From positions 5,184,001 through 5,248,000 of the forward strand of contig CBDCJO010000002.1 in the NCBI GenBank assembly GCA_965217865.1: a DNA stretch of 64,000 bases, read 5' to 3'. The notes beneath the pieces are model-generated. The model saw only the letters and a list, made by a program, of their open reading frames with translations. It did not search any database and was not told the origin of the DNA. Shown in pieces: positions 1 to 64,000 of this stretch (positions are counted from its first letter, which is position 1; every line of letters starts with the position of its first letter). This DNA comes from Candidatus Latescibacterota bacterium (GTDB lineage: Bacteria > Latescibacterota > UBA2968 > SICM01). The position numbers and the translations under genes are program-made.

Positions 1-1809
1 AAGATCGATGGGTCCGCAATCTACAACGGTAGGGCCTATTCTCTTTTTTCCAACGAGTTCGCTGACGGCACCATCGATCCACACGGATACCGGTACCTCG
101 AAATGTTTCATCTGGAGGGGCTGATCCCGGTATGGACGTATGCGCTGGCCGATGCGCGCCTGGAAAAATACGTCTGGATGGCACACGGTCACAATACGAC
201 CTATATCGTGTATTCCCTGAATCGAGCATCAAATCCGCTCTCTCTGCGGCTGACCCCCCTGTGTACGTACCGCGACTATCACAGCCACACGCACGGGAGT
301 TGGCCTTTAGGCGTATCGTCTGTCGCCGGAGGGTTTGAAATCAAGGCCTTCGACAACGCCCAGCCCTACCGGATCCTGGCCGGTCCGGGTGATTTTAGCC
401 CCGATGAAGCCTGGCACTGGAATTTCAAACATCGGACCGAGAGCGCACGCGGACTTGACGACACAGAGGACCTGTTCGCACCAGGCCTTTTTTATGCAAC
501 CCTCCATCCAGGTGAGACACTCACCCTTATCTGTTCGACCGAGCGGATCGAGCCCCATACTGGAAACGAACCCCTCCGGCAGGAGCGGGAACGTCAGGCA
601 GCTCTTTTACGGGATTTATCGCCAGATGATCCGGGATGGATCAATCAGCTGACACTGGCGGCGGACCAATTTATCGTGCAGCGGGAGGCCGGGAGAGATG
701 TGAAACAAAGGGGCGCGACCGTCATCGCCGGCTATCCCTGGTTTGGAGACTGGGGACGGGATACCATGATCGCCTTGCCTGGCTTGACCCTCGCGACGAA
801 ACGACCCGAGGTCGGTGCCAGCATCCTGCGAACTTTTTCTGAACACGTCACCCGTGGGATGTTACCCAACCGCTTCCCTGATGTTGGTGAGGCCCCGGAT
901 TACAATACGGTTGATGCCACGCTCTGGTACTTCCACGCGATCCATAGGCACTTGCTCCACACCGATGACATAACTCTGGCTGAAGAACTCTACCCGACTC
1001 TGGTGGACATCATCGACTGGCACGAACGGGGCACCCGTTTTGACATTCACGTGGATCCTGAGGATGGCCTGCTGTTTGCCGGTGAGGAAGGAACTCAACT
1101 GACGTGGATGGATGCCAAAGTGGACGACTGGGTGGTCACCCCCCGAATCGGCAAGCCGGTCGAGATCAATGCTCTATGGCACAATGCCCTGAGGGTGACT
1201 GCAGATCTTTCGAAGCGGCTGAACAAAGCGGAAGCTGCGGATCGCTACCACGAACAGGCGGACCGGGTTGCCGCCAGCTTTAAAAAGGCCTTCTGGTTCG
1301 AGGCGGGCGGGTATCTATATGACGTGATCGACGGTCCGGATGGAGACACTGTTGAAACGGGGAAGCGGTGCGACCGGAGCCTGCGACCGAACCAGATTTT
1401 CGCAGTCTCTCTGCCTTTCGCCTTGCTGGACGACGATCAGGCAAGGGCCGTGGTCGATGCCTGCGACCGTCATCTGCTGACTTCTCACGGTTTACGCAGC
1501 CTGGCGGATGGAGACCCGGCATACGTCGGGCACTACGGTGGTGATCCGCTCCAACGCGATGGGGCATACCATCGAGGGACGGTCTGGGCCTGGCTGCTCG
1601 GACCGTTCATCGCCGCCCACTATCGGGTTTACGGCGATGTTGCGGTTGCCCGGTCTTTCTTGAGGGGCCTTGAACACCAGCTGGGGGACGCCTGCCTGGG
1701 CTCGATCAGCGAAATCTTTGACGGGGATCCCCCAAACACGCCGGAGGGATGTTTTGCCCAGGCCTGGAGTGTGTCGGAAGTGCTGAGCGTATGGCGGGAG
1801 CTGACCTGA
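1..1809 (+). CDS. Glycogen debranching enzyme / amylo-alpha-1,6-glucosidase (5' end outside window)
   Basis: Frame open from base 1; motifs IAGYPWFGDWGRDTMI, TWMDAK, RPNQ, AYHRGTVW, AQAWS. Confidence 0.93.
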   Translation, partial: KIDGSAIYNGRAYSLFSNEFADGTIDPHGYRYLEMFHLEGLIPVWTYALADARLEKYVWMAHGHNTTYIVYSLNRASNPLSLRLTPLCTYRDYHSHTHGSWPLGVSSVAGGFEIKAFDNAQPYRILAGPGDFSPDEAWHWNFKHRTESARGLDDTEDLFAPGLFYATLHPGETLTLICSTERIEPHTGNEPLRQERERQAALLRDLSPDDPGWINQLTLAADQFIVQREAGRDVKQRGATVIAGYPWFGDWGRDTMIALPGLTLATKRPEVGASILRTFSEHVTRGMLPNRFPDVGEAPDYNTVDATLWYFHAIHRHLLHTDDITLAEELYPTLVDIIDWHERGTRFDIHVDPEDGLLFAGEEGTQLTWMDAKVDDWVVTPRIGKPVEINALWHNALRVTADLSKRLNKAEAADRYHEQADRVAASFKKAFWFEAGGYLYDVIDGPDGDTVETGKRCDRSLRPNQIFAVSLPFALLDDDQARAVVDACDRHLLTSHGLRSLADGDPAYVGHYGGDPLQRDGAYHRGTVWAWLLGPFIAAHYRVYGDVAVARSFLRGLEHQLGDACLGSISEIFDGDPPNTPEGCFAQAWSVSEVLSVWRELT

Positions 1810-1957
1810 GGTTTACATGGAAGGTGTCACGCGGGAAGAGTTGAAAGTCATGGATTGTGATGAAATATACTGGACAAAAACGTCCTATCACGCCTTTTCG
1901 CACAAGTCGAACGGGTAAAAGCCACCCTGTCTGACCGGGTGCCGAAGGGAGATTTCA

Positions 1958-2970
1958 ATGCAAACAATAGAGCGATATGATGCGATCATCATCGGCACGG
2001 GACAATCCGGACCTTCCCTGGCAGCGGACCTGGCCGACGCAGGAAAACGGGTGGCGATTATCGAGCGGGGGCGGTTCGGGGGCACCTGCGTGAATACCGG
2101 CAGCACCTGATCATCATCGGCGGGAGCTATATCGGGTTGGAGTTCGCTCAAATGTATCGGCGATTTGGCAGCGAGGTGACAGTCGTCGACAGGAATTCAC
2201 ACTTGATCGCAAGGGATGATGAAGACATTTCCGATGCGGTCCGCGACATCGTGGAAAACGAGGGGATCAACATCCGGCTAGAGGCTGAATGCATTACGGG
2301 GGAGAATCGGGGAGATCAGGTCCTGGTCAAACTCGATTGCGAGCGTGGGGACAGGGCGGTGGCCGGATCGCATCTCCTGCTTGCGGTTGGGAGGACGCCC
2401 AATACGCAAGACCTGGGGTTGGAAAAGGCGGGGATCGAAGTCGACGAGCGCGGTTACATTGTCGTGGATGACCAGCTCCGCACCAGCGTGCCCGGGGTCT
2501 GGGCGTTGGGCGACTGCAACGGGAAGGGGGCTTTTACCCACACTTCATACAACGATTACGAGATCGTTGCCGCCAATCTGCTCGAGGAAGATCCGCGCCG
2601 TGTGAGCGACCGTATCCTCGCCTATGCCCTGTACATCGACCCGCCGTTGGGACGCGTCGGGATGACGGAAGCCGAGGTCCGTAAGTCCGGGCGCAAAGCC
2701 CTGATCGGGAAAAGGCCGATGACGAAGGTGGCCCGGGCGGTGGAGAAGGGAGAAACACAGGGTTTTATGAAAATCCTGATAGATGCCGAGACCAAGGAGA
2801 TTCTGGGTGCGGCGATACTGGGAATCGGGGGGGACGAGATCATCCATTCGATCCTCGATATCATGTATGCCAGGGCACCATACACGGTGATCCAGCGAGC
2901 CATGCACATCCACCCTACGGTGTCAGAACTGATCCCGACTATGCTGGGCGAGCTCAAACCCCTGGAATAA
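1958..2970 (+). pseudogene. FAD-dependent pyridine nucleotide-disulfide oxidoreductase (mercuric reductase/RclA-like) with internal deletion and frameshift
   Basis: 1958-2100 encodes MQTIERYDAIIIGTGQSG...GGTCVNTG, then joins out of frame at about 2100 to QHLIIIGGSYIGLEFAQM; C-terminal HIHPTVSE intact; second redox Cys region absent. Confidence 0.85.
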
Positions 2971-3038
2971 CGCACATCGGGTCCGGAAAACGTGCAACTT
3001 TCAGGATTTCAAAGCGTTTATACTTCAAATCACTCTTG

Positions 3039-3080
3039 TTGTGAACGATCGCGCAAATGTTGTGCTGAAAATCACACAAC
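3039..3080. promoter_or_regulatory. Candidate transcription-factor operators upstream of selenoprotein cluster
   Basis: TTGTGAA-CGAT-CGCGCAA (3039-3056) and inverted repeat GTTGTG-N10-CACAAC (3059-3080) in an AT-rich intergenic region. Confidence 0.35.
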
Positions 3081-3315
3081 CATATAAGTGATTGTTAACA
3101 AAAAAATAACGAATTTAAAGATCTTAAAATTGTGTGATTTAAAACTTTAGGAGAAGATCCACGACTCAGGATGGTCTGGCTTTTCCTTTATGGTTTTTCG
3201 TATAAATAGTATAGTTTTCAAATAGATGAACTCCACCTACTCCTTCTTCTGACGAAATGTCGGAATCCGGCATAGTTTTTCCATTCTGTATTCACTTTCC
3301 AATTATCTCGGGAAG

Positions 3316-4485
3316 GTGGTGTTCGTCAACTTCATCGGGTGGAGTTGACCGCATTGCATCACGGACGGTCCGCCCGTGGAAAAGAACATCTGGCAGAGAT
3401 TTAAGGATGAGGAGTTCCAGGCCCTGGGCGTCGAGATATGGGATGGGGGGGCCGCAGATGTGAATAGATTTTTCGTTGGGCTTACGAAAACAACTTACCC
3501 CGTCCTGTTAAAGGGAGGCCGCGTTGGGGCCCAATATGGTGTGGATCGTGCCACTTACATGGTAATGGACCAGGAGGGCATCGTTCGTTACCGGTCGGAA
3601 GGGAGACTCGGGCAACGCTACGACGAAGAGACTCTGATTTCAGTTATTCAGATTCTGTTGACCCCGGCGAATACCCCCCCGCGTATCGTCAATCCAATAC
3701 CGGACCAGGGCGGGGTCGGGATCAATACCATCAGGATCGACCTGGAAGGTTTCGTAGAGGACACGGAGGAGGGTCCCGCCAATCTGAACTGGCACGCAGA
3801 TGGGTTCGATCCCGAACTGATCATTGTCGGAGGACAGATGTCTGCAGGTCCACTGAAGTTCACACCCAGGCAGGATGCGCTGGGTCGAAATTTCAACATC
3901 TTGTTGATCGTGACGGACAGCAAGGGGGCCACGGCGGAGCAAGAGATCGCGCTTCGTCGGCTTCCGGCCGTTTTGTCCATCTCATCGGAAAATTTGAACT
4001 TCGGAGATGTGTTTGTGGGTTCCTCCCAGACCCTGAAGTTGAAGGTGTCGAACGAAGCTGAATCCGACGGGGAGGACCTGACTGTCGATCTGGCTTCCGT
4101 CAGTCCGACCTTCAGCGTTCCGGGCTCATCGGTGACGGTTCCTGCGGGAGAGTCCCGGGAGATCTCGATCGTGTATCGGCCGACAGAGGCGATATCATCC
4201 TCCGGAGAGCTGACGTTTTTGACGAACGATCCGGACCGAGAGTCGTTTGGAGTGTCTTTAACGGGGGTGGGATTGACCCCTCTGGATCTCCAGGTGGCCG
4301 TCACGGATTCGGATTTCGACGGGGACGGAAGGATCGACTTCGACGATTTCTTTTTGTTCGCAGGGGCGTTCGGGGGAACGAATCCTCTGTTCGACCTGGA
4401 CAGAAGCGGTCGCGTGGACCTGGACGATTTGTTTATCTTCGCGACTGATTTCGGGAAGATGGCAAAACCAGACGATGGACGATAA
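3316..4485 (+). CDS. Probable selenoprotein: UxxC redoxin + Ig-like + ASH-like Ig + dockerin/EF-hand-like tail (5'-truncated paralog; start uncertain)
   Basis: In-frame YSLSNYLGKVVFVNFIGWS-TGA(3346-3348)-PHCITDGPPVEKNIW continues into ORF 3376-4485; homology to the paralog starts at 3289; upstream in-frame stop at 3250. Confidence 0.8.
3346..3378 (+). promoter_or_regulatory. Bacterial SECIS-like hairpin
   Basis: UGA + 11 nt + CACGGAC-GGUCC-GCCCGUG (one mismatch). Confidence 0.7.
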
Positions 4486-4564
4486 AACCCTTCCGCTCAT
4501 CCCCACCGGAATACAGAATACAGAAGACAGGAGTCAGAAGAAAACCTTAATTCAAATCAGTCGG

Positions 4565-4720
4565 CGAGACATGAGAGTTCAGACGTGAGACGTGAAACGG
4601 CAAAAGGCAGTAGCAGGTGGCAGTGGCAGGAATGGCAAAGGCAGGGGTCAGAAGTCGGAGGTCGGGGAAATCGTAGCTTCGACGGAGTTTATCCTGAGCT
4701 AGTCGAAGGGCTCAGGACGT
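4565..4720 (+). repeat. Purine-rich oligomer tract followed by CTTCGAC...GCTCAGGAC REP-like element
   Basis: GTGAGACGTGAAAC, GGCAGTAGCAGGTGGCAG and GGTCAGAAGTCGGAGG units recur across the window. Confidence 0.75.
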
Positions 4721-4844
4721 GGCTTTCCCAGAACGGGAAGGGGAAAATGGCCGTTAATTTAGCAAAATGTCAACCACAAGGTCGGAGGAAATCGAAGATC
4801 GACTTTAGACCAGAACGAGTACCGATAAGGGAAAACGGTTCGGT

Positions 4845-6182
4845 ATGAAAAGGGTCATTTGGTTATTCATAGGGCTGGTCTTCTGGTCTGCAGGACCGAA
4901 CGCACCTGCCGTCTCCGCGGTGAGGGTTGGGGAAAACGCTCCGGATTTCACGTTGAAGGGGTTGGATAACAGGAATTATTCCCTGTCCGACTACCGTGGA
5001 AAGGTGGTGTTCGTCAACTTCTTCGGGTGGAACTGACCGCATTGTATAACGGACGGTCCGTCCGTTGAGAATAAAATCTGGCAGCGGTTTAAGGATCAGG
5101 AGTTTCAAGCCATCGGCGTTGATGTGTGGGACGGAAATCCGGATGGCGTAACGAAATTTTTCGTCGGGTTGACCAAGTCGACCTATCCGGTTCTAACCAA
5201 AGGCGGCCGGGTGGGGAGCCAGTACAGATTGGGCAACAATCACTTCATCGTTATCGATCAGGGGGGAGTTGTCCGATGGGTGTCGTCGGGAAGTCTTGGC
5301 AGTCGCTTCAATGAGAATGCCATCGTCTCCACCATCCAGTCTTTGCTTCCTCCTCCGAATACCCCACCAACCATCACCTCGTCGATTCCCGACCAGTCCG
5401 GTTCCGGGACAGAACCCATCGAGATCGACCTGGCTTCATTCGTTTCAGACGAAGAGGACGGCCCTCAAGATCTAATGTGGCGCGCCGAGGGATTCGATCC
5501 GGAGTTGATCGGGGTCACGGAAAATGGAACCGAAGGAGGGATGCTGAGTTTCACACCCAAGCCTGAGGTGCTGGGCCAGGATATTTCGGTTCTGTTGATC
5601 GTATCGGATACTCAGGGGGGTACCGCGGAGCAGTCGATCATCCTTCGGTGGACATTCCTGCCCGCGGTCCTGTCGGTCTCGATGGAGGATCTTAACTTCG
5701 GGAGCGTTTACGTCGGTTCCTCTCGGACTCTAAATTTGATCGTATCGAATGGAGCAGGTCCGGGTGGGGAGGACCTGGAAATTAGACCCTCCTCCGAGAG
5801 TTCGTCCTTCAGTATCGGGGACTCGTCCGTCTCGGTTCCGGCCGGAGAATCCCGGGAGATCTCAATCGTGTACCGGCCGATTGACGAGGTCATGTCTACC
5901 CACGAATTGACGTTCTTGACGAACGATCCCGAACACGAAGTGTTCGGGGTGTCCTTAACGGGATCGGGTCTGCCCCCGCTGGACATCCAGGTTGCTGTTT
6001 CGGATACTGATTTCGATGGGGACGGGAGGATCGATTTCGACGATTTCTTTATGTTCGCGGCGGCCTTCGGAGGAACGGATCCGGTTTTTGATCTGAATAA
6101 GAGCGGCCGTGTGGACTTCGACGATTTTTTTATCTTTGCGACTGACTTTGGAAAAATTGCGAAACCAGACGATGGACCATGA
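4845..6182 (+). CDS. Probable exported selenoprotein (445 aa, Sec64): signal peptide + AhpC/TSA redoxin (UPHC) + Ig-like + ASH-like Ig + dockerin/EF-hand-like tail
   Basis: ORFs 4845-5036 and 5124-6182 share a frame, separated only by TGA 5034-5036: APDFTLKGLDNRNYSLSDYRGKVVFVNFFGWN-U-PHC; tail DFDGDGRIDFDDFF...DLNKSGRVDFDDFF. Confidence 0.9.
5034..5066 (+). promoter_or_regulatory. Bacterial SECIS-like hairpin
   Basis: UGA + 11 nt + perfect stem AACGGAC-GGUCC-GUCCGUU. Confidence 0.8.
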
Positions 6183-6350
6183 AAGGCTGTCAAACGTGAG
6201 ACGTGAAACGGTAAAAGGCAGTAGCAGTAGCATGTGGCAGCAACATTCATTTGCCGGGAGAAGTAAAGTGATTTATATTATCGATAACCTCCTTCCCGTT
6301 CCTCATACCCTTGGGATTTCAAAATAGCCGGGTATCAGGAGGGCCGTCAA

Positions 6351-7259
6351 ATGCGGACAATGTTGATCGCTATTTCGACGATTCTGATCGGGTTCTCGGT
6401 TGCACAAGCATCCCCGTGGACATTGCCCAGGGGGGAGTTTTACGCACGGGGAACCGCCCTGGGTTCCCGATCCCGATGGCAGTTCAATAACGACTCGAAC
6501 AGGGTGAAGTTTCTGAATAATGGGCTCAGTCGAATGGTCGGGACTGCCGTCGACGGATCCTTCGGACTTCGTGATGACCTGATGGTCTCGATCGGAGTTC
6601 CCGTCATATTCTACGGTCTCCGGGATGATGATATCCAGGAGGAGGGTTTGAGCTTGGGGGATATCCGAATTTCAAGCCGATATCGTTTGTTTTCCAAAGG
6701 CCTGGTCGTGTCCCTGGAGGCGGGGGTGAAATTTCCCTCGGCCACACAGGTGGATCCTGCACGGGTACAGGTTGGTGAGGGGCAATACGACTTCGACGGC
6801 CTCGTTTCCTTCGGGTTTCTCTGGCCTTCAAAGGAAGGGTATTCAAGTATTGATGCGGGATATCGCATCCGCCGGAGGAGTGAGAAGACTGCGTTTAAAC
6901 CGGGAAATGAATTTATCTACCGGTTCGAAAGCGGATATCAGGCTGGCGACCGGGTTTCAATGCGGTTGAGCCTGGACGGATTCAAGAGTGAGATGGGGAA
7001 TACGGAGGTGTTCGGTGTTGCCGTTCCTACCCGCTTCTCAAATCGAAATCTCCTGGCGGTTGTGCCCGGCATCACACTGGCTGTAAAGGATAAACTTGGC
7101 CTGGATATGAACATCAACATCCCGGTTCTGGGACGGAACTATTATGCCGGAAGTCAGTTTTTTATCGGCCTTTCGTATAACAGCCTCGGGGTCCGGGCGT
7201 CGCTCAATCAATCTACCATCTCCGCTCCCCAGGGAGGATCGTGCTGCAGGATCCAGTAA
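6351..7259 (+). CDS. Outer-membrane beta-barrel protein (MetA-pathway/transporter-like) with C-terminal GGSCCRIQ tail
   Basis: Signal peptide (AQA cleavage), SLGDIRI motif, alternating amphipathic beta strands, SD GGAGG. Confidence 0.7.
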   Translation: MRTMLIAISTILIGFSVAQASPWTLPRGEFYARGTALGSRSRWQFNNDSNRVKFLNNGLSRMVGTAVDGSFGLRDDLMVSIGVPVIFYGLRDDDIQEEGLSLGDIRISSRYRLFSKGLVVSLEAGVKFPSATQVDPARVQVGEGQYDFDGLVSFGFLWPSKEGYSSIDAGYRIRRRSEKTAFKPGNEFIYRFESGYQAGDRVSMRLSLDGFKSEMGNTEVFGVAVPTRFSNRNLLAVVPGITLAVKDKLGLDMNINIPVLGRNYYAGSQFFIGLSYNSLGVRASLNQSTISAPQGGSCCRIQ

Positions 7260-7315
7260 TCGGAAGGATTCCGGAGAAAATTTGTAGAAGGCAATTCATC
7301 AGATCGGAGGTTATT

Positions 7316-7843
7316 GTGAAGTTTCCAAAGGTGATGGTGATTCTTCTTTTAATCGGGATGTTCTCCGTGCTTGGGGCACCTGTCTGGGCAAAGCCGTCGG
7401 TCTCCCGGGGGGATACGCTCACGGATTTCTCACTGAAGAGCATCGACGGCAAGGCCTTCCGACTGAGTGAAACCTATGGCAATAAAAAGGGACTCATCCT
7501 GACGGTGGGTGCGAGCTGGTGAGGGACCTGCCGGGCGGAGGTCTCCATCCTGAAAGATGTTTATAAGAGTTATACTCCAAAGAATATCGAGATGCTGTAT
7601 ATCAGCGTGGAGAGCAGGGAAAAAGCATCCGCTTACGCGAAGAAGAAAGAACTTCCCTATACCGTGCTTGTTGACGAGAATGCGGCGGTTGCGAAGAAAC
7701 TGGGTGTCTCGGCCATCCCCGCCCATTTCATACTCGATGCAGAGGGAAAGGTCCTCTTCAGCAATGTCGGAAAGCTCAAGAACCACGAAAAGTTGCTGAA
7801 CGAGCTGGTGGCGGAATTAGAAGCCGATAAGGAAAAGGGCTAA
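7316..7843 (+). CDS. Probable exported TlpA/ResA-like selenoprotein (175 aa, Sec69, W-U-G-T-C)
   Basis: SD GGAGG + GTG 7316; signal peptide; DFSLKSIDGK; GASW-TGA(7520-7522)-GTCRAEV in frame with ORF 7592-7843; cis-Pro motif AIP..FILDAEG. Confidence 0.9.
7520..7552 (+). promoter_or_regulatory. SECIS-like hairpin
   Basis: GGGCGGA-GGUC-UCCAUCC (7533-7550), GGUC loop 18 nt after UGA; an alternative fold GGGACCU/AGGUCUC is also possible. Confidence 0.55.
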
Positions 7844-7867
7844 CCCGCATTCCTGCGTCTCCTTTCG

Positions 7868-7922
7868 AAAAAAAAGGGTTGTTGATCTCAGGCTGAACGG
7901 CCGGATGAACGCCCTTTTTTTT
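7868..7922 (+). terminator. Intrinsic (probably bidirectional) terminator closing selenoprotein cluster
   Basis: A-run-GGGT...GCCC-T8 imperfect hairpin. Confidence 0.65.
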
Positions 7923-8060
7923 GTGTGTGACGAAGGTCCGTTTTTACATAAGGTTTGAGTGAAAGGTGTTATATTCTGGTTAGCCGAAGCTCTTCAACTA
8001 TTCAGATATCGATGTCGTGGCCTTTGGCCCTTACAGATAAACTTGCAGGAGGACGCGAAA

Positions 8061-9353
8061 ATGTCCGGATGGAAGTACAATACGATCGTCTACCAGCGGG
8101 AAGGCTGGTTGACCGATTTTCCGAGGATGTCGGTGGATGAGAACGACAGGATCACGGTTTGGTTCAATTCCCGAAAGATTATGCCCGGGTGGAACATGCA
8201 CGCAACGGCTGGGCGAGAGTGCTTCTCGGTCCGTATGCGCTCTCTGGACAAGGGCCTCACCTGGGAGTTGGCGTCAAAAGAACCTCTGCCCGGCCCTGAC
8301 GATGGGGGCAGACCTCGAAAGGATCTCTCCATTGCAACGGCTCGACTCTCGGACGGCTCCCTTGTGTATCTACAGTCCAGGTGGATATTCACTTCCGAGT
8401 CTGAAGCGGAAGAGTTGAAGAAAACAACCCACGTCCTGGAAGGAGCTGGACCCGGACAGGTGGCATACATGTCAAGAGTACACTGCTACCGGTTAACCGA
8501 CGGGGGCAGGACGTGGGACGATCGAGAACTGACGGAGATCGAGCCTTTCTATGTACTATCGGCGTGGGGTGGTGCCACCGGTACAGGCTGGATTGTGCTG
8601 GACGACGGCACGGTGATGGGCACGATGGAGGGAAAGTCGTCTCGTGATCAGGAACGCTGGATGACGTACATCCTTTCTTCAGGCGACTTCGGGAAGACCT
8701 GGAAGGCGAGTCCGGTCCCTTATGATCCGGCCGACCCCAGAGAATATGTGGAGTGCAGTATGATTCGGCTGAAGAGCGGCCGGATCCTGCTCGCGGCACG
8801 GAACCACGTGAAAGGCGTGAAGATTCAGGTGGCGTGGTCGGACGATAATGGAAAGACGTGGAGGCCTTTCCGCGAGACGGAAATGCTGGGCTACCCACCC
8901 CATTTGCTGGAGCTGAGGGATGGGAGGGTGCTGTGCACGTACGGGCGGCGCTTTCGTCCGTTCGGAATTCGGGGGTGTCTCTCCCCAAACGGGGGGGAGA
9001 CCTGGGACGCCGATAACGAGATCGTGATCGAGGACAACGGACCGGAGACCTACCTCATGTCGGGCGGGGTCGGGTATCCAATGTCGGCGCAGCTTTCGGA
9101 TGGGACGATCGTTACCGTGTACTACGACACAAAACCTGCGGAGATCGAGGGAGAATACGTTGCCAAGGGATGGAGACCGCAACCCGGACATGACTATTCT
9201 TTCTGCGGTGTCCCGTACATCGGCCTTGCCCGTTTCACCGCGGAATATGTGCGTCCCATCGGTCCGGAACCTGGAGACCCCACGGCACTTCCGTCCACGA
9301 AGAAAGAGATCGCACCGGATCAGGCGAAGATCTATGCCGCCACGGATATGTGA
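8061..9353 (+). CDS. BNR/Asp-box sialidase-family protein
   Basis: Repeated SxDxGxTW Asp boxes; GYP motif; SD before ATG 8061. Confidence 0.85.
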   Translation: MSGWKYNTIVYQREGWLTDFPRMSVDENDRITVWFNSRKIMPGWNMHATAGRECFSVRMRSLDKGLTWELASKEPLPGPDDGGRPRKDLSIATARLSDGSLVYLQSRWIFTSESEAEELKKTTHVLEGAGPGQVAYMSRVHCYRLTDGGRTWDDRELTEIEPFYVLSAWGGATGTGWIVLDDGTVMGTMEGKSSRDQERWMTYILSSGDFGKTWKASPVPYDPADPREYVECSMIRLKSGRILLAARNHVKGVKIQVAWSDDNGKTWRPFRETEMLGYPPHLLELRDGRVLCTYGRRFRPFGIRGCLSPNGGETWDADNEIVIEDNGPETYLMSGGVGYPMSAQLSDGTIVTVYYDTKPAEIEGEYVAKGWRPQPGHDYSFCGVPYIGLARFTAEYVRPIGPEPGDPTALPSTKKEIAPDQAKIYAATDM

Positions 9354-9586
9354 TCGGCCAGGGTCAGGGGTCGGAGGCCGGAGGTCAGGGAAGGAAAAGC
9401 CGTGAAACGTGAGACGTAAACGGGAAAAGCAAAAGGCAGTAGAAGGTGGCAGTAGCAGGAGAGGCAAAGGCATGGGTCAAGAGAGGAAACAGGGTTTAGA
9501 GGTCGGGGGTCAGGGGTCAGGCAAAAGTTCAGTTGTGGCGGGATTCAGATTTGCCAGGCAATTAGCGTGCAAAGGAGGATGTGATT

Positions 9587-10852
9587 ATGCCCGAGAATTC
9601 GAAGACTATTGAACTCTCCATTCTGGAGCCTCTGGGCATCGATAGACCCGCCTATCCGATCACCACGGGCGTTCCGTTCCCTCAGGGTGTCCTTCGGACA
9701 GAAACAAATTTACGTGTAGAGTCCGGTCGCAAAGAACTTCCTCTTCAGACCCGCACCCTTCTCGCCTGGCCGGATGGCAGCATCAAATGGGTCCTTCTGG
9801 ACTTTCAGACCGACCTGGAGGCGGGGAAGGATAACCGCTGTCATCTATTTTATGGCGACGAGGTCTCGTCGACTGAAAAGGCCGAGCATGAAATAACAAT
9901 AGAGCAGGATGAGGACAGGCTCACCGTGACAACCGGACCTCTGGCATTCTCTGTTGACTCAATTGGCACATTTCCCCTTCGTTCTGTCGCGTGCAATGGC
10001 AGGACGATCGTTCCTGAAGGCGCTCTTCGGTCGGAGATTTCTGTTGACGGCCGTCCCTACGAACTGCGCGTGACATCACTCCCGGTACTGGAGGAAGCGG
10101 GTTCTCTCCGAGCCGTGGTCAAGGTGGATGGAAAGGCCGTCTCGAAGGCCGGCGAAGAGAGCTTCGATGTAACGGCCCGCATCTATGCTTATGCCGGACA
10201 TCCCACGCTGCGGATATATCTCACCCTCACGAACCGCATTCCCAAAAGACTGGTGCATCTGGAAAACTGGAAGATACGTCTGAAGCCCCGGCTCAAGCCC
10301 GGTCCGGATGGGTTCATCGTTCTATCGAGCGAGGGAAAGTCCACCCAAGGGCTCCTGGGGGGTTACCGAAAGCTTCGCATCGGATTGGTTGATACAGATT
10401 ATGCCCCATGGCTTCCGGAGACCCATGGAATGGAAGCCTACGAGACGCCTGAGAAGGTCAAAAGGGCGGACCCCCAATGCACCGTCATACCAGGTGAAAA
10501 AGGCGAGTCAGAACTGCACCGACCCGGGGCCAACTGGACCACCATGTTTCCCGGGGCTGGAGTTCTCGGAGATGGCGAGATCACCGTGACATTTTCCTGC
10601 CGTCACCCGTGGCACAATGCCCCGAAGGAGATGGAGGTCAACACAGGGGCCATCGAATTGAGCCTGTATCCCGATTGGGCGGAGCCTCTGGAGTGGTACC
10701 GGGGTGTGGCCAAGACGCACGAACTCCTTCTCGACTTCCGTCCGGGGAAGCCTGATCCGGAGGAAAGGCTCGCGTTTACGTGCGGATTCGAGAAGCAACC
10801 GTATGTCCAGGTTCAAATAGCCATTTCGCCATTGTTAATTCTCCTTCGTTAG
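9587..10852 (+). pseudogene. YetA/exo-rhamnogalacturonan-lyase-like protein, C-terminally truncated at about 10812
   Basis: PITTGVPFPQG...WPDGSIKWVLLDF and AKTHE motifs shared with 15418 paralog; catalytic half missing. Confidence 0.7.
10800..10832 (-). pseudogene. N-terminal stub of YceI-like protein (MAKWLFEPGHT)
   Basis: SD AAGGAG + ATG at 10832 on minus strand; WxFEPGHT resembles the YceI N-terminus; similarity ends at the junction with the convergent gene. Confidence 0.5.
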
Positions 10853-10984
10853 GTTTCTCTTTTATCCAGGGATTTAGTGGTTTCGTGTGCTTGTAGATCG
10901 TTGGGTGGCATAGCTGAAGAGGTTCGAGATCTCTAAAGTTAGCCCAAAGCGCAATTTTTTGCGTTAGAAAACTGACGGTGACTC

Positions 10985-11449
10985 TTATTCCACAAGATAT
11001 TCGACACCATACTTTTTCCCCAACTCGCTCAATGACTCGATCACGGATTTCAAGTCACTTGCCGGTTCATCCATTTCAGCGAACTCGTCAAATAATTTTT
11101 CAATTCCGGCCGGGGCAAAGAAAAACAGCATCCTCGCCGTCTGATCTCCATTGTTACGAAAGCGATGCTTGGCCCCCTTGGGAATGTTTAAATACGTTCC
11201 AGGCCCTGCGACGATTTCCTCATGTTCACCGTAAAACGTCAGCTCTCCGTCCAAAATGAAGAACGCTTCTTCCTCTCGGGTTTGAATATGGAACGGAGGT
11301 CCACCCCCCGGTGGGACAATTGCCTCAACGAGGAAATATTTTCCGTCCGTGTCGTTCCCCGTAGCAAGATATCGATATTCATCCCCGGCTCCGAATGTGA
11401 CTTTTACAGGGTCGGCAGGATGAATGACCCTGATGTTTCGTTTCGCCAT
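10985..11449 (-). CDS. Cupin domain protein
   Basis: GGGPPFHIQTREEEAFFILDGEL and IPKGAKHRFRN cupin motifs. Confidence 0.9.
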   Translation of the reverse strand: MAKRNIRVIHPADPVKVTFGAGDEYRYLATGNDTDGKYFLVEAIVPPGGGPPFHIQTREEEAFFILDGELTFYGEHEEIVAGPGTYLNIPKGAKHRFRNNGDQTARMLFFFAPAGIEKLFDEFAEMDEPASDLKSVIESLSELGKKYGVEYLVE

Positions 11450-11534
11450 TTGATGTTCCTTTCAATCCCGTAGGGACAGATGGCCGTTCACGTTACACTG
11501 GTCGGTTTGGCAACTACGAAACTGAACTGCGGTT

Positions 11535-11713
11535 CTGATCGGGTTTGGTGAGATCCGTTGGCACGGCCAGCCCTTTACCGCCCTCGCTCCCGATCCGTTC
11601 CACGGTTTCCTCTAACCGCTCCTGCCGCCGGCCGCAACAAACAACCCTGGCTCCGTGGTGTCCGAATTCGAGCGCCAGGGCCCGGCCGATGCCACTTCCC
11701 GAGCCGGTCACGA
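11535..11713 (-). pseudogene. SDR oxidoreductase fragment
   Basis: VTGSGSGIGRALA...DLTKPDQ; N-terminus cut by IS3, C-terminal part absent. Confidence 0.8.
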
Positions 11714-11770
11714 TGGACTTGACCCGGTTTCGTGGATACCTTATTACTTGGCAGAAAGGAGGATGCTACG

Positions 11771-12066
11771 ATGCCGAGGTCACATTCGCCGTATCCACCG
11801 GAGTTCAAGCGGCAGATTGTAGAACTGGTGCGAGCGGGTCGCACGCCCCATGAGTTGTCCCGTGAGTTCGAGCCGTCGGCCCAGGCGATCCGGATCTGGA
11901 TGAGGGCCTCCGCAGTGACGGTCTGATCACCGAGGAGCGGGAGGAGATCAGACGACTGCGCCGCGAGAATAGGCAGTTGCGACAGGAGCGGGAGATCCTT
12001 GCAAAAGCCGCGGCCTGGTTCGCTCGGGAGACCAACTCGGTGCCAGGGGAGTCTACGAGTTCGTGA
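11771..12066 (+). pseudogene. IS3 OrfA with small deletion/frameshift at about 11893
   Basis: YPPEFKRQIVELVRAG...SAQAIR then shifted frame DLDEGLRSDGL...EILAKAAAWFARE. Confidence 0.8.
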
Positions 12067-12923
12067 AAGCCAATCAGGCCTTCTATAAAGTAGCCACGAT
12101 GTGCCGGGTCCTGGAAGTCTCCACCAGTGGGTACTACGCGTGGCTCAAGCGGCCGCTGTCGGCACGAGCGCAGGCCGATGTGGCTCTGACGGAACGGATC
12201 GTGAAGATTCACAAGTGTTCTGATGGCACCTACGGTGTCCCGCGCATATACGAGGAGCTTGTAGCCGAGGGGGAGCGGATCGGTCGCAAGCGCGTTGCGC
12301 GGTTGATGCGTGCTGCAGGCCTGGAGGGCGTAAGTCGTCGCAAACGGCATCGAACCACCTACCGTGATCGCGATGGGCGCGTCGCTGCTGACCTGGTCAA
12401 TCGAGATTTCACGGCTAACGGGCCAGACCAGCTCTGGGTAGCCGACATCACTTACATCAGTACGTGGGCCGGCTTCCTGTATCTCGCGGTCGTTGTGGAC
12501 GCCTGGAGCCGCCGCGTCGTTGGCTGGGCGATGGCGACCCATCTGCGCGCCGAGCTGGTGCTCGAGGCGTTGAATATGGCGCTCTGGCAACGACAGCCGG
12601 AAGCCGTCATCCATCACTCCGACCAGGGATGTCAGTACACCTCCATTGCCTTCGGTCTACGGTGCCGCAAGGCCGGTGTCCGGCCCTCTATGGGCTCCAC
12701 CGGTGACTGCTACGACAACGCGTTATGCGAGAGCTTCTTCGCCACGCTCGAATGCGAACGCCTGGATCGCCGAAACTACCGCACACAGGCCGAAGCCCGG
12801 ATGTCCGTATTTCAATACATCGAGGGCTGGTACAACTCCCATCGGCGACACTCAGCACTCGGATATCTCTCTCCAATGAACTTTGAGCAGACCTCCAGCG
12901 CTGTTGCCCATGAAGCCGAATGA
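12063..12923 (+). CDS. IS3 OrfB transposase (integrase core)
   Basis: WVADITY, HHSDQGCQY, DNALCESFF, YNSHRRHSALGY. Confidence 0.95.
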   Translation: MKANQAFYKVATMCRVLEVSTSGYYAWLKRPLSARAQADVALTERIVKIHKCSDGTYGVPRIYEELVAEGERIGRKRVARLMRAAGLEGVSRRKRHRTTYRDRDGRVAADLVNRDFTANGPDQLWVADITYISTWAGFLYLAVVVDAWSRRVVGWAMATHLRAELVLEALNMALWQRQPEAVIHHSDQGCQYTSIAFGLRCRKAGVRPSMGSTGDCYDNALCESFFATLECERLDRRNYRTQAEARMSVFQYIEGWYNSHRRHSALGYLSPMNFEQTSSAVAHEAE

Positions 12924-13029
12924 ATCGCAACTGATAAACCGTCCGCTAAACCGGGGTAACTCCAGTTTCGCGTACAAAGGTCGGATACAAATGGGACCTC
13001 CGGCTCCTTCGACTGCGTCTCCGAAGTGG

Positions 13030-13266
13030 AAACGGAAGAAAAACGGAAGGTAAACGGAAGGTTTTTACTGAACAGGGTCGGGAAAAGCAAGGGGCCAGGG
13101 AAAAGCAGTAGCAGTGTAGCAGGTGGCAGGAAAGTCAAAGGCAGGGGAACCAAAGGCGGAGGTCAGGGAAAAGCAGTAGCAGTAGCAGGTGGCAGGAAGA
13201 GCAAAGGCAGGGGCAGGAAAGCAAAGGCAGTAGCAGTGGCAGTAGCAGGAAAAAGCAAAGGCAAAC
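13030..13266 (+). repeat. Long purine-rich low-complexity tract (GCAGTAGCAG / GCAAAGGCAG units)
   Basis: Repeated AAAGCAGTAGCAGTAGCAGGTGGCAGGAA units. Confidence 0.85.
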
Positions 13267-13558
13267 CTAAGCTTGGCTGAGCAGAGACACCGTTTTTCCA
13301 ATTCTGCACGCGCGTGCAGAATTAACCTAGGTCGGGGTCGAGGGAAATCAAAATCATAAAAAAACCAAAGAAATATTGACTCAAATGCTTGGTTCAACCG
13401 GAGGTTCTCCATCATTAATAATGTGCTTTTATTCCCCTTGACTTAAGAACTGCCCCCCCCTTACATTGTCCGGGAACGCCTCTAAAACGGGTGGGTTAAT
13501 TTCCTGAATGTGCCGAGATTGGTGAATTGGTATTTTACAGATTGGAGGACGGGGTCGG

Positions 13559-14293
13559 ATGATTTCTGATCAGTGCATGAAGTTTTTGACCCAGGGATAC
13601 ATTGTCATGAAAAATGCTCTCACCCCGGATGAACTTCGACGGGCTCAAGAGGCCTTTGAACGGGGAATGGCACACGCAGAGGATCGGGACAGCGACTACT
13701 ACGGCATCGGGAACATTTTTGACCTCGATGAAATCTTTGTGGAAATGGTGAATCATCCTGAAACGTTTCCGGTGGTCCTGGAATCGATCGGCCCTGATGT
13801 CCAGCTCGAAGGATGTGGTGGTGTTGTTTACCAACCGGGAGGGAACATCTTCAACTGGCATCGGGACACACACGGATTTCTGGGAATAAACCTCGAGATG
13901 TCCCCTCGCTTTCGAGCGAAGCTCCATTACTTTATGGACGACGTAACCGAGAACGGGGGCTGTCTGGGTTATGTTCCGGGCAGCCAGCGATACCGGCCTG
14001 ACGACATGCCGGAGGTGGAGAGGATGGAGGACATGCCCGGGTTTGTCCGGCTCCCTATGAAGGCGGGGGATGCGCTGCTGATCCACATTCACGGATGGCA
14101 TACTGTTTTTCCGAACACCAGCGACCGGCCGAGAAAATCCTTGATCTACTGTTACTCCCATTTCTGGATGAAACAGAGTGAGTCAGGCAGACCCACCCAC
14201 ATCGAGAACTACCTAAATGACCCGGTTAGGAGACAGCTATTCGGGGTGGGTGACGGAGGGTCTTATAAAGGCCAGCGACTTTCGGCTGAGTGA
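13559..14293 (+). CDS. Phytanoyl-CoA dioxygenase (PhyH) family
   Basis: WHRD, ENGGCLGYVPGS, GD.L....WH....N. Confidence 0.9.
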   Translation: MISDQCMKFLTQGYIVMKNALTPDELRRAQEAFERGMAHAEDRDSDYYGIGNIFDLDEIFVEMVNHPETFPVVLESIGPDVQLEGCGGVVYQPGGNIFNWHRDTHGFLGINLEMSPRFRAKLHYFMDDVTENGGCLGYVPGSQRYRPDDMPEVERMEDMPGFVRLPMKAGDALLIHIHGWHTVFPNTSDRPRKSLIYCYSHFWMKQSESGRPTHIENYLNDPVRRQLFGVGDGGSYKGQRLSAE

Positions 14294-14315
14294 AGATTCA
14301 TTAAAATCAACCCAA

Positions 14316-14422
14316 GAGATCCTTCGCGCACAAAGTTCGGTTGCAGGTCGAAACTTAGGTGGTGGTGCGCTCAGGATGACATTTATGTCACGTGGTATTG
14401 GGCCAATTTAAAAAACCAACCT
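14316..14422 (+). repeat. Dispersed element GAGATCCTTCGCGCACAA...GCGCTCAGGATGACA (second copy 33481-33623)
   Basis: Shared 18-nt start and GCGCTCAGGATGACAT...GTCACG...TATTGGG end. Confidence 0.8.
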
Positions 14423-14470
14423 TTTCATGAGCCCCACCACTGCTCAGGATGAATGACAGGAGACCATAGT

Positions 14471-15358
14471 ATGGAGAGACGAAGGCTCGGAAAGACAGAC
14501 CTCGAAGTGACCCGATTGGGATTCGGAGGGGCAAGGATCGGGTTCGAGGATGTCGATCCGGATCGTCTCCAGGCCACGCTCAACACCGCTCTCGATCTGG
14601 GCATCAACTTTCTGGATACCGCAGCGTGTTATGAAGACGGGGAGGAGCTGATCGGCCGTTACGTCAGCGAACGTCGGGACGAGTATGTCCTTGCCTCCAA
14701 ATGCGGTCACGTGACAGGGGACGCCAGGGGTAAGGCGTGGTCGCCCGAGGTCATTTCCGAGAGTGTTGATCGATCGCTCACAAGGCTCCGGACGGACCAT
14801 CTGGACCTGCTCCAGCTTCACAGTTGCTCTGCGGACGTTCTTAAGGCCGGGGAAGCCGTCGAGGTCGTTCAAAAGGCGCAACAGTCGGGAAAGACCCGCT
14901 ATATCGGGTACAGCGGAGATGGGGAGGGGGCCCTGGAGGCGATCCGTATGGGCGTCTTCGACACGCTTCAGACTTCATTCAACTTGGTTGATCAGCACGC
15001 CCTTGGTGAGGTTTTGCCCGCGGCCCAAAGGGCCGGCTTGGGGGTGATCGCAAAACGTCCTATCGCGAATGGCGCCCTTGGAAAGGCCGCAGCGCCGTAT
15101 GACTACGCTGAAACTTACTGGAAACGCGCCCGACAGCTTCAGATCCCGGAGGGCGCACCTCAAAACCCGGTAGAACTCTCCATCCGCTTTACGTTCTCTC
15201 ACGATGTCATCGACACCGCGATCGTGGGAACCACGAACCCGGTGCACGTCCGTGAGAATATCGATATGACCGCCCTTCCTTCGCTTCCCAGGCCGATCCT
15301 CGATTCCCTTTACGAACAGTTTCAGAGACTTGGACAAGACTGGGATCCGCAGGTGTGA
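14471..15358 (+). CDS. Aldo/keto reductase
   Basis: LGINFLDTAACY, SLTRLRTDHLDLLQLH. Confidence 0.93.
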   Translation: MERRRLGKTDLEVTRLGFGGARIGFEDVDPDRLQATLNTALDLGINFLDTAACYEDGEELIGRYVSERRDEYVLASKCGHVTGDARGKAWSPEVISESVDRSLTRLRTDHLDLLQLHSCSADVLKAGEAVEVVQKAQQSGKTRYIGYSGDGEGALEAIRMGVFDTLQTSFNLVDQHALGEVLPAAQRAGLGVIAKRPIANGALGKAAAPYDYAETYWKRARQLQIPEGAPQNPVELSIRFTFSHDVIDTAIVGTTNPVHVRENIDMTALPSLPRPILDSLYEQFQRLGQDWDPQV

Positions 15359-15417
15359 GATCCTCGAATTCCGAGGTTCCGATTGAAACACGTGAATAGA
15401 ACTGGAGGCATTTCCCC

Positions 15418-18149
15418 GTGGCCAAACGGATCGAACTGATTGTCGAGAACGCAGGAGATGTGGACCGAACGGCGTGGCCCATCACACAGGGTATCCCGTT
15501 TGCAGATGGAGAGCTGGAGCGAGGAGACCCGGTCCGTGTGGTGAATGCGAAAGGCCAAATCCTGCCGACCCAGTCGATGTGCACGGCTGCCTGGTCCAAG
15601 AACCTCTCATATATCAAGTGGCTCCTGGTGGACTTCCAGGCGGATCTGGCCTCGGGCGCAAAGGAGACGTTCTTCCTGGAGTACGGTGCGGGGGTGGAAG
15701 AGGCCCGGCCGGAGCAGGGGGTCTCGGTGGAACGCGGAGACGGGTACTTGAGCGCAGACACCGGTACGCTTCGATTGCGTTTTCGCACGCCCCCGGCAAT
15801 GCCCCGTCCCCCCGTCGCAGAGGTGTCACGATCGCGGGACTTTCTGGCGGGTTGCCAGGTCAGGACGGAGGAAGGTTGGCACGATGTGTTCAGAGGCAAT
15901 CCGGGACCCTATCTTTATATGGTGGACGAAGACGGTGAAATTTACGATTCGTGTACATCCACCCCAACCCCTCAGGTGACGGTGGAGGCAAAAGGTCCGA
16001 TGCGGGCTTGTTTTTGTGTCAAGGGATATCACGCGTCTGATAAGGGCATCCACCTTTGTCCGTATGCGCTTCGCATTCACGTGTACGCGGGAAAGAGCGA
16101 CTTGAAGATGTTTCACACCTTCGTGTTCGACCAGGAGCCGTCGATCCTGAGGTTTGATGAGGTGGGGATGCGGTTCCCCCTGGACCTGGGAAGGGATCTG
16201 AGGATGGGATTCGGCGGACAGGATGGGGCGCACTGGGCGACGCGATGGGAAGAGGGGCATTTCCTTCAGGATTCGGACCTATCATATCGGGTGGAACGGG
16301 ATGGTGAGCCTTTCGGAGAGGGGGAAAAGACCCGCGGATGGGCCACGCTTTGCGGGAGCAAGGCATCGACCTTCGTAGCGCTTCGGGATCTCTGGCAGCA
16401 GTATCCGAAAGGCTACCGGTTGACGGACCAGGGGATCGACGTCCAGTTCTGGCCTTCTGAGTATGGTGATCCCCTGGTTTTCACCACGCTGTGGACAGAG
16501 GACTGCGTCTTTTTCGGAGGGACTCGGCACGAGGCGGAAGTCAAACGCCTGATCGAAGAGAAGCCCACCGCTCCGCTCAACCTGAAGAGTTTCAATGTCT
16601 CTACAACGGAGGAGGTCAGGTGGGTGGAGGAGATGGTAGACAAATATGCCCCGGACCGACCGGCCTCCCACAACGATACTGGGACGAACGACGGTCTGGG
16701 CGCGGCCAAGACGCATGAGTTCCTGTTGCGTTTCTCAACCGATCCAATTACGGATGATGATGCCGAGACTATGGGCGTTTGTGTTCAGAGTCCCGTCATC
16801 GCACCTCCTGATCCGCACTATATGTGCGGGACACGAGCGGCAAGGGATCTTTTCGGAGGTGAGGATCCGCGTTTTGTGGAACTGGATGGTCTGTTGGACA
16901 GGATTGTGGAACGGGTTGCGATCGAACCGATGGAACGAAGCCGCCTCTGGGGATTCTGGCGCTTCGGGAACATGTGTTGCTCACATACCGCGGGTTCCGG
17001 GTTGGCCTACATCCTCCATTATGATACGGATCCAGTGGAGGGGATGCGGCACGTCGGTCCCTACAACAACGAGGCGGATGACCCGTGTTGGGGGTTATGG
17101 ACGCAGTTTATGAGGACCGGAAGGCGGGACTTTTTCCTGGCGGCATCCGGACACAGCCAGGCGATGGGGGACGTGGGCATCTGTCACGCAAATCCCTCCC
17201 GTCACGTTCCCAGACTCTGGGCGGCCGCCGGGTTCGACAAGCTGATTGGGGAAGTCGAATGCTACCACGACTATCCCCACCGGGACTCGAAGGGGATTGT
17301 TCATTATCATAACGCGCATGAATGGTCGGGGGGATACAGCCCTTCTCACACGTTGAATACCACCCTGTTCCTCCACTACTATTTCACGGGTAACCGACGG
17401 ATGTACGACATCGCACTTGAGGTCGCCGACTGGGCGGTGCGAACTCAGGAACCGGCTGGCATCATCTCCTCGCGAAAGGAACACGGCGGGTGGAACCGGG
17501 AGTTCACCGGACCCCTGGTATGTCTGATGGAGGCCTATGTCGCCACCTGGATGCCTAAATACGGGGATCTGGCCAGAAGGAGCCTGAACTGGGTACTTCG
17601 TGTTCAGGAGAAGGTGGGGACCTTTCCGACGCGGATCTTCACGGCGGGGGCAAAGGGTGACAAAGCCGTCATCCTTCCGACCGACCAGCCTCTGTCTCAC
17701 GGCGGGACTGTGTATCCCATCTACTACGAGGGGCTTCGACATTTCGACAGTCCCCTTCTGAGGGAGACGATCCTAGCTGAAGCGGACCACGTTATCGAAC
17801 GAGGCTCCGGAAGCCACGTGACCACCGCCTGTGCCCTTGCGTATGAGATGACCGGGGATCCTATCTACGCAGCCATGTGCATGAAGGCCGTCCTTGACTA
17901 TCGCAAGCACGGCCGGGAGATCGTAGCTTTCCAGAACGCATCCATCTTTTCCGGAATCCGAAATGGTTACCTTTCGGTGTTGAAGGCAACGGCAGAAAGA
18001 GCCCTGGCAAAGGACCCAAAGGTTTCGCAAAGGCGGAGGAGCGCCTGTTAGCCGCGATCAAGCAGGCCGAACCGAGTGGGCCGGAGACTTACCAGGAGAA
18101 AAGTATCGGGATTCCTGAGGGGTACGATGAAGACGTGAATCGTGGATAG
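15418..18149 (+). CDS. Large YetA/exo-rhamnogalacturonan-lyase-like protein; 1-nt frameshift near 18020 (called ORF ends 18051)
   Basis: PITQGIPFADG, IKWLLVDF, AAKTHE; shifted frame GFAKAEERL...EKSIGIPEG to TAG 18149 matches the tail of the paralog at 63535. Confidence 0.7.
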
Positions 18150-18221
18150 GGGATCGCCACATGAGTTCGCGTATTGCAAATAGTCACCGAATCAACGAAT
18201 CACTGAAATAGGGTGAATCGT

Positions 18222-19436
18222 ATGGCCAATAAGCGTCATCTCGCCCTGATCACGCAGGAAACAAACGTCTGGAACCGATGGCGAACGGAAAACCGTAACG
18301 TACGGCCGGATCTTTTTCAAGCGGATCTTTTTGAAGCAGACCTGGCCGGTTCCTATCTTCGGGGTGCGGATCTCAACGCCGCGAATCTGAGCAGGGCGAA
18401 TCTCAACAGGGCGAACCTGAGCGGATCGTACCTCAGCAGGGCCTACCTGAGCGGGGCATATCTCTTCCAGACGGACTTTTTCGAAGCTTACCTCAAAGAA
18501 GCGAACCTGAGCCGAGCTTTTCTTAGAGATGCGAACCTCAGCAAGGCAGACTTGAGTGGGGCGGATCTGCGAGGCGCCCATCTTCGCGGCGCGGACCTGA
18601 ACGGGGCGAACCTGAGCGGGGCCGGGCTGAGCGATGCGGACCTCAGCGGGACGGAAATGAATACGGTGAACCTCAGTGAAGCGGATCTCAGTGGTGCAAA
18701 CCTCCACGGGGCATCCCTCGGGGGTGCCGACCTTCGAAAAGCGGATCTGTGTCGGACCGACCTCAGCGCCGTGGATCTCACCGATGCGGACCTCACGAAG
18801 GCCAAAATCGGGTGGACGGTTTTCGGAAATGTAGACTTGAGAAGGGTGGAGGGCCTGGAGACTCTGGTCCACCTCGGTCCGTCGACCATCGGCGTGGATA
18901 CCATCTTCCTTTCTGGCAACCGAATTCCTGAGGTTTTCCTCCGGGGGGCCGGCGTCCCCGAGGATTTTGTGGTTTATTCTTCCTCGCTGGAACAACCATT
19001 GGATCCTCAATTATGTTTCATCAGCTACATCCGGTCAGACAAAGCCTTTGCAGAACGTCTCTATGCGGACCTGGAGGCAGAGGGCATTCGTTGCTGGTTC
19101 GCCTCCGAGGAAACACTGGTCGAGGATCGGATTCAGGAATCTGTTGATATATCGATCCGTATGCCTGAAAAAAGGCTTCTGATTCTTTCGGAGAATTCGG
19201 TCGAAAGTGAATGGATGCGTAAGGAAGTGGAGAGGGCTTTTAAAAAAGAACGAACGCGCAAAACCAGGGTCCTCGTCCCGGTTTTCCTGGATAAGAGTTT
19301 ATTGAATTCGGATCGTGATTGGGTGCCCAAAATCAAGCATAAAAGATCTATTTTTGATTTTTCGGGATGGGATCGAGATGCTGATATTTATAACAACACG
19401 TTACGGCGTGTGCTCGAACAACTGACGGCCAAATAA
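18222..19436 (+). CDS. Pentapeptide-repeat protein with C-terminal TIR domain
   Basis: A(D/N)Lxx repeats; CFISY..SDKAFAERLYADL...GIRCWF; SEWMRKE. Confidence 0.92.
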   Translation: MANKRHLALITQETNVWNRWRTENRNVRPDLFQADLFEADLAGSYLRGADLNAANLSRANLNRANLSGSYLSRAYLSGAYLFQTDFFEAYLKEANLSRAFLRDANLSKADLSGADLRGAHLRGADLNGANLSGAGLSDADLSGTEMNTVNLSEADLSGANLHGASLGGADLRKADLCRTDLSAVDLTDADLTKAKIGWTVFGNVDLRRVEGLETLVHLGPSTIGVDTIFLSGNRIPEVFLRGAGVPEDFVVYSSSLEQPLDPQLCFISYIRSDKAFAERLYADLEAEGIRCWFASEETLVEDRIQESVDISIRMPEKRLLILSENSVESEWMRKEVERAFKKERTRKTRVLVPVFLDKSLLNSDRDWVPKIKHKRSIFDFSGWDRDADIYNNTLRRVLEQLTAK

Positions 19437-19620
19437 GGATATAATTATCGTATTATCAAATAATTAAAAATTATTATAAAAATGGAACACCCTGGTTTGT
19501 CAGGCGTTTCCATAGATAGAGGCCCCTGAAGGATTGATTACCCCACCTGTGTACCCAAGCGAGCCAGGCGATTCCTTCAGGGGTTTTGTGTAAAAACACA
19601 AAAATCAGGATGGACATCAC

Positions 19621-20487
19621 GTGGACCCAACAGAGACCATGACTTTCAATGCCCCGGTCGAACCGGACCGATCTCTGAAGCACTATATGAAGGAGATTGC
19701 CAGTTCGCATCCTCTCTCATCAAAAGAGGAGGCGGACCTCGCCAGTCGCATACAGATGGGTGACATCCGTGCCCGGAACAAGCTTGTACACGCGAACTTG
19801 CGATTTGTTGTGAATGTTGCCCTGGGATATCGACATCGGGGCCTCTCGTTGGGAGAACTGGTCAGCGCCGGGAACATCGGTCTCTTTTCGGCCGCGGATC
19901 GGTTTGACTCATCACGGGGTTACAGGTTTATCACCTATGCTGTCTGGTGGATTCGTCAGGCGATTCTTAAAACCCTGATGGAGAAGAGGACCGTCCGGCT
20001 TCCGGTCAACCGGTTCGATCTCCTTGCCCGCGCCTCGAAATCCTTTTCAATCCTTCAGCAGCAGATGTATACCGATCCCGGCCCGAGAGAGATGGCTGAG
20101 GACCTGGGCGTTACGGAAAAGGAGTTGGAACGGACGCTGATGGATACCCGGTCTTCACTTTCTCTGGATGCGTCACTGGATCTGGATGATGACTCAGGAA
20201 ACAGCGGGCATCACATCCTGCCGGATCCCGTCGAAGGATCCCTGGAGGAGGAGCTTGATCGAAAGCAGCTTCAGGAGGTCATCTCCTCCGTGCTCGGTAC
20301 TTTGAAGGAGCGGGAGGCGATCATTCTTCGGCTCTATTTCGGGTTGGACGGGGGTGAGGGGCATACGCTTGAACAGATCGGTGCGCATCTCGGAATAACG
20401 CGGGAGCGGGTTCGCCAGGTTAAGAAAACGGCCATCGATAAGCTGCGTGTGGCGGTCAGGGCCAGGCGGCTCAAGCCCTATTTTTGA
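19621..20487 (+). CDS. RNA polymerase sigma-70 factor (RpoD/RpoS-like)
   Basis: ANLRFVV, RFITYAVWWIRQ, TLEQIG...TRERVRQ. Confidence 0.95.
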   Translation: MDPTETMTFNAPVEPDRSLKHYMKEIASSHPLSSKEEADLASRIQMGDIRARNKLVHANLRFVVNVALGYRHRGLSLGELVSAGNIGLFSAADRFDSSRGYRFITYAVWWIRQAILKTLMEKRTVRLPVNRFDLLARASKSFSILQQQMYTDPGPREMAEDLGVTEKELERTLMDTRSSLSLDASLDLDDDSGNSGHHILPDPVEGSLEEELDRKQLQEVISSVLGTLKEREAIILRLYFGLDGGEGHTLEQIGAHLGITRERVRQVKKTAIDKLRVAVRARRLKPYF

Positions 20488-20582
20488 CTCGAATAGCTAA
20501 GCGTTATTTTCAAAAATTAAAGGGATATCCAGTTTGGGAAGCCGGGTTTCGCATTTTTAAGCCGGACGAAGGAGCAGTCACC

Positions 20583-21257
20583 ATGAAACCCATTATCCGT
20601 ATCACGATCGGATCGATCGCAGGGATTCTGTTGATCTTCGCCCCGGTCGGGGCCGAGGGCGAGATCGAAGTCGGTACGGAATGGACCGGGACACTCAGGG
20701 ATAAAACCACGCTTACCCGTAAAGGGCTCGATGAAGTCCTGGACGAACATAAAAAGTGGCTTTCCACGAAGGGGAATGAAGGTCGCCGGGCCGACCTTCA
20801 AGAGGCCGACCTTCGCGGAGCGAAGATGGTGGGTGTGGATCTCAGGAAGGGAGATTTAAAGAAAGCCAATCTGAGCAAGTCTGACTTGAGGGATGCCAAG
20901 ATGGGCGGGGCGGAATTGAAAGGGGCCAACCTGAAAGGTGCGAACTTGAGAGGAATCGACCTGCGCCGTGCCGATCTCAGCCAGGCCGATCTGAGCCTTT
21001 CCAACCTGGGGGGGGCCGATCTGAGCGGCGCAAATCTGAAGTTTGCCAACCTGCAGAGCACTCGAATGATCCGCGCCTATCTGATGAATGCGAACTTGAG
21101 CGATGCGGATTTGACCAACGCAGATCTGAGCTTTTCCAATCTGAATTTCGCCGACATGAGCTTTTCCAAACTCGTGGGTACTGACCTTAGCGGTGCCGAT
21201 CTCAGCCAGACCTACCTGTGGCGTGCCAAAATCTGGAATGTAAAACGATTCCGTTAA
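20583..21257 (+). CDS. Exported pentapeptide-repeat protein
   Basis: SD AAGGAG, signal peptide, HKKWL motif, ADL repeats. Confidence 0.88.
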   Translation: MKPIIRITIGSIAGILLIFAPVGAEGEIEVGTEWTGTLRDKTTLTRKGLDEVLDEHKKWLSTKGNEGRRADLQEADLRGAKMVGVDLRKGDLKKANLSKSDLRDAKMGGAELKGANLKGANLRGIDLRRADLSQADLSLSNLGGADLSGANLKFANLQSTRMIRAYLMNANLSDADLTNADLSFSNLNFADMSFSKLVGTDLSGADLSQTYLWRAKIWNVKRFR

Positions 21258-21387
21258 AGCTGGGGCCACACGTCAGAGGTCAGGGCAAGTGAAACGTGAG
21301 TCGGGGAAAGCAGTAGCAGTGGCAGTGGCAGGAAAAGCAAAGCCAGTAGCGAAGCCGAATTAGACAATATCAAGTTCAACCGGACTT

Positions 21388-21441
21388 CCCCTCTCCCGGC
21401 ATCCGGGAGAGGGGTGCCGAGCAGCGCGAGGCGGGGTGAGG
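21388..21441. repeat. REP-like palindrome CCCTCTCCC...GGGAGAGGG...GGGGTGAGGG
   Basis: Inverted repeat CCCTCTCCCGG/CCGGGAGAGGG. Confidence 0.7.
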
Positions 21442-21457
21442 GAGCAAAACGGCGTAC

Positions 21458-21630
21458 CAAAATATCATAGCGCCTTCCGGATCGAGGTGGTTACGCCAGA
21501 GCGAAGCGAAGCCCGCGATAGATAGGAGATCCTAGAGCACAATGAATACCTCCTGAACCCTTCGACAAGCTCAGGACAAACTCCGGTCCGCGTTTTTTGC
21601 GGAACTCTCGAAGGATGGGGATCGGGATGA
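21458..21630 (+). repeat. Dispersed ~150-170 bp element (second copy 39061-39208)
   Basis: Shared ATAGCGCCTTC.GGATCGAGGTGGTT, GCGAAGC, AATGAA, TTTTTGCGGAAC and TCGAAGGA.GGGGAT blocks. Confidence 0.8.
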
Positions 21631-21651
21631 TGGCTGGAGATGGAATTGTTG

Positions 21652-21680
21652 TTGACTTCGTATTGATTCCGCGATATCAT
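21652..21680 (+). promoter_or_regulatory. Sigma-70 promoter
   Basis: TTGACT-17 nt-TATCAT. Confidence 0.7.
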
Positions 21681-21739
21681 TCCTTCATTCTAAACCTTCT
21701 GCCGGTCCTTTGATGAGAGCGTGAGATTGAGAAAACGGA

Positions 21740-21771
21740 AAAAAACCGCACCGGACCGGTGCGGTTTTTTT
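21740..21771 (+). terminator. Intrinsic terminator
   Basis: AAAAAACCGCACCGG-A-CCGGTGCGG-T7. Confidence 0.85.
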
Positions 21772-21853
21772 ATGTCTGAATAAATCAGATATGATCTAGA
21801 TCTTCTGTTCGAGGTAATGGGTTTTGTTTTCCTTTCTAAGAGGTGATTACTGC

Positions 21854-22819
21854 ATGATCATCGTGTTTCTGGTCCTGTTCGGAATAACCGTCAACGGAGA
21901 GACAGGATCTCCTGAAAAACGGGGAGACTCCGTGATCGTCGAGCCTGCTGCGATTGACTCTCAGTCCGAAGTCCGGAAAAATGGTGTGAAAGAAGAAGGG
22001 GGGAAGATCATCAAAGATGTCTGGGGCAACCTGCTGAAGGGACTGGGTATCATCGTCGTGCTGCTCGCCATCCGCGCGATCCGGGGAGCGGTCAGAAGGG
22101 ATGTGTCGACAAAAGAGGGCATCGGTGTCTTCGTGACCGCGAGTTCAGCGGAGGAAGCCGGGAAAATCGAACGGGTCGTTTCAGGAGAGGGCCTTGCGTC
22201 TTCTGGAAACCTGTTTCCGCAAATTCGATCCATCTACCGCTGGAATGACAAGATCGAAGACAGGCCTGAGTCCCTTTCGATACTCTATACCACACAAGTC
22301 CATCTGGAATCCCTTATCGGGAGGATCGAGGAAATTCACAGTTATGATGTTCCCGCAATCATCGCACTCGCAAGCCCCTATTCACCGGAAAACAAACCTT
22401 TTATGGATTCTGTTATGGTTTTCATCACGTGTGGATCGGATGATGAAGCCTTGCGAATCGGTCGAACCGCGGTAGGGGAACGCCTGGCGGCAAGCGTTAA
22501 CATCGTTGGACGGATTCGATCGATCTACAGGTGGCAACGATCCGTTCAGGACCAGCCGGAAGTGCTGATGATCGCAAAGACGACCCAGGGCCGGATGGAA
22601 CAACTCACCGAGCGGGTGATTGAACTGCACACCCACGACGTCCCTGAAATTTTCGTGCTTCCGATATTCCAGGGTTCCAAACCCTATCTGGATTGGGTGC
22701 GAGAGAGCACTCACTCCGAAGGATGGTGGAAGCGAATCTGGCGAACAGCTCCTAAGGCCACAAACAAGGTGCCGGGAGCTGTGACTTCTCAAAAGATGTC
22801 AATAATGCATAGAGGGTAG
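21854..22819 (+). CDS. Membrane-anchored protein with two tandem CutA domains
   Basis: Signal peptide plus TM helix; two copies of SIYRW...E...H(S/T)(Y/H)DVP. Confidence 0.85.
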   Translation: MIIVFLVLFGITVNGETGSPEKRGDSVIVEPAAIDSQSEVRKNGVKEEGGKIIKDVWGNLLKGLGIIVVLLAIRAIRGAVRRDVSTKEGIGVFVTASSAEEAGKIERVVSGEGLASSGNLFPQIRSIYRWNDKIEDRPESLSILYTTQVHLESLIGRIEEIHSYDVPAIIALASPYSPENKPFMDSVMVFITCGSDDEALRIGRTAVGERLAASVNIVGRIRSIYRWQRSVQDQPEVLMIAKTTQGRMEQLTERVIELHTHDVPEIFVLPIFQGSKPYLDWVRESTHSEGWWKRIWRTAPKATNKVPGAVTSQKMSIMHRG

Positions 22820-22824
22820 ACAAC

Positions 22825-23484
22825 GTGATCGTGATTTACGTGGTCCTGGCCGCACTGTTATGTACAGCGGGGGCCGACGCCGACTCTGAGAATCCGGGTC
22901 CATCTGTTCTGAAGGCCGCAGAGAGCGACGGAGAGGGAACGGAAGAAGCGGTATTTCGGGGCAAGCTTTTCTCCTGGATCGCCCGCAACCTGGCCAGGGT
23001 TGTGTTTGTCGTGGCGGCATTGCTGGGGTTGGCCCAGATCCTGAACAGGTTTACCGGCGTCAGCATCGTATTGACCCATACAAAATCCGAGGAGGCTGCA
23101 GCCAGCATCGGCCGCAGCCTGGTGGGAGAGCGCCTGGCGGCCAGCGCGAACATTATCAAGGGGCTCGGATCGATCCCTTCAGTACAGGAGATCGGATTCG
23201 ATAAACCGGATTTCGTCCCGTTGGTTCTCCAGACCACACGTCTCCGGATGAAACGCCTTTCCAGGCGGGTGGAGGAACTACAAAGGGATGATGTCCCCCA
23301 GATCATCGAACACCCTATCCTGGAGGGTTCCAGGCATTTTCTTGCGTGGGTACGGGAGGAGGTCCATAACGGACCCTGGTGGCAGCTCTATTGGCGAATT
23401 TTACGATTTTTAAGAATCTCACCCAAACCATCAGAGCGACCCTTTCACGGGGTGGGACGGTCGCGGTTGGAAAGAAGAGGGTGA
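22825..23484 (+). CDS. Membrane-anchored protein with one divergent CutA domain
   Basis: Signal peptide plus TM; AASIGRSLVGERLAASANII; DVPQII..PILEGS..FLAWV. Confidence 0.75.
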   Translation: MIVIYVVLAALLCTAGADADSENPGPSVLKAAESDGEGTEEAVFRGKLFSWIARNLARVVFVVAALLGLAQILNRFTGVSIVLTHTKSEEAAASIGRSLVGERLAASANIIKGLGSIPSVQEIGFDKPDFVPLVLQTTRLRMKRLSRRVEELQRDDVPQIIEHPILEGSRHFLAWVREEVHNGPWWQLYWRILRFLRISPKPSERPFHGVGRSRLERRG

Positions 23485-23510
23485 CAAAGTGAAACGCGGG
23501 AGGTAACTTC

Positions 23511-24272
23511 ATGCCACAGAAAAGGGTCCTGATCACGGGGATGTCGGGGTTAATCGGAGGTGTGGTTCGGAAGCGCTTGGAGGGTCGATATGAGCTCAGT
23601 GCGCTGAATCGTCGAGACGTACCGGGGGTGGTCCCCTGCCATCGGGCGGATATCGCAGACCTCGACGCGATTCAACCGGCGTTCGAGGGGGTGGATGTGG
23701 TCGTCCATCTGGCCGCGTACGCGAAAACGGAGGCAACCTGGGAAGAGATCCTCAATAACAACGTCATCGGTACGTATAACGTCTTTGAATCGTCCAGACG
23801 GGCGGGGGTAAAGCGTGTCATCTACGCCAGCAGCGGTGCGACGATTTCGGGTGTGGAGAAGGAATCTCCGTACCGGGAAATAGCGGGAGGCCGCTATGAC
23901 GAGGTCCCCGAGAACTGGGGCAAGGTGACGCACGAATCGCCCACGCGACCGGTTGAGCTCTACGGATGCAGCAAGATCTGGGGTGAGGCCCTTGCCAGAC
24001 AGTTCACGGATGACTACGATCTCTCGATTATCTGTGTGCGCATCGGGGCGGTCAATCGGGAGGACCGGCCGTTGTCCCCACGCCAGTATTCCGTCTGGTG
24101 CAGTCAGCGGGATATCGCTCAGATGATCGAGAGGTGCATAGAAGCCCCCGAACAGATCCGGTTCGACATCTTCTTTGCGGTTTCGGACAACCGATGGAGC
24201 TATCGGGATACTGACCATGCCAGGGAGGTCGTCGGTTTCGTTGCACAGGATTCGGCTGATTCCTATCGGTGA
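23511..24272 (+). CDS. NAD-dependent epimerase/dehydratase (uronate dehydrogenase-like)
   Basis: ITGMSGLIG, YGCSK. Confidence 0.9.
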   Translation: MPQKRVLITGMSGLIGGVVRKRLEGRYELSALNRRDVPGVVPCHRADIADLDAIQPAFEGVDVVVHLAAYAKTEATWEEILNNNVIGTYNVFESSRRAGVKRVIYASSGATISGVEKESPYREIAGGRYDEVPENWGKVTHESPTRPVELYGCSKIWGEALARQFTDDYDLSIICVRIGAVNREDRPLSPRQYSVWCSQRDIAQMIERCIEAPEQIRFDIFFAVSDNRWSYRDTDHAREVVGFVAQDSADSYR

Positions 24273-24844
24273 GAGAAGTAGAGGCCGGAGGCCAGAAGTC
24301 AGGGATCAGGGAAAAAGAAAACCGTGAAACGTGAGATGTCAGACGTGAGACGGGAAAGCAGTAGCAGGTCGCAGGTGGCAGGAATTTCATAAGCAGGGGT
24401 CGAGGAAAATTGAAGATTGAAGGTTACATCGTCGATTAAGTGCAGATGAAATTGGAGCCGTTTCCTGGCGGCGAATACCTCGAGAGAAAGGGGTCAGATG
24501 TCCGAGCTCATGAGATGAAAATACAAAAGGCAAGTCATAGGTGATGGGAAAACCCCTTAGATTCTGTGGGACCCGACTCCAGTCGGGGAACAAGGTCATC
24601 GTCGAAAAGAAAAAGTTCCTTCAAGAGTGATCCTGGCCCTTCAAAGCCAATTCCCGGTCTGGAGACCGGTCCCACAACTTGTGGCCACATAAGGCCAGGG
24701 GTTAATGTTTTGACAATCTCTTTTGATTTACAGGAGCCACCTCCTGGGGGCGAAAGCCAGGGGATCGTGATTCGGGACTCGGAAACCCGAATCCTATCGG
24801 TTAAAATCCTTGACCCTTCCTCAGATGATTCGCATCGCTTTTTA

Positions 24845-24911
24845 ACGAATCACGAATCACGAATCACGAATCACGAATCACGAATCACGAATCACGAATC
24901 ACGAATCACGA
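24845..24911. repeat. Perfect tandem repeat (ACGAATC)x9.6
   Basis: Nine full 7-mers plus ACGA. Confidence 0.97.
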
Positions 24912-24918
24912 TAGATGT

Positions 24919-26016
24919 CTACTGCAATTTCCCCCTTCCCTCCATCTTCCACACGACCTCCACACGATCATTTCGAATTCCCACGAGCTCGTTGTGCAAG
25001 ACCATGGTGCTGTCGCTGTAGCCGGGGATGAATTCCACCTTATCGCCGATTTTCAGCTTCTGGGCGTCGCCCGTGAGATTCAGTAGACCGTGTTCAGCCG
25101 ACAGGCTTTTGACTTCCACTCCCTCGGCCCCAATCGGGGTGGGTAGCCCGTGGCCAACGCTCATGGTCTTGAAGCCGGCGTCGACCACTGCGCGGCCGGG
25201 TCTCCGACGGCTGGAGACGCTCGTGAGAACGGTCAGGGCGAATTCCAGGCCGGTCACCTGAAACTTATCTGCGTAGAGCAGATCCATAAACGTGCCTCCT
25301 CCGGCCTGGATCTCGGTGATTCCGGGAAAGGCCGAAGAGATCCGGAAGCTGCCCGTGGCCCCGGCGGTGACGATGTCCACAGGGAGGCCATCCTTGAGAA
25401 CCAGGTCGGCGGTGTCCGTGAGAAGCTTGAGGGCCTTGTGAATGGCGTCTTTTTTCTCCTCCTGATCGGGAATCCCTAACAGATGGCCCTCATAGCCCAT
25501 GACCCCTGCGAATGACAATCCCTTGGTTCGATCGATCTTCCTTGCGAGGTCGAGCGCCGGTTCGCCAGGATCTACTCCAACCCGATCCATTCCGATATCA
25601 AGCTCCGGGATGACGCGGATGGTGACGCCGGCCTCCACAGCAGCAGCGCCGAGGAGATCTGCGCCTTCCGGGCAGTCAACGACCGCGACGGGGTCGGCCT
25701 GACTGCGGAGGGCAACGAGTCGCTTCGCCTTCTGAGAGGTTCCGAGGGGGTTTGCGATCAGGATGTCGCGTACCCCGCCAGCGGCCATGACTTCGGCTTC
25801 ACCTAGCTTAGCACATGTCACGCCGATGGCCCCCGCGGCGATCTGTCGATGGACGATAGCAGGAGTCTTGTGACACTTGGAATGGGGACGCCAAGTGACC
25901 CCATTCCCTTTCATGCAGGAGGCCATTTCGGCGATATTTCGATCCATGATGTCCAGATCGACAAGGAGAGCCGGCGTGTCGATGTCCTGCTTATGTGTAC
26001 CGATAGGAGGGGGCAT
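24919..26016 (-). CDS. DSD1/D-threonine-aldolase family PLP enzyme
   Basis: TPALLVDLD, RPHSKCHK, GYEGH, DAGFK, LSAEHG. Confidence 0.92.
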   Translation of the reverse strand: MPPPIGTHKQDIDTPALLVDLDIMDRNIAEMASCMKGNGVTWRPHSKCHKTPAIVHRQIAAGAIGVTCAKLGEAEVMAAGGVRDILIANPLGTSQKAKRLVALRSQADPVAVVDCPEGADLLGAAAVEAGVTIRVIPELDIGMDRVGVDPGEPALDLARKIDRTKGLSFAGVMGYEGHLLGIPDQEEKKDAIHKALKLLTDTADLVLKDGLPVDIVTAGATGSFRISSAFPGITEIQAGGGTFMDLLYADKFQVTGLEFALTVLTSVSSRRRPGRAVVDAGFKTMSVGHGLPTPIGAEGVEVKSLSAEHGLLNLTGDAQKLKIGDKVEFIPGYSDSTMVLHNELVGIRNDRVEVVWKMEGRGKLQ

Positions 26017-26029
26017 GAAAGGCTCCAAG

Positions 26030-26136
26030 TTGAATATTGAAGATTGAATATTTAAGATTGAAAGGATCCATAAGGACTAAAGAAAGCCCTGAGTTGTTCA
26101 ATGTTCAATTTTCCGATATTCAATATTCAATGAAGT
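26030..26136 (+). repeat. ~105 bp heptamer-built palindromic element, copy 1
   Basis: (TTGAAGA)n...TTCAATTYTCCGATATTCAATATTCAATGA. Confidence 0.85.
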
Positions 26137-26364
26137 TTGGTGGGGATCGCAAAATATAGCCGAACTCAAAAGGTTGAGCAAGGGAAATGATCGCAGGACC
26201 GTCAAGCGTGATGCAGAAGGGCGAAATAGAGATTTTGAATTACGAGATGCGCTTCACGATCTTTATTTCTTGATGGGCCTATTAAGTAAAGGTATATTGG
26301 GGCCTTCGAATGAGATTTTCCGAATCGGATATCATCAGATTATTCAATTGAAAGGAGATCTCCA

Positions 26365-27294
26365 ATGGCGATCAGTAACTCTGATATCGGTGATTTGCTG
26401 AAGCGGCTTGAAGGGTTTTCAGTGGCGATTCTTACGCCGCTTCAAGAGGACGGCGATCTGGATGTCCCTGCCCTGGAACGGATAATCGACCGGGTTCTTA
26501 CGGCCGGTGCCCGGGGGGTGTTCCCCCTGGGATGGATGGGAGAGGGGCCCCTCCTGACGGATCGCCTTCAATCCCGCGTCGTGCAGGAAACCGTCCGAAT
26601 CGTCAACGGACGAGCGCTCGTGATCAGCGGGGTCACGGACCAGAGTCTTCCAAGGGTCCTGGAACGGGCGGACATGATCAAGAAAGCCGGTGCGGATATC
26701 ATCCTTTCCACCCCGCCTTACAGCTACCATATCGGTTCGGACGCGATCCATGAGTATTTCAAATCCCTGGCTGAGAAGAGCAACATGCCGGTCATCGTAT
26801 ATCACAACAACGAACTCACGGTGCGGCCCGACTTTCCCCTGATGCTTCGGCTCTCCGAGACCCCGGGGGTTATCGGGGTGAAGGCGTCTTGCGATTTCAA
26901 TCTGTTTCAGCGGTATTTTTTCAGGGCTGGCAAGCCGGGCCGCTTTGCGGTGTTCTCATCCTCGATGTACCACATCGCGGTTGTCCTGTTCCTGGGGGTA
27001 AGACACCTGATGCTGGGAACTCCGGGGAATCTGACGCCGGGTATGTGCGGGCGATTGTTTCGCCAGGCGGAAGCGGGGGAATGGGAGGCTGTCGCGAAGG
27101 ATTACAGGCGAATGGTCGCGCTCTACAACACCCTGGCCATCGAGACAAGCGGAGGGGACGTGGGCGTCAAGCTTGCGCTGAGTGAGTTGGGTTTCTGCAA
27201 ACCCTACGTGACGCCTCCGCTCAAACAACTTCCTCCTGAAGAACAGGCGGTCATGAGGAAGGCGGTGGTGGAATTTAAGGATATCGTAAATTAA
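26365..27294 (+). CDS. Dihydrodipicolinate synthase (DapA)-family aldolase
   Basis: ILTP, GWMGEG, PVIVY, GVKAS. Confidence 0.9.
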   Translation: MAISNSDIGDLLKRLEGFSVAILTPLQEDGDLDVPALERIIDRVLTAGARGVFPLGWMGEGPLLTDRLQSRVVQETVRIVNGRALVISGVTDQSLPRVLERADMIKKAGADIILSTPPYSYHIGSDAIHEYFKSLAEKSNMPVIVYHNNELTVRPDFPLMLRLSETPGVIGVKASCDFNLFQRYFFRAGKPGRFAVFSSSMYHIAVVLFLGVRHLMLGTPGNLTPGMCGRLFRQAEAGEWEAVAKDYRRMVALYNTLAIETSGGDVGVKLALSELGFCKPYVTPPLKQLPPEEQAVMRKAVVEFKDIVN

Positions 27295-27334
27295 TCTGGA
27301 TTCCCGGTCCGCCCTATGAAAGGAGTAAGCACGT

Positions 27335-28117
27335 ATGGAAATGAAGGATAAAGTTGCCATCGTAACCGGCGCGGGTCAGGGTATCGGCGAGGCCACCGCA
27401 AAATGTTTGGGGGGAGAGGGGGCGTCGATCGTGGTCGTGGATATGAATTCGTCCACGGGAAACGATACAGCCAAAGGCATCAAGGATGAAGGCGGAACGG
27501 CGAGTTTCGTGGAAGCGGACGTATCTGCCCCAGATGCTGTGAAAAAGATGGTGGATCACGCCGTTTCAACGTATGGAAGCATAGACACGCTGATCAATAT
27601 CGCGGGCATCCAGGGGATGGTGGCGGATATCGTCGACCTTCCTGAGGATGTATGGTACAGTGTCGTGAACGTCAATCTCACGAGCGTGTATCTCTGTTCG
27701 AAGTACTGCATCCCCCACATGCGGAAAATCGGCGGGGGGGCCATCGTCAATGTCGCATCGATGCAAAGCTATTTCAACATGCCGGGATCCTCTGCGTACG
27801 CGGCAGCCAAAGGGGGCATCGTATCGCTGACCAGGAGCATGGCGCTTGATTTCGCCCGTGAAAATATTCGAGTGAATGCCGTGGCTCCGGGGTACATCAA
27901 TACCCCACTGCTGCAAAGCTTCGCCGAGGAAACGGGTGATGCGGAGGCTGCGGTCGCAAAATGGAGCAGCCGTATCCCGATCGGACGCTTGCAGGAACCC
28001 GAGGAAGTTGCACAGGTGATCCTTTTCCTGGCGAGCGCCCGTGCATCGGCGGTGACCGGGGTGACTTATCCAGTAGATGGGGGCATCCTGACGGCTCAGC
28101 CAATGTGGGAACCGTAA
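27335..28117 (+). CDS. SDR oxidoreductase
   Basis: TGAGQGIG, YAAAK, IRVNAVAPG. Confidence 0.95.
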   Translation: MEMKDKVAIVTGAGQGIGEATAKCLGGEGASIVVVDMNSSTGNDTAKGIKDEGGTASFVEADVSAPDAVKKMVDHAVSTYGSIDTLINIAGIQGMVADIVDLPEDVWYSVVNVNLTSVYLCSKYCIPHMRKIGGGAIVNVASMQSYFNMPGSSAYAAAKGGIVSLTRSMALDFARENIRVNAVAPGYINTPLLQSFAEETGDAEAAVAKWSSRIPIGRLQEPEEVAQVILFLASARASAVTGVTYPVDGGILTAQPMWEP

Positions 28118-28120
28118 GGA

Positions 28121-28230
28121 AATTGAAGATTGAAGATTATTGAAGATATTGAAGATTGAAGATCGATAGAACCACAAATAGAGTCCTGGGTTTTCAAATA
28201 TTCAATTCTCCGATATTCAATATTCAATGA
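28121..28230 (+). repeat. Heptamer-built palindromic element, copy 2
   Basis: Same core as 26030. Confidence 0.85.
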
Positions 28231-28284
28231 ATAGTAACAGGTGGCAGGAAATTCTCAAGGTGATTCTTTCCAGGAGAGCTCAGC

Positions 28285-28587
28285 ATGATCGATCAGGGTC
28301 AGGATTTTCCAATCGAGGAGGTCCGCACTTTTTGCCGGAGGTATGGAGTGCGCGAACTAGCTCTTTTCGGTTCGGCCGCGAGAGACGATTCAAATGCCGG
28401 CAGTGACGTGGATCTTCTGGTTGAATTCAATCCGGAAACAGAGGTCGGCTTTATCACGCTTTCCAGAATGCAGAGGGAGCTCTCGGAGATCCTGAGTCGA
28501 CAGGTTGATCTGGTGCCGAAACAGGGCCTGAAGCCCATGGTTCGCCAGGCCGTATTGTCCAGCGCTAAGGTGGTTTATGAGGCGTGA
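28285..28587 (+). CDS. Minimal nucleotidyltransferase (MntA-type antitoxin)
   Basis: LFGSAARDD...SDVDLLVEF, VDLV. Confidence 0.92.
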   Translation: MIDQGQDFPIEEVRTFCRRYGVRELALFGSAARDDSNAGSDVDLLVEFNPETEVGFITLSRMQRELSEILSRQVDLVPKQGLKPMVRQAVLSSAKVVYEA

Positions 28588-28687
28588 GGAATTGTATTTG
28601 GCGGACATAGTGGAGGCAGCGGACGCGATCGAGCAATTCCTAAGGTCAGAGGTCGGAAGTCAGAGGCAACTGAACATTGAAGATTGA
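28577..28687 (+). pseudogene. DUF86/HepT-like toxin, truncated after 22 codons
   Basis: MRREELYLADIVEAADAIEQFL then runs into an AGGTCAG repeat tract. Confidence 0.8.
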
Positions 28688-28878
28688 AAGACCGTCAAAC
28701 AAGCAACTCGTGAGACGGCAAACGGGATCAAGGGTTAGAGGTTGGGTGGCGGCGACCGGGGAGACTCCGGAACTGCGGCGTATCGTCAGCATCATCATCC
28801 AGGATGAATACCAGTAGGCAGACCAGTCGGCGGAATTGGGCAATACGTTGAACAGAAGTCGAAAAAGAGAATGAGCGA

Positions 28879-29082
28879 GTGAAGATGGAAGAGTCGCCAG
28901 ATCCCAACGAAGAGATGTGTCCAGGCTGCTCTGGCCAAGGTACAAATACCTGCACCGAATGTGGTGGGGTGGGGACAAGGTCGGTTGGTACTCATTCAGC
29001 GGGTGAGATGTGTCACGCGTGCAACGGTACGGGACGTGTTACCTGTCCAACCTGTTTCGGGACGGGAAGACGGGCCAGTTGA
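28879..29082 (+). CDS. Small protein of four CxxCxGxG repeats (DnaJ-type zinc finger)
   Basis: CPGCSGQG, CTECGGVG, CHACNGTG, CPTCFGTG. Confidence 0.8.
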   Translation: MKMEESPDPNEEMCPGCSGQGTNTCTECGGVGTRSVGTHSAGEMCHACNGTGRVTCPTCFGTGRRAS

Positions 29083-29094
29083 TTCCGATAGATG

Positions 29095-29158
29095 TGAAAA
29101 ACACGGCGCGGCCCATCCGTTCTATTGGGGGGCGTTTGTGAGTGTGGGGGAACCGTGA
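29095..29158 (+). pseudogene. C-terminal remnant of CHAT-domain protein
   Basis: HPFYWGAFVSVG-EP-stop signature. Confidence 0.7.
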
Positions 29159-29214
29159 AGGGGAGAGGCAGTAGCAGTAGCAGTTTCAGGAAGAGTTTCC
29201 GAATGAGTGATTGA

Positions 29215-31082
29215 ATGGGCAGAAAGAGCAGTAGAAAAAAACCGGGTCGCAGGGTCCTATCCACGGGACCGGCCGGGCTCGTGTCGCCTCCCCTCCATAG
29301 AGTAGGACGGCAGGCACTCCTGGATTCCCTGCTGGTCCTGATCATGGAGTTTTGGTCTTCGCCAATTCACTCGGAAACGACTTCGTCTACGACGACATCA
29401 GCATGATCGTTGAGAATTCGCGACTCGACACGCCCGGAAACCTGGAACGCTTCTTCACGACTTCCTATTGGGGCGATGCGATCGCCGGGGACAAGGCCTA
29501 CCGCCCACTGACGGTATGGAGTTTCGCGATCGACCGCTGGCTGTTCGGACCTGGACCGATCGGCATTCACGTCATGAACGTTCTGGCAAACGGGCTTGTT
29601 GGAGCATTAGCCTATCTATTGATTCGAGCACTTACAGGGAATCGTTTCCTGGCGTTTGCCGCCGCTACCCTCTGGGTCATTCATCCGGTCCACACCGAAG
29701 TCGTCGCCAACGGTGTCGGACGGGCCGAGATATACGCCGCCGTGTCGGTTTTGGCAGCTGCGCTCCTTCACCTCAGATGGCAGCGAGGTATTCAGGGTCG
29801 GGAATTCTGGCAGGGTGAAAGGACGACGGATAGGCGACCAAATGTCCGTGGAATTCGGATTTTTCGCGTGTACCTCGGGGGTGCGCTGGTCCTTTACTTC
29901 GTCGGTCTGTTTTTCAAGGAGTCCGCGGTTGTCCTTCCCGGGCTGCTATTTCTCGCTGACTGGCTCATCTGCAGCAGGGGACGGTTTATTCCCGCAATAC
30001 GTCGTTTGAATGTGTACCTTCTCTATTTGATTCCACTGGGGGTTTTCCTGGTCATCCGCCATGGGATCGTCGGTGGCGGGCTGCCTCCCATTCAGGAGGT
30101 CATGGGGCATGCAACTCCCTTCGGCCGTGTGCTCTATTCCAGCGAGACGATGCTGCGTTACATCGGCCAGACCCTGGTTCCGTGGTGGCTTAGCGGGGAG
30201 TACTCAGACTATCGCAACTTCATACGGCCCTCACTCTCGGAACCGATGGTCGTTGCTGCAATCCTGATCTGGATCGGGCTGAGCGTCGCGCTCGTCCGGC
30301 TGTACCGCCGGGGCAACCTGGTTCCGGTATTCGGGGCTCTTTGGTTCTTCCTGAGTATGCTTCCCGTCAGCAACCTCCTGTTCCCGATCGGGACAATCCG
30401 GGCGGACCGTCTGCTCTACTTGCCTTCGCTTGGTATCATGATTGTTGTATCCTGGGCGATGGTGGAACTTGGACGATCGCACCGTCAGGAAGCAATAGCG
30501 GTTTTTACGATCGTGTTGCTTATTTACGCAACCCGGACGGTGGTTCGCAACCGCGACTGGCGGAATCCGGAAGTGTTCTGGACAAAACAGCTCGAGTTGA
30601 ACCCGGGAAGCCCCATCGGCTGGGGCCATATGGGCGACACGTTCAAAAAACTCGGCAAGACGGATCGAGCCGAGGAGGCATATCGCAAGGCGATTGCGTT
30701 GCGCGATGTTCAGGGGCTTTTCTACCCGGAGGCCCACACCAAGGTTGCGAAGATCATGATTTCCCGGGGCGATAGTGCCGGGGCCGAGGCCGAGTACCGT
30801 CTGGTCGTCGAAAAACGGCCTGAGCACTACGTGGCGCTGCTCAATCTCGGCGAACTGCTTTTACACGACCGTTCCACGGTCAATGAGGCCATCCCGCTCC
30901 TAAAAAGAGCAGCCGAGGTCAAAGCCAAGGACTTCCGACCGTATGCAAATCTGTCGCAGGCATATCGAATAGCGGGTGAGTTCGATAACTCCCTGAAGGC
31001 GATTGAATCGGCCATTCAGCTGCGCCCTGACATTCCCACCCTCCGGCAGGTAAAGGCAGAAATCCTTAGCGGGGGAAATTGA
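29215..31082 (+). CDS. TMTC-like (GT-C fold) membrane protein with TPR repeats; 1-nt frameshift at about 29346
   Basis: NSLGNDFVYDD, YRPLT, HPVHTEVV, ADRLLYLPS, RNRDW, TPRs; N-terminus in ORF 29215. Confidence 0.85.
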
Positions 31083-31180
31083 AGATTGAAGATTAAGAAT
31101 GTTGAAGCGAGGTCAATAAGACAACAAGAAAGTCCTTGATTGTTCCAATATTCAATTCTCCGATATTCAATATTCAATGA
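31077..31180 (+). repeat. Heptamer-built palindromic element, copy 3
   Basis: Overlaps the TGA of the upstream gene. Confidence 0.85.
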
Positions 31181-31303
31181 TTTTAGGTAGTATTGCGCTC
31201 AGGATGACATATCCTACTTTCATAGGATTTATTTAGTTAGGAGAAAGGACACTGCCGACTTTTCAAGCAGGTCAATCTTAAACGGATTTTGAGAGGAGAC
31301 TTT

Positions 31304-31966
31304 ATGGAAACAACAAAGCCTACGATCGAATGCGCAGAAAACGGACCGTATCTCGTCAAAGGACTTGAAGATCTTCGGACTTCAGAGGAACACCCGATTC
31401 CCACCAAGAAGGTGATGGCCCTGTGCCGATGCGGGGCGTCGGAGAACAAGCCTTTCTGTGATGGCACCCACTCGACGATAGGGTTCAATGGAGAGAAGCA
31501 GGAGGGACGGACCCCTGACCGGCGTGACAGCTACGAAGGCAAAGAGGTCACCCTTCACGACAACCGGAGCTTGTGCTCCCACCGCGGGCATTGCACGGAT
31601 CACGCGGCCACGGTTTGGAAGTTGAAGTCCGAGCCGTGGATCGATCCCGACGGGGCGGGCACGGAGGAGATCATCAAGACCGTACGCATGTGCCCATCAG
31701 GCGCGCTCAGCTATTCGATCGACGGGGTAGAGCATCGCGATATCGAATACGATCCGGCCGTCACAGTCTCAAAGGACGGGCCGTACGAGGTTACGGGCGG
31801 GATCGATTTGCTCGACGTGGAATGGGGTGAGGGTGCTTCTCAGGAGCACTATGCGTTATGCCGTTGCGGAGCGTCGAAGAACAAACCGTTTTGCGACGGG
31901 ACTCACTGGTCGATCGAGTTCAAGGACGAACAGACCGATGCGATTGGGGATCGGCCTTCCGAGTGA
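31304..31966 (+). CDS. CDGSH iron-sulfur protein (CDGSH + divergent 4Fe-4S + CDGSH)
   Basis: LCRCGASxNKPFCDGTH twice; CSHRGHC...CPSGAL. Confidence 0.93.
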   Translation: METTKPTIECAENGPYLVKGLEDLRTSEEHPIPTKKVMALCRCGASENKPFCDGTHSTIGFNGEKQEGRTPDRRDSYEGKEVTLHDNRSLCSHRGHCTDHAATVWKLKSEPWIDPDGAGTEEIIKTVRMCPSGALSYSIDGVEHRDIEYDPAVTVSKDGPYEVTGGIDLLDVEWGEGASQEHYALCRCGASKNKPFCDGTHWSIEFKDEQTDAIGDRPSE

Positions 31967-32027
31967 GTCGCATCTCCCAAGAGCTTAAGGTAATTGTGTT
32001 GGTTCTGGATAATCGAGCCATGCAATT

Positions 32028-32070
32028 AATAATAACGCTTGACAATATTAACGCCATGCGTTATTATTAT
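32028..32070 (+). promoter_or_regulatory. higBA promoter/operator, probably leaderless transcript
   Basis: TTGACA(32039)-17-TATTAT ending 5 nt before the ATG; palindrome TAACGC-CAT-GCGTTA. Confidence 0.75.
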
Positions 32071-32072
32071 TC

Positions 32073-32354
32073 ATGATCAAATCATTTAACGATCGTGAAG
32101 CGGAAAGAATATTCGATCGTCATAAATCCCGAAAATTACCGGGTGCTTTGGGGCGCTCCGCACTGAAGAAGTTGTTGCTCCTGGATGCAGCCGAATCCAT
32201 TCAGGATCTCAAGGCCCCTCCTGGAAATCGGTTAGAGCGGCTTTCTGGCGATCGAAAGGGTCAATACAGCATTCGCATAAACGATCAATTGCGGTTGTGT
32301 TTTAAGTGGAGTGAAGGTCACGCGGCCGAAGTTGAGATCGTCGATTATCACTAG
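32073..32354 (+). CDS. higB: HigB (RelE/ParE) toxin
   Basis: MIKSF...PPGNRLERL.GDRKGQYSIRINDQ. Confidence 0.93.
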   Translation: MIKSFNDREAERIFDRHKSRKLPGALGRSALKKLLLLDAAESIQDLKAPPGNRLERLSGDRKGQYSIRINDQLRLCFKWSEGHAAEVEIVDYH

Positions 32355-32363
32355 GAGAACGAC

Positions 32364-32669
32364 ATGCCTGGAAAAAAGAACCCCCCTATTCACCCGGGAG
32401 AAATCTTGTTCGAGGAGTTTCTGGAGCCTCTGGGACTAAGTCAATATCGCCTGGCAAAGGATATTTCCGTACCCCCGCGCCGGATAAATGAGATCGTTCA
32501 CCGCAAACGCGCTATTTCTGCCGATACTGCTCTTCGCCTCGCGAGGTATTTTAGAACTACGGATCGCTTCTGGTTGAATCTGCAAGCTCGTTATGATATT
32601 GAGCTTGAAAAGGACCGTCTGGGATCGAGGTTGGTAAATGAAGTTCAGATTTTCGAGACAGCAAGCTGA
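32364..32669 (+). CDS. higA: HigA antitoxin
   Basis: PIHPGEIL.EEFL, TALRLARYF, FWLNLQ. Confidence 0.95.
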   Translation: MPGKKNPPIHPGEILFEEFLEPLGLSQYRLAKDISVPPRRINEIVHRKRAISADTALRLARYFRTTDRFWLNLQARYDIELEKDRLGSRLVNEVQIFETAS

Positions 32670-32748
32670 ATTAGAGAAAAAAACTACCCGAGTGGTTTTA
32701 GGAAATTCCACGCGGGTTCGTTAGTTGGATCAGGAAAACTGCGAAAAG

Positions 32749-33447
32749 TTAATTTCTGAATGTCATCGTGATCATCATGCCTTTCGACAGCGGCACGGGT
32801 AGAATGCTGATCCTTTCAGATCCGGCGCGTGAAATCGATCGTCCTACCACGATCCCGATCGCGGATCCTGCGATCACGTCGGATAAGTAATGACGATTAC
32901 CTTCCATTCGGGCACCGGCCACCAGCACGCTCCACGCATAGAATGGAATGCCCACCCGTGGACCGAAATGTGAATTCAGCACCCCCGCGATCGCAAACGC
33001 ATTGGCAGTATGTCCCGAGGGAAACGAGAGTCGGTTGCTCCCGTCGGGACGGTATCTGCGGGATGCGTGTTTGATCGGACCAACCAGCAATTGGGTGTAG
33101 ACCAGCGCGCGGAGGAGGTCCGAAGAAACGGCTTCTAGTTTGGGCCGATTCAAGGCCTTTGAAAACAGCCAGAGCCCCAGGGCCGCAGGCAGATTGAAAG
33201 TGCTTGATCCATACGCGTTTGAAGGATCGGCCGTCAATTCGAAAACCGATAGCCGTTCGACCTCTCCAACCAGATCATCGTCCCATCGATGTGCGATTCC
33301 CGCAAAACCCATTCCCGTTGTGACGATAGCTGTGTTTTCCCAGGTTATCAAGTTCTTAAAATCCCGCTTGATCCCGCCTGTGTCCGCCTCGACACCTGGC
33401 GCTGAAAACAGCCACAACCCTGCCCAGACGTAACACAGTCTCTTCAT
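32749..33447 (-). CDS. PAP2-family phosphatase
   Basis: K....R.RP, SFPSGH, R....HYLSDV. Confidence 0.9.
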   Translation of the reverse strand: MKRLCYVWAGLWLFSAPGVEADTGGIKRDFKNLITWENTAIVTTGMGFAGIAHRWDDDLVGEVERLSVFELTADPSNAYGSSTFNLPAALGLWLFSKALNRPKLEAVSSDLLRALVYTQLLVGPIKHASRRYRPDGSNRLSFPSGHTANAFAIAGVLNSHFGPRVGIPFYAWSVLVAGARMEGNRHYLSDVIAGSAIGIVVGRSISRAGSERISILPVPLSKGMMITMTFRN

Positions 33448-33480
33448 AACTTTCCCTCGGATCAGAAAACTTCAAAAAAA

Positions 33481-33623
33481 GAGATCCTTCGCGCACAAGG
33501 CCTCGCGTCAGATCGGAACTTCGGATCCTTCGACTACGGCCCCTGAAGGGGCCTCCGCTCAGGACAGGCCGCGCTCAGGATGACATCCAAGTCACGGGAT
33601 ATTGGGTTGATTTCAAAGCAACC
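33481..33623 (+). repeat. Second copy of 14316 element with nested CTTCGACTAC...GCTCAGGAC unit
   Basis: Direct comparison with 14316-14422. Confidence 0.8.
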
Positions 33624-34168
33624 TAATCATTACGAACCTTTCCAGTTCCAGCATCGACTTTAACTTCTTTGATATCTCCTTCCGAATCGATAATCTCTAT
33701 GCTATAGTGTAGATGACCGATTTCTCGTTCCAGCTCAGCTTCGACGGCGTTCCCCGGATTTGCCGCGATAGCCGCTTTCAGGGCATCTTCGAGAGAGACT
33801 ATCTGCTGCCGGAACAAGTGTAGTTCTTCTTCATCCTCGTTTTCTCGCTCGTTCTTCAGTATGCTAGCGTTTCCCGCATCGATGGTGGCTTCAGTCCTGT
33901 TCCCCCCACCGGTCGAGAGCTCGACCTCATAGACCAGATATCCTTCTTCGACTTCCAGTTCCGCTTCAACAGGCCTTCCCTTGAATCCGGATGAGGCGAT
34001 TTCGATAGCCTTTAATATGGGGATGCCCGTCAATTTATGGAAATGAATTTTCGGGGTTTGACGGATCGGGATAGAACCGTGTAATTCGTGGGCTTGCGGT
34101 GATACGGCAAGAAACATTGTCAGGAACAGGGTGGGGATAAGCAGGTTTGCGAAGGGAATATGTTTCAT
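33623..34168 (-). CDS. Exported PepSY-domain protein
   Basis: Signal peptide; two EAELE...Y.(V/I)E...(I/V)DAG.. repeats. Confidence 0.85.
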   Translation of the reverse strand: MKHIPFANLLIPTLFLTMFLAVSPQAHELHGSIPIRQTPKIHFHKLTGIPILKAIEIASSGFKGRPVEAELEVEEGYLVYEVELSTGGGNRTEATIDAGNASILKNERENEDEEELHLFRQQIVSLEDALKAAIAANPGNAVEAELEREIGHLHYSIEIIDSEGDIKEVKVDAGTGKVRND

Positions 34169-34193
34169 GTAGATCATAATATAGTCAATTTCA

Positions 34194-36596
34194 TCAAAAA
34201 ATTCCACTCCAGCTAAGACCTATCGAAGGCAGGACAATAAACCATGTTTCGACGTCTCTGTGGAGGAAAAAATCACCATTGATGTTCTGTGCTTTGAAAT
34301 AGTCGTATCCCAGGACGTTCTTGTGATTCGTGAGGTTCACGACTTCAAAGAAGAATCGCAGATCCCCGCGAGATGTTGAAACCCTCCTGGTCACACGGGC
34401 ATCCATTCGGTGGTAGTTGGGCAACCTGTGACCGTATAGCTTGAGCGGTTTTATGGCGAAATCCTCTTCGCCATCCTCTCCTGTGACATCGATCATTTCT
34501 TCCCGAGTGGCGGGCCACCCGGTGTGGAAGGAGTAGGACGTATTGATAGACCATGCCCTGGATGGGCGAAATGTGCAGTCAAGATTCAGCGCATGGCGTT
34601 GATCCTGCGGACTGGCATGCTCTCTGTTAAATTCTAATATTGTCGGGTCGTTGAGATGATCGATCCGGCTCGTTTGTTCATCCACGAATGAAAGTCCGTA
34701 GCTTCCCCTAATTGAAAACACCCTTCCCATATTCTGGGTATAATATGCTTCTATCCCTTTGGAAGTGGTGTTATCGGGATAGACAAGAATTCGGTCTTCG
34801 TCTGTTTCAGGAAAGACATCAATTGATCCTTTCCAGTTTCTGTATTTCGGCCTGAGGTTCGACCCTCGTTTGTAATATCCCTCTATGCGCAGCCTTGCGT
34901 CGTTGAGGAATAGCTGTTCGAAGCCCCCGGTCCATTGCTTGGAAAGCTCGGATGGGGCATAGTTATCATGACCGTTTAACACGGTTACGTCTTCAATGCC
35001 TTGCATTTGACGGTAGTATCCCCAACCGAACCTAAAGTTTGTTCTTTGCGCCAGTTTAATCAGTGCATTTACACGCGGACTAAAATCGCTGTCTTTCGTG
35101 TAGGATCCTCGATCATAGCGCATCCCGAGTTCCAACGTGACAGGATCAATTATTTGAAATCGATTGGCGAGATATAAACCCAGGGTTGTGCCGCTTTTCT
35201 TTAATCTCGAACTGCTTTCAATCGGGTAGTAGGCCAGCGAGTCCGCCGAAGGGTCGTCCGGGTTCTTTCCGACGATGTTGGTGAATATATCGTCCGCATC
35301 AACACTTCTAAAATCGAAACCCGACTCCAGAAATATCGAATTGGAAAGTTCATACATCCAATCCTGCTTAAACCCAAAACTTGAAAAATCGCGCTTATTC
35401 TTCAACTCATAAACCGGATCCGGAAGACCGACACCCTGTTCGAAACCATCTCGGGTTTTGTTGACCAGGCCGGCCGAAGCCATGCTCGTGACGGCCATCC
35501 GATTGCCCAAGGCTGATTTCAGGGTGACCCAGGCGTATGAATTTCCATACTTGTTATTCGCGAATTCCGTGGTTTTTATCGTGTCCTGGAATCCGGTGGT
35601 CCCCTTTGCGTTATAGGTGTATTTATCCCTGGCGTGAAGGACGTTGAACGAGAGTGTATGGCGGGGGTTGAACTGATAGTGGATTTTCGAGAAGATGTCA
35701 TAATAGACGGGGGAGGGAAGGTCACCCTGATTCATGATGTTGAATACGAGATCCAGGTATCCCCTGCGGGCGGAGAGAAACCACGCACCTTTGTCATTCG
35801 AAAAAGTCCCTTCGGTCATCGCCCGGGCATTCATTAAACTTAGTCCAGCACTGAATTTTGTGCCGTCGGGATTCGGTTCCCTCGAGTCGATATTGAAGAT
35901 GCCGCTGAGCCTGTTGCCGTATTCCGCTGGAAATCCACCCGTCATCAACTCAACGCCTTCGATGGCCTCAACATCGATGATGCTGATGGCTCCTTCATTG
36001 AAATCCTTTAGGTGGTAGGGTTCGTAGATTTCCAATCCATCGATCATGATGAGGGTCTCATCGTACCGGCCGCCTCGAATCGAGAAATGTGCGGAATAGT
36101 CCCCTGAAGACAGGCCGGGTAATCGATTCACGGCGCGGAATATATCTTCGCCGAATTGAGGGACGGATTCGATGTCATCCCGGGACATGGTCTGCCGGGT
36201 TGAAGGGCTCGATTCCATGAAGGAAAAGGAACCTGGGGTTACGGTGATTTCCTTGAGTTGATATACTTTGGTTGTCATGAACAGGTTGAGGTCCAAATCC
36301 GTGTGACCGTCTATCAGAAGGTCTTTGCGAATCAGTTCTTCATATCCCACCCGACTCGCTCGAAGGATGTAAGTCCCGGTGGGGACTCCATTGATCGTAA
36401 AACGTCCATCCCGATCGGTTTCACCCCCCAGCTGCGTGCCGCGTAATGCCACGCTTACCAGACTGACGGGCTTTATGGAATCCGCATCCAGGATGCGCCC
36501 GTGAATATTCACCGATTCCTGCGCGAATCCTGCTGTGTGAAAAAGGCAGATCGCCATGCCTGCGAGAATCCCGAAGGGCCTGATAAACCGAATCAT
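34194..36596 (-). CDS. TonB-dependent receptor
   Basis: Carboxypeptidase-reg-like N domain, IRGG, GGFPAEYGNRLSG plug; SD GGAGG. Confidence 0.9.
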   Translation of the reverse strand: MIRFIRPFGILAGMAICLFHTAGFAQESVNIHGRILDADSIKPVSLVSVALRGTQLGGETDRDGRFTINGVPTGTYILRASRVGYEELIRKDLLIDGHTDLDLNLFMTTKVYQLKEITVTPGSFSFMESSPSTRQTMSRDDIESVPQFGEDIFRAVNRLPGLSSGDYSAHFSIRGGRYDETLIMIDGLEIYEPYHLKDFNEGAISIIDVEAIEGVELMTGGFPAEYGNRLSGIFNIDSREPNPDGTKFSAGLSLMNARAMTEGTFSNDKGAWFLSARRGYLDLVFNIMNQGDLPSPVYYDIFSKIHYQFNPRHTLSFNVLHARDKYTYNAKGTTGFQDTIKTTEFANNKYGNSYAWVTLKSALGNRMAVTSMASAGLVNKTRDGFEQGVGLPDPVYELKNKRDFSSFGFKQDWMYELSNSIFLESGFDFRSVDADDIFTNIVGKNPDDPSADSLAYYPIESSSRLKKSGTTLGLYLANRFQIIDPVTLELGMRYDRGSYTKDSDFSPRVNALIKLAQRTNFRFGWGYYRQMQGIEDVTVLNGHDNYAPSELSKQWTGGFEQLFLNDARLRIEGYYKRGSNLRPKYRNWKGSIDVFPETDEDRILVYPDNTTSKGIEAYYTQNMGRVFSIRGSYGLSFVDEQTSRIDHLNDPTILEFNREHASPQDQRHALNLDCTFRPSRAWSINTSYSFHTGWPATREEMIDVTGEDGEEDFAIKPLKLYGHRLPNYHRMDARVTRRVSTSRGDLRFFFEVVNLTNHKNVLGYDYFKAQNINGDFFLHRDVETWFIVLPSIGLSWSGIF

Positions 36597-36827
36597 TTTC
36601 GACCTCCTTTTTGGATGGGGACGCACAAACTTCTGTGTTTCCATTCGCATTCTCCCGGAGCTGAACAATCTCCGTCGAAAACTTTTCAACGAAATATAGG
36701 AGCCGAAGATTAAAGGGACATTAAGCCAATATTAAATTGCTTTAACCTTTGCGTTTTAAAGCACACTTGAGATTTATCTTGGTTATCTTTTAGGTTCCCG
36801 AGGGGTTCTCATTCAGAGGTTGTTGAC

Positions 36828-37502
36828 ATGCGGATATTGTTGATCGAAGACGATGTGAAAGTAGCGGCATTTCTCGTCAAAGGATTGACGGAGAATGGAT
36901 ATGCCGTGGATGTTTGCAACGACGGTAGGGCGGGATTAGACGTTTTCGAAACCGAATCCTTCGACCTGGTGATCGTCGACTGGATGCTGCCCGAAATGGA
37001 CGGTATTGCGGTCTGCAAGGAGATCCGAAAGAGGTCCGCCCGCATACCCATCATGTTTTTAACGGTCAAAGATTCAGTTGCGGACAAGGTCACGGGATTC
37101 GACGCCGGCGCGGACGACTACGTCATGAAGCCATTTTCATTTTTGGAACTGCTTGCACGTATAAGGGCCCTCCTGCGAAGACGGCACGCTGCGGTCGAAA
37201 AGTTAGAGGTTGACGATCTGGAGATGAATGTTGCGGAGCGGACGGTGAACAGAGGTGGGGAGAGGATAGATCTTTCGAATAAGGAGTTTTCGATCCTGGA
37301 GTATTTCCTGCGGAACCGGAACCGTCTGATCACCCGGGCGGCGTTAGCAGATCATGTATGGAATATCAATTTTGACCGGGGATCGAACGTCATCGATGTC
37401 TACATCAACTACTTGCGAAAGAAACTGAATTGCGGGTCGCAAAGGCCTCTTGTGCATACGGTTCGGGGAGCCGGGTACATTTTGAAGGGACCTGAGGGAT
37501 GA
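36828..37502 (+). CDS. OmpR-family response regulator
   Basis: LIEDD, DWMLP, GADDY..KPF, TVRGAGY. Confidence 0.95.
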   Translation: MRILLIEDDVKVAAFLVKGLTENGYAVDVCNDGRAGLDVFETESFDLVIVDWMLPEMDGIAVCKEIRKRSARIPIMFLTVKDSVADKVTGFDAGADDYVMKPFSFLELLARIRALLRRRHAAVEKLEVDDLEMNVAERTVNRGGERIDLSNKEFSILEYFLRNRNRLITRAALADHVWNINFDRGSNVIDVYINYLRKKLNCGSQRPLVHTVRGAGYILKGPEG

Positions 37503-38907
37503 AACTTAGTCTAAGGACGAAACTCGTCGTGGCTTTTGTCTTAATGGGCCTGACGGTGCTCGGGGTGAGCTCTGGGGTGTATTATGTCTCGTTCGAACGG
37601 TCGGCTCTGGAGGAAGTGGAAATCGACCTGCTAGAAGACGCGCATGAATTCGCGCTGACCATCCTGTACAGCGATGGGATCGTTTCCGTTATCGATCACC
37701 ACGAATGGGACGACGCGGATGACGAATATGTCGTAGCGACAGACGCCCAATTCAATACGATCAAAAAGAGCCCGAACTTGGGGAACCTGGAGTTGCAGCG
37801 GTTATTTGATTTTCAACCCGTGAACGATCCGCAGACGATTCGCGTTGATGTCGATGCGGTGGAACTGATGTGTGTCGTGCTTCCGGTCAAACGAGATGAT
37901 TCGGTTGTTGCTTATATACTCGTGACAACCAGTGTGGAGCAGGTGACCGAGTACGTCGATATCTTGAAGGACAGTATTCTGATTTCCCTGATCTTTCTGG
38001 TTCTTTTCGGAATAGGCGCGGCCTATTTGTTTGCGAACAGAATGGTTCGGCCGGTGTTATCGATCCAACGTGCGGTCGGAAAAATTGAACTGGAGAACCT
38101 GGACCAACGGATCGAACTGATGCGGGGGGATACGGAACTGGATAGCCTGGTCGATACCCTGAACAGTCTGTTCGAGCGATTGGAGAAATCATATAACCAG
38201 ATCAACGATTTCTCCGCAAACGTGGCGCACGAGCTGCACACGCCGCTTACCATTCTGAGGGGGAATATCGAGGTTGCTCTGACCAGGGACAGGCATCGGG
38301 ACGAATATGTTGAAATTCTTTCCGATCTTCTGGAAGAGACCCTGCACATTATTCACCTCGTGGACAGTATGCTGTTACTCGCACGGGGGGATACATCGTC
38401 CCTGTCGATTCACGAAACCTCCATCGATTTGGAGCGGTTCTGCGGGGAGCACTCGGGAGACTGGGAGGCCCTCTGTTCTTTGAAGAACCAAATACTGAGG
38501 TTCGACATCGGAGCCCCCCGCTCCATCGTTGGAGACAAACACCTTCTTTCTCAACTATTCCTCAATCTCGTATCAAATGCCTCGAAGTTCTCGAAAGACG
38601 GACAATTGATCGATATCGAGATTCGGGAGAAGGAGAGGGCCTTTAATGGGAATGACGGGGTTCAGATTACGGTTAAGGATGAAGGCATCGGTGTCCCTGC
38701 AAAGGATCAGGCAAAGGTGTTCGAGAGATTTTTCCGGATCCAGAAGGACCGATCCCGTCAAACCGGGGGGCAGGCCTGGGACTTTCGATCTGCGGGATGA
38801 TTGCGAGATTGCACGGGGGGACGATCAGCCTGACCAGCGAAGTAGGGAAGGGAACGTCCGTCAGGGTCACGCTTCCTGTTCGGGATGGAGTCAGGGAAGG
38901 AAAGTGA
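37499..38907 (+). CDS. HAMP sensor histidine kinase; 1-nt frameshift in G6 run 38765-38770
   Basis: [19 protein letters not shown]; shifted frame restores AGLGLSI...HGGTI...GKGT to TGA 38907. Confidence 0.88.
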
Positions 38908-38915
38908 AGAACCAA

Positions 38916-39013
38916 AATTGAAGATCGAAGATTGTAGCGAGATCCATAAGGACATGGGAAAGTCCTGAATTTATCAAATATTCAAATTTCCGATATTCAA
39001 TATTTAATGAAGT
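38916..39013 (+). repeat. Heptamer-built palindromic element, copy 4
   Basis: Same core as 26030. Confidence 0.8.
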
Positions 39014-39060
39014 TGGGAGGGTGGTACCGAGCTTTCGAGGCGAGGGAGCACGAGGCGGTC

Positions 39061-39208
39061 CAAAAATAATAGCGCCTTCAGGATCGAGGTGGTTGCGAGC
39101 GAAGCAAAGCCAGCGACCGCTAAGGGAATCATAAACCATAATGAACACATCCTGAGCGGAGTTCCGCGGTTTTTGCGGAACGCAGTCGAAGGACGGGGAT
39201 AGGATGGG
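39061..39208 (+). repeat. Second copy of 21458 element
   Basis: Direct comparison. Confidence 0.8.
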
Positions 39209-39357
39209 AAGTCCGCCTGCGGCGGACTTTGTATACGTAGCGCGGGAATTCATTCCCGCGCGGATTGGATACCTACGAATCACCTGCCAAGTTCGTTAAC
39301 TCCCTTGTAATGCCCTGAGGACAAGATAAGTAGGTCCTGAGCTAGCAAAAACAACGG

Positions 39358-39393
39358 AACCCCGGCGGAAAGTTTTCCCCGCGGGGTTTTTTT
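39358..39393 (+). terminator. Intrinsic terminator
   Basis: AACCCCG-GCGG...CCGCGGGG-T7. Confidence 0.65.
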
Positions 39394-39497
39394 ATTGGAA
39401 GACGAGGTGCGATAAAGTTTTCAATCGGGCAGGCTCATTCGAAAGCTTCTTTCAATCGAAAATCTCAAAACCTCGACACGAATGAGAGTGCATGTCC

Positions 39498-39513
39498 TGG
39501 CATCGTCTTTGCA
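39498..39513 (+). promoter_or_regulatory. Sigma-54 promoter
   Basis: TGGCAT-CGTCT-TTGCA (GG-N10-GC). Confidence 0.65.
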
Positions 39514-39606
39514 TATGCTTGCGCAGACCCTTTTCGGCGCGCGTGTGGTAACGGTTCCCTGTTATCGTCCCGAACAGCTTCGGGATCTTTTGCGGGTCCG
39601 GATGCC

Positions 39607-40482
39607 TTGCAGGCAAGCCCCTATTCCTGTTTGTTCTTGGGAAGGCCCGTAGGGAAGGGGGGGAGGATCCATTTTATTGACGAGATTTCAAACGACGGGG
39701 ATGGCACGAAGAGGCACAACACATTCGTAGCTCACGGGTTCGACAGCTTTCGGGATTGCATTCTGTTGTTAAACAATCATTCCAGTGTATCGGGATGGTT
39801 TCCTGTCGGCGCGGTTGGAGAACGACTCCCGGGGAAAAGAGCCTATGAGATCCGGGTCCCCTCGAATTGCGAAATGCCGTCGAGAGAGGTTCTCGCAAAA
39901 CTGCTGCTGGACAGGGTCAGGAGCAACTTCGAGACATCGGGCCGGGCCTATCCTGTCGGAATGAAGATGTTAACCCACAGGAATCCCCCGCCGGCCGGGA
40001 CAATCTGCGGGCCCGTCGGGATTCGGGCTTTTGCGGATGCTCAAGTTTCCTATCTCAGTGGACACGGTCGATCAATCTGGGAAGGGAATCTGTGGGCCTG
40101 CAAGCGGATTCTTTTGATGATTCAGGAACGGGGCATTTTCTGTTCGGTTTTAAAGGAAATGCTGGAAAGTTCGAATGATCTACCGGAATTGCAAAGCCTG
40201 TCTGAAGCCTGGGATAACCTCGAAAAGTCATGGCGGATCGCCGCCAAACTGGGGACAAGGGTCCACGAGACCGGCGACAAAGATTTGGTTAATAGAATCC
40301 AGGAGCGATTTCATCACATCGCGGAAGAAGAGGAAAGATTTCTGCTCCGGCTGAAAGGATACTTGAAGAATGACCTTGCGCGCTCAAGGGGTTCAGAACA
40401 CTCTCGTCGGAGGGGCTCTCGGTTTGTCCCTTTGCGGGTCTTTCATCCTGCGGAGGCCACAATCGAAGACCGGTCAGCTTAG
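39607..40482 (+). pseudogene. Hypothetical protein, 5' region disrupted (possible BtrH/DUF4872-like)
   Basis: Long ORF without a convincing start; G..GIRAFA and helical IAEEEE tail. Confidence 0.4.
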
Positions 40483-40485
40483 GTT

Positions 40486-41046
40486 ATGGGACGACAAGCC
40501 TCGGAAGATGACGCCTCGTACGAATTCAAGGGTCCCGGATTCAGGTTCGTTAGGTTTTTCCTTCTATCGATAGTCCTTATTCTGGTCGGAATCGGAGCTC
40601 TTGTCATTATCCTGAGCTGGCATCTTGGTATGGATGTCACGGTCCAGGGAAAAGGATCGATCGAACCCCGAGTTCGGCATCAAGTCAAGGCCTCGATCGC
40701 GGGTATGATTTCGGGGATCCACGTGAGGCAAGGGCAGAAAGTTGCAGAGGGGGACAACCTGGTCACCCTGGATGACACGGAACTGCGGGCTGAACTGGAA
40801 AAGGTGAACAAAGAAGTAGAAGTTAATCAAAGCCGCAGAGTTGAGATCGAGAATCGGATCAAGCGGGAGCAGCGGCTCCTCGAGGCAGAAGTCGAGGGGG
40901 CCCGGATGGAACTGGAAAACGCGGCTCTCCGGATGGAGCAGGTACGTCGGGAACACGCGCTTTATGATTCTTTGTATCCGCCCTCGGCCGGGGGGGGAGC
41001 TACATGGCCTTCTCGGCCTATGTCGGATATCTCTACGGCCCGATAG
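40486..41046 (+). pseudogene. HlyD-family secretion adaptor, N-terminal half
   Basis: TM, G.I.P, GMISGIHVRQGQKVAEGDNLVTLD, coiled coil; breaks at G-run about 40990. Confidence 0.8.
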
Positions 41047-41897
41047 AGTCGTTGATCGGTCTGGTTCCGCAGATTCAGGTGACGCTTGTCCGTAGCAATC
41101 GGTTCTTCGAGATATATGACTTGAAGCCGGAGATTCGGGACCTTCCCGGCAGGCCGGTTTTAAGAAAGGTTCGCGGAGAGATCGAGGTTCACGATGTAGG
41201 CTTTGCCTATATCGACCGGAACTGGGTCCTTAGAAATATCGACTTTGTAATTCCGGCCCGATCCACGATCGCACTTGTGGGGAAGAGCGGGTCCGGAAAG
41301 TCCACGTTAGCTAAGCTGATTCCCAGGTTCTATGATCCTCATGAGGGGTTCGTCTCTATCGACGGGCAGGACATCAGACGATTTCGACTGCGGTCTCTTC
41401 GAACGCAGATCGGGTTTGCGATGCAGGGGAGCACGCTGTTCCAGGGAGATATTCTTGAGAATCTGACTTTCGGACAGGAGATCCCGATGAGCGACGTGGA
41501 GGATGCAGCCCGGTCCGCTTACATCCACGACTATGTTACCTCCCTTCCGGATGGATATCGCACACGGGTCGGTGAACAGGGGGCACAGCTCTCGGCCGGG
41601 CAGAAGCAGCGGATCGGCCTGGCCAGGGTTCTGCTGATGGACACACCGATCCTGATACTGGACGAACCGACGGCTGCCCTGGATGTGGAGTCGGAGCACT
41701 GCATCCAAGAAGCCCTGAAGACGGTCCGGCAGGGAAGGACCACCCTGATCATCGCGCACCGGCTACGAACGATTCAGGGGGCCGACGAGATCGTTGTCCT
41801 GGAGGAGGGGGGGATCGCGGAGCAAGGAACACACGACCTGCTCATGGTGAAGGGAGGGGTGTACGCAAACATGCAGGAGCGGATGGCGAGTATGTAA
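40995..41897 (+). pseudogene. ABC exporter, last TM helix plus ATPase only
   Basis: GSYMAFSAYVGYLYGPI; GKSGSGKST, LSAGQKQR, ILDEPT. Confidence 0.85.
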
Positions 41898-42088
41898 AGG
41901 TGGACTTGGAATAGTTAAGGGATTAGATTATTCGGATCTTGAAAAGATCTCAATGAAAGTTTCACTTGCCTTCCCAGGTTGTGAAAGAAAAACCAATCGA
42001 GTCATTCTGATCGTTAGCGGGATCGCCTTCTTCCTGGGCATCCTCCGAAGCACCCTCAGTACCCGCTTCCCCTGTCTCGTCGGGTTGC

Positions 42089-42208
42089 TTAGGGACCTCC
42101 GGGGCAGATGGCGACATCGGCCCCGGCTCTGGCAAGCGCCAGGGCGGTTTCACGCCCTATACCCATCGAGGCGCCGGTCACGAGGGCGGTGCGTCCCGAA
42201 AGTTTCAT
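42089..42208 (-). pseudogene. SDR N-terminal stub joined to unrelated acidic C-terminal fragment (41962-42100)
   Basis: [35 protein letters not shown] then stop. Confidence 0.75.
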
Positions 42209-42371
42209 GAAATCGGTCTTTCATTCCAAGAACCGGTCGGTTCTCGCGGCCTGTATCGATGCTTGACAGGTAAAACCTATATGTTTCTATGGGTTCGGTT
42301 AATTCAGTTTTCAAATGATTTTGGGAGAAGTCAAGTTAAAAACCTCTTTCAAGTAGTACGGCATAATACGA

Positions 42372-42400
42372 TTGACAGGGGGGTAGGATTTTGGTAAATT
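42372..42400 (+). promoter_or_regulatory. Sigma-70 promoter
   Basis: TTGACA-17-TAAATT. Confidence 0.65.
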
Positions 42401-42507
42401 AGCTTATTTGACAGGACTTAACCTTTTGTGCCGCAATGATTGGCACCATCGTTTTGCGACGCGAGTTCCCGGAAGTTCGGGAGGAGGGGCCTTTTTCAAA
42501 CCCCGAC

Positions 42508-43731
42508 ATGCCTCATTTAAAGATTTATACCACGGATTTCTGTACCTACTGCGTCCGGGCGAAGACGATCCTAAAGGACATAGGAATCGTCGATTATGAA
42601 GAGGTAAACATCGCGGGACAGGAGGAGATGAGGGAGGAGATCGCGGGGTTAACGGGTGGGCGATGGGATGTGCCCCAGGTGTTTATCGACGGAGATTATA
42701 TCGGAGATGACGACGCCCTCGCGCAATTGGCCTATTCGGGAGAACTGGAAAGGATTTTTTCGATGAAGGGAAACGGCAAGCAAGGGGAAGGGGAAGTGAA
42801 CCGAAGGGATGTTGTGGTGATCGGATCAGGACCCGCGGGTTTGGCTGCGGCGCTCTATGCCTCCAGGGCCCAGTTGAACACCCTTGTCATCACGGGAAAC
42901 GAGATTGGCGGCCAGCTCTCGTTGACGCTGGATATTGAAAACTATCCCGGTTTCAAAAACGGGGGTGCAGCCAACCTGATCCAGGACATGCAGGATCAGG
43001 CCAAGCGCTTCGGAGCCGAGATTGAAATGGCATATGTAACGGAGTTGGACCTCTCTCAAAGGCCATTTCGGATCAAGACCTACGGCTCCGAGGTGGAAGC
43101 GCAGACCCTGATCGTGACCACGGGTTCTTCCCCTCGAAAGCTGGAAATCCCCGGTGAGCTGGAGTACGTTGGGAAAGGGGTCTCCTACTGCGCGACCTGT
43201 GACGGTTTTTTCTTCAAAGATAAGAAAATCGTCGTCGTGGGTGGGGGGGACGCGGCGGTTGAGGAGGGGCTCTTCCTGACACGTTTCGCCACGACGGTGA
43301 ATATCATCCACAGACGTGATCGGCTGCGGGCGAACCAGACCCTTCAATCCAGGGCAACCGACGAATCCAAGATCGAGTTCACGTGGAATACCGTTGTCAC
43401 GGAAGTGCTCGGGAATGACAAGGAGGTCCACGCGGTTCGCCTCAAGGACGTAAAGACGGGGATGGAAAAATCGCTTGAAACGGATGGGGTCTTTATCTTT
43501 GTCGGCCATCTCCCCAACACCAGCCTGTTCGAAGGCAAACTCACCATGGACGAGAAGGGCTATCTGGTCACGGACAAGCGACAGCAAACGAACATCGAGG
43601 GGGTCTTCGCAGCAGGCGATGTCCAGGATCACGTCTACCGACAGGCGGTTACTGCCGCGGGTACGGGTGCGGCTGCGGCGATTGAAGCCGAAAGGTTTCT
43701 CGCGGAGATGGCCGGTAAGGCCTATGTCTAA
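42508..43731 (+). CDS. trxB: Glutaredoxin-thioredoxin reductase fusion
   Basis: CTYC...VPQVFIDG N-domain; GSGPAG, CATCDG, GGGDAA, AAGD. Confidence 0.92.
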   Translation: MPHLKIYTTDFCTYCVRAKTILKDIGIVDYEEVNIAGQEEMREEIAGLTGGRWDVPQVFIDGDYIGDDDALAQLAYSGELERIFSMKGNGKQGEGEVNRRDVVVIGSGPAGLAAALYASRAQLNTLVITGNEIGGQLSLTLDIENYPGFKNGGAANLIQDMQDQAKRFGAEIEMAYVTELDLSQRPFRIKTYGSEVEAQTLIVTTGSSPRKLEIPGELEYVGKGVSYCATCDGFFFKDKKIVVVGGGDAAVEEGLFLTRFATTVNIIHRRDRLRANQTLQSRATDESKIEFTWNTVVTEVLGNDKEVHAVRLKDVKTGMEKSLETDGVFIFVGHLPNTSLFEGKLTMDEKGYLVTDKRQQTNIEGVFAAGDVQDHVYRQAVTAAGTGAAAAIEAERFLAEMAGKAYV

Positions 43732-43792
43732 CTAAATTGAAGATTGAAGAAGATTGAAATTGAGGCGCCCTCCGGAGGCGAAAGGAGCAAGG

Positions 43793-45169
43793 ATGGCTCA
43801 AACTTCGGTCCAAACGAAGGAACTTTCCATCGACGAACAGTTGAGGGAGCATCTCCCAGAAGCTGCCGGTCTCTATGAACGGGCCCTGAAGATCTTTCCC
43901 AACGGGGTGACACACGACAACCGGTTCCACAAGCCCTTTCCCATCTATGTCGAGAGGGCGCAGGGTTCACGCAAGTGGGATGTCGACGGTCGGGAATATA
44001 TCGATTACGCGATGGGTCACGGCGCCCTGATCCTGGGACATTCGCATCCGACGCTCGTGCGTGCGGTAACGGATCAGGTTTCCAAAGGCACGCACTATGG
44101 CGCCTGTCACGAACTGGAACTCGAGTGGGGTCAACTGGTCATCGACCTGATCCCATCGGCGGAGCGGGTGCGGTTTACGTCTTCCGGGACGGAGGCGACG
44201 ATGATGGCCTTCCGCCTCTGCCGGACCTTCACCGGAAAGCGGAAGATCGTAAAATTCGAGGGCCATTTCCACGGCTGGCACGACAACACCCACATCGGTG
44301 TGGACCTCCCCTTCGAGCAGCCCACACCGGGAGTTCTGAACGAAGTCCACGAAAGCGTCATCCTCTGCCCTCCCAATGATTCCGCCCGGCTCGACGACAT
44401 CCTTTCGAAGGACAAAGATATCGCCTTGGTGGTGATTGAACCGTCGGGTGCTATGTTCGGGAATATCCCCACACGGCCCGGTTTCCTCGAAGAGCTTCGG
44501 GAGATCACCAGGTCTCACGGGATCCTGCTCCTTTTCGATGAAGTGGTGACCGGATTCCGTTGTTCGCCGGGTGGGGCACAGGGATTTTACGGCGTAATCC
44601 CGGATATGACGGCACTCGCGAAAATTCTGGCCGGAGGTTTGCCGGGGGGTTGCGTGGCGGGCAGGGCGGATATCATGGAATTGCTCGAGTTTAAAGGAGA
44701 TCCTGAGTGGAACAAGGGACGAAAGTTTCCTCATCCGGGGACTTTCAACGCGAATCCGGTCAGTGCGGCCGGGGGGATCGCGACGCTCAAGGCGATCGCA
44801 TCGGGTGAAGAGATCGACAAGGCCAACCGTGCCGCAAAAACCCTCCGGAACCGCATGAACGATCTGATCGAGGCTCGAAAGCTTCCCTGGTGCGTCTACG
44901 GGGCCTTCTCCGAATTTATCGTCCTGCCCGACTGCGGGGGACCCAACGCAGTGGAGGAGATCATGGCCGGCCGTTTCGATCACAGGCGGCTCAAGGGTTT
45001 AGACAAGACGCTGTCCGAAAAATATCGATCCACCATGACCCTGAATGGAGTTCATGTTCTGTCCAACAAGGGATTGACCTCCTCGGTCCACACCCAGGAG
45101 GATCTGGACGAGACCGTGGAGGCGTTCGACAGGTCGATAGATATGTTGAAGCAAGAAGGGCTTGTTTAG
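43793..45169 (+). CDS. Class III aminotransferase (GSA-aminomutase-like)
   Basis: SGTEA, FDEVVTGFR, LAKILAGG, GTFNANP. Confidence 0.92.
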   Translation: MAQTSVQTKELSIDEQLREHLPEAAGLYERALKIFPNGVTHDNRFHKPFPIYVERAQGSRKWDVDGREYIDYAMGHGALILGHSHPTLVRAVTDQVSKGTHYGACHELELEWGQLVIDLIPSAERVRFTSSGTEATMMAFRLCRTFTGKRKIVKFEGHFHGWHDNTHIGVDLPFEQPTPGVLNEVHESVILCPPNDSARLDDILSKDKDIALVVIEPSGAMFGNIPTRPGFLEELREITRSHGILLLFDEVVTGFRCSPGGAQGFYGVIPDMTALAKILAGGLPGGCVAGRADIMELLEFKGDPEWNKGRKFPHPGTFNANPVSAAGGIATLKAIASGEEIDKANRAAKTLRNRMNDLIEARKLPWCVYGAFSEFIVLPDCGGPNAVEEIMAGRFDHRRLKGLDKTLSEKYRSTMTLNGVHVLSNKGLTSSVHTQEDLDETVEAFDRSIDMLKQEGLV

Positions 45170-45284
45170 ATAGGGAAGTGCAAAGTGCAAATGCAAAATG
45201 GAGGAAATTGAGTCTGAACGGTGTTCGGGAGTAATGGAGGAAAGATCATTTCTTCCACTTCTCTCTTTACCTGAGGTTTAAGGC

Positions 45285-46949
45285 TTGGGCAGCGAAAAGC
45301 GGGCATTGATTAGTGTTTCGGATAGGCGCGGGGTGGTTGCGTTTGCGAAGTGTCTTTCGAAGGCCGGGTTCGAGATCGTCTCGACCGGGGGCACGGGCCG
45401 TGCCCTCAGGGAGGGTGGCGTGTCCGTGACCGAGGTTTCGGATCTGACGGGTTTTCCGGAGATGATGGGGGGTAGGGTGAAGACCCTTCATCCAAAAATC
45501 CACGGCGGGCTCCTGGCGCTCAGAGACGATTCGACGCACCAGGCCGAGGCGGGGGAGAGCGGAATTGGAATGATCGATCTTCTCGTCGTCAATCTTTACC
45601 CCTTCAAGGAGACGGTGGCGAAGAACGGCGTGACCCTTGAAGAGGCCATCGAAAATATCGATATCGGCGGTCCGGCCATGATCCGAAGCGGGGCCAAGAA
45701 TTACCGTCACGTTACCGTTGTGGTGGACCCCGCGGATTATGATAAAATCGCTGCGGAGATCGAGGGAAACGGAATATCTCAGGCCACGCGGGAGAAGCTG
45801 GCTGTCAAAGCGTTTCGCCACACCGCCGATTATGATTCAGCGATTGAGACGTTTCTGGTCGATCGATTGACAGGGGAACGAATTCGACGCGTGCGTTATG
45901 AAGGGGGAAAACCCCTTCGCTACGGAGAAAACGTTCACCAAGAAGCCATCCTTTACCGGTCTGCGGGCGGGGAAGGGGTGGCCGGGGCGGTCCAGCTACA
46001 CGGTAAAGAAATGTCCTACAACAATTACCTCGATGCCCAGGCGGCCGTGGAGGCGGTGCGGGACATCGCTGATAAGCCCGCCGCCGTCGTTGCGAAGCAC
46101 GGGAATCCCTGCGGTTTCGCCACAGGACCGGACCTGGCAACGGCTCTGGAAAAGGCGTGGAACGGGGACAGGGAGAGTGCGATGGGGTCGGTGATCGCAG
46201 TCTCTCAGCGGATGGACCGGAAGGCCGCGGAATTTCTGCGCACCCCTTACCGATCCCCCTTGATCGAAGGCGAGCGGAGACGGTTCATCGAGATCGTTGC
46301 GGCCCCGGGATTCGATAAGGATGCCCTGGACCTGCTGCGTCGGAAAAGCAAGGATCTCAGGCTCCTGGAGATCAGCCCGTTCGACGCTTCCGAACCGACT
46401 TCTGTGCTCTATCGACATGTGTCGGGCGGTTTGCTCGAACAGTCTCGCGATGATGTGCTTTTTGAACGCTGGGAGCAGGTCACCCGCACGTCCTTTCCTG
46501 AGTCGAAACGGGGTCTGGGGGAGTTCGTGATGAAGGCCGCAAAGCACACGAAGTCGAATGCCATTATCCTCGGAAGAGAGTATGTGCCGGGCGAGTACCA
46601 GGTCATCGGAATGGGAGCCGGCCAGCCAAACCGGGTCGATTCTCTTAGAAAGTTGTCGATTACTAAGGCACGGGAGAATTTGGAATGCGAATTCGCCGAG
46701 CTTTCCGACGGCGGTGATTTAGAATCTTATATCCAGGAGCAAATTTCCGAGGTGGTGCTCGCTTCAGATGCGTTTATCCCTTTCGATGACACCATCAAGA
46801 TCGCCCACGAGCTGGGGCTCCGTTATATCGTGCAGCCGGGCGGCTCGGTGATGACGGCCCCGGGGGGTGGAGACAAGTCCGTCATTGAAACGGCGGACCG
46901 GCTCGGGGTCGGGATGGTTTTTACGGGTACCAGGCATTTTCTTCATTGA
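45285..46949 (+). CDS. purH: Bifunctional AICAR transformylase/IMP cyclohydrolase
   Basis: RALISVSD, GRVKTLHP, IDIGGP, LRYGEN, SYNN, QPGGS, RHFLH. Confidence 0.96.
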   Translation: MGSEKRALISVSDRRGVVAFAKCLSKAGFEIVSTGGTGRALREGGVSVTEVSDLTGFPEMMGGRVKTLHPKIHGGLLALRDDSTHQAEAGESGIGMIDLLVVNLYPFKETVAKNGVTLEEAIENIDIGGPAMIRSGAKNYRHVTVVVDPADYDKIAAEIEGNGISQATREKLAVKAFRHTADYDSAIETFLVDRLTGERIRRVRYEGGKPLRYGENVHQEAILYRSAGGEGVAGAVQLHGKEMSYNNYLDAQAAVEAVRDIADKPAAVVAKHGNPCGFATGPDLATALEKAWNGDRESAMGSVIAVSQRMDRKAAEFLRTPYRSPLIEGERRRFIEIVAAPGFDKDALDLLRRKSKDLRLLEISPFDASEPTSVLYRHVSGGLLEQSRDDVLFERWEQVTRTSFPESKRGLGEFVMKAAKHTKSNAIILGREYVPGEYQVIGMGAGQPNRVDSLRKLSITKARENLECEFAELSDGGDLESYIQEQISEVVLASDAFIPFDDTIKIAHELGLRYIVQPGGSVMTAPGGGDKSVIETADRLGVGMVFTGTRHFLH

Positions 46950-47090
46950 TCCACAGGGATTCAAGTCGGGGTGAACCCCTTAACCCCTTATTCGAACACC
47001 TTTTCACCAGGGTAATAAGAAAGAATCGTCTGATCCGGATTCCCACGCAAGAAGGGTCTCCCCGGATTTTTTGGAGAAAAGGAACCATAC

Positions 47091-48110
47091 ATGGGCTGGT
47101 CATTCTCAAGCATGTTCTCCAGCGATATCGGCATCGATCTGGGAACTGCGAACACCCTCGTCTACATGAAGGGGCGTGGTATCATTATCAACGCCCCCTC
47201 AATTGTCGCTCTCGACAAGAAGAATCGAAAGCCCCTGGCGTTCGGGGTCGAAGCGAAGGAGATGATGGGCCGGGAGAACCCCAACATCGAGACCATTCGG
47301 CCTCTCCGGGACGGGGTGATAGCGGATTTCGAAGTGACCGAAGAGCTGCTCCGTTATTTCATCAAAAAGGCCCAGCGCAATCGTCCCTTTGTGCGCCCCC
47401 GAATTGTAATCGGGGTCCCGTCCGGGGTGACCGAGGTTGAAAAGCGGGCGGTGCGTGAATCGGCGGAGCGGGCGGGGGCGAGGGACGTTTACCTGATCGC
47501 TGAGCCCATGGCCGCCGCCATCGGTATCAATCTGCCTGTTGGCGACGCTGTCGGTTCAATGGTGATCGATATCGGCGGAGGGACGACCGAGATCGCGGTG
47601 ATCGCCCTGTCAGGTATCGTGACTTCCCGATCGCTCCGGGTCGGGGGGGATGACATGGATGAGGCCGTCGTCAACCATATGAAGCGAAAATACAGCCTGC
47701 TGGTGGGGAGCCGGACTGCTGAGATGATTAAGTGTACGATCGGGTCAGCGGGGCCCCTGGATGAAGAGGTTCAGTTCCCGGTTAAGGGGCTGGACCTGAT
47801 TGCCTCCATCCCGAAGACGATCATCGTCGATTCTACGGACATCCGGGAAGCCATGAATGATCCGGTCAACCTGATCATCGAAGGCGTCCGTCAGTCTCTC
47901 GAGCAAACCCCCCCCGAACTGGCCGCGGATATTCTGGACAGGGGGATCATCCTGAGCGGCGGGGGGTCCTTGTTGCGGGGGATGGACCGACGTCTGATGG
48001 AGGAGACCAGCCTTCCGGTGATCGGAGCGGAAGAACCCCTGACCTGTGTGGTTCGCGGTACAGGTAAGGTCCTGGAGGATATCGCATTCTATCAAAAGAT
48101 GATGCTTTAA
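47091..48110 (+). CDS. mreB: Rod shape protein MreB
   Basis: IDLGTANT, EPMAAAIG, DIGGGTTE. Confidence 0.98.
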   Translation: MGWSFSSMFSSDIGIDLGTANTLVYMKGRGIIINAPSIVALDKKNRKPLAFGVEAKEMMGRENPNIETIRPLRDGVIADFEVTEELLRYFIKKAQRNRPFVRPRIVIGVPSGVTEVEKRAVRESAERAGARDVYLIAEPMAAAIGINLPVGDAVGSMVIDIGGGTTEIAVIALSGIVTSRSLRVGGDDMDEAVVNHMKRKYSLLVGSRTAEMIKCTIGSAGPLDEEVQFPVKGLDLIASIPKTIIVDSTDIREAMNDPVNLIIEGVRQSLEQTPPELAADILDRGIILSGGGSLLRGMDRRLMEETSLPVIGAEEPLTCVVRGTGKVLEDIAFYQKMML

Positions 48111-48137
48111 GGTAGTCGTTCCGCCTACTTATCTGAT

Positions 48138-48944
48138 ATGTATTGGATAAAGAGTTTCCTGCAGGCCAGAAAGCCTTATGTGGCTTTCGCCGTCGTGGTT
48201 GTGCTCTCTTTCGGGCTTATGGCCCTGAGCGTGGAAAACAAGGTGGCTGTGGCAAGGTGGGTCTCCATCTCGACCATCGGTGTGGGGCACTGGATGTTCT
48301 CGGGGTTGATCGATCTGTTCCACGTGCGGGATGAGAACCGCATGCTGCGGGAGCAGAATCTCAGGCTTTCGCTGGAGCTGGTGAAGATACGAGAGGAACG
48401 TCTCGAAAACATCAGGCTCCGGGACCTGCTGGGTTTCAAGTCCAGGCTGAAATATCCTTATGTGGCCGCGGAGGTGATCGGACGGGATCCGGGAAGGCAC
48501 CCGAATTCAATCCTAATCAATGTCGGACGGAATGACGGGGTGGTGGATCGGATGGCCGTTGTGACTTCGGACGGGCTCGTTGGAAAGGTGCTCGCAGTTC
48601 ATTCGGGGAGCGCCGTGGTTCAGCTTCTTACGGGTCGAAACTGCCGGGTAAGCGGGGTGGTTCAGCGGAACGACCGAGGTCATGGAATCGTTCGGTACGA
48701 GGATGGAAAGTTTTACCTTCACGGCTTCCCCCTTCGAACAGATATCCAGGTAGGGGATGTCGTCGTTTCGTCAGGCATGGGCGGTATCTTTCCGGCCGAT
48801 CTTCCGATCGGCACGGTCCGGGAATTGGGTCCGGACCAGATGGGGCTCTTTCAGGAAGTGATTCTAAAGGGGTGTGTCAATTTCGATTCGATCGAGGAAG
48901 TCTTTGTCCTGACGAACGGCCACAACCTGAATGGATCCGGTTAG
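48138..48944 (+). CDS. mreC: Rod shape protein MreC
   Basis: EN..LR, GLVGKV, SSGMGGIFP; follows mreB. Confidence 0.95.
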   Translation: MYWIKSFLQARKPYVAFAVVVVLSFGLMALSVENKVAVARWVSISTIGVGHWMFSGLIDLFHVRDENRMLREQNLRLSLELVKIREERLENIRLRDLLGFKSRLKYPYVAAEVIGRDPGRHPNSILINVGRNDGVVDRMAVVTSDGLVGKVLAVHSGSAVVQLLTGRNCRVSGVVQRNDRGHGIVRYEDGKFYLHGFPLRTDIQVGDVVVSSGMGGIFPADLPIGTVRELGPDQMGLFQEVILKGCVNFDSIEEVFVLTNGHNLNGSG

Positions 48945-48952
48945 GGGGTCCC

Positions 48953-48981
48953 TTGACATTAGAAATTCGTTTTTGTATACT
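48953..48981 (+). promoter_or_regulatory. Sigma-70 promoter
   Basis: TTGACA-17-TATACT. Confidence 0.8.
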
Positions 48982-49014
48982 TAATGGCTTTTTGTCTATA
49001 ATTTTGAGGTGATT

Positions 49015-49896
49015 ATGTCCAACCGCGGTGGATGGGTCGTCGGTGGTGTGATCGGGGTTGGCGTTCTTCTGGTTCTGTTCGCCGGGTTGATGGGAGGTAC
49101 GGGAGGTTCCGGCGGAACCGGATTTTTCGGCAGCGGAGGGGGACAGAAGGTCGGATTGGTGGAGATCGAAGGGCCTATTATTTCTTCCGCCTCGATCGTC
49201 AAACAGCTCAAGCACTACGGTAAGGATTCATCTGTTCCCGCGCTGGTCTTACGGGTGAACAGTCCCGGTGGGGGGGTCGCAGCCACTCAGGAGATCTATC
49301 AGGAGATCCTGAAGCTTAGAGAAGAGGGGAAATGGGTGGTGGCGTCCCTGGGCAGCGTCGCTGCTTCGGGCGGATATTACGTTGCGGTGGCGGCGGATAC
49401 CATCGTCGCGAACCCGGGGACGGTCACGGGGAGTATCGGTGTCATCATCGGGCTTTACAACTTCGAAGGGCTTCTCCGGAAGATCGGACTGGACGTCAAT
49501 ATCATAAAAAGCGGGAAGTACAAGGACGTCGGATCGCCTTCTCGCCCCATGCTTCCGGAAGAGCGCGAGATGCTGCAGGGTGTGACGGACGATACGTACG
49601 GACAGTTTGTAGATGCGATCGTCGAAGGACGCAGTTTGGATCGTGAAGCGATCCTGAAGTTGGCAGATGGAAGGATCTTTACGGGACGCCAGGCGAAATC
49701 GTTCGGGCTTGTGGATCTTTTAGGAACTTATGAGGACGCGATCTCCGTGGCCGGGGAGATGAGCGGCCTGGGAAGGAAGCCCGAAACCGTCAAAGAGGCA
49801 AAGCCCGACTGGTGGGAATCGATTTTGGATCGGATAAATTCCGAGATGGCTTCGTTCTTTACCCGGCGCATCTCCGTTCGTTATTCCTTGCCGTAA
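49015..49896 (+). CDS. sppA: Signal peptide peptidase SppA
   Basis: NSPGGG, AASGGYY, TGSIGV, KSGKYKD. Confidence 0.95.
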   Translation: MSNRGGWVVGGVIGVGVLLVLFAGLMGGTGGSGGTGFFGSGGGQKVGLVEIEGPIISSASIVKQLKHYGKDSSVPALVLRVNSPGGGVAATQEIYQEILKLREEGKWVVASLGSVAASGGYYVAVAADTIVANPGTVTGSIGVIIGLYNFEGLLRKIGLDVNIIKSGKYKDVGSPSRPMLPEEREMLQGVTDDTYGQFVDAIVEGRSLDREAILKLADGRIFTGRQAKSFGLVDLLGTYEDAISVAGEMSGLGRKPETVKEAKPDWWESILDRINSEMASFFTRRISVRYSLP

Positions 49897-49917
49897 ACCG
49901 ATGACGGGAGGGAGACC

Positions 49918-50199
49918 GTGACCAAAGCCGATATCGTGGATCAAATCGCCGAGGGGACAGGTTTAACGAAGACGGACACCTCGGCGATTGTCGAGGGTTT
50001 CCTTTCCGCGGTTACCCAGGCGCTTGTGAATGAGGACCACATCGAGATCCGGGGTTTCGGGACTTTCAAGGTGGTCCAAAGAGCGCCCCGCACGGGCCGA
50101 AATCCCAAGACGGGTGAGGCGGTCCGCATTCCATCACGCCCGGTCCCGGTATTTAAGCCGTCCCGCGAGTTGAGAATAAGGGTTGAAAAAGGGAAGTAA
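49918..50199 (+). CDS. HU/IHF family DNA-binding protein
   Basis: MTKADIV, IRGFGTF, GRNPKTG. Confidence 0.96.
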   Translation: MTKADIVDQIAEGTGLTKTDTSAIVEGFLSAVTQALVNEDHIEIRGFGTFKVVQRAPRTGRNPKTGEAVRIPSRPVPVFKPSRELRIRVEKGK

Positions 50200-50236
50200 G
50201 GATATCCTGAGAAGAGCAAGGTGAGGAGGTGGTCGG

Positions 50237-50332
50237 TTGCCAAGCGGAAAAAAGCGGAAGCGTCAAAAGATCTCGACGCACAAGCGAAAAAAGCGTCGGC
50301 GCAGAGACCGGCATAAGAAGAAGATAAGATAA
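50237..50332 (+). CDS. 31-aa basic ribosomal protein bS22/AURKAIP1-COX24-like (absent from ORF track)
   Basis: SD GAGGAGG + TTG; MPSGKKRKRQKISTHKRKKRRRRDRHKKKIR. Confidence 0.85.
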   Translation: MPSGKKRKRQKISTHKRKKRRRRDRHKKKIR

Positions 50333-50338
50333 GGCGGT

Positions 50339-50412
50339 GGGCTATTAGCTCAGGTGGATAGAGCGTTGGTCTCCGGAACCAAAGGCCGCAGGTTCGAGTC
50401 CTGCATAGCCCG
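50339..50412 (+). tRNA. tRNA-Arg(CCG)
   Basis: GGGCTAT/ATAGCCC acceptor, TTGGT-CTCCGGA-ACCAA anticodon arm, GGTTCGAGTCC. Confidence 0.95.
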
Positions 50413-50430
50413 CATCGACATCAGATGTTC

Positions 50431-50504
50431 CGGGCCGTAGCGCAGTCCGGTAGCGCACTTGCTTGGGGTGCAAGTGGTCGCCGGTTCAAATCCGGCCGGC
50501 CCGA
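50431..50504 (+). tRNA. tRNA-Pro(GGG)
   Basis: CGGGCCG/CGGCCCG acceptor, CTTGC-TTGGGGT-GCAAG, GGTTCAAATCC. Confidence 0.95.
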
Positions 50505-50515
50505 TAAATAAATAA

Positions 50516-50556
50516 AAGAGGCAAGCCTAGATTAATTAAGGTGTTGCCTCTTTTTT
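50516..50556 (+). terminator. Intrinsic terminator after tRNAs
   Basis: AAAGAGGCAA...TTGCCTC-T7. Confidence 0.8.
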
Positions 50557-50644
50557 GTGGAAAAATAACAAAAGCATTGGACTTGAATTTTATCAGGTAA
50601 ATTTTGGTTGGTTTTAGTCTTTTTTGGTGAATAGGATAAATAAA

Positions 50645-52105
50645 ATGCCTTCGGACCATCGTGACTTATCACGTATCGATGAGATGCTGAAAACACACGA
50701 GGCACAGGCACTCTCCTGGTCCATTGCTGCTCGGATGCTCTTTTTCGGCTTGTTTGCAGGTCTTGTGATTCTCCATCTGATTGGTCTACTGCGTCCTGGT
50801 ATCGTCGCAGAGAGCGAAACAGGCGCTTTATGGATCCTGGGAATCCAACTCGCTGTACTCGGTATTCTTAGTTGCCTGGTCAGACTTGCACGGCGTGAGC
50901 AGCACCTCACCTATGTCGGTATTGGCTCCGTCTTAATTGACATCACAGCCCTTTCAGGGCTAGTGATTCTTTGGGCTGTAACGATCGATACACCTGATGG
51001 CACCGATGCGTTTCTCATGAAGAATGAAGTATTCAGTATTGCAATCGTTGCGATCGTGGTTAGTGCCATCGCGCTCCGGCCGCTATACCCGGTCCTGAGT
51101 TCAGCAGGATTCATTTTGCTTCACCTGGGAATCATGATTTACGTACTTTCTGACGACCAAGTTGTAACCACCGATCAATTTATGGACCACTTTTATGGCG
51201 GCGCAGTCAATCCTGGTATATTTATCGTGCGTATTATCATGCTGGGAATTGTGGGTCTATTTCTGGCGGGCATCGCTCGATGGGCACAAAAGATCATCCA
51301 GGATGCAGTTGATTTGGAGATTTCTAACTTTGAAATCAAGGAGCAACAGGCTCAACTCGTCCACGATGGCAAAATGGCGGCAATGAGCGGGCTTGTGGCG
51401 GGTGTCGCGCACGAAGTCAATAATCCCCTTGGCGTCGTTAAAAGCAGTTTGGAAACCTCGGGAAGATGCGCCTCAAAGCTGTCTGAGGAATTAGCCGTCT
51501 CTTCCGACGGATCAAAAATAAATCGAATACTTAAGGTTTTGAAGGACAATAGCTATGTTGCAGGCCAGGCAGTCGAACGAATCGCCAATTTGGTTAATTC
51601 TATGAAAGATTTCGCCCGCCTCGACGAGGCTGAGGTTCAGCTTGCTGACCTACGAACGGGGTTGGATACTACACTTTCTCTTATCGAGCCTGAAAAAAAA
51701 GGGAATGTAGAGGTTGTAAAGAAATATGGAGAAATACCTCAGATCGAATGCAGGCCTAAGGAACTCAACCAGGTCTTCATGACCATCATAGTAAACGCCT
51801 TTGAGGCCATGGGTGGACAAGGAACGGTTCACATTTCTGCTACAACAGTTGACGATCATGTCACCATTGAAATTGCTGACACCGGCCCCGGTATTCCGGA
51901 TAACAAAATATCTGATTTATTCGAAATTGGGTTTGCCGCCAGCAAAGGCAGGATGTCGATGGGACTGGGGTTGCCCATGGCGTATAGAATTATAAAGCGT
52001 CACGGTGGGGAACTATCGGTTCACAGTAAATTAGACGAGGGCACATCCTTTAAAATCTCATTACCGGTTAATCGATTGACTGTTGGGTTAAGACTAAGAG
52101 CCTAA
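50645..52105 (+). CDS. Membrane sensor histidine kinase (NtrB-like)
   Basis: Multiple TMs; AHEVNNPL, LNQVFM...NA, DTGPG, GLGL. Confidence 0.92.
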   Translation: MPSDHRDLSRIDEMLKTHEAQALSWSIAARMLFFGLFAGLVILHLIGLLRPGIVAESETGALWILGIQLAVLGILSCLVRLARREQHLTYVGIGSVLIDITALSGLVILWAVTIDTPDGTDAFLMKNEVFSIAIVAIVVSAIALRPLYPVLSSAGFILLHLGIMIYVLSDDQVVTTDQFMDHFYGGAVNPGIFIVRIIMLGIVGLFLAGIARWAQKIIQDAVDLEISNFEIKEQQAQLVHDGKMAAMSGLVAGVAHEVNNPLGVVKSSLETSGRCASKLSEELAVSSDGSKINRILKVLKDNSYVAGQAVERIANLVNSMKDFARLDEAEVQLADLRTGLDTTLSLIEPEKKGNVEVVKKYGEIPQIECRPKELNQVFMTIIVNAFEAMGGQGTVHISATTVDDHVTIEIADTGPGIPDNKISDLFEIGFAASKGRMSMGLGLPMAYRIIKRHGGELSVHSKLDEGTSFKISLPVNRLTVGLRLRA

Positions 52106-52117
52106 GGAGGGACGACT

Positions 52118-52789
52118 ATGCAAATCGAAAAAGCAACCTCGTCCGCAATTACAGAACTCTGGGCAGAAGTGGAACCATGCGTAGAACAATCGACCTACCT
52201 GGAGGAAGCCGCTCAGGAACTGGCCACTGCGCTCTATACACAGTTCGAGGAGTCGATTGTTATCGCCAGAGTCTTTGTGACTGTTCCCTTCGACGGTTTG
52301 CCGACGAAGAACAAGGAATTTGTTCAGAAACTGGCTGAGTCGGCCGACACACCTTCCGATTTGAAGGGGACCACGCCAGTGCTCTCGCTCATTGGAACCC
52401 ACGGCCAAGAGGAAGATTGGTGTGACCGCCGTAAGTCCAAGGGCCATTTAGGCATTCCGTTGATTTCCTCGGCTTTTGTCAGAGCCATTCCGATGATCTC
52501 CCGTCTGCTCAGGGAGTTGGGCATACCCCTGGACTGGGTTGACAGCCACGAATCAGAATTCATTGTAGAAACCATCGGCCGGACGGTGGGATTGTTTTTC
52601 GTAGAGAACGCTGCCGAAGCCATAGATGACGAAGGCAGGAGTATCATTACGGCACAAGATTTCGTTTCCTCCCATAAGGTGAAAAGCGTTTTCGGCACAG
52701 GAGGAGCCTACTCTAGCGGCCAGATGCTCGTCATCATTGCATTTTGCCGTAATGCCATTTCACGCGCCACTGGTGGGTGTGGGTCGTAG
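52118..52789 (+). pseudogene. Hypothetical signalling-associated protein, truncated at about 52768
   Basis: SD AAGGAGG; last codons overlap the convergent sulfatase fragment. Confidence 0.55.
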
Positions 52790-53367
52790 ATGTTCACGCT
52801 GGCCAGCCAGGGCCCTTCCCGATCCTCCCGGATAAACTCGATGGTCTTCTCTGCGCACCAGGTGGTTTGGTGGAGTTCGGCCGGCACCCCGTCAATGCTC
52901 TTCGTCAGCTCCCCCAGGATCTCTCCCTTTGAACGTACCCAATCAGCATAGTCGTGACCGGTTTCCCAGTCGTCTCTTGGGGCATGGCTGAACTGCCAGT
53001 ATCGGTAGCCGTCATTCACTCGGGGTTCCACTTGGTTGTACACACTCGCCAGGTGGAGCTTCCCGATCAGTCCACAGTCGTAGCCGGTATCGGCCAGCAC
53101 CCGGGTTACGAGAGGAGGTGAATCCGGAAACGATTCGTTGCCGTTTCCGTTCACGTGGACAGCACTTGCGTACATCCCGGTGAGAAAGCTTGCCCGGCTG
53201 GGTGTGCAGATCGGACTCTGACAATAGGCTCGTGTGAAGGCCACCCCATCCGCCACAAGACGATCCACGTGCGGTGTAGAGGTATGGGGGTTGCCCAGGG
53301 ATGCGATCGTATCATACCGCTGTTGATCCGTGCAGATCCACAGGATATTCGGTCTTGATCCCCGCAT
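52768..53367 (-). pseudogene. Sulfatase, N-terminal ~200 aa only
   Basis: RPNILWICTDQQR, CTPSRAS, GKLH, DPHPP then breaks. Confidence 0.85.
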
Positions 53368-53398
53368 ACGTGGTTATCCTCAATGATTGATTGGCCGC

Positions 53399-54025
53399 TC
53401 AATCGGAAATATCAATGCCGTTCAAAAAATCCATTAGTTCTGTCTTATAATGATCAAATAAATCCTGTTCGGTTAAAGCCATGGCCTGGAAAGTACCGGC
53501 TTCACCGGTATAATAGTAACCCACAAAGATATACCTGATCAAATTCATTTCGACTCTGGTTTTCAAGAATAAAACCTCAACGCCATTCACCAACCTATTT
53601 TCTTCGCGAAGAACCTCCACGTCTGTTGCAGCGGCTTCCATACTGCTTAACACAACATTTCTGAGCGCCTTGGCAGGCAAACGGACTTTTTCTGCGATGA
53701 GAATCACATGAGCGCCCTCATCTTTGTAAATCAGATTTAACTTATTCGGATCATCCGTTATCTTTTTCTTCCATTTTCTTTTATTGATCCAAACTTTGAA
53801 GTTCTTAATATTCGTCTCTATGAGCTTTTTGGATGATTTTGGCTTTTTGAACTTTTTTAACTTTTTGGGGGGTTCGGATTCTTTGGTTTCATCCGCTGCG
53901 AATAGGGGAGAGGTAATTGGTCCGCTGAATACGAGCACGAGGCATAGAACGATTGAACGCGGGGTAATGATATCTCTCTTTTTAATAGCAGGGCATTTCA
54001 TTGATTCGTCCAGTGAATGACACAA
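53399..54025 (-). CDS. Hypothetical exported protein
   Basis: Signal-like hydrophobic segment; start uncertain. Confidence 0.6.
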   Translation of the reverse strand: MCHSLDESMKCPAIKKRDIITPRSIVLCLVLVFSGPITSPLFAADETKESEPPKKLKKFKKPKSSKKLIETNIKNFKVWINKRKWKKKITDDPNKLNLIYKDEGAHVILIAEKVRLPAKALRNVVLSSMEAAATDVEVLREENRLVNGVEVLFLKTRVEMNLIRYIFVGYYYTGEAGTFQAMALTEQDLFDHYKTELMDFLNGIDISD

Positions 54026-54178
54026 TTTAATGTAGCTAACAACAAAAAAGCCGCATCTCCCCGTGCAGCTAATTGTTACCCAATTATTCTTTTATTCATG
54101 CACCCGTAGGGTCTTCAGGACCGGGGAGGCATAGACCTCGATCGGGCGGGCTTCCCACAACCTGGATGGCCAACAGCT

Positions 54179-56026
54179 TTAATTATCATCCTCACGCTCA
54201 CTCAGCATCTCCCCGCGCTGCAGACGCTCCGCATTCTCGGTGGACCACAGAATTCCCTTCATCACCTTCTGGGCGGTAATATACCGGGTCGCGGCGAGAA
54301 GGTGCATTCGCTTCTCCTCGGGATCGTTCGTCAGGTCGAAGTGCCGGAAGGCCACCTCCAGAACCTGGAACATGTGCAGCTCCGCATCTTCGCGCAGCAT
54401 CACGTGGGCAAGGGCATGTCTGAGTTTTGTGATGTCGTGCCCTTCTTCCAGGTAATGGCTCACCAGGACTTCAGACTCGAAGACTTTCTGGAAATCCGCG
54501 AATTCCTGAAGCCTGTCGAGCATCTCGTCCTCGGAAGCGAAGGTCTCATTCAGCCTTTGTCCCGGTTTCGGAAGCCTGGCTGCCGGCATGTTAAGCCAGC
54601 GCAGATAGTTCATGAACACGGCACCGTGGAAGATGCCGCGCAGGAGTTCCTTGCTGGGAGAAAGGTGGAACGCGCGGTAGAGGGCGTGCGCATATGAATA
54701 GATATTGGCCACATCGTGCCAGTCCCCCTCATTCTTCAGGTGGAACCGCGCCGTACGGATGGCGCCCGCATAACACATCGCCCTGCAGATATCCGTGGCC
54801 TTCACACCCGCTTTCAGCTTTGTCTCAATCTCGGCGACAACAGGATTGAAATCCTCCCCCAGGAGGGTCTGTGTAAAAGCCGGAATGTCCAGCGGTGCGT
54901 CGTTCGCCTGATTCGCTTCCCAGATTTCGTCCAGCCTTGTGAAGGTTTCTTCCAGGACCGGCACGCTGTCTTCCCACCGTGCGGTCTCCTCGTGCCGCAC
55001 CCTGTTTACCAGATCAACCACGATCGGCCGCAAAATCTCGTTGGCCCCTTCCCAGTTCACATAGTCCAGGGCCTCGAACGTCTTGTTTGCGAAATCGAGC
55101 GTATGGCCGTCTCCGGTAAAATAGAAATCCGTCGCCGCGCTGAAGACGAAATCCGCAACCACCTCCCGCGGATAATCGCGATCGGCAAGCGTAATCAGGA
55201 CACGCTGGGCCGCGTTGCTGGTGCGGTGATCCACCAGGCGGCGAAACCAGCGTTTCAAAGTCTCCAAATCCGGTTCGTCCGGCGTCCTGGGAAGGGGGAA
55301 TCCCTGCCGGCGTGAGCTTCCCGACGTCCTGCGGGCAATCTGCGTCAATCCGTGGACCAGGAAGAGATTGTGGTCCTTTTCGTCCACATCGTCCCACATA
55401 TTCGAAGCCAGGGTAAGGATGGCCAACCCCGATGACCAGCCTTCACTGGATTTATAAGCGCCGTAAAAAAGTCCCTGTTGGATGATCTCCTGTGGCGTTG
55501 CGCCGGCATGTCTCAACGCGGCGATCGCCTTCGCTATCAGGAGGGAGCTGCGGTCTTTCATGCCCTGTTCAAGGATATACTTTCCCCGGTCGATCAGGCG
55601 GCGTTTGGCCGCTTCTTTTTCACCCGGCTCAAATCCCACATAAAGATTTCCGTCATCCCGGACCTCCACCGGAAAGCTCTTCAGGTCGTTTCCGGCCCCG
55701 GAGGTTATGAAGCAGCCGCCTGTCTTCAGGTCGAACTCCCAGTGGTGCCAATGACAGATCAGGATGCCGTCTCGAATGGTTCCCCTGGACATCGGATATC
55801 CCATATGCGGACAGCGGTTGTCCACCGCGTTAAACTTCCCTTCATATTGGAAAACGGCGATGTGGGTGCCGTCTACGGTGAACGGTCTTCCTATGCCTTC
55901 TTCAAATTCATCGGCGGGGCATAATTTATGAAACTCCAGGTTATCCTGGGCCGCTTCCGGAGAAAGATCCAGGCCTTTATCCCCGTCCAGGCCTCTATCC
56001 TGGACATTCTGGGTGGCAGTAGCCAT
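54179..56026 (-). CDS. Rieske [2Fe-2S] domain protein with long helical C-terminal region
   Basis: CPHMG...CHWH; SD GAGGAG. Confidence 0.9.
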   Translation of the reverse strand: MATATQNVQDRGLDGDKGLDLSPEAAQDNLEFHKLCPADEFEEGIGRPFTVDGTHIAVFQYEGKFNAVDNRCPHMGYPMSRGTIRDGILICHWHHWEFDLKTGGCFITSGAGNDLKSFPVEVRDDGNLYVGFEPGEKEAAKRRLIDRGKYILEQGMKDRSSLLIAKAIAALRHAGATPQEIIQQGLFYGAYKSSEGWSSGLAILTLASNMWDDVDEKDHNLFLVHGLTQIARRTSGSSRRQGFPLPRTPDEPDLETLKRWFRRLVDHRTSNAAQRVLITLADRDYPREVVADFVFSAATDFYFTGDGHTLDFANKTFEALDYVNWEGANEILRPIVVDLVNRVRHEETARWEDSVPVLEETFTRLDEIWEANQANDAPLDIPAFTQTLLGEDFNPVVAEIETKLKAGVKATDICRAMCYAGAIRTARFHLKNEGDWHDVANIYSYAHALYRAFHLSPSKELLRGIFHGAVFMNYLRWLNMPAARLPKPGQRLNETFASEDEMLDRLQEFADFQKVFESEVLVSHYLEEGHDITKLRHALAHVMLREDAELHMFQVLEVAFRHFDLTNDPEEKRMHLLAATRYITAQKVMKGILWSTENAERLQRGEMLSEREDDN

Positions 56027-56289
56027 AACTATATCTCCTCAGACAAAAACCGCACCTCTCCGGATGCGGTTTGTCGTCTGCAACGTCTATGATCGAAGGC
56101 ATCCATCTTCTTTCCCAGGATCCGATCTCGATTCGTGTACACGTTCAAATGTAATGGAGGATATGAGGGTTGTCAAGGGGATTCAGTGAAGCGGGAATTG
56201 AGAAGAGATATCAGGGATTAAATCCCAGAGCTTAAGGTTTTATCCCCGCCTATCGCGGGCTTCGCTTCCACTCAGACGCAACCAAATAG

Positions 56290-56442
56290 ATCTACGAGGC
56301 GCTTCGGTTGTACCGCACGTTTGGAATTGTGAATACGTATTCACAATTGGGTTGGAGCCACTACCGGGTGCTGTTAGGAGTGCCTTCGGCCCGGGTGCTG
56401 AAGGAGGGTTCAAGTAGAGGAGTGGATCAAACAATTCCTTGA
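56290..56442 (+). pseudogene. DUF1016/YhcG N-terminal remnant
   Basis: LRLYRTF...SQLGWSHYRVLL. Confidence 0.55.
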
Positions 56443-56484
56443 CATTTCCCCTTACAAAATAATATATTACGAATCATTTGAATA

Positions 56485-56507
56485 GGTCAAATCCGGCCAG
56501 CCCGACA
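56485..56507 (+). other. att-like copy of tRNA-Pro 3' end
   Basis: GGTCAAATCCGGCCAGCCCGAC versus GGTTCAAATCCGGCCGGCCCGA of tRNA-Pro(GGG). Confidence 0.65.
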
Positions 56508-56533
56508 AGAAAGTTCGATTCTAAACATGGATT

Positions 56534-56610
56534 CGGGGCGTAGCGCAGTCCGGTAGCGCACTTGCTTCGGGAGCAAGGGGTCGCCGGTTCAAATCCGGCC
56601 GCCCCGACCA
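56534..56610 (+). tRNA. tRNA-Pro(CGG)
   Basis: CGGGGCG/CGCCCCG acceptor, CTTGC-TTCGGGA-GCAAG, encoded CCA. Confidence 0.96.
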
Positions 56611-56621
56611 GAATAACTTAC

Positions 56622-56673
56622 ACGGGCAGAAGGAATTACGGAGATTCATTTCTCCGTCCTTCTGCCCGTTTTT
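56622..56673 (+). terminator. Intrinsic terminator after tRNA-Pro
   Basis: ACGGGCAGAAGGA...TCCTTCTGCCCG-T6. Confidence 0.85.
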
Positions 56674-57217
56674 TGTTGCCATCTAACAGCCATCTAATGG
56701 AGGTGAAATTTCTGTCAAGTCGGGACCACTTGTCACCCCCTGAACTTTTGCCTACCTTCTGGGGTGTGTCCCGTTTTGGTGCAGGCTGTTTTGGCTAAAT
56801 TCATTGGACTGAAATAGAGTGGACTTAATTCGGGTAAATTTATCTTGATTCAATTTAGAGCCGGAGGGGGCCATGCTAGATGCGATGTCTAATCCGAAAG
56901 AAATTGTTAAACACCTTGAAAAATACGATGGATTCGATGATCGGGAAGGGCTAAAGGTGTCGGGGGCATGCCTCTGGGAAGAAGTGGAAGATTGGTTCGT
57001 GGTATACACTCTAATCATCTATGGACATTTCGAAATGCGTCAAGTATATTCGGCTGCGACGCGAAAATTTATGCGAAAAAAATTATTAACAAGAGATATT
57101 AGCACAATCAAATTTATGTACGTCTTCCTTTTCAAGGAATTGTGTGCTGTCATCGAAATTCTTCACCTCTTTCGGAGGGGTATTCCGATAAGGACGCTTT
57201 TAAAATAAAGGGACGCA

Positions 57218-58020
57218 ATGCAAAACATCACCAGTCTGACGTTGCTGATCTTGGTTCTATTCATCGGGACCGCATTTTCACAGGAGGTCACCGGGAACCT
57301 CGAAGGGCGGGTCTTGATCGCGCCGGGAGAGACTCTGACCGGCGTGAACATCACCATCCGGGGCGCGAGCCTTCAGGGGGTGCGAAGCGCGATAAGCCAT
57401 GACCGGGGTTACTTCCGCATCCTGGCTCTGCCGGTGGGTCTATATTCCGTCAAACTGAGTCACGCTGCCTATCAGGAGGTGACTTACGAGAACGTCTCGA
57501 TTCGCCTGGGGAAGACTAGAAATCTCGGGGAGATCCTTCTCACGGAGAGGATTGTGGGGATGCCGGAAGTCGTGGTCAACGGGGAGCGGCCACTGATCGA
57601 CCCGACGAGCACAACCATTGGAGCGAATTTCAGGACGGAAGTCCTTCAGACCCTGCCCCTTCAGCGCGATTACGCCTCCGTGGTCGTCCTGACGCCTCAG
57701 GCCAACGCGGGGAGCCATCCCGACGACGGGGTCAACGTCGGCGGCGCTTCCGGATGGGACAATACCTTCTACATCGACGGCATTCACGTCACGGACCCGG
57801 CGCAGGGAAACACAGGCACGGCTCTGCCCTACAACTTTATCCAGGAGGTCGAGGTCAAGACCGGCGGCTACCAGGCCGAGTTCGGGCGGACGCTGGGCGG
57901 GATCGTCAACGTGGTCACGCGGACGGGTTCGAATAAATTCGAGGCACAAGCCTTCGGTTTCCTGACGAACAGCGGGTTGACCGGGGAGAGGCGGGGCACG
58001 CCCGGGGGAACGCGCATCCA
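57218..58020 (+). pseudogene. TonB-dependent (Oar-like) receptor, N-terminal part only
   Basis: QEVTGNLEGRV, N.FYIDG, KTGGYQAEFGRTLGGIVNVVTRTG; barrel missing. Confidence 0.85.
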
Positions 58021-58106
58021 AAGCTTTTGCTCTTCCTGCCGCCTGCTATTGTCCTTTTCCCTGACCCTGATCTTGCCTTTCCCTGATCTCCGACCTCTGA
58101 CATCCG

Positions 58107-59891
58107 TTATTTGGCAAATATCATCTTCCTTAACGCCACCTTCGCTCCAGCCTCCAACCGATAGATATACAGCCCGCTCGCGACGAGCTTTCCGGAGGCG
58201 TCACGGCCATCCCAATTCACGTTGTAGCGTCCAGCTGACTGATTCGCACTGACCAGCACCCTAACGGCCTGCCCAAGGGTGTTGTGGATCTTCAGCCGGA
58301 CCTCGGATGAGTGGTCGAGCGTATAGCGGATTGTTGTGGACGGGTTGAACGGGTTGGGGGAGTTCTGGAATAACCTGAAGGAAAGGTTCTCGGGTGCCAG
58401 TCCAAACCGTACGCCCAGAGGCCCATCGAAAGCATCGCGATCGTCACCCAGGATCAGGTTCTCGCTACCAACCCCAACACCCGCAACTGGTTTTGGGGCC
58501 TTCCCCTTGTCGTGGGTGACGGCGATCTCTTCATTGGCCGTCGTTTTATTGCCTGAGGCATCCTTGGCCGTCACGGTGATCGAGTAGACCCGACCGTCTC
58601 CCTTTCCATCCCTTTCCGCCCGGAGCTCGAGCTGTTCCCCCGGTTTCCAGGGAACCTCAGGGACATCATTGGAACTGAGCAGAATGCCTCCACCGGTTGT
58701 CATGACCTTGATGTCACCGGTGGTGTTCCCATCCCCGTTTCCCTTGGCTTCGTCCGGCTCGCTGCTGACCACCACCGCAGAAATTGCCGGGGAGAGATCG
58801 CAGGCATCGTTGGCCGTGATCGTAAGTGTGATCGTGTGATACTTGTGATTGGGCGGCCAGAGGGACGAGGGACTGGCCGAGACCGACAGGGTCGGCGGCG
58901 TCACATCTTTTACCGTCACCGTGGCCGGGCAGGACGCGCTGGCGCCGTTATCATCGGTGACTGTGAGGGTAACGGTCTGGGGTCCCAGGTCATCACAGTC
59001 GAAGGTGGTTCTGTCGAGACTCAGGGTAATCGGGTCTCCATCGGGATCGGAGGAACCGTCATCGACCTGGGCAGGAGCGAGTGTGGCCTGTCCTGAGGCG
59101 TCAAGATCCAGGTCGATGTCCTTACAGCGGACAATTGGCGGCGAGTTGAAAGTTAGCGACGCGATCGCCACCCTGTGGGGCTGGCGTCCGACCCGCACGG
59201 TGGCAACGACAGTTTTCGTCCCTGTGTCGATCACCGAGACAGTTCCGGAGCCGGAATTCGTCACATATGCCAGGTTTCCATCGGGAGTGAACGCCAATCC
59301 ACGTGGGGCAAATCCGACCCGTACCCTGGCAACTATGGTGTTCGTCCCTGTGTCGATCACTGAGACATTGTTGAAGGAGAATTCCGTCACATATGCTAAG
59401 GTCCCATCCGGTGTGATCGCAACCGCAATTGGGGATCTTCCGACCCGCACGGTGGCGACGACGGTGTTCGTTCCTGTATTGATCACCGCAACAGCTCCTC
59501 GGCTCCTTTGATTCACCACATATACACGGGTGCCGTCCGGCGTGATCGCTACCCCTTGTGGGAGTCTTGGAACGGGCACGGTGGCAACGACCGTGTTCGT
59601 CTCCGTGTCGATCACCGAGACAAATCCGGAGCTGATGGTTCCTCGCGTCACATAAGCCCGTGTCCCATCCGGCGTAATTGCCACCCCAATTGGGTGTCTT
59701 CCCACTCGAAAGGAGGCAACCACAGTGTTGGTCCCTGTGTTAATCACCGAGACACCTCCGGGATCGCCACCGCCGACGCCGAAATTCGTTACGTAGGCGA
59801 CGACTTGAGCCTCGGCAGGGATAGAACTCAGTAGCATCCCAACCGAGAGCAGGGCTACAAATAGAAGCGAGGATAACATGCTTTTTCTCAT
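58107..59891 (-). CDS. Secreted YVTN beta-propeller + HYR/Ig-like + FlgD-Ig C-terminal domain protein
   Basis: AITPDG..AYVT repeats, LWPPNHK, QNSPNPFNPSTTIRY...WDGRD...ASGLYIYRL. Confidence 0.9.
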   Translation of the reverse strand: MRKSMLSSLLFVALLSVGMLLSSIPAEAQVVAYVTNFGVGGGDPGGVSVINTGTNTVVASFRVGRHPIGVAITPDGTRAYVTRGTISSGFVSVIDTETNTVVATVPVPRLPQGVAITPDGTRVYVVNQRSRGAVAVINTGTNTVVATVRVGRSPIAVAITPDGTLAYVTEFSFNNVSVIDTGTNTIVARVRVGFAPRGLAFTPDGNLAYVTNSGSGTVSVIDTGTKTVVATVRVGRQPHRVAIASLTFNSPPIVRCKDIDLDLDASGQATLAPAQVDDGSSDPDGDPITLSLDRTTFDCDDLGPQTVTLTVTDDNGASASCPATVTVKDVTPPTLSVSASPSSLWPPNHKYHTITLTITANDACDLSPAISAVVVSSEPDEAKGNGDGNTTGDIKVMTTGGGILLSSNDVPEVPWKPGEQLELRAERDGKGDGRVYSITVTAKDASGNKTTANEEIAVTHDKGKAPKPVAGVGVGSENLILGDDRDAFDGPLGVRFGLAPENLSFRLFQNSPNPFNPSTTIRYTLDHSSEVRLKIHNTLGQAVRVLVSANQSAGRYNVNWDGRDASGKLVASGLYIYRLEAGAKVALRKMIFAK

Positions 59892-60090
59892 GGCATACCT
59901 CCTGTGTATGGCAAGCGGCAAACGTAATAATATGCTTTCCTTTTTACGGCTTCCGTTTCATGTCCGCCGGCTCAAGTTTCCAGGCAGAGCCACAGTCTCA
60001 TGCATAGCGTCCCTGTCCAACCGGTGCAGTCTTCGACCGGCTGGACAGGGCTGAAGTCTAAGGAATCGCTCCGTCGGCAATGCGCTACGG

Positions 60091-60759
60091 CTATTGCGTG
60101 CGATCGACTTTTATGCTGTTCCCGGCGCCAAATGGGCCATCTCCGGTGCAGGAGATTTTCCTGTTCTGACCCTTGCCTGATGTATTCATCTCCCAGGAAG
60201 TAAGCGTTAGGGTGTTGCTTTCGCCTACTGGATCAGGCGGCCACGGCTTTCCTGGCTCAAAGGTTCCGAACATATCGAGCTGGTAGTTGATATCCGGCGT
60301 CTCGTCATTCCCAAAAGCCGTGAAGAAGAACTGAACATACGCTTGCTCGGGGGCTTTCTTCTGCGGCTGACTGATGATCATGGCGCCGATGAAGATGGAG
60401 CTGCCGGTGATGGGGTCTTTGAAGCAGATTTCTCCATCGATTTGTGGTGTCTTCGGATCGTCCATCGCGGTGAAGAAACTCAGATCCAGCGGCATATCAA
60501 AGAACCCCCCGATATTCTTACTGCCATTCGTAATCTCATTATTTATTGGGGCGCCCCCAATCACATTCCCTTCAATGATCACGGTCACGTCGAACGTGGC
60601 CTGCACTTTGCCTCCTCCGCCGTTTCCTCCTTTACCCGGTTTCGTTGCAAACCCCGGATTCTCTGGTCCCGTGAGCGGAGCCGATAACTGCCCCTGACAA
60701 CTCCACATAAAAGCAGCACAGAAAAGGACCAATGGAATGATGAAGAAATTGCGTTTCAT
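60091..60759 (-). CDS. Hypothetical lipoprotein
   Basis: Signal peptide with lipobox-like MWSC; SD GAAGGAGG. Confidence 0.7.
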   Translation of the reverse strand: MKRNFFIIPLVLFCAAFMWSCQGQLSAPLTGPENPGFATKPGKGGNGGGGKVQATFDVTVIIEGNVIGGAPINNEITNGSKNIGGFFDMPLDLSFFTAMDDPKTPQIDGEICFKDPITGSSIFIGAMIISQPQKKAPEQAYVQFFFTAFGNDETPDINYQLDMFGTFEPGKPWPPDPVGESNTLTLTSWEMNTSGKGQNRKISCTGDGPFGAGNSIKVDRTQ

Positions 60760-60859
60760 CTGTTTACCCTCCTTCTTGGGGTTATGATGCTCCCACGAAA
60801 CTCGTGATTTACACTACGGATGATCCCGCATATCTGAACGCTTACGTCTAAAGGAGCGT

Positions 60860-60875
60860 TGCAAAAGGAATGCCA
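60860..60875 (-). promoter_or_regulatory. Sigma-54 promoter
   Basis: Minus strand TGGCAT-TCCTT-TTGCA; repeated TGCTACAAA boxes upstream. Confidence 0.7.
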
Positions 60876-61049
60876 GATGTCATAAATGATTGTAAGTAAT
60901 TGTTCTATAATGTGATAGACGGAAAATCGCTATGTACTCATAAGCTAAGTCTGTGCTACAAAATAAAGCATGAGTGCTACAAATCGTCGCACTTGTCACA
61001 CTCGAATGCTCTGTGTCGCAGATCCCTGGCCATCTACATCACAGGTTTG

Positions 61050-61096
61050 GCTTCAGGAGCAAGGGGTCGTTGGTTCAAATCCGGCCACCCCGACCA
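61050..61096 (+). other. Degenerate 3' half of tRNA-Pro(CGG), att-like scar
   Basis: GCTTCAGGAGCAAGGGGTCGTTGGTTCAAATCCGGCCACCCCGACCA. Confidence 0.85.
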
Positions 61097-61398
61097 GCAA
61101 ACAAAAACGGGCAGAGTAAGTTATGGGAAATCAATTCCTGCTGATCCTAGTTTTTTTTGGAATCTTGTGAATCTAAGGAATATCTAATCTCCGTGCGAAG
61201 TTTGCGAGGGTGCAAGCAGGACGATACTGGATCGATCACCGTGTCGCGCACTGTCCTGGCATAAACAGGCATGGACAGTGCGCAGGTTGTGTTTGCCGCA
61301 ACAACCGGTAGCATCTGAAAACATCTTCCGAAATGGTTGACAAATCCCGTGAAGGATTTTGTATATTTGGTCAGCTACACCCAACGGAGGAGGGCGTG

Positions 61399-61641
61399 AT
61401 GACCAGAGAGGAATTGTTGGCCCGAATTTCCATAAACCCCGAAATTTGTTTCGGAAAGCCGTGCATCCGCGGGCATCGTATCTGGGTCTCCCTGATTCTG
61501 GACTTCCTGGCAAGCGGGATGACGGTCCAGGAGCTTCTTGGTAACTATCCGGGCCTTGAGGAAGCAGATGTCCTCGCCTGCATCGCTTACGGCGCTGAGA
61601 TGGCGCGGGAGCGGTACATTGAGATACCTGTCGGGGGATAG
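61399..61641 (+). CDS. DUF433 antitoxin-like protein
   Basis: RISINPEICFGKPCIRGHRI...DVLACIAY. Confidence 0.92.
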   Translation: MTREELLARISINPEICFGKPCIRGHRIWVSLILDFLASGMTVQELLGNYPGLEEADVLACIAYGAEMARERYIEIPVGG

Positions 61642-61643
61642 AC

Positions 61644-62027
61644 ATGAGGCTGAAGCTGGACGAGAATCTGGGCGACCGGGGAGCGGAGCTTTTTCGTGAG
61701 GCAGGCCACGATGTGGCCACGGTGCAGGGGCAGGGCCTCTGTTCAACGCCTGACCCGGCGCTAATCGACATCTGCCGTGGAGAAGGCCGGTGCTTGGTCA
61801 CCCTGGACCTCGACTTCGGAAATCCACTTCTATTCAGGCCCTCGGATTATACCGGTATTGCCATCCTTCGTCTTCCCCTCAAACCCTCACCGGAGGACCT
61901 TCCTGATACGATAAGAACGCTTCTTGCCGGGTTAAAGCAAGGGCGGATCGAGGGGAAGCTCTGGATTATGCAGAGGGGGAAAATACGTGAGTACCAACAG
62001 CCGGAGGGAGATGAAGATCGACAATAA
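61644..62027 (+). CDS. DUF5615 PIN-like toxin
   Basis: MRLKLDENL, GHDV, LVTLDLDFG. Confidence 0.9.
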   Translation: MRLKLDENLGDRGAELFREAGHDVATVQGQGLCSTPDPALIDICRGEGRCLVTLDLDFGNPLLFRPSDYTGIAILRLPLKPSPEDLPDTIRTLLAGLKQGRIEGKLWIMQRGKIREYQQPEGDEDRQ

Positions 62028-62201
62028 GGACAAGGAATTCGAGTGGATTCAGATCTAAGAAAAATCTAATTAGGGAGGGCCAAACAGGTCAAAACTGGGT
62101 GAATCAACAGAAACAATAATTCTTCGTATTTCCTTGTATTTCCTTCCAAATCAATCTATTACGAACCAAGCCAAATAAGACCAAAAACCCCCAAAAGACT
62201 T

Positions 62202-62307
62202 TGGGAGCAGGGGGGCGGCGATTAAAATTCAGCGGCCTGAACAGCAAAACAAAAACGGGCAGAGTTAGCACCAGGTAATATTATACCCTGAGGCTCTGAC
62301 CGTTTTT
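62202..62307 (+). other. Highly degenerate tRNA-Pro 3' fragment plus homologous terminator
   Basis: GGGAGCAGGGGG...CAGCAAAACAAAAACGGGCAGAG...CTCTGACCG-T6. Confidence 0.55.
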
Positions 62308-62372
62308 TGTGTTTGCTAACGATTTTTCTAACAGGAACTGAGTCCTGTCAGGTTCAACCGGGGTTCTTTCTT

Positions 62373-63161
62373 TCAGGCATCCTTCACCCGCTGATAACGC
62401 AGGACGTGCCTGGCGTGGTCGGACAGGCTTTCCCAGAGGTCACGTGGGAAGTGCTTCTCGGTGTAATCGTGCAGCCAGCGGCTGAATACCCAGGATTTGG
62501 AGAAGGCCATGCAAAGTTCGTCCCGGGGGTGGTGCGAACGGTTGGGTGTGCCCCGGTGGTAGGCCCTGGGGTCAACAATCCAGATGGATCCTTTTTTGAG
62601 GTTGAGCCGGGTTGGGTAGTAATGCCCTACCCGGTTCGAGCCTTCGCCAAAGACGTTGTCCAGGTTGGTGTGGAGGTTTTCGTCAACGATGTGGTGAGTC
62701 CCGGGCAGGACTTCGATGCTGCCGTTTTCTTCGCAGGTGTCCATCAGGGGGAATTTGGCGGCGACCTGGAAGGGGGGGGTGACAATGCCCGGAAAGAGGG
62801 CGTGAGCCCCGTCCCGGTGCCATTTCTGATAGTCCGTCCCGGGAAGGGGGATGTTTGAGTCGAAATGGGACCAGTAATAGTCCGGTCCCAGGATGCGCTC
62901 GATGAATTCAGCCAGGGCCGGGTGTTCGAAGATTTCCGGATCGACAAAGGGCTTTTGAAAGGGCACTCGGACGTTGTATCGACCCCATCCACGGGGGGGA
63001 TTCTCTCCCTGTCGCTCGATGTCTTGGTTCCGGATGGGCCGCCAGGCTTCGAGGATCCGGTCGATTTTTTCGTGGGGGATGAGGTCTTCGAAAACGACAA
63101 AGCCGTTGATACGAAATTCTTCCATCATCTGGTCGAGGTCATACTTCGTCCCTGTGTCCAA
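62373..63161 (-). CDS. PhyH-family dioxygenase
   Basis: QKWHRD, ENGSIEVLPGTH, HRGTPN. Confidence 0.9.
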   Translation of the reverse strand: MDTGTKYDLDQMMEEFRINGFVVFEDLIPHEKIDRILEAWRPIRNQDIERQGENPPRGWGRYNVRVPFQKPFVDPEIFEHPALAEFIERILGPDYYWSHFDSNIPLPGTDYQKWHRDGAHALFPGIVTPPFQVAAKFPLMDTCEENGSIEVLPGTHHIVDENLHTNLDNVFGEGSNRVGHYYPTRLNLKKGSIWIVDPRAYHRGTPNRSHHPRDELCMAFSKSWVFSRWLHDYTEKHFPRDLWESLSDHARHVLRYQRVKDA

Positions 63162-63240
63162 TTGGGGCTCCTTGCTGTCTCTGTAGCCGGGGTTCGGAAA
63201 GAAGAGCCGTCAAACGCTGGATGGGTGTTATCCGACCCCC

Positions 63241-63515
63241 AACTTCATTGAAAATTGAATATCGGAGAATTGAATATTTGAACAATTCACGAATTTCCTT
63301 GGGGTAACTGATTTTCGATCTTCAGTTATCTTCAATCGTCGATCTTCAATTTCTCTGGCCTCCGACCTCCGACCCCTCGCCTCGCAAAGGCTCGCCACCC
63401 CTCCTCAACTTCATTGAATATTGAATATCGGAGAATTGAATATTTGCACAATTCACGAATTTCCTGGGGGTAACTGGTTTTCAATCTTCAATTTTCAATC
63501 GTTCGATCTTCAATT
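63241..63515 (-). repeat. Two tandem reverse copies (63241-63352, 63408-63515) of heptamer-built palindromic element
   Basis: TCATTGAA.ATTGAATATCGGAGAATTGAATATTTG core twice. Confidence 0.88.
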
Positions 63516-63534
63516 CCCCCGACCCGCTCCCACA

Positions 63535-64000
63535 CTACACGTCGTGCACCTCGATAACGCCCAGACTCCTTTCGGGTTTAAAAGGGTCCGGTCTTGACGC
63601 CTTTTTCTCCCGTCCCTTTCCCACCAGTGACTTGAGCCGCTCCACCGCATCCTCAAAGGCCTTGGGGTCTTTCTCCATCGCTCGGTCAACCGTGGTCTTG
63701 AGCACGGCGATGTAACCGTTGCGAAGACCGGAGAACGAAAACCCTGTTGCCACCACTTCGCCCGATGTTGAGAAAGCATGTGGCTTCAGGTCAACAATGC
63801 GTCTGGAGGTCTCTTTATAACTTTCAAGGCACGAATTGCAGAACGCGGCGTAAATCGGATCTCCCGTCATCTCATACGCCATCGCGCACGCCGTCGCCCC
63901 CGGATGACCGGTTTTGTCAAGTGCAATGGCATTGTCCGCGTCCGCCATAACCGTATCGCGAAGCAGGGGGCTCTCAAAAAGCCGGAGCCCCTCGTAATAA
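63535..64000 (-). CDS. C-terminus of paralog of 15418 YetA-like protein (5' outside window)
   Basis: TACAMAYEMTGDPIYAA and FSGLRNGY..VLK shared with the 15418 protein. Confidence 0.85.
   Translation of the reverse strand, partial: YYEGLRLFESPLLRDTVMADADNAIALDKTGHPGATACAMAYEMTGDPIYAAFCNSCLESYKETSRRIVDLKPHAFSTSGEVVATGFSFSGLRNGYIAVLKTTVDRAMEKDPKAFEDAVERLKSLVGKGREKKASRPDPFKPERSLGVIEVHDV

Follow-up and report, generated by a model that had tools for sequence, protein, structure and literature searches.

Redoxins that carry selenocysteine (Sec) in a UxxC motif are known selenoproteins, whose families are catalogued in Table 1 of PMC13188914. The characterised outer-membrane channels of the COG4313 family are proposed to take up hydrophobic molecules (PMC4493636). 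Two further proteins, SaoC and HgcB, end in Cys-Cys, and the authors tie CU/CC motifs to contact with heavy metals (bioRxiv 10.1101/2022.07.06.499078; PMC13188914). Here we describe a locus in which probable Sec-redoxins and a COG4313-like barrel ending in a Cys-Cys tail lie side by side, within a 64,000-nucleotide stretch (the window) of a Candidatus Latescibacterota genome (G000).

Gene order and selenocysteine codons

The features of the locus are as follows.

3289..4485, plus strand: gene 1 (rx1), 5'-truncated probable Sec-redoxin with UxxC redoxin, Ig-like and ASH/choice-of-anchor-D domains and a dockerin/EF-hand-like tail
4845..6182, plus strand: gene 2 (rx2), complete 445-aa exported probable Sec-redoxin with signal peptide, UxxC redoxin, Ig-like and ASH domains and a dockerin/EF-hand-like tail
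6351..7259, plus strand: gene 3, 302-aa outer-membrane barrel of PF13557/COG4313/FapF fold, with a tail ending in GSCCRIQ
7316..7843, plus strand: gene 4 (rx3), 175-aa exported TlpA/ResA-like probable Sec-redoxin with W-U-G-T-C and cis-Pro present
3288..3295, plus strand: apparent ~170-bp deletion junction between short direct repeats, removing the 5' end of gene 1
3346..3348, plus strand: in-frame TGA (probable Sec) of gene 1, with a weaker SECIS-like hairpin after it
5034..5066, plus strand: in-frame TGA (probable Sec) and SECIS-like hairpin of gene 2
7520..7550, plus strand: in-frame TGA (probable Sec) and SECIS-like hairpin of gene 4
7866..7922, plus strand: possible terminator that the scan did not call, an extended imperfect hairpin flanked by A- and T-tracts

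A first-pass annotation of the sequence had described the genes as co-oriented, two of the redoxins as having signal peptides and the cluster as closed by one terminator. All four genes do lie on the plus strand, and signal-peptide-like N-termini were recognised by eye and hydropathy on genes 2 and 4, and also on the barrel. The terminator is less clear: the scan called none after 7843, but an extended, imperfectly paired hairpin with A- and T-tracts forms at 7844-7930 (-29.0 kcal/mol). Because the gaps 3' of genes 1 and 2 contain repeats (36-83 copies of at least 40 nt across the genome), a single transcript for the four genes is only putative. An Rfam scan of 2900-8100 returned zero matches. 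The upstream flavoprotein gene (1958-2970) was considered as an electron source and rejected, since it is broken and was not found beside the G001 cluster of the sister genus.

Each redoxin gene contains a single in-frame TGA at the first Cys of CxxC, exactly where it had been noticed: GWS-U-PHC at 3346, GWN-U-PHC at 5034 and ASW-U-GTC at 7520. With the TGA read as Sec, matches to AhpC-TSA (PF00578, cut-off 26 bits) span the codon at 27.9 (gene 1), 54.3 (gene 2) and 87.8 bits (gene 4), and no redoxin has a Cys or Sec besides its U/C pair. When the 2330 candidate TGAs of the genome were reduced to the 139 that have a Cys motif and are flanked on either side by coding-like DNA, the three sites ranked 1st, 4th and 15th by coding score, more than expected by chance. 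The genome encodes selA (578 bits), selB (356), selD (386) and tRNA-Sec (70.7), all over cut-off, and its selD has a TGA of its own. In the homolog alignment, where similarity extends to either side of the site, 21 of the 22 scorable class rows have TGA at the aligned position, the window itself being one of these rows; the lone exception is a TGC in a G001 paralog, and Cys stands there in 5/6 loci from other phyla. Homologs of gene 4 likewise carry TGA or Cys at the aligned position, flanked by homology on both sides. Gene callers split these UxxC genes, and the database proteins begin after the TGA.

All three post-TGA hairpins fit the bacterial SECIS rule, the loop part of which also fits 892/2330 background TGAs. 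The gene 1 hairpin (loop GGUCC 18 nt downstream of the TGA, one mismatch) is not significant (z -1.1, p 0.13); that of gene 2 has 9-10 pairs and a G-first apical loop 18-19 nt downstream (z -2.73; p 0.024 against synonymous recoding); that of gene 4 has its GGUC loop 17 nt downstream and competes with an alternative fold (p 0.022 against synonymous recoding). Across homologs, the hairpin was stabler than synonymous recodings in 14/30 Sec forms versus 7/74 Cys forms. A covariation test of 13 sequences in one fixed register did not rise above shuffles. The register of the hairpin seems to differ from family to family. Support from SECIS elements for the three genes is modest.

These codons could instead be true stops in decayed genes, a reading that fits the truncation of gene 1 and the broken flavoprotein gene adjoining it upstream. 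It is nevertheless highly improbable, given that TGA is held at one codon across four families, that the frames stay open 100-380 codons past it, that the Sec machinery is complete, and that no TGC or TGT variant was seen at these sites among the matches listed from related strains. We regard the reading of UGA as Sec as very likely on these sequence grounds, and selenoprotein status of the three redoxins as strongly supported, on the strength of the Sec machinery, the conserved TGA at the aligned site, the Cys homologs and the hairpins fitting the bacterial SECIS model.

The Sec reading is supported for all three redoxins, but only two of the three genes look complete here. Coding sequence is intact on both sides of the TGA in genes 2 and 4, as claimed for all three, whereas the start and signal peptide of gene 1 are missing: only 31 codons separate the upstream stop from the TGA, with no signal peptide, no ATG and few possible starts, none with a clear ribosome-binding site. 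At 3288-3295, related strains have some 170 additional bases: in one X10 contig, 172 bases separate the parts that match 3125-3294 and 3288-3331, and X8 and X14 show loose ends at 3288 and 3295. An X1 contig crosses the junction in the same form as the window. Gene 1 therefore appears to have lost its start and signal peptide via a ~170-bp deletion absent from related strains, and it is probably silent in this strain; the loss implies that at least one part of the module is dispensable.

The redoxins, the barrel and their neighbourhoods

Genes 1 and 2 are identical at 258 of 398 residues. Of the three redoxins only gene 4 is TlpA-like; genes 1 and 2 are redoxin-Ig-dockerin-like proteins that lack the TlpA cis-Pro: the position before the last core strand is Ala in gene 1 and Asn in gene 2, and cis-Pro is likewise missing in the 35 rows of this type, read from a 41-row alignment. 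They also lack the peroxiredoxin motif PxxxTxxC/U, having G-W-x-U-P-H-C with Sec in the first rather than the second position. A peroxiredoxin catalytic Arg was sought and rejected (one residue off in gene 1, absent from gene 2). No NCBIfam redoxin model matched either protein at its cut-off, and in the protein atlas a dockerin was the lead for gene 2 (0.75). Exported Sec-redoxins are class-wide, with matches in 51/61 genomes and one TGA in most top matches. Those of gene 1/2 type are without a barrel in most class genomes, as is a third rx2 copy in this genome.

Gene 4 shows the characters of the TlpA/ResA/DsbE fold, namely a Trx fold, W-U-x-x-C, a cis-Pro loop and a signal peptide (by eye). 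Its best NCBIfam match is ResA (E 2e-21, 76.5 bits, below the cut-off of 170), followed by a DsbE score of 55.4 bits (cut-off 123), so that by sequence it is TlpA-like yet falls outside every named curated subfamily. Close rx3 orthologs occur in 2/132 class genomes, both directly behind a barrel with the Cys-Cys tail. A three-domain DsbD with its Cys pairs is encoded in this genome.

The barrel matches PF13557 at 54.6 bits (cut-off 22) and, in the protein atlas, solely unnamed or PF13557 clusters. Its predicted fold has 12 strands (pLDDT 91.5, from 118 sequences; a single-sequence fold at pLDDT 32 was discarded in favour of this run), and Foldseek relates it to COG4313 channels and FapF (E 3e-11 to 3e-10, TM about 0.7), FapF being the best match. 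The C-terminal tail of ~25 residues is flexible and holds the sole cysteines, C298 and C299; with 12 strands, it is predicted to face the periplasm. The pair is kept in 17/18 barrel rows, and with the tails trimmed off the CC or CxxxC barrels form one clade (17/37 rows, support 100/99), across which the tail cysteines are conserved to about 30% identity. CC-tailed barrels were found in none of 401 genomes of the L029 (Bacteroidetes) phylum and in no plasmid, while 301 genomes of the L068 (Thermoanaerobaculia) phylum gave five barrel matches whose alignments all end at 275-280, before the tail, the one C-terminus inspected there being tailless. In the literature searched (mostly open-access, main texts), neither the operon nor CC-tailed COG4313 barrels are described.

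The same order of the four genes is found in one sister genus (G001), making two genera of one family in all, and in loci L159 and L163 redoxin-dockerin genes directly precede the barrel. Of the clade loci with flanks, 6/6 have a redoxin no more than about 2 kb away, versus 1/41 tailless class loci; some of the six loci (window, G001, L159, L163, L161 and G116) are closely related, and a single genus contributes many of the 41 controls. The proposed four-gene functional module is favoured by the shared order and the Cys-Cys tail, and weakened by the incompleteness of gene 1 here. Two loci point to metals: L161 has two CC barrels with MerR-like, MerT-like, HMA and CopZ_Nterm_CC genes and a UxxU HMA protein, and G116 has, in a row, HMA, a CC barrel, CopZ_Nterm_CC, a UxxU CopZ-like protein and TlpA. 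This link consists of two loci and one fused protein read by eye, with MerR and MerT below curated cut-offs. The genome's other barrel of this group sits in an operon with TlpA, DUF3179 and an arsenosugar ArsM. The suggestion of metal handling accordingly draws on mer/cop-like neighbourhoods of related barrels, but not on the window or G001, whose annotated flanking genes include no metal gene. In G000, no MerA exceeds its cut-off, tblastn with the L161/G116 MerT, HMA, CopZ and UxxU proteins gave no match, two HMA matches lie elsewhere than the locus, and the merA, merT and merP of a mer operon were found together in neither locus nor genome. As for the selenium redox system originally proposed, nothing indicates that the redox system is specific to selenium.

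Proposed mechanism and alternative readings

Our best model, tentative and given somewhat less than even odds, is a thiol/selenol module of the envelope: a Sec-TlpA supplied with electrons by DsbD would hold the periplasmic dithiol of the barrel in reduced form, ready to capture soft metals. The tail would lie on the periplasmic side, like the N-terminus of COG4313 channels, and gene 4, as a TlpA-type UxxC reductase, would pass electrons from the three-domain DsbD to it. The reduced vicinal dithiol could then bind soft metal or metalloid ions (Hg, Cu, As) coming through the channel and pass them on or retain them. Genes 1 and 2 would be exported and held by their dockerin-like tails, with other envelope or surface thiols or oxidants as targets, so that the Sec-redoxins together would hold the tail dithiol and other envelope thiols in the reduced state. 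Counted against the metal model are the hydrophobic uptake proposed for characterised COG4313 members, the possibility that a periplasmic CC is an oxidised structural disulfide, the absence of MerA and MerT-like matches in this genome, and the start loss of gene 1. A more ambitious and speculative version, to which we give limited credence, is that the COG4313-fold clade has a periplasmic Cys-Cys swinging arm, recharged by a dedicated Sec-TlpA, on which Hg, Cu or As would be caught as the entry step of soft-metal handling at the outer membrane, with a Sec-driven relay to the surface through dockerin-anchored selenoenzymes.

A redox relay or export scaffold without metal is a possible, though doubtful, reading, in which the CC-tailed barrel replaces a DUF6029 barrel and its cysteines pass TlpA electrons to the exported redoxins or aid their export or anchoring. 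Elsewhere in the class a DUF6029 barrel accompanies TlpA and this exported Sec-redoxin (within 3 kb of the Sec-redoxin in 13 of the 35 class genomes with both among the matches listed), and a Bacteroidetes locus has the TlpA-DUF6029-redoxin trio with a Cys redoxin and secretion-sorting tail. DUF6029 proteins have a C-terminal CxxxxC in 10/11 loci among the matches listed, and FapF, the best structural match, is a polypeptide export channel. The 3 genomes of this family gave no DUF6029 match, and tblastn found none in G000, but the genome search misses some true genes, so this absence is not firm. The two motifs are not equivalent: the tail with the CC pair is predicted to lie in the periplasm, and the DUF6029 motif stands before the last strand, in an inferred outer loop. 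Both barrels also apparently occur in one G116 metal operon, the DUF6029-like gene there being cut and recognised by eye, and a folded redoxin would have little room in the lumen of a 12-stranded barrel.

It is unlikely that the redoxins merely serve as common antioxidants or disulfide reductases of the envelope, joined in one family's ancestor to an unrelated hydrophobic uptake channel. The confinement of the complete order to two genera of one family, the barrel-free third rx2 copy and class Sec-redoxins, and the repeats between the window genes would fit such a history; the conservation of the tail cysteines down to about 30% identity, the renewed joining of barrel and thiol/metal genes in the independent loci L161 and G116, and the finding of close rx3 orthologs only next to the barrel speak against it. 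Selenium acquisition, with channel and dithiol capturing selenite or selenide for Sec synthesis and the redoxins reducing it, is very unlikely. Selenoproteins do adjoin the clade barrel in 6/6 loci with flanks, and prokaryotes have no known specific high-affinity Se transporter (PMC13188914); but selA, selB, selC and selD lie megabases from the locus with no sel gene near, the L161 and G116 neighbours are mer/cop-type, and Se uptake built from selenoproteins would be circular. The soft-metal model is our preferred reading; if the barrel does bind metals, it would be a candidate outer-membrane step by which uncultured bacteria of marine and subsurface habitats deal with soft metals and arsenic, with a small testable pair in the 25-residue tail and the 16-kDa reductase.

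Comparison with known systems

Genes 1 and 2 share the thioredoxin-fold domain and Sec in the first position of UxxC with the Prx-like thiol:disulfide oxidoreductase (PF00578) and Redoxin (PF08534) families, but add Ig-like, ASH and dockerin-like domains and lack cis-Pro, an architecture absent from the portions of Table 1 of PMC13188914 that were consulted. As current gene calls cut redoxins at the TGA, a class-wide set of exported Sec-redoxins is hidden in databases. Gene 4 shares signal peptide, W-U-x-x-C and cis-Pro with TlpA/ResA/DsbE and with the thiol-disulfide isomerase-like selenoprotein (cd02966, UxxC); its partner is a barrel and not a set of genes for cytochrome c maturation, and its motif is of neither the UGC nor the WAxxUGC subtype.

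The SAO/Tso multi-selenoprotein operons likewise cluster several selenoproteins with a transporter (bioRxiv 10.1101/2022.07.06.499078; PMC13188914), but SAO is ABC/MerB-like and mostly found in Firmicutes without an outer membrane; no SAO/Tso model is among the NCBIfam matches of the four proteins (E <= 0.01). With the mer operon (MerR, MerT, MerP, MerA) the module has in common Cys pairs as potential soft-metal ligands, and relatives of the barrel lie in mer-like operons, whereas the window locus has no mer gene; the MerA of G001 ends in SCCAA. The barrel shares 12 strands with the COG4313/PF13557 channels (Pput2725, 4RL8; SphA; TcpY) and FapF (5O65, 5O67), from which it differs in being 11-14% identical, in its added ~25-residue Cys-Cys tail (the word cysteine is absent from the main text of the 4RL8 paper) and in having a clade with redox/metal neighbours instead of genes for amyloid or the catabolism of aromatics. 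Within a channel family known for taking up hydrophobic compounds and exporting amyloid, one clade has a terminal dithiol and occurs alongside mercury/copper genes and selenoenzymes. The selenoproteins are new members of catalogued families, and the CC-tailed barrel clade is the less expected part.

Probable selenocysteine at the in-frame TGA codons

The locus comprises four co-oriented genes:
3289..4485 (+), gene 1 (rx1), redoxin domain followed by Ig-like and ASH/choice-of-anchor D domains and a dockerin/EF-hand-like tail
4845..6182 (+), gene 2 (rx2), same domain order as gene 1
6351..7259 (+), gene 3, barrel of 302 residues ending in GSCCRIQ
7316..7843 (+), gene 4 (rx3), selenocysteine (Sec)-containing TlpA-like protein

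As the first-pass annotation had proposed, the three in-frame TGA codons (3346, 5034 and 7520) each stand where a CxxC motif would have its first Cys, and, with the frames read as Sec, a PF00578 match above the cut-off spans the TGA in all three. The Sec would be U64 in gene 2 and U69 in gene 4. The Sec machinery that this proposal calls for is encoded in the genome holding the window (G000; 6.4 Mb, completeness 96%, contamination 9%): selA, selB, selD and tRNA-Sec all score above their cut-offs, and selD itself carries an in-frame TGA. The redoxin domain of gene 2 has matches in 51 of 61 related genomes, with one TGA in most top matches. At the aligned site of 26 loci, where the annotation looked to homologs for Cys or UGA, the 20 loci of the class yield 23 rows, comprising 21 with TGA (one being the window itself), one with TGC (a paralog in the sister-genus genome, G001) and one off-site; the six loci from other phyla carry Cys in five cases and Thr in one. 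The TGA of gene 4 is present at the same place in G001, and neither TGC nor TGT occurs at the three sites among the public-run contig rows listed.

A dicodon score computed on both flanks of every TGA in G000 retained 2330 sites, 139 of them with a Cys motif, among which the three sites rank 1, 4 and 15. A redoxin profile made from 86 fetched relatives matches 18 places in G000, four with UxxC: the three of the window and a gene 2 paralog at C2:3523384. This third Sec-redoxin-Ig-ASH-dockerin copy (G000:C2:3522113-3523453) has the motif UPDC, shares 343 of 445 codons with gene 2, has no barrel beside it and lies among mobile-element-like frames, as read by eye.

All three sites are followed, 17-19 nt 3′ of the TGA, by a hairpin with a G-first loop, fitting the bSECIS model as described in the available part of PMC13188914, a loop rule also satisfied by 892 of the 2330 background TGAs. 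Hairpin stability exceeds that expected from synonymous recoding in gene 2 (p 0.024) and gene 4 (p 0.022); in gene 1 it is no better than expected (p 0.13). Among relatives, counts in which kin are not independent, z < -1.64 is reached by 14 of 30 Sec forms vs 7 of 74 Cys forms, and SECIS covariation counted in a fixed register is no better than shuffles. Because of conservation and machinery, more than SECIS, we consider it very likely from the sequences compared that UGA is recoded as Sec in these genes.

Redoxin architecture and the truncation of gene 1

The claim that coding sequence is intact on both sides of the TGA fails for gene 1, which has no ATG, clear ribosome-binding site (RBS) or signal peptide, and opens abruptly at a point corresponding to 44 residues into gene 2. 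Its G001 counterpart has a signal-peptide-like start, with Cys in place of Sec. In the public sequencing run X10, one contig places 172 other bases between 3125-3294 and 3288-3331, and contigs of X8 and X14 carry loose ends there: the one leading up to 3288 resembles the stretch of gene 2 immediately preceding the region that both genes share, and the one following 3295 finishes in a purine-rich, RBS-like stretch. Since contigs of these three runs carry extra sequence at 3288-3295, a short-repeat deletion likely removed the 5′ end of gene 1 in the window's strain, in which the gene appears disabled. An X1 contig reads through the junction in exactly the form seen in the window, and contigs of X2 are interrupted at 3295 and 3288, a pattern that would fit the presence of both alleles.

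Genes 1 and 2 are paralogs (258/398 identical). Relatives in the class join the same redoxin to a tail of dockerin-like or FlgD-Ig type, and a homolog from Bacteroidetes bears a secretion-sorting tail; because of these tails, redoxins of this type are likely exported, tail-anchored enzymes. The thioredoxin cis-Pro is absent from genes 1 and 2 and present in gene 4, and gene 4 is therefore a TlpA-like reductase, genes 1 and 2 being another kind within PF00578. Genome G015 encodes a fusion of Sec-redoxin, beta-lactamase-family (serine hydrolase) domain and FlgD-Ig tail (L128:5618-7279).

Elsewhere in the window, a broken MerA/RclA-like pyridine nucleotide-disulfide oxidoreductase gene (1958-2970) matches its model over positions 1-45 in one frame and 165-445 in another, with an apparent internal deletion. 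Intergenic purine-rich repeats (4488-4660 and 6185-6240), of which the genome has 36-83 copies at least 40 nt long, show very high contig depth, and comparable units are also present near 9400-9500 and 13050-13300. Insertion-sequence-like transposase frames (11700-12960; IS3-like by eye) adjoin a short-chain dehydrogenase fragment, and a PcRGLX-like gene (9581-10852) may be cut short.

The Cys-Cys-tailed barrel and its neighbourhoods

The gene 3 product matches PF13557, and AlphaFold2 with 118 sequences models it as a barrel (pLDDT 91.5) in which we counted 12 strands from the printed elements; confidence is low in the tail (below 50 at residues 271-279). Foldseek returns FapF and the COG4313 channel 4RL8 as top matches. 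The tail should face the periplasm in this model, because the 4RL8 N-terminus is periplasmic according to the available part of PMC4493636 and the strand number is even. The only cysteines, C298-C299, lie at the tail end, and the pair is kept in 17 of 18 aligned rows (near-duplicates included). Of 1148 profile matches, the 150 best include 13 that end in CC and three that end in CxxxC. A tree built from 37 full-length rows, all with the last-strand motif and 255-350 aa long, after trimming off their tails unites the 15 CC and two CxxxC rows in one clade (support 100/99). Full-length tailed barrels were found in 3 of 168 genomes of the phylum.

G001 repeats the window's gene order, in its case as Cys-redoxin-Ig-ASH-dockerin, Sec-redoxin-dockerin, barrel and Sec-TlpA, with a 61% identical barrel and different flanking genes; locus L160 is the G001 sequence and not independent. 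One member of the protein cluster to which the G001-type barrel belongs is labelled Candidatus Handelsmanbacteria, a lineage of Latescibacterota that the family of G000 likely represents. G000 and G001 are the 2 of 132 class genomes with close gene 4 orthologs. Redoxin-dockerin genes lie directly 5′ of the barrel in L159 and L163, pieces that both end at the barrel. The two outside loci of CC barrels are metal operons. One, L161, encodes a MerR-like protein (147 bits, cut-off 151), sigma/anti-sigma factors, a MerT-like protein (below cut-off), HMA and a UxxU HMA protein, together with two CC barrels, CopZ_Nterm_CC (131 bits against a cut-off of 100) and a redoxin without CxxC; the other, in genome G116, encodes HMA, a CC barrel, CopZ_Nterm_CC, a UxxU CopZ-like protein and TlpA.

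Double-Sec UxxU HMA/CopZ-like proteins adjoin CC barrels at L161:4230-4862 and L194:813-1043. Since neither matches the NCBIfam UxxU_metal_bind model at E <= 0.001, they are possibly an uncatalogued form.

In all six clade loci that have flanks, a redoxin lies no more than about 2 kb from the barrel; of 41 distinct class loci with tailless barrels, one has a redoxin within 1.5 kb. In this comparison the L163 tail is cut off and many controls belong to one genus; two tailless controls encode a redoxin without CxxC at a distance of 2-3 kb. Across 86 of the 115 flanking frames of 20 tailless loci, Pfam identifies GlutR (heme synthesis) nine times, DUF3179 three times and AhpC-TSA once, and neither HMA nor MerT. 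Thiol and metalloid neighbours are nonetheless not limited to tailed barrels, because a tailless COG4313-type barrel of G000 (C2:4472000-4485000) stands in the run DUF255-TlpA-barrel-DUF3179-DUF3179-arsenosugar ArsM (ArsM 505 bits, cut-off 400).

Following that ArsM is a gene, DUF3179-like by eye, with an in-frame TGA in UxxC (C2:4474866). In G001 (C296), a cysteine-free PF13557 barrel adjoins HMA-like (CAFC) and thioredoxin-like (CAAC) genes, by eye. At G000:C2:947500-951700, a radical SAM gene ends C-TGA-AEP, and a small exported HMA protein ending MCCKING lies ~2.5 kb away.

Candidate function and comparison with known systems

DsbD is the usual electron donor of periplasmic TlpA-type proteins, and G000 has a DsbD frame of 641 codons with Cys pairs in its N-terminal, membrane and thioredoxin parts. 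In the proposed mechanism, DsbD would supply electrons to gene 4, which would keep the periplasmic Cys-Cys of the barrel reduced; the reduced tail could capture ions of soft metals or metalloids, and other envelope thiols may be the targets of the exported redoxins. We hold this model as a whole tentatively, giving it somewhat less than an even chance. No MerA above the cut-off was found in G000, the MerT, HMA, CopZ and UxxU proteins of L161 and G116 have no tblastn match there, and no metal genes were found among the annotated flanking genes of the window.

A metal-free redox relay or export scaffold, with the barrel standing in for DUF6029, is unlikely, yet deserves real weight. DUF6029 is a different cysteine-bearing barrel found with TlpA and Sec-redoxin elsewhere in the class, within 3 kb of the same Sec-redoxin in 13 of 35 class genomes with both listed (coordinates entered by hand). 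Because DUF6029 was not found in three genomes of the window's family, by a search that overlooks some real DUF6029 genes, these sequences suggest that one barrel type took the place of another there, which favors the relay. That redoxins and barrel are neighbours by chance is improbable, a role in selenium uptake still more so, and dead genes are the least credible reading, to be entertained only barely. DUF6029 proteins (L125, L126, L127, L130, L029 and L200-L205) share a conserved CxxxxC ahead of the last strand, and their loci, in the window's class and in a Bacteroidetes genome, have TlpA and an exported redoxin nearby.

A literature search found no published description of the four-gene operon, although supplements could list such genes. 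The available part of the PMC13188914 catalogue lists the UxxC families PF00578, PF08534 and cd02966 and the multi-selenoprotein operons SAO and Tso, but neither a COG4313 barrel nor a dockerin-tailed redoxin. Overall, the genes very likely encode genuine selenoproteins that belong to known families but are arranged in a way not described before, and the surprise lies in a clade of channels that end in Cys-Cys and are linked with metal operons.

What the first reader, a model, noticed from the sequence alone, without database searches (positions are those of the whole stretch)
3346..5066. Compensatory synonymous change supports a SECIS hairpin
Seen: both paralogs have a stem beginning exactly 11 nt after UGA with a GGUCC loop. 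The outer pair is A-U in one (ATA...GTT) and C-G in the other (ATC...GTG), and both changes are at silent third positions. The third gene has a GGUC loop at almost the same distance. Known: the E. coli fdhF SECIS starts 11 nt after UGA and has a GGUC-containing apical loop bound by SelB. Inference: RNA structure is under selection.
Basis: partly seen in the sequence, partly recalled or inferred. Interest (0 to 1): 0.7.

Follow-up and report, generated by a model that had tools for sequence, protein, structure and literature searches.

The report
Selenocysteine hairpin real; cited proof weak

Summary
The outer +12/+30 pair is C-G in A and A-U in B, at silent sites.

That pair is poor evidence. 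Two such changes keep pairing 45% of the time by codon usage; it is C·U in B's closest paralog and pairs in only 26 of 110 UGA homologs.

The SECIS conclusion holds on other grounds. The genome has selA, selB, selD and tRNA-Sec. A SECIS-type hairpin passes my filter in 92 of 110 UGA homologs (20 expected from synonymous recoding) and 0 of 5 cysteine members. The stem register slides between clades; phylogeny-aware covariation is not significant.

Gene A lacks its start here through a polymorphic 179-bp deletion; other samples carry the longer allele. Verdict: new members of a known kind. The scan noted similar UxxC/SECIS genes in other genomes.

The parts
3288..3295 (+). 8-bp sequence at the junction of a 179-bp deletion that removes the 5' end (inferred ribosome-binding site, start codon, leader, first strands) of gene A; present twice in the long allele
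   Evidence: in runs X2 and X4 a 231-nt record joins 3266-3295 to 3288-3317 beside a 52-nt record of the short form (depths 15.4/15.0 and 2.4/4.4); X10 record 1 is the long form; X1 record 1 spans 2800-4525 in the short form; arithmetic
3289..4485 (+). Gene A, 5'-truncated allele: AhpC/TSA-type thioredoxin-fold domain with UxxC, then Ig-like/ASH domain and EF-hand/dockerin-like tail
   Evidence: PF00578 28.3 bits and PF15780 45.3 bits, both over cut-off
3346..3348 (+). In-frame UGA of gene A at the first Cys position of the CxxC motif (predicted Sec)
3360..3378 (+). Predicted SECIS hairpin of A: outer C-G pair 3360/3378, A·C mismatch 3365/3373, GGUCC loop 3367-3371
   Evidence: -8.3 kcal/mol, z -1.35 against synonymous recodings
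4845..6182 (+). Gene B, full length (445 aa with UGA read through): hydrophobic N-terminus (signal peptide judged by eye), AhpC/TSA domain with UxxC, Ig-like/ASH domain, EF-hand/dockerin-like tail
   Evidence: PF00578 spans residues 28-145 only when the UGA is read through
5034..5036 (+). In-frame UGA of gene B (residue 64, predicted Sec)
5048..5066 (+). Predicted SECIS hairpin of B: 7 pairs, outer A-U pair 5048/5066, GGUCC loop 5055-5059
   Evidence: -11.7 kcal/mol, z -2.27 against synonymous recodings
6351..7259 (+). Neighbour gene, PF13557 family; same position in the G001 locus
7316..7843 (+). Gene C: ResA/TlpA-like redoxin with UxxC (start codon assumed); UGA at 7520-7522
   Evidence: UGA ortholog in G001
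7533..7550 (+). Predicted SECIS hairpin of C: GGUC loop 7540-7543 (+18..+21), one C·A mismatch that is a C-G pair in the G001 ortholog
   Evidence: -6.1 kcal/mol here, -11.5 in G001

Best explanation
The stem-loops 11 nt after the in-frame UGA codons of genes A, B and C are likely standard bacterial SECIS elements, which SelB would bind so that selenocysteine is inserted into the UxxC site of thioredoxin-fold redox proteins. Shown: the UGA sits at the conserved first Cys position, the genome encodes SelA, SelB, SelD and tRNA-Sec, and UGA-bearing homologs keep a G-rich-loop hairpin at this place while Cys-bearing ones mostly do not. Inferred: SelB binding to the apical loop, read-through, export and redox activity. 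Gene A in this window is likely a dead allele of a gene that is intact in other members of the population.
For: Machinery over curated cut-offs: selB, selA, selD (itself with a TGA), tRNA-Sec with UCA anticodon; SelB has both winged-helix domains. UGA conservation: 106 of 168 genomes of the phylum match the family profile and all but 4 of the listed matches carry one TGA (16 more not listed); among fetched loci 110 of 115 members have TGA and 5 a Cys codon. In distant full-length homologs the position is Cys in 204 of 214 scored domains. Folding against synonymous recoding of the same peptide: 103 of 110 more stable than their null mean, 92 of 110 pass the SECIS filter against 19.6 expected; among 28 representatives under 55% identity, 26 of 28 and 25 of 28 against 5.7; four downstream control windows give 2, 2, 8 and 4 of 28 against 3.3-5.7. 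Cys members 0 of 5 (Fisher p 0.0002); 28 mostly distant CxxC controls 0 of 28. Silent sites: +15 G in 65 of 70 fourfold codons (0.22 expected), +18 G in 52 of 58 (0.27), +21 U in 45 of 74 (0.17); +15 G in 105 of 110 UGA members and 1 of 5 Cys members. Three genomes hold tandem Cys and UGA paralogs; in G097 and G100 the Cys copy folds at -5.4 and -3.6 and fails the filter. Four of five unrelated in-genome selenoprotein candidates (AhpD-, OsmC-, UGSC-, DUF3179-type) also have a hairpin with G in the first two loop positions.
Against: No read-through, binding or expression data. The +12/+30 pair is at chance. RNAalifold finds no consensus structure on the 73-sequence alignment. The best family register (+13..16/+22..25) beats all 500 shuffles, but I chose it from the same data, and 17 of the 18 G-C swaps at +14/+24 come from one clade; independent pairs give 1 of 4, not significant. 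In long sequence context the predicted hairpin probability falls to 0.01 (A) and 0.04-0.07 (B). The G001 Cys paralog keeps the upper 5 pairs and the loop (-7.3, just under the filter). G+19 is invariant in Cys members too (5 of 5), so it is a protein constraint. SelD's local hairpin has a G-less loop, and gene C (-6.1) and E. coli fdhF (-5.7) fall short of -7.5 in my short window. The filter is loose: 319 of 3000 random TGA sites pass. Only 5 close Cys controls were found, and homologs are related.
Confidence: 0.92

Rival explanations
1. One reading: the +12/+30 pair itself is held by selection and changed by a compensatory double substitution between A and B.
For: Both states pair and both sites are silent. 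B uses the rare Ile codon ATA (10% of Ile codons). Removing the outer pair costs A 1.8 kcal/mol.
Against: Chance 0.35-0.45; C·U in paralog D and in the G001 UGA ortholog; paired in 26 of 110 members and 5 of 28 representatives; worth only 0.2 kcal/mol in B; independent pairs on the tree do not go together.
Confidence: 0.12
2. The hairpin is a by-product of the GC-rich codons needed for the small residues after the CxxC helix, plus shared ancestry, and is not itself selected.
For: Synonymous recodings pass the filter 5-19% of the time for A, B, D and the G001 copies; G+19 is fixed in Cys members too; the G001 Cys copy keeps the upper stem; no consensus fold.
Against: Recodings keep the peptide yet fold about 3 kcal/mol weaker; fourfold silent sites are nearly fixed only inside the hairpin; Cys paralogs in G097, G100 and G115 have lost the silent +15 G and fail the filter. 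The G001 case fits a remnant or gene conversion: its two paralogs still share 26 of 35 third positions downstream, so keeping 5 silent sites has p about 0.23.
Confidence: 0.05
3. The UGA is a true stop (pseudogene or split gene), or is read as Trp or Cys by a different genetic code.
For: Gene A is indeed broken at its 5' end in this window.
Against: TGA at one homologous codon in 110 of 115 members, aligned with Cys; TGA ends ordinary genes here, gene B among them; a tRNA-Sec with UCA anticodon is present, also in the 5 related genomes tested.
Confidence: 0.03

Closest known systems
E. coli fdhF SECIS (NC_000913.3; passage in PMC8659212)
   Same: Stem-loop 11 nt after UGA; G and U at +20/+21 (G23/U24 in E. 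coli numbering) in A, B and D; GGUC at +19..+22 in A and B.
   Different: No bulged U17 (+14 is a paired C in A and B); GC-rich uninterrupted stem; across the family +20 is G in only 57 of 110 and the stem register slides.
Bacterial SECIS consensus model (passages in PMC13188914: 3-9 nt loop, 4-16 bp upper stem, G in first two loop positions, 16-37 nt spacing, MFE <= -7.5)
   Same: A and B meet loop size, stem length, loop G, spacing and energy; 92 of 110 homologs pass my version of the filter.
   Different: Gene C gives -6.1 in a 26-nt window. My filter is not bSECISearch and lets the closing base count as the loop G.
Prx-like thiol:disulfide oxidoreductase (PF00578, UxxC) and Redoxin (PF08534, UxxC) selenoprotein families, Table 1 passages of PMC13188914
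   Same: PF00578 and PF08534 over cut-off for B and C, PF00578 for A, with UxxC.
   Different: A and B add Ig-like/ASH and EF-hand/dockerin-like domains; no NCBIfam model is reached over its cut-off, including ResA and the WAxxUGC seleno model.
Remnant SECIS-like structures in Cys homologs (passages in PMC1794560 and PMC13582414)
   Same: The G001 Cys paralog keeps the upper stem and loop; other Cys members show decay at silent sites.
   Different: Here Cys and UGA copies sit side by side in three genomes (G001, G097, G100).

Membership tests
Bacterial SECIS element | Lies just downstream of an in-frame UGA that aligns with a conserved Cys | tested here: met
Bacterial SECIS element | Host encodes SelA, SelB, SelD and tRNA-Sec | tested here: met
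Bacterial SECIS element | 3-9 nt apical loop, 4-16 bp upper stem, loop 16-37 nt from UGA, G in first two loop positions | tested here: met
   A, B and C; loops begin at +18 to +20
Bacterial SECIS element | MFE of -7.5 kcal/mol or lower | tested here: inconclusive
   A -8.3 and B -11.7 meet it; C -6.1 and the E. coli fdhF control -5.7 do not in my short window
Bacterial SECIS element | Kept in Sec genes, lost in Cys homologs | tested here: met
   92 of 110 against 0 of 5; one Cys copy keeps a remnant
Bacterial SECIS element | Base-pair covariation beyond phylogeny | tested here: inconclusive
   +12/+30 at chance; +14/+24 covaries in counts but rests on about three events, 1 of 4 independent pairs; R-scape not available
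Bacterial SECIS element | Binds SelB and directs UGA read-through | not testable with these tools
   needs a reporter or binding assay
E. coli fdhF-type SECIS | G23 and U24 in the apical loop | tested here: met
   +20 G and +21 U in A and B; PMC8659212 passage
E. coli fdhF-type SECIS | Bulged U17 in the 5' arm | tested here: not met
   +14 is a paired C in A and B; U at +14 in 1 of 74 homologs
UxxC Prx-like/Redoxin selenoproteins (PF00578, PF08534) | Pfam domain over cut-off spanning the UGA, with UxxC | tested here: met
UxxC Prx-like/Redoxin selenoproteins (PF00578, PF08534) | Thiol/selenol-disulfide oxidoreductase activity | not testable with these tools
   inferred from fold and motif
Rfam families | Match at gathering score | tested here: not met
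   three chance-level matches in 3000-8000, none at the hairpins

The most novel reading that the evidence does not exclude
A class-wide, multi-copy family of probably exported UxxC redoxin selenoproteins with no curated family model, found in relatives titled Candidatus Latescibacterota. Its SECIS keeps a GG loop at a fixed distance from UGA while the stem slides among several registers and lacks the E. coli U17 bulge. It has repeatedly produced side-by-side Sec and Cys paralogs whose hairpins decay to different degrees, a natural series for defining what a non-enterobacterial SelB reads.
Probability: 0.6. Interest if true: 0.45.

Novelty: new member of a known kind. Interest (0 to 1): 0.3.

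Why it matters
It shows that standard gene calling would split or drop genes A, B and C and about a hundred relatives, and it adds a probable surface-exported selenoprotein family to an uncultured lineage. It is also a clean caution: one compensatory-looking pair between two paralogs carries almost no information, whereas silent-site conservation and Sec-versus-Cys comparison do. The mechanism itself is textbook.

Tried and rejected
Rfam scan: nothing at the hairpins. Metagenome scan with B's domain gave only distant hits, best 40% over most of the domain; 7 distant TGA rows of other redoxin families (L016, L025, L035, L057, L058, L066, L073) were dropped before the counts. RNAalifold gave no consensus. 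The +14/+24 covariation looked strong but was set aside as proof after the tree test. A motif-free genome scan for read-through UGAs by coding score was too noisy (206 candidates, 130 printed), so five other selenoprotein candidates were picked by eye. The alignment A3 had no stretch conserved enough for a contig scan; the narrower A4 gave 12 loci. No RNA holder was listed among sequencing runs, which says nothing on expression. The promoter/terminator scan was at chance level. Earlier-findings look-ups by place and by sequence were empty. No structure prediction was run.

Full report
1. What is in the window. Reading TGA as U opens three redoxin frames: A (homology from 3289 to 4485, UGA 3346), B (4845-6182, UGA 5034) and C (7316-7843, UGA 7520). 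All have UxxC in an AhpC/TSA (PF00578) domain over the Pfam cut-off; for B the domain spans residues 28-145 only with read-through. A and B continue into Ig-like/ASH and EF-hand/dockerin-like domains. No NCBIfam model reaches its cut-off. B begins with a hydrophobic stretch that I read by eye as a signal peptide (inference; no predictor was run). The genome has selB, selA, selD and tRNA-Sec over curated cut-offs, the tRNA with anticodon UCA, and a third paralog D elsewhere, 89% identical to B. Of 12 related loci with record titles, 8 are titled Candidatus Latescibacterota, 2 carry Gemmatimonad labels and 2 only 'bacterium'.

2. The observation. The stems start at +12 (11-nt spacer), the loop is GGUCC at +19..+23, and the outer pair is C-G in A and A-U in B at Ile and Val third positions. 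Gene C has GGUC at +18..+21 and E. coli fdhF has GGUC at +19..+22. Against dinucleotide shuffles B is stable (z -2.25); A (0.20) and C (-0.82) are not. Pairing probabilities depend on the context folded: the outer pair is 0.91, 0.75 and 0.04 in B and 0.06, 0.82 and 0.01 in A for three window sizes.

3. The cited pair is not evidence. With genome codon usage a random Ile/Val codon pair pairs at +12/+30 with probability 0.35, and 0.45 if both sites changed from B's state; 40 of 63 same-residue codons elsewhere in the domain differ at the third position, so both changing is common. D and the G001 UGA ortholog have C·U there. On a protein tree built without the hairpin-coding residues, A, B, D and the two G001 copies form a starred clade (few columns, bootstrap not fully settled). 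+12 is C in three of the five and +30 is U in four, so the simplest history is a mismatched ancestor with one change in B and one in A (inference). In the 73-sequence alignment (71 distinct) the pair forms in 18 and fails in 53; the whole 7-bp register is 48.3% paired against 45.9% shuffled (17 of 500 shuffles as high), with covariation at shuffle level (113 of 500). In the larger set it pairs in 26 of 110.

4. The hairpin is nevertheless under selection. 106 of 168 genomes of the phylum match the family profile, and all but 4 of the listed matches have one TGA (16 matches not listed). I fetched only part of these; among fetched loci, 115 distinct members scored 95 bits or more, 110 with TGA and 5 with a Cys codon. 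In distant full-length proteins the position is Cys in 204 of 214 scored domains. I folded +11..+40 and compared it with synonymous recodings of the same peptide under local codon usage. 103 of 110 UGA members fold better than their null mean and 92 pass a SECIS filter modelled on the published consensus, against 19.6 expected. For 28 representatives under 55% identity the figures are 26 of 28 (sign test p 3e-6) and 25 against 5.7; four downstream windows give 2, 2, 8 and 4 against 3.3-5.7. Cys members pass 0 of 5 (Fisher p 0.0002), and an earlier set of 28 mostly distant CxxC proteins 0 of 28. Fourfold silent sites are nearly fixed inside the hairpin: +15 G 65 of 70 (0.22 expected), +18 G 52 of 58 (0.27), +24 G 50 of 70 (0.30), while +12 and +30 are near expectation. 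Two upstream sites (-3 and -18) are also skewed, on about 20 codons each, unexplained. Caveats: the window was chosen knowing the site, kin are not independent, the filter passes 319 of 3000 random TGA sites, and fdhF and gene C fall short of its energy limit in a similar window.

5. What is conserved is the loop position, not a register. RNAalifold finds no consensus. Individual folds put the loop or its closing base over +19 in 99 of 110 UGA members, but also in 4 of 5 Cys members. The stems pair in different registers in different clades. The commonest one (+13..16 with +22..25) is 74.6% paired against 63.9% shuffled, and +14/+24 shows 45 C-G, 17 G-C and 1 U-A. I picked that register from the same data, and the tree shows only 3 changes at +24 and 8 at +14, with 1 of 4 independent pairs going together. 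Covariation is thus suggestive, not shown; PMC11234323 (passages) warns of this phylogenetic effect.

6. Cys controls. G001 has the same gene order as the window, with a Cys paralog in A's place followed by a UGA paralog, the PF13557-like gene and the C ortholog. Its Cys copy keeps the upper five pairs and loop (-7.3). In G097 and G100 a Cys copy also lies directly before a UGA copy, and there, as in G115, the silent +15 G is gone and the fold is -5.4, -3.6 and -3.2. All these genomes have tRNA-Sec. The G001 paralogs share 26 of 35 third positions downstream, so a recent change or gene conversion can explain the remnant (inference); such remnants are described in PMC1794560 and PMC13582414 (passages).

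7. Other selenoprotein candidates in the genome. AhpD/CMD-, OsmC-, UGSC- and DUF3179-type genes with a UGA at a redox motif (the NCBIfam seleno models matched below cut-off on the partial sequences given) have local hairpins with G in the first two loop positions; the UGSC-type one has GGUC at +18..+21 like gene C. SelD's local hairpin has no loop G.

8. Gene A. Homology to B begins abruptly at 3289 and no start codon lies in frame after the upstream stop, apart from internal GTG/CTG. Public contigs show two alleles: a 52-nt record of the window's form and a 231-nt record linking 3266-3295 to 3288-3317, at depths 15.0/15.4 (X2) and 4.4/2.4 (X4); X10 has the long form and X1 the short. The difference is 179 bp between two copies of an 8-bp sequence. 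Loose ends in X7 end in a purine-rich, ribosome-binding-like stretch after 3295, and before 3288 translate in frame to 10 residues of which 5 match B's residues 35-44 (hand translation). 44 codons as in B would leave a 40-nt leader (hand arithmetic; one search printed 37 for 45 codons). X10 records covering A's hairpin show no difference from the window, so the A·C mismatch appears to stand in a population with the long allele; the full long allele was not read.

9. How it likely works. From established knowledge (PMC1794560 and PMC8659212, passages): SelB carrying Sec-tRNA binds the apical loop as the UGA reaches the A site and delivers Sec. Shown here: codon position, machinery, hairpin and its conservation pattern. 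Inferred: binding, read-through, export and oxidoreductase function. A and B have the E. coli G23/U24 loop bases but not the U17 bulge, so they fit the general bacterial SECIS model (PMC13188914, passages) and not the strict fdhF type.

10. Literature. Read as passages only: PMC13188914 (SECIS model; Table 1 rows for PF00578 and PF08534 UxxC families), PMC1794560, PMC13582414, PMC8659212, PMC11234323; other papers were seen as search listings. Six searches showed no paper on this particular family; the library lacks most subscription journals and I opened no supplements, where such proteins may be listed. The scan's notes list similar UxxC/SECIS genes in other genomes, unchecked by me.

11. 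Verdict. Real bacterial SECIS elements in new members of known UxxC redoxin selenoprotein families (confidence 0.92); the compensatory pair in the title is not supported (0.12). Interest 0.3.

Noticed in passing
window 3288-3295: Polymorphic 179-bp deletion between 8-bp direct repeats removes the start of gene A; both alleles co-occur at similar depth in runs X2 and X4.
   Followed up: partly
L178 (G001), L214 (G100), L215 (G097): A Cys-coded paralog lies directly upstream of a UGA-coded paralog in three genomes; possibly a selenium-independent backup (inference).
   Followed up: partly
window 4480-4850: The spacer between A and B is a mosaic of short dispersed repeats with dozens of copies in the genome; similar stretches appear near 6180-6250.
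   Followed up: no
window 4310-4460 and 6005-6160; genome-wide: The C-terminal EF-hand/dockerin-like tail occurs on dozens of proteins in this genome; it may be a lineage-specific export or anchoring tag.
   Followed up: no
window 1958-2970: A pyridine nucleotide-disulfide oxidoreductase-like gene (label from recalled motifs) is split near 2100-2137, apparently with an internal deletion and frame change.
   Followed up: no
L181, L182, L183, L184, L005: Further selenoprotein candidates in the genome: AhpD/CMD-type, OsmC-type, UGSC-type, DUF3179 and SelD; SelD's local hairpin lacks a loop G.
   Followed up: partly
window 3309-3345 against 4997-5033: Silent sites just upstream of the UGA are also unusually alike between A and B (5 of 5 same-residue codons identical), and family-wide at -3 and -18; not explained by the SECIS.
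   Followed up: no
L180 (G000:C2:3519000-3527000): Paralog D lies next to broken transposase-like frames and a DprA-like/phosphoribosyltransferase-like pair (labels recalled, not scanned).
   Followed up: no
L121 (G011): One family member has a TAG two codons before its TGA, likely a pseudogene that still has the hairpin.
   Followed up: no
window 11766-12923: IS3-type transposase frames (label recalled from the sequence).
   Followed up: no
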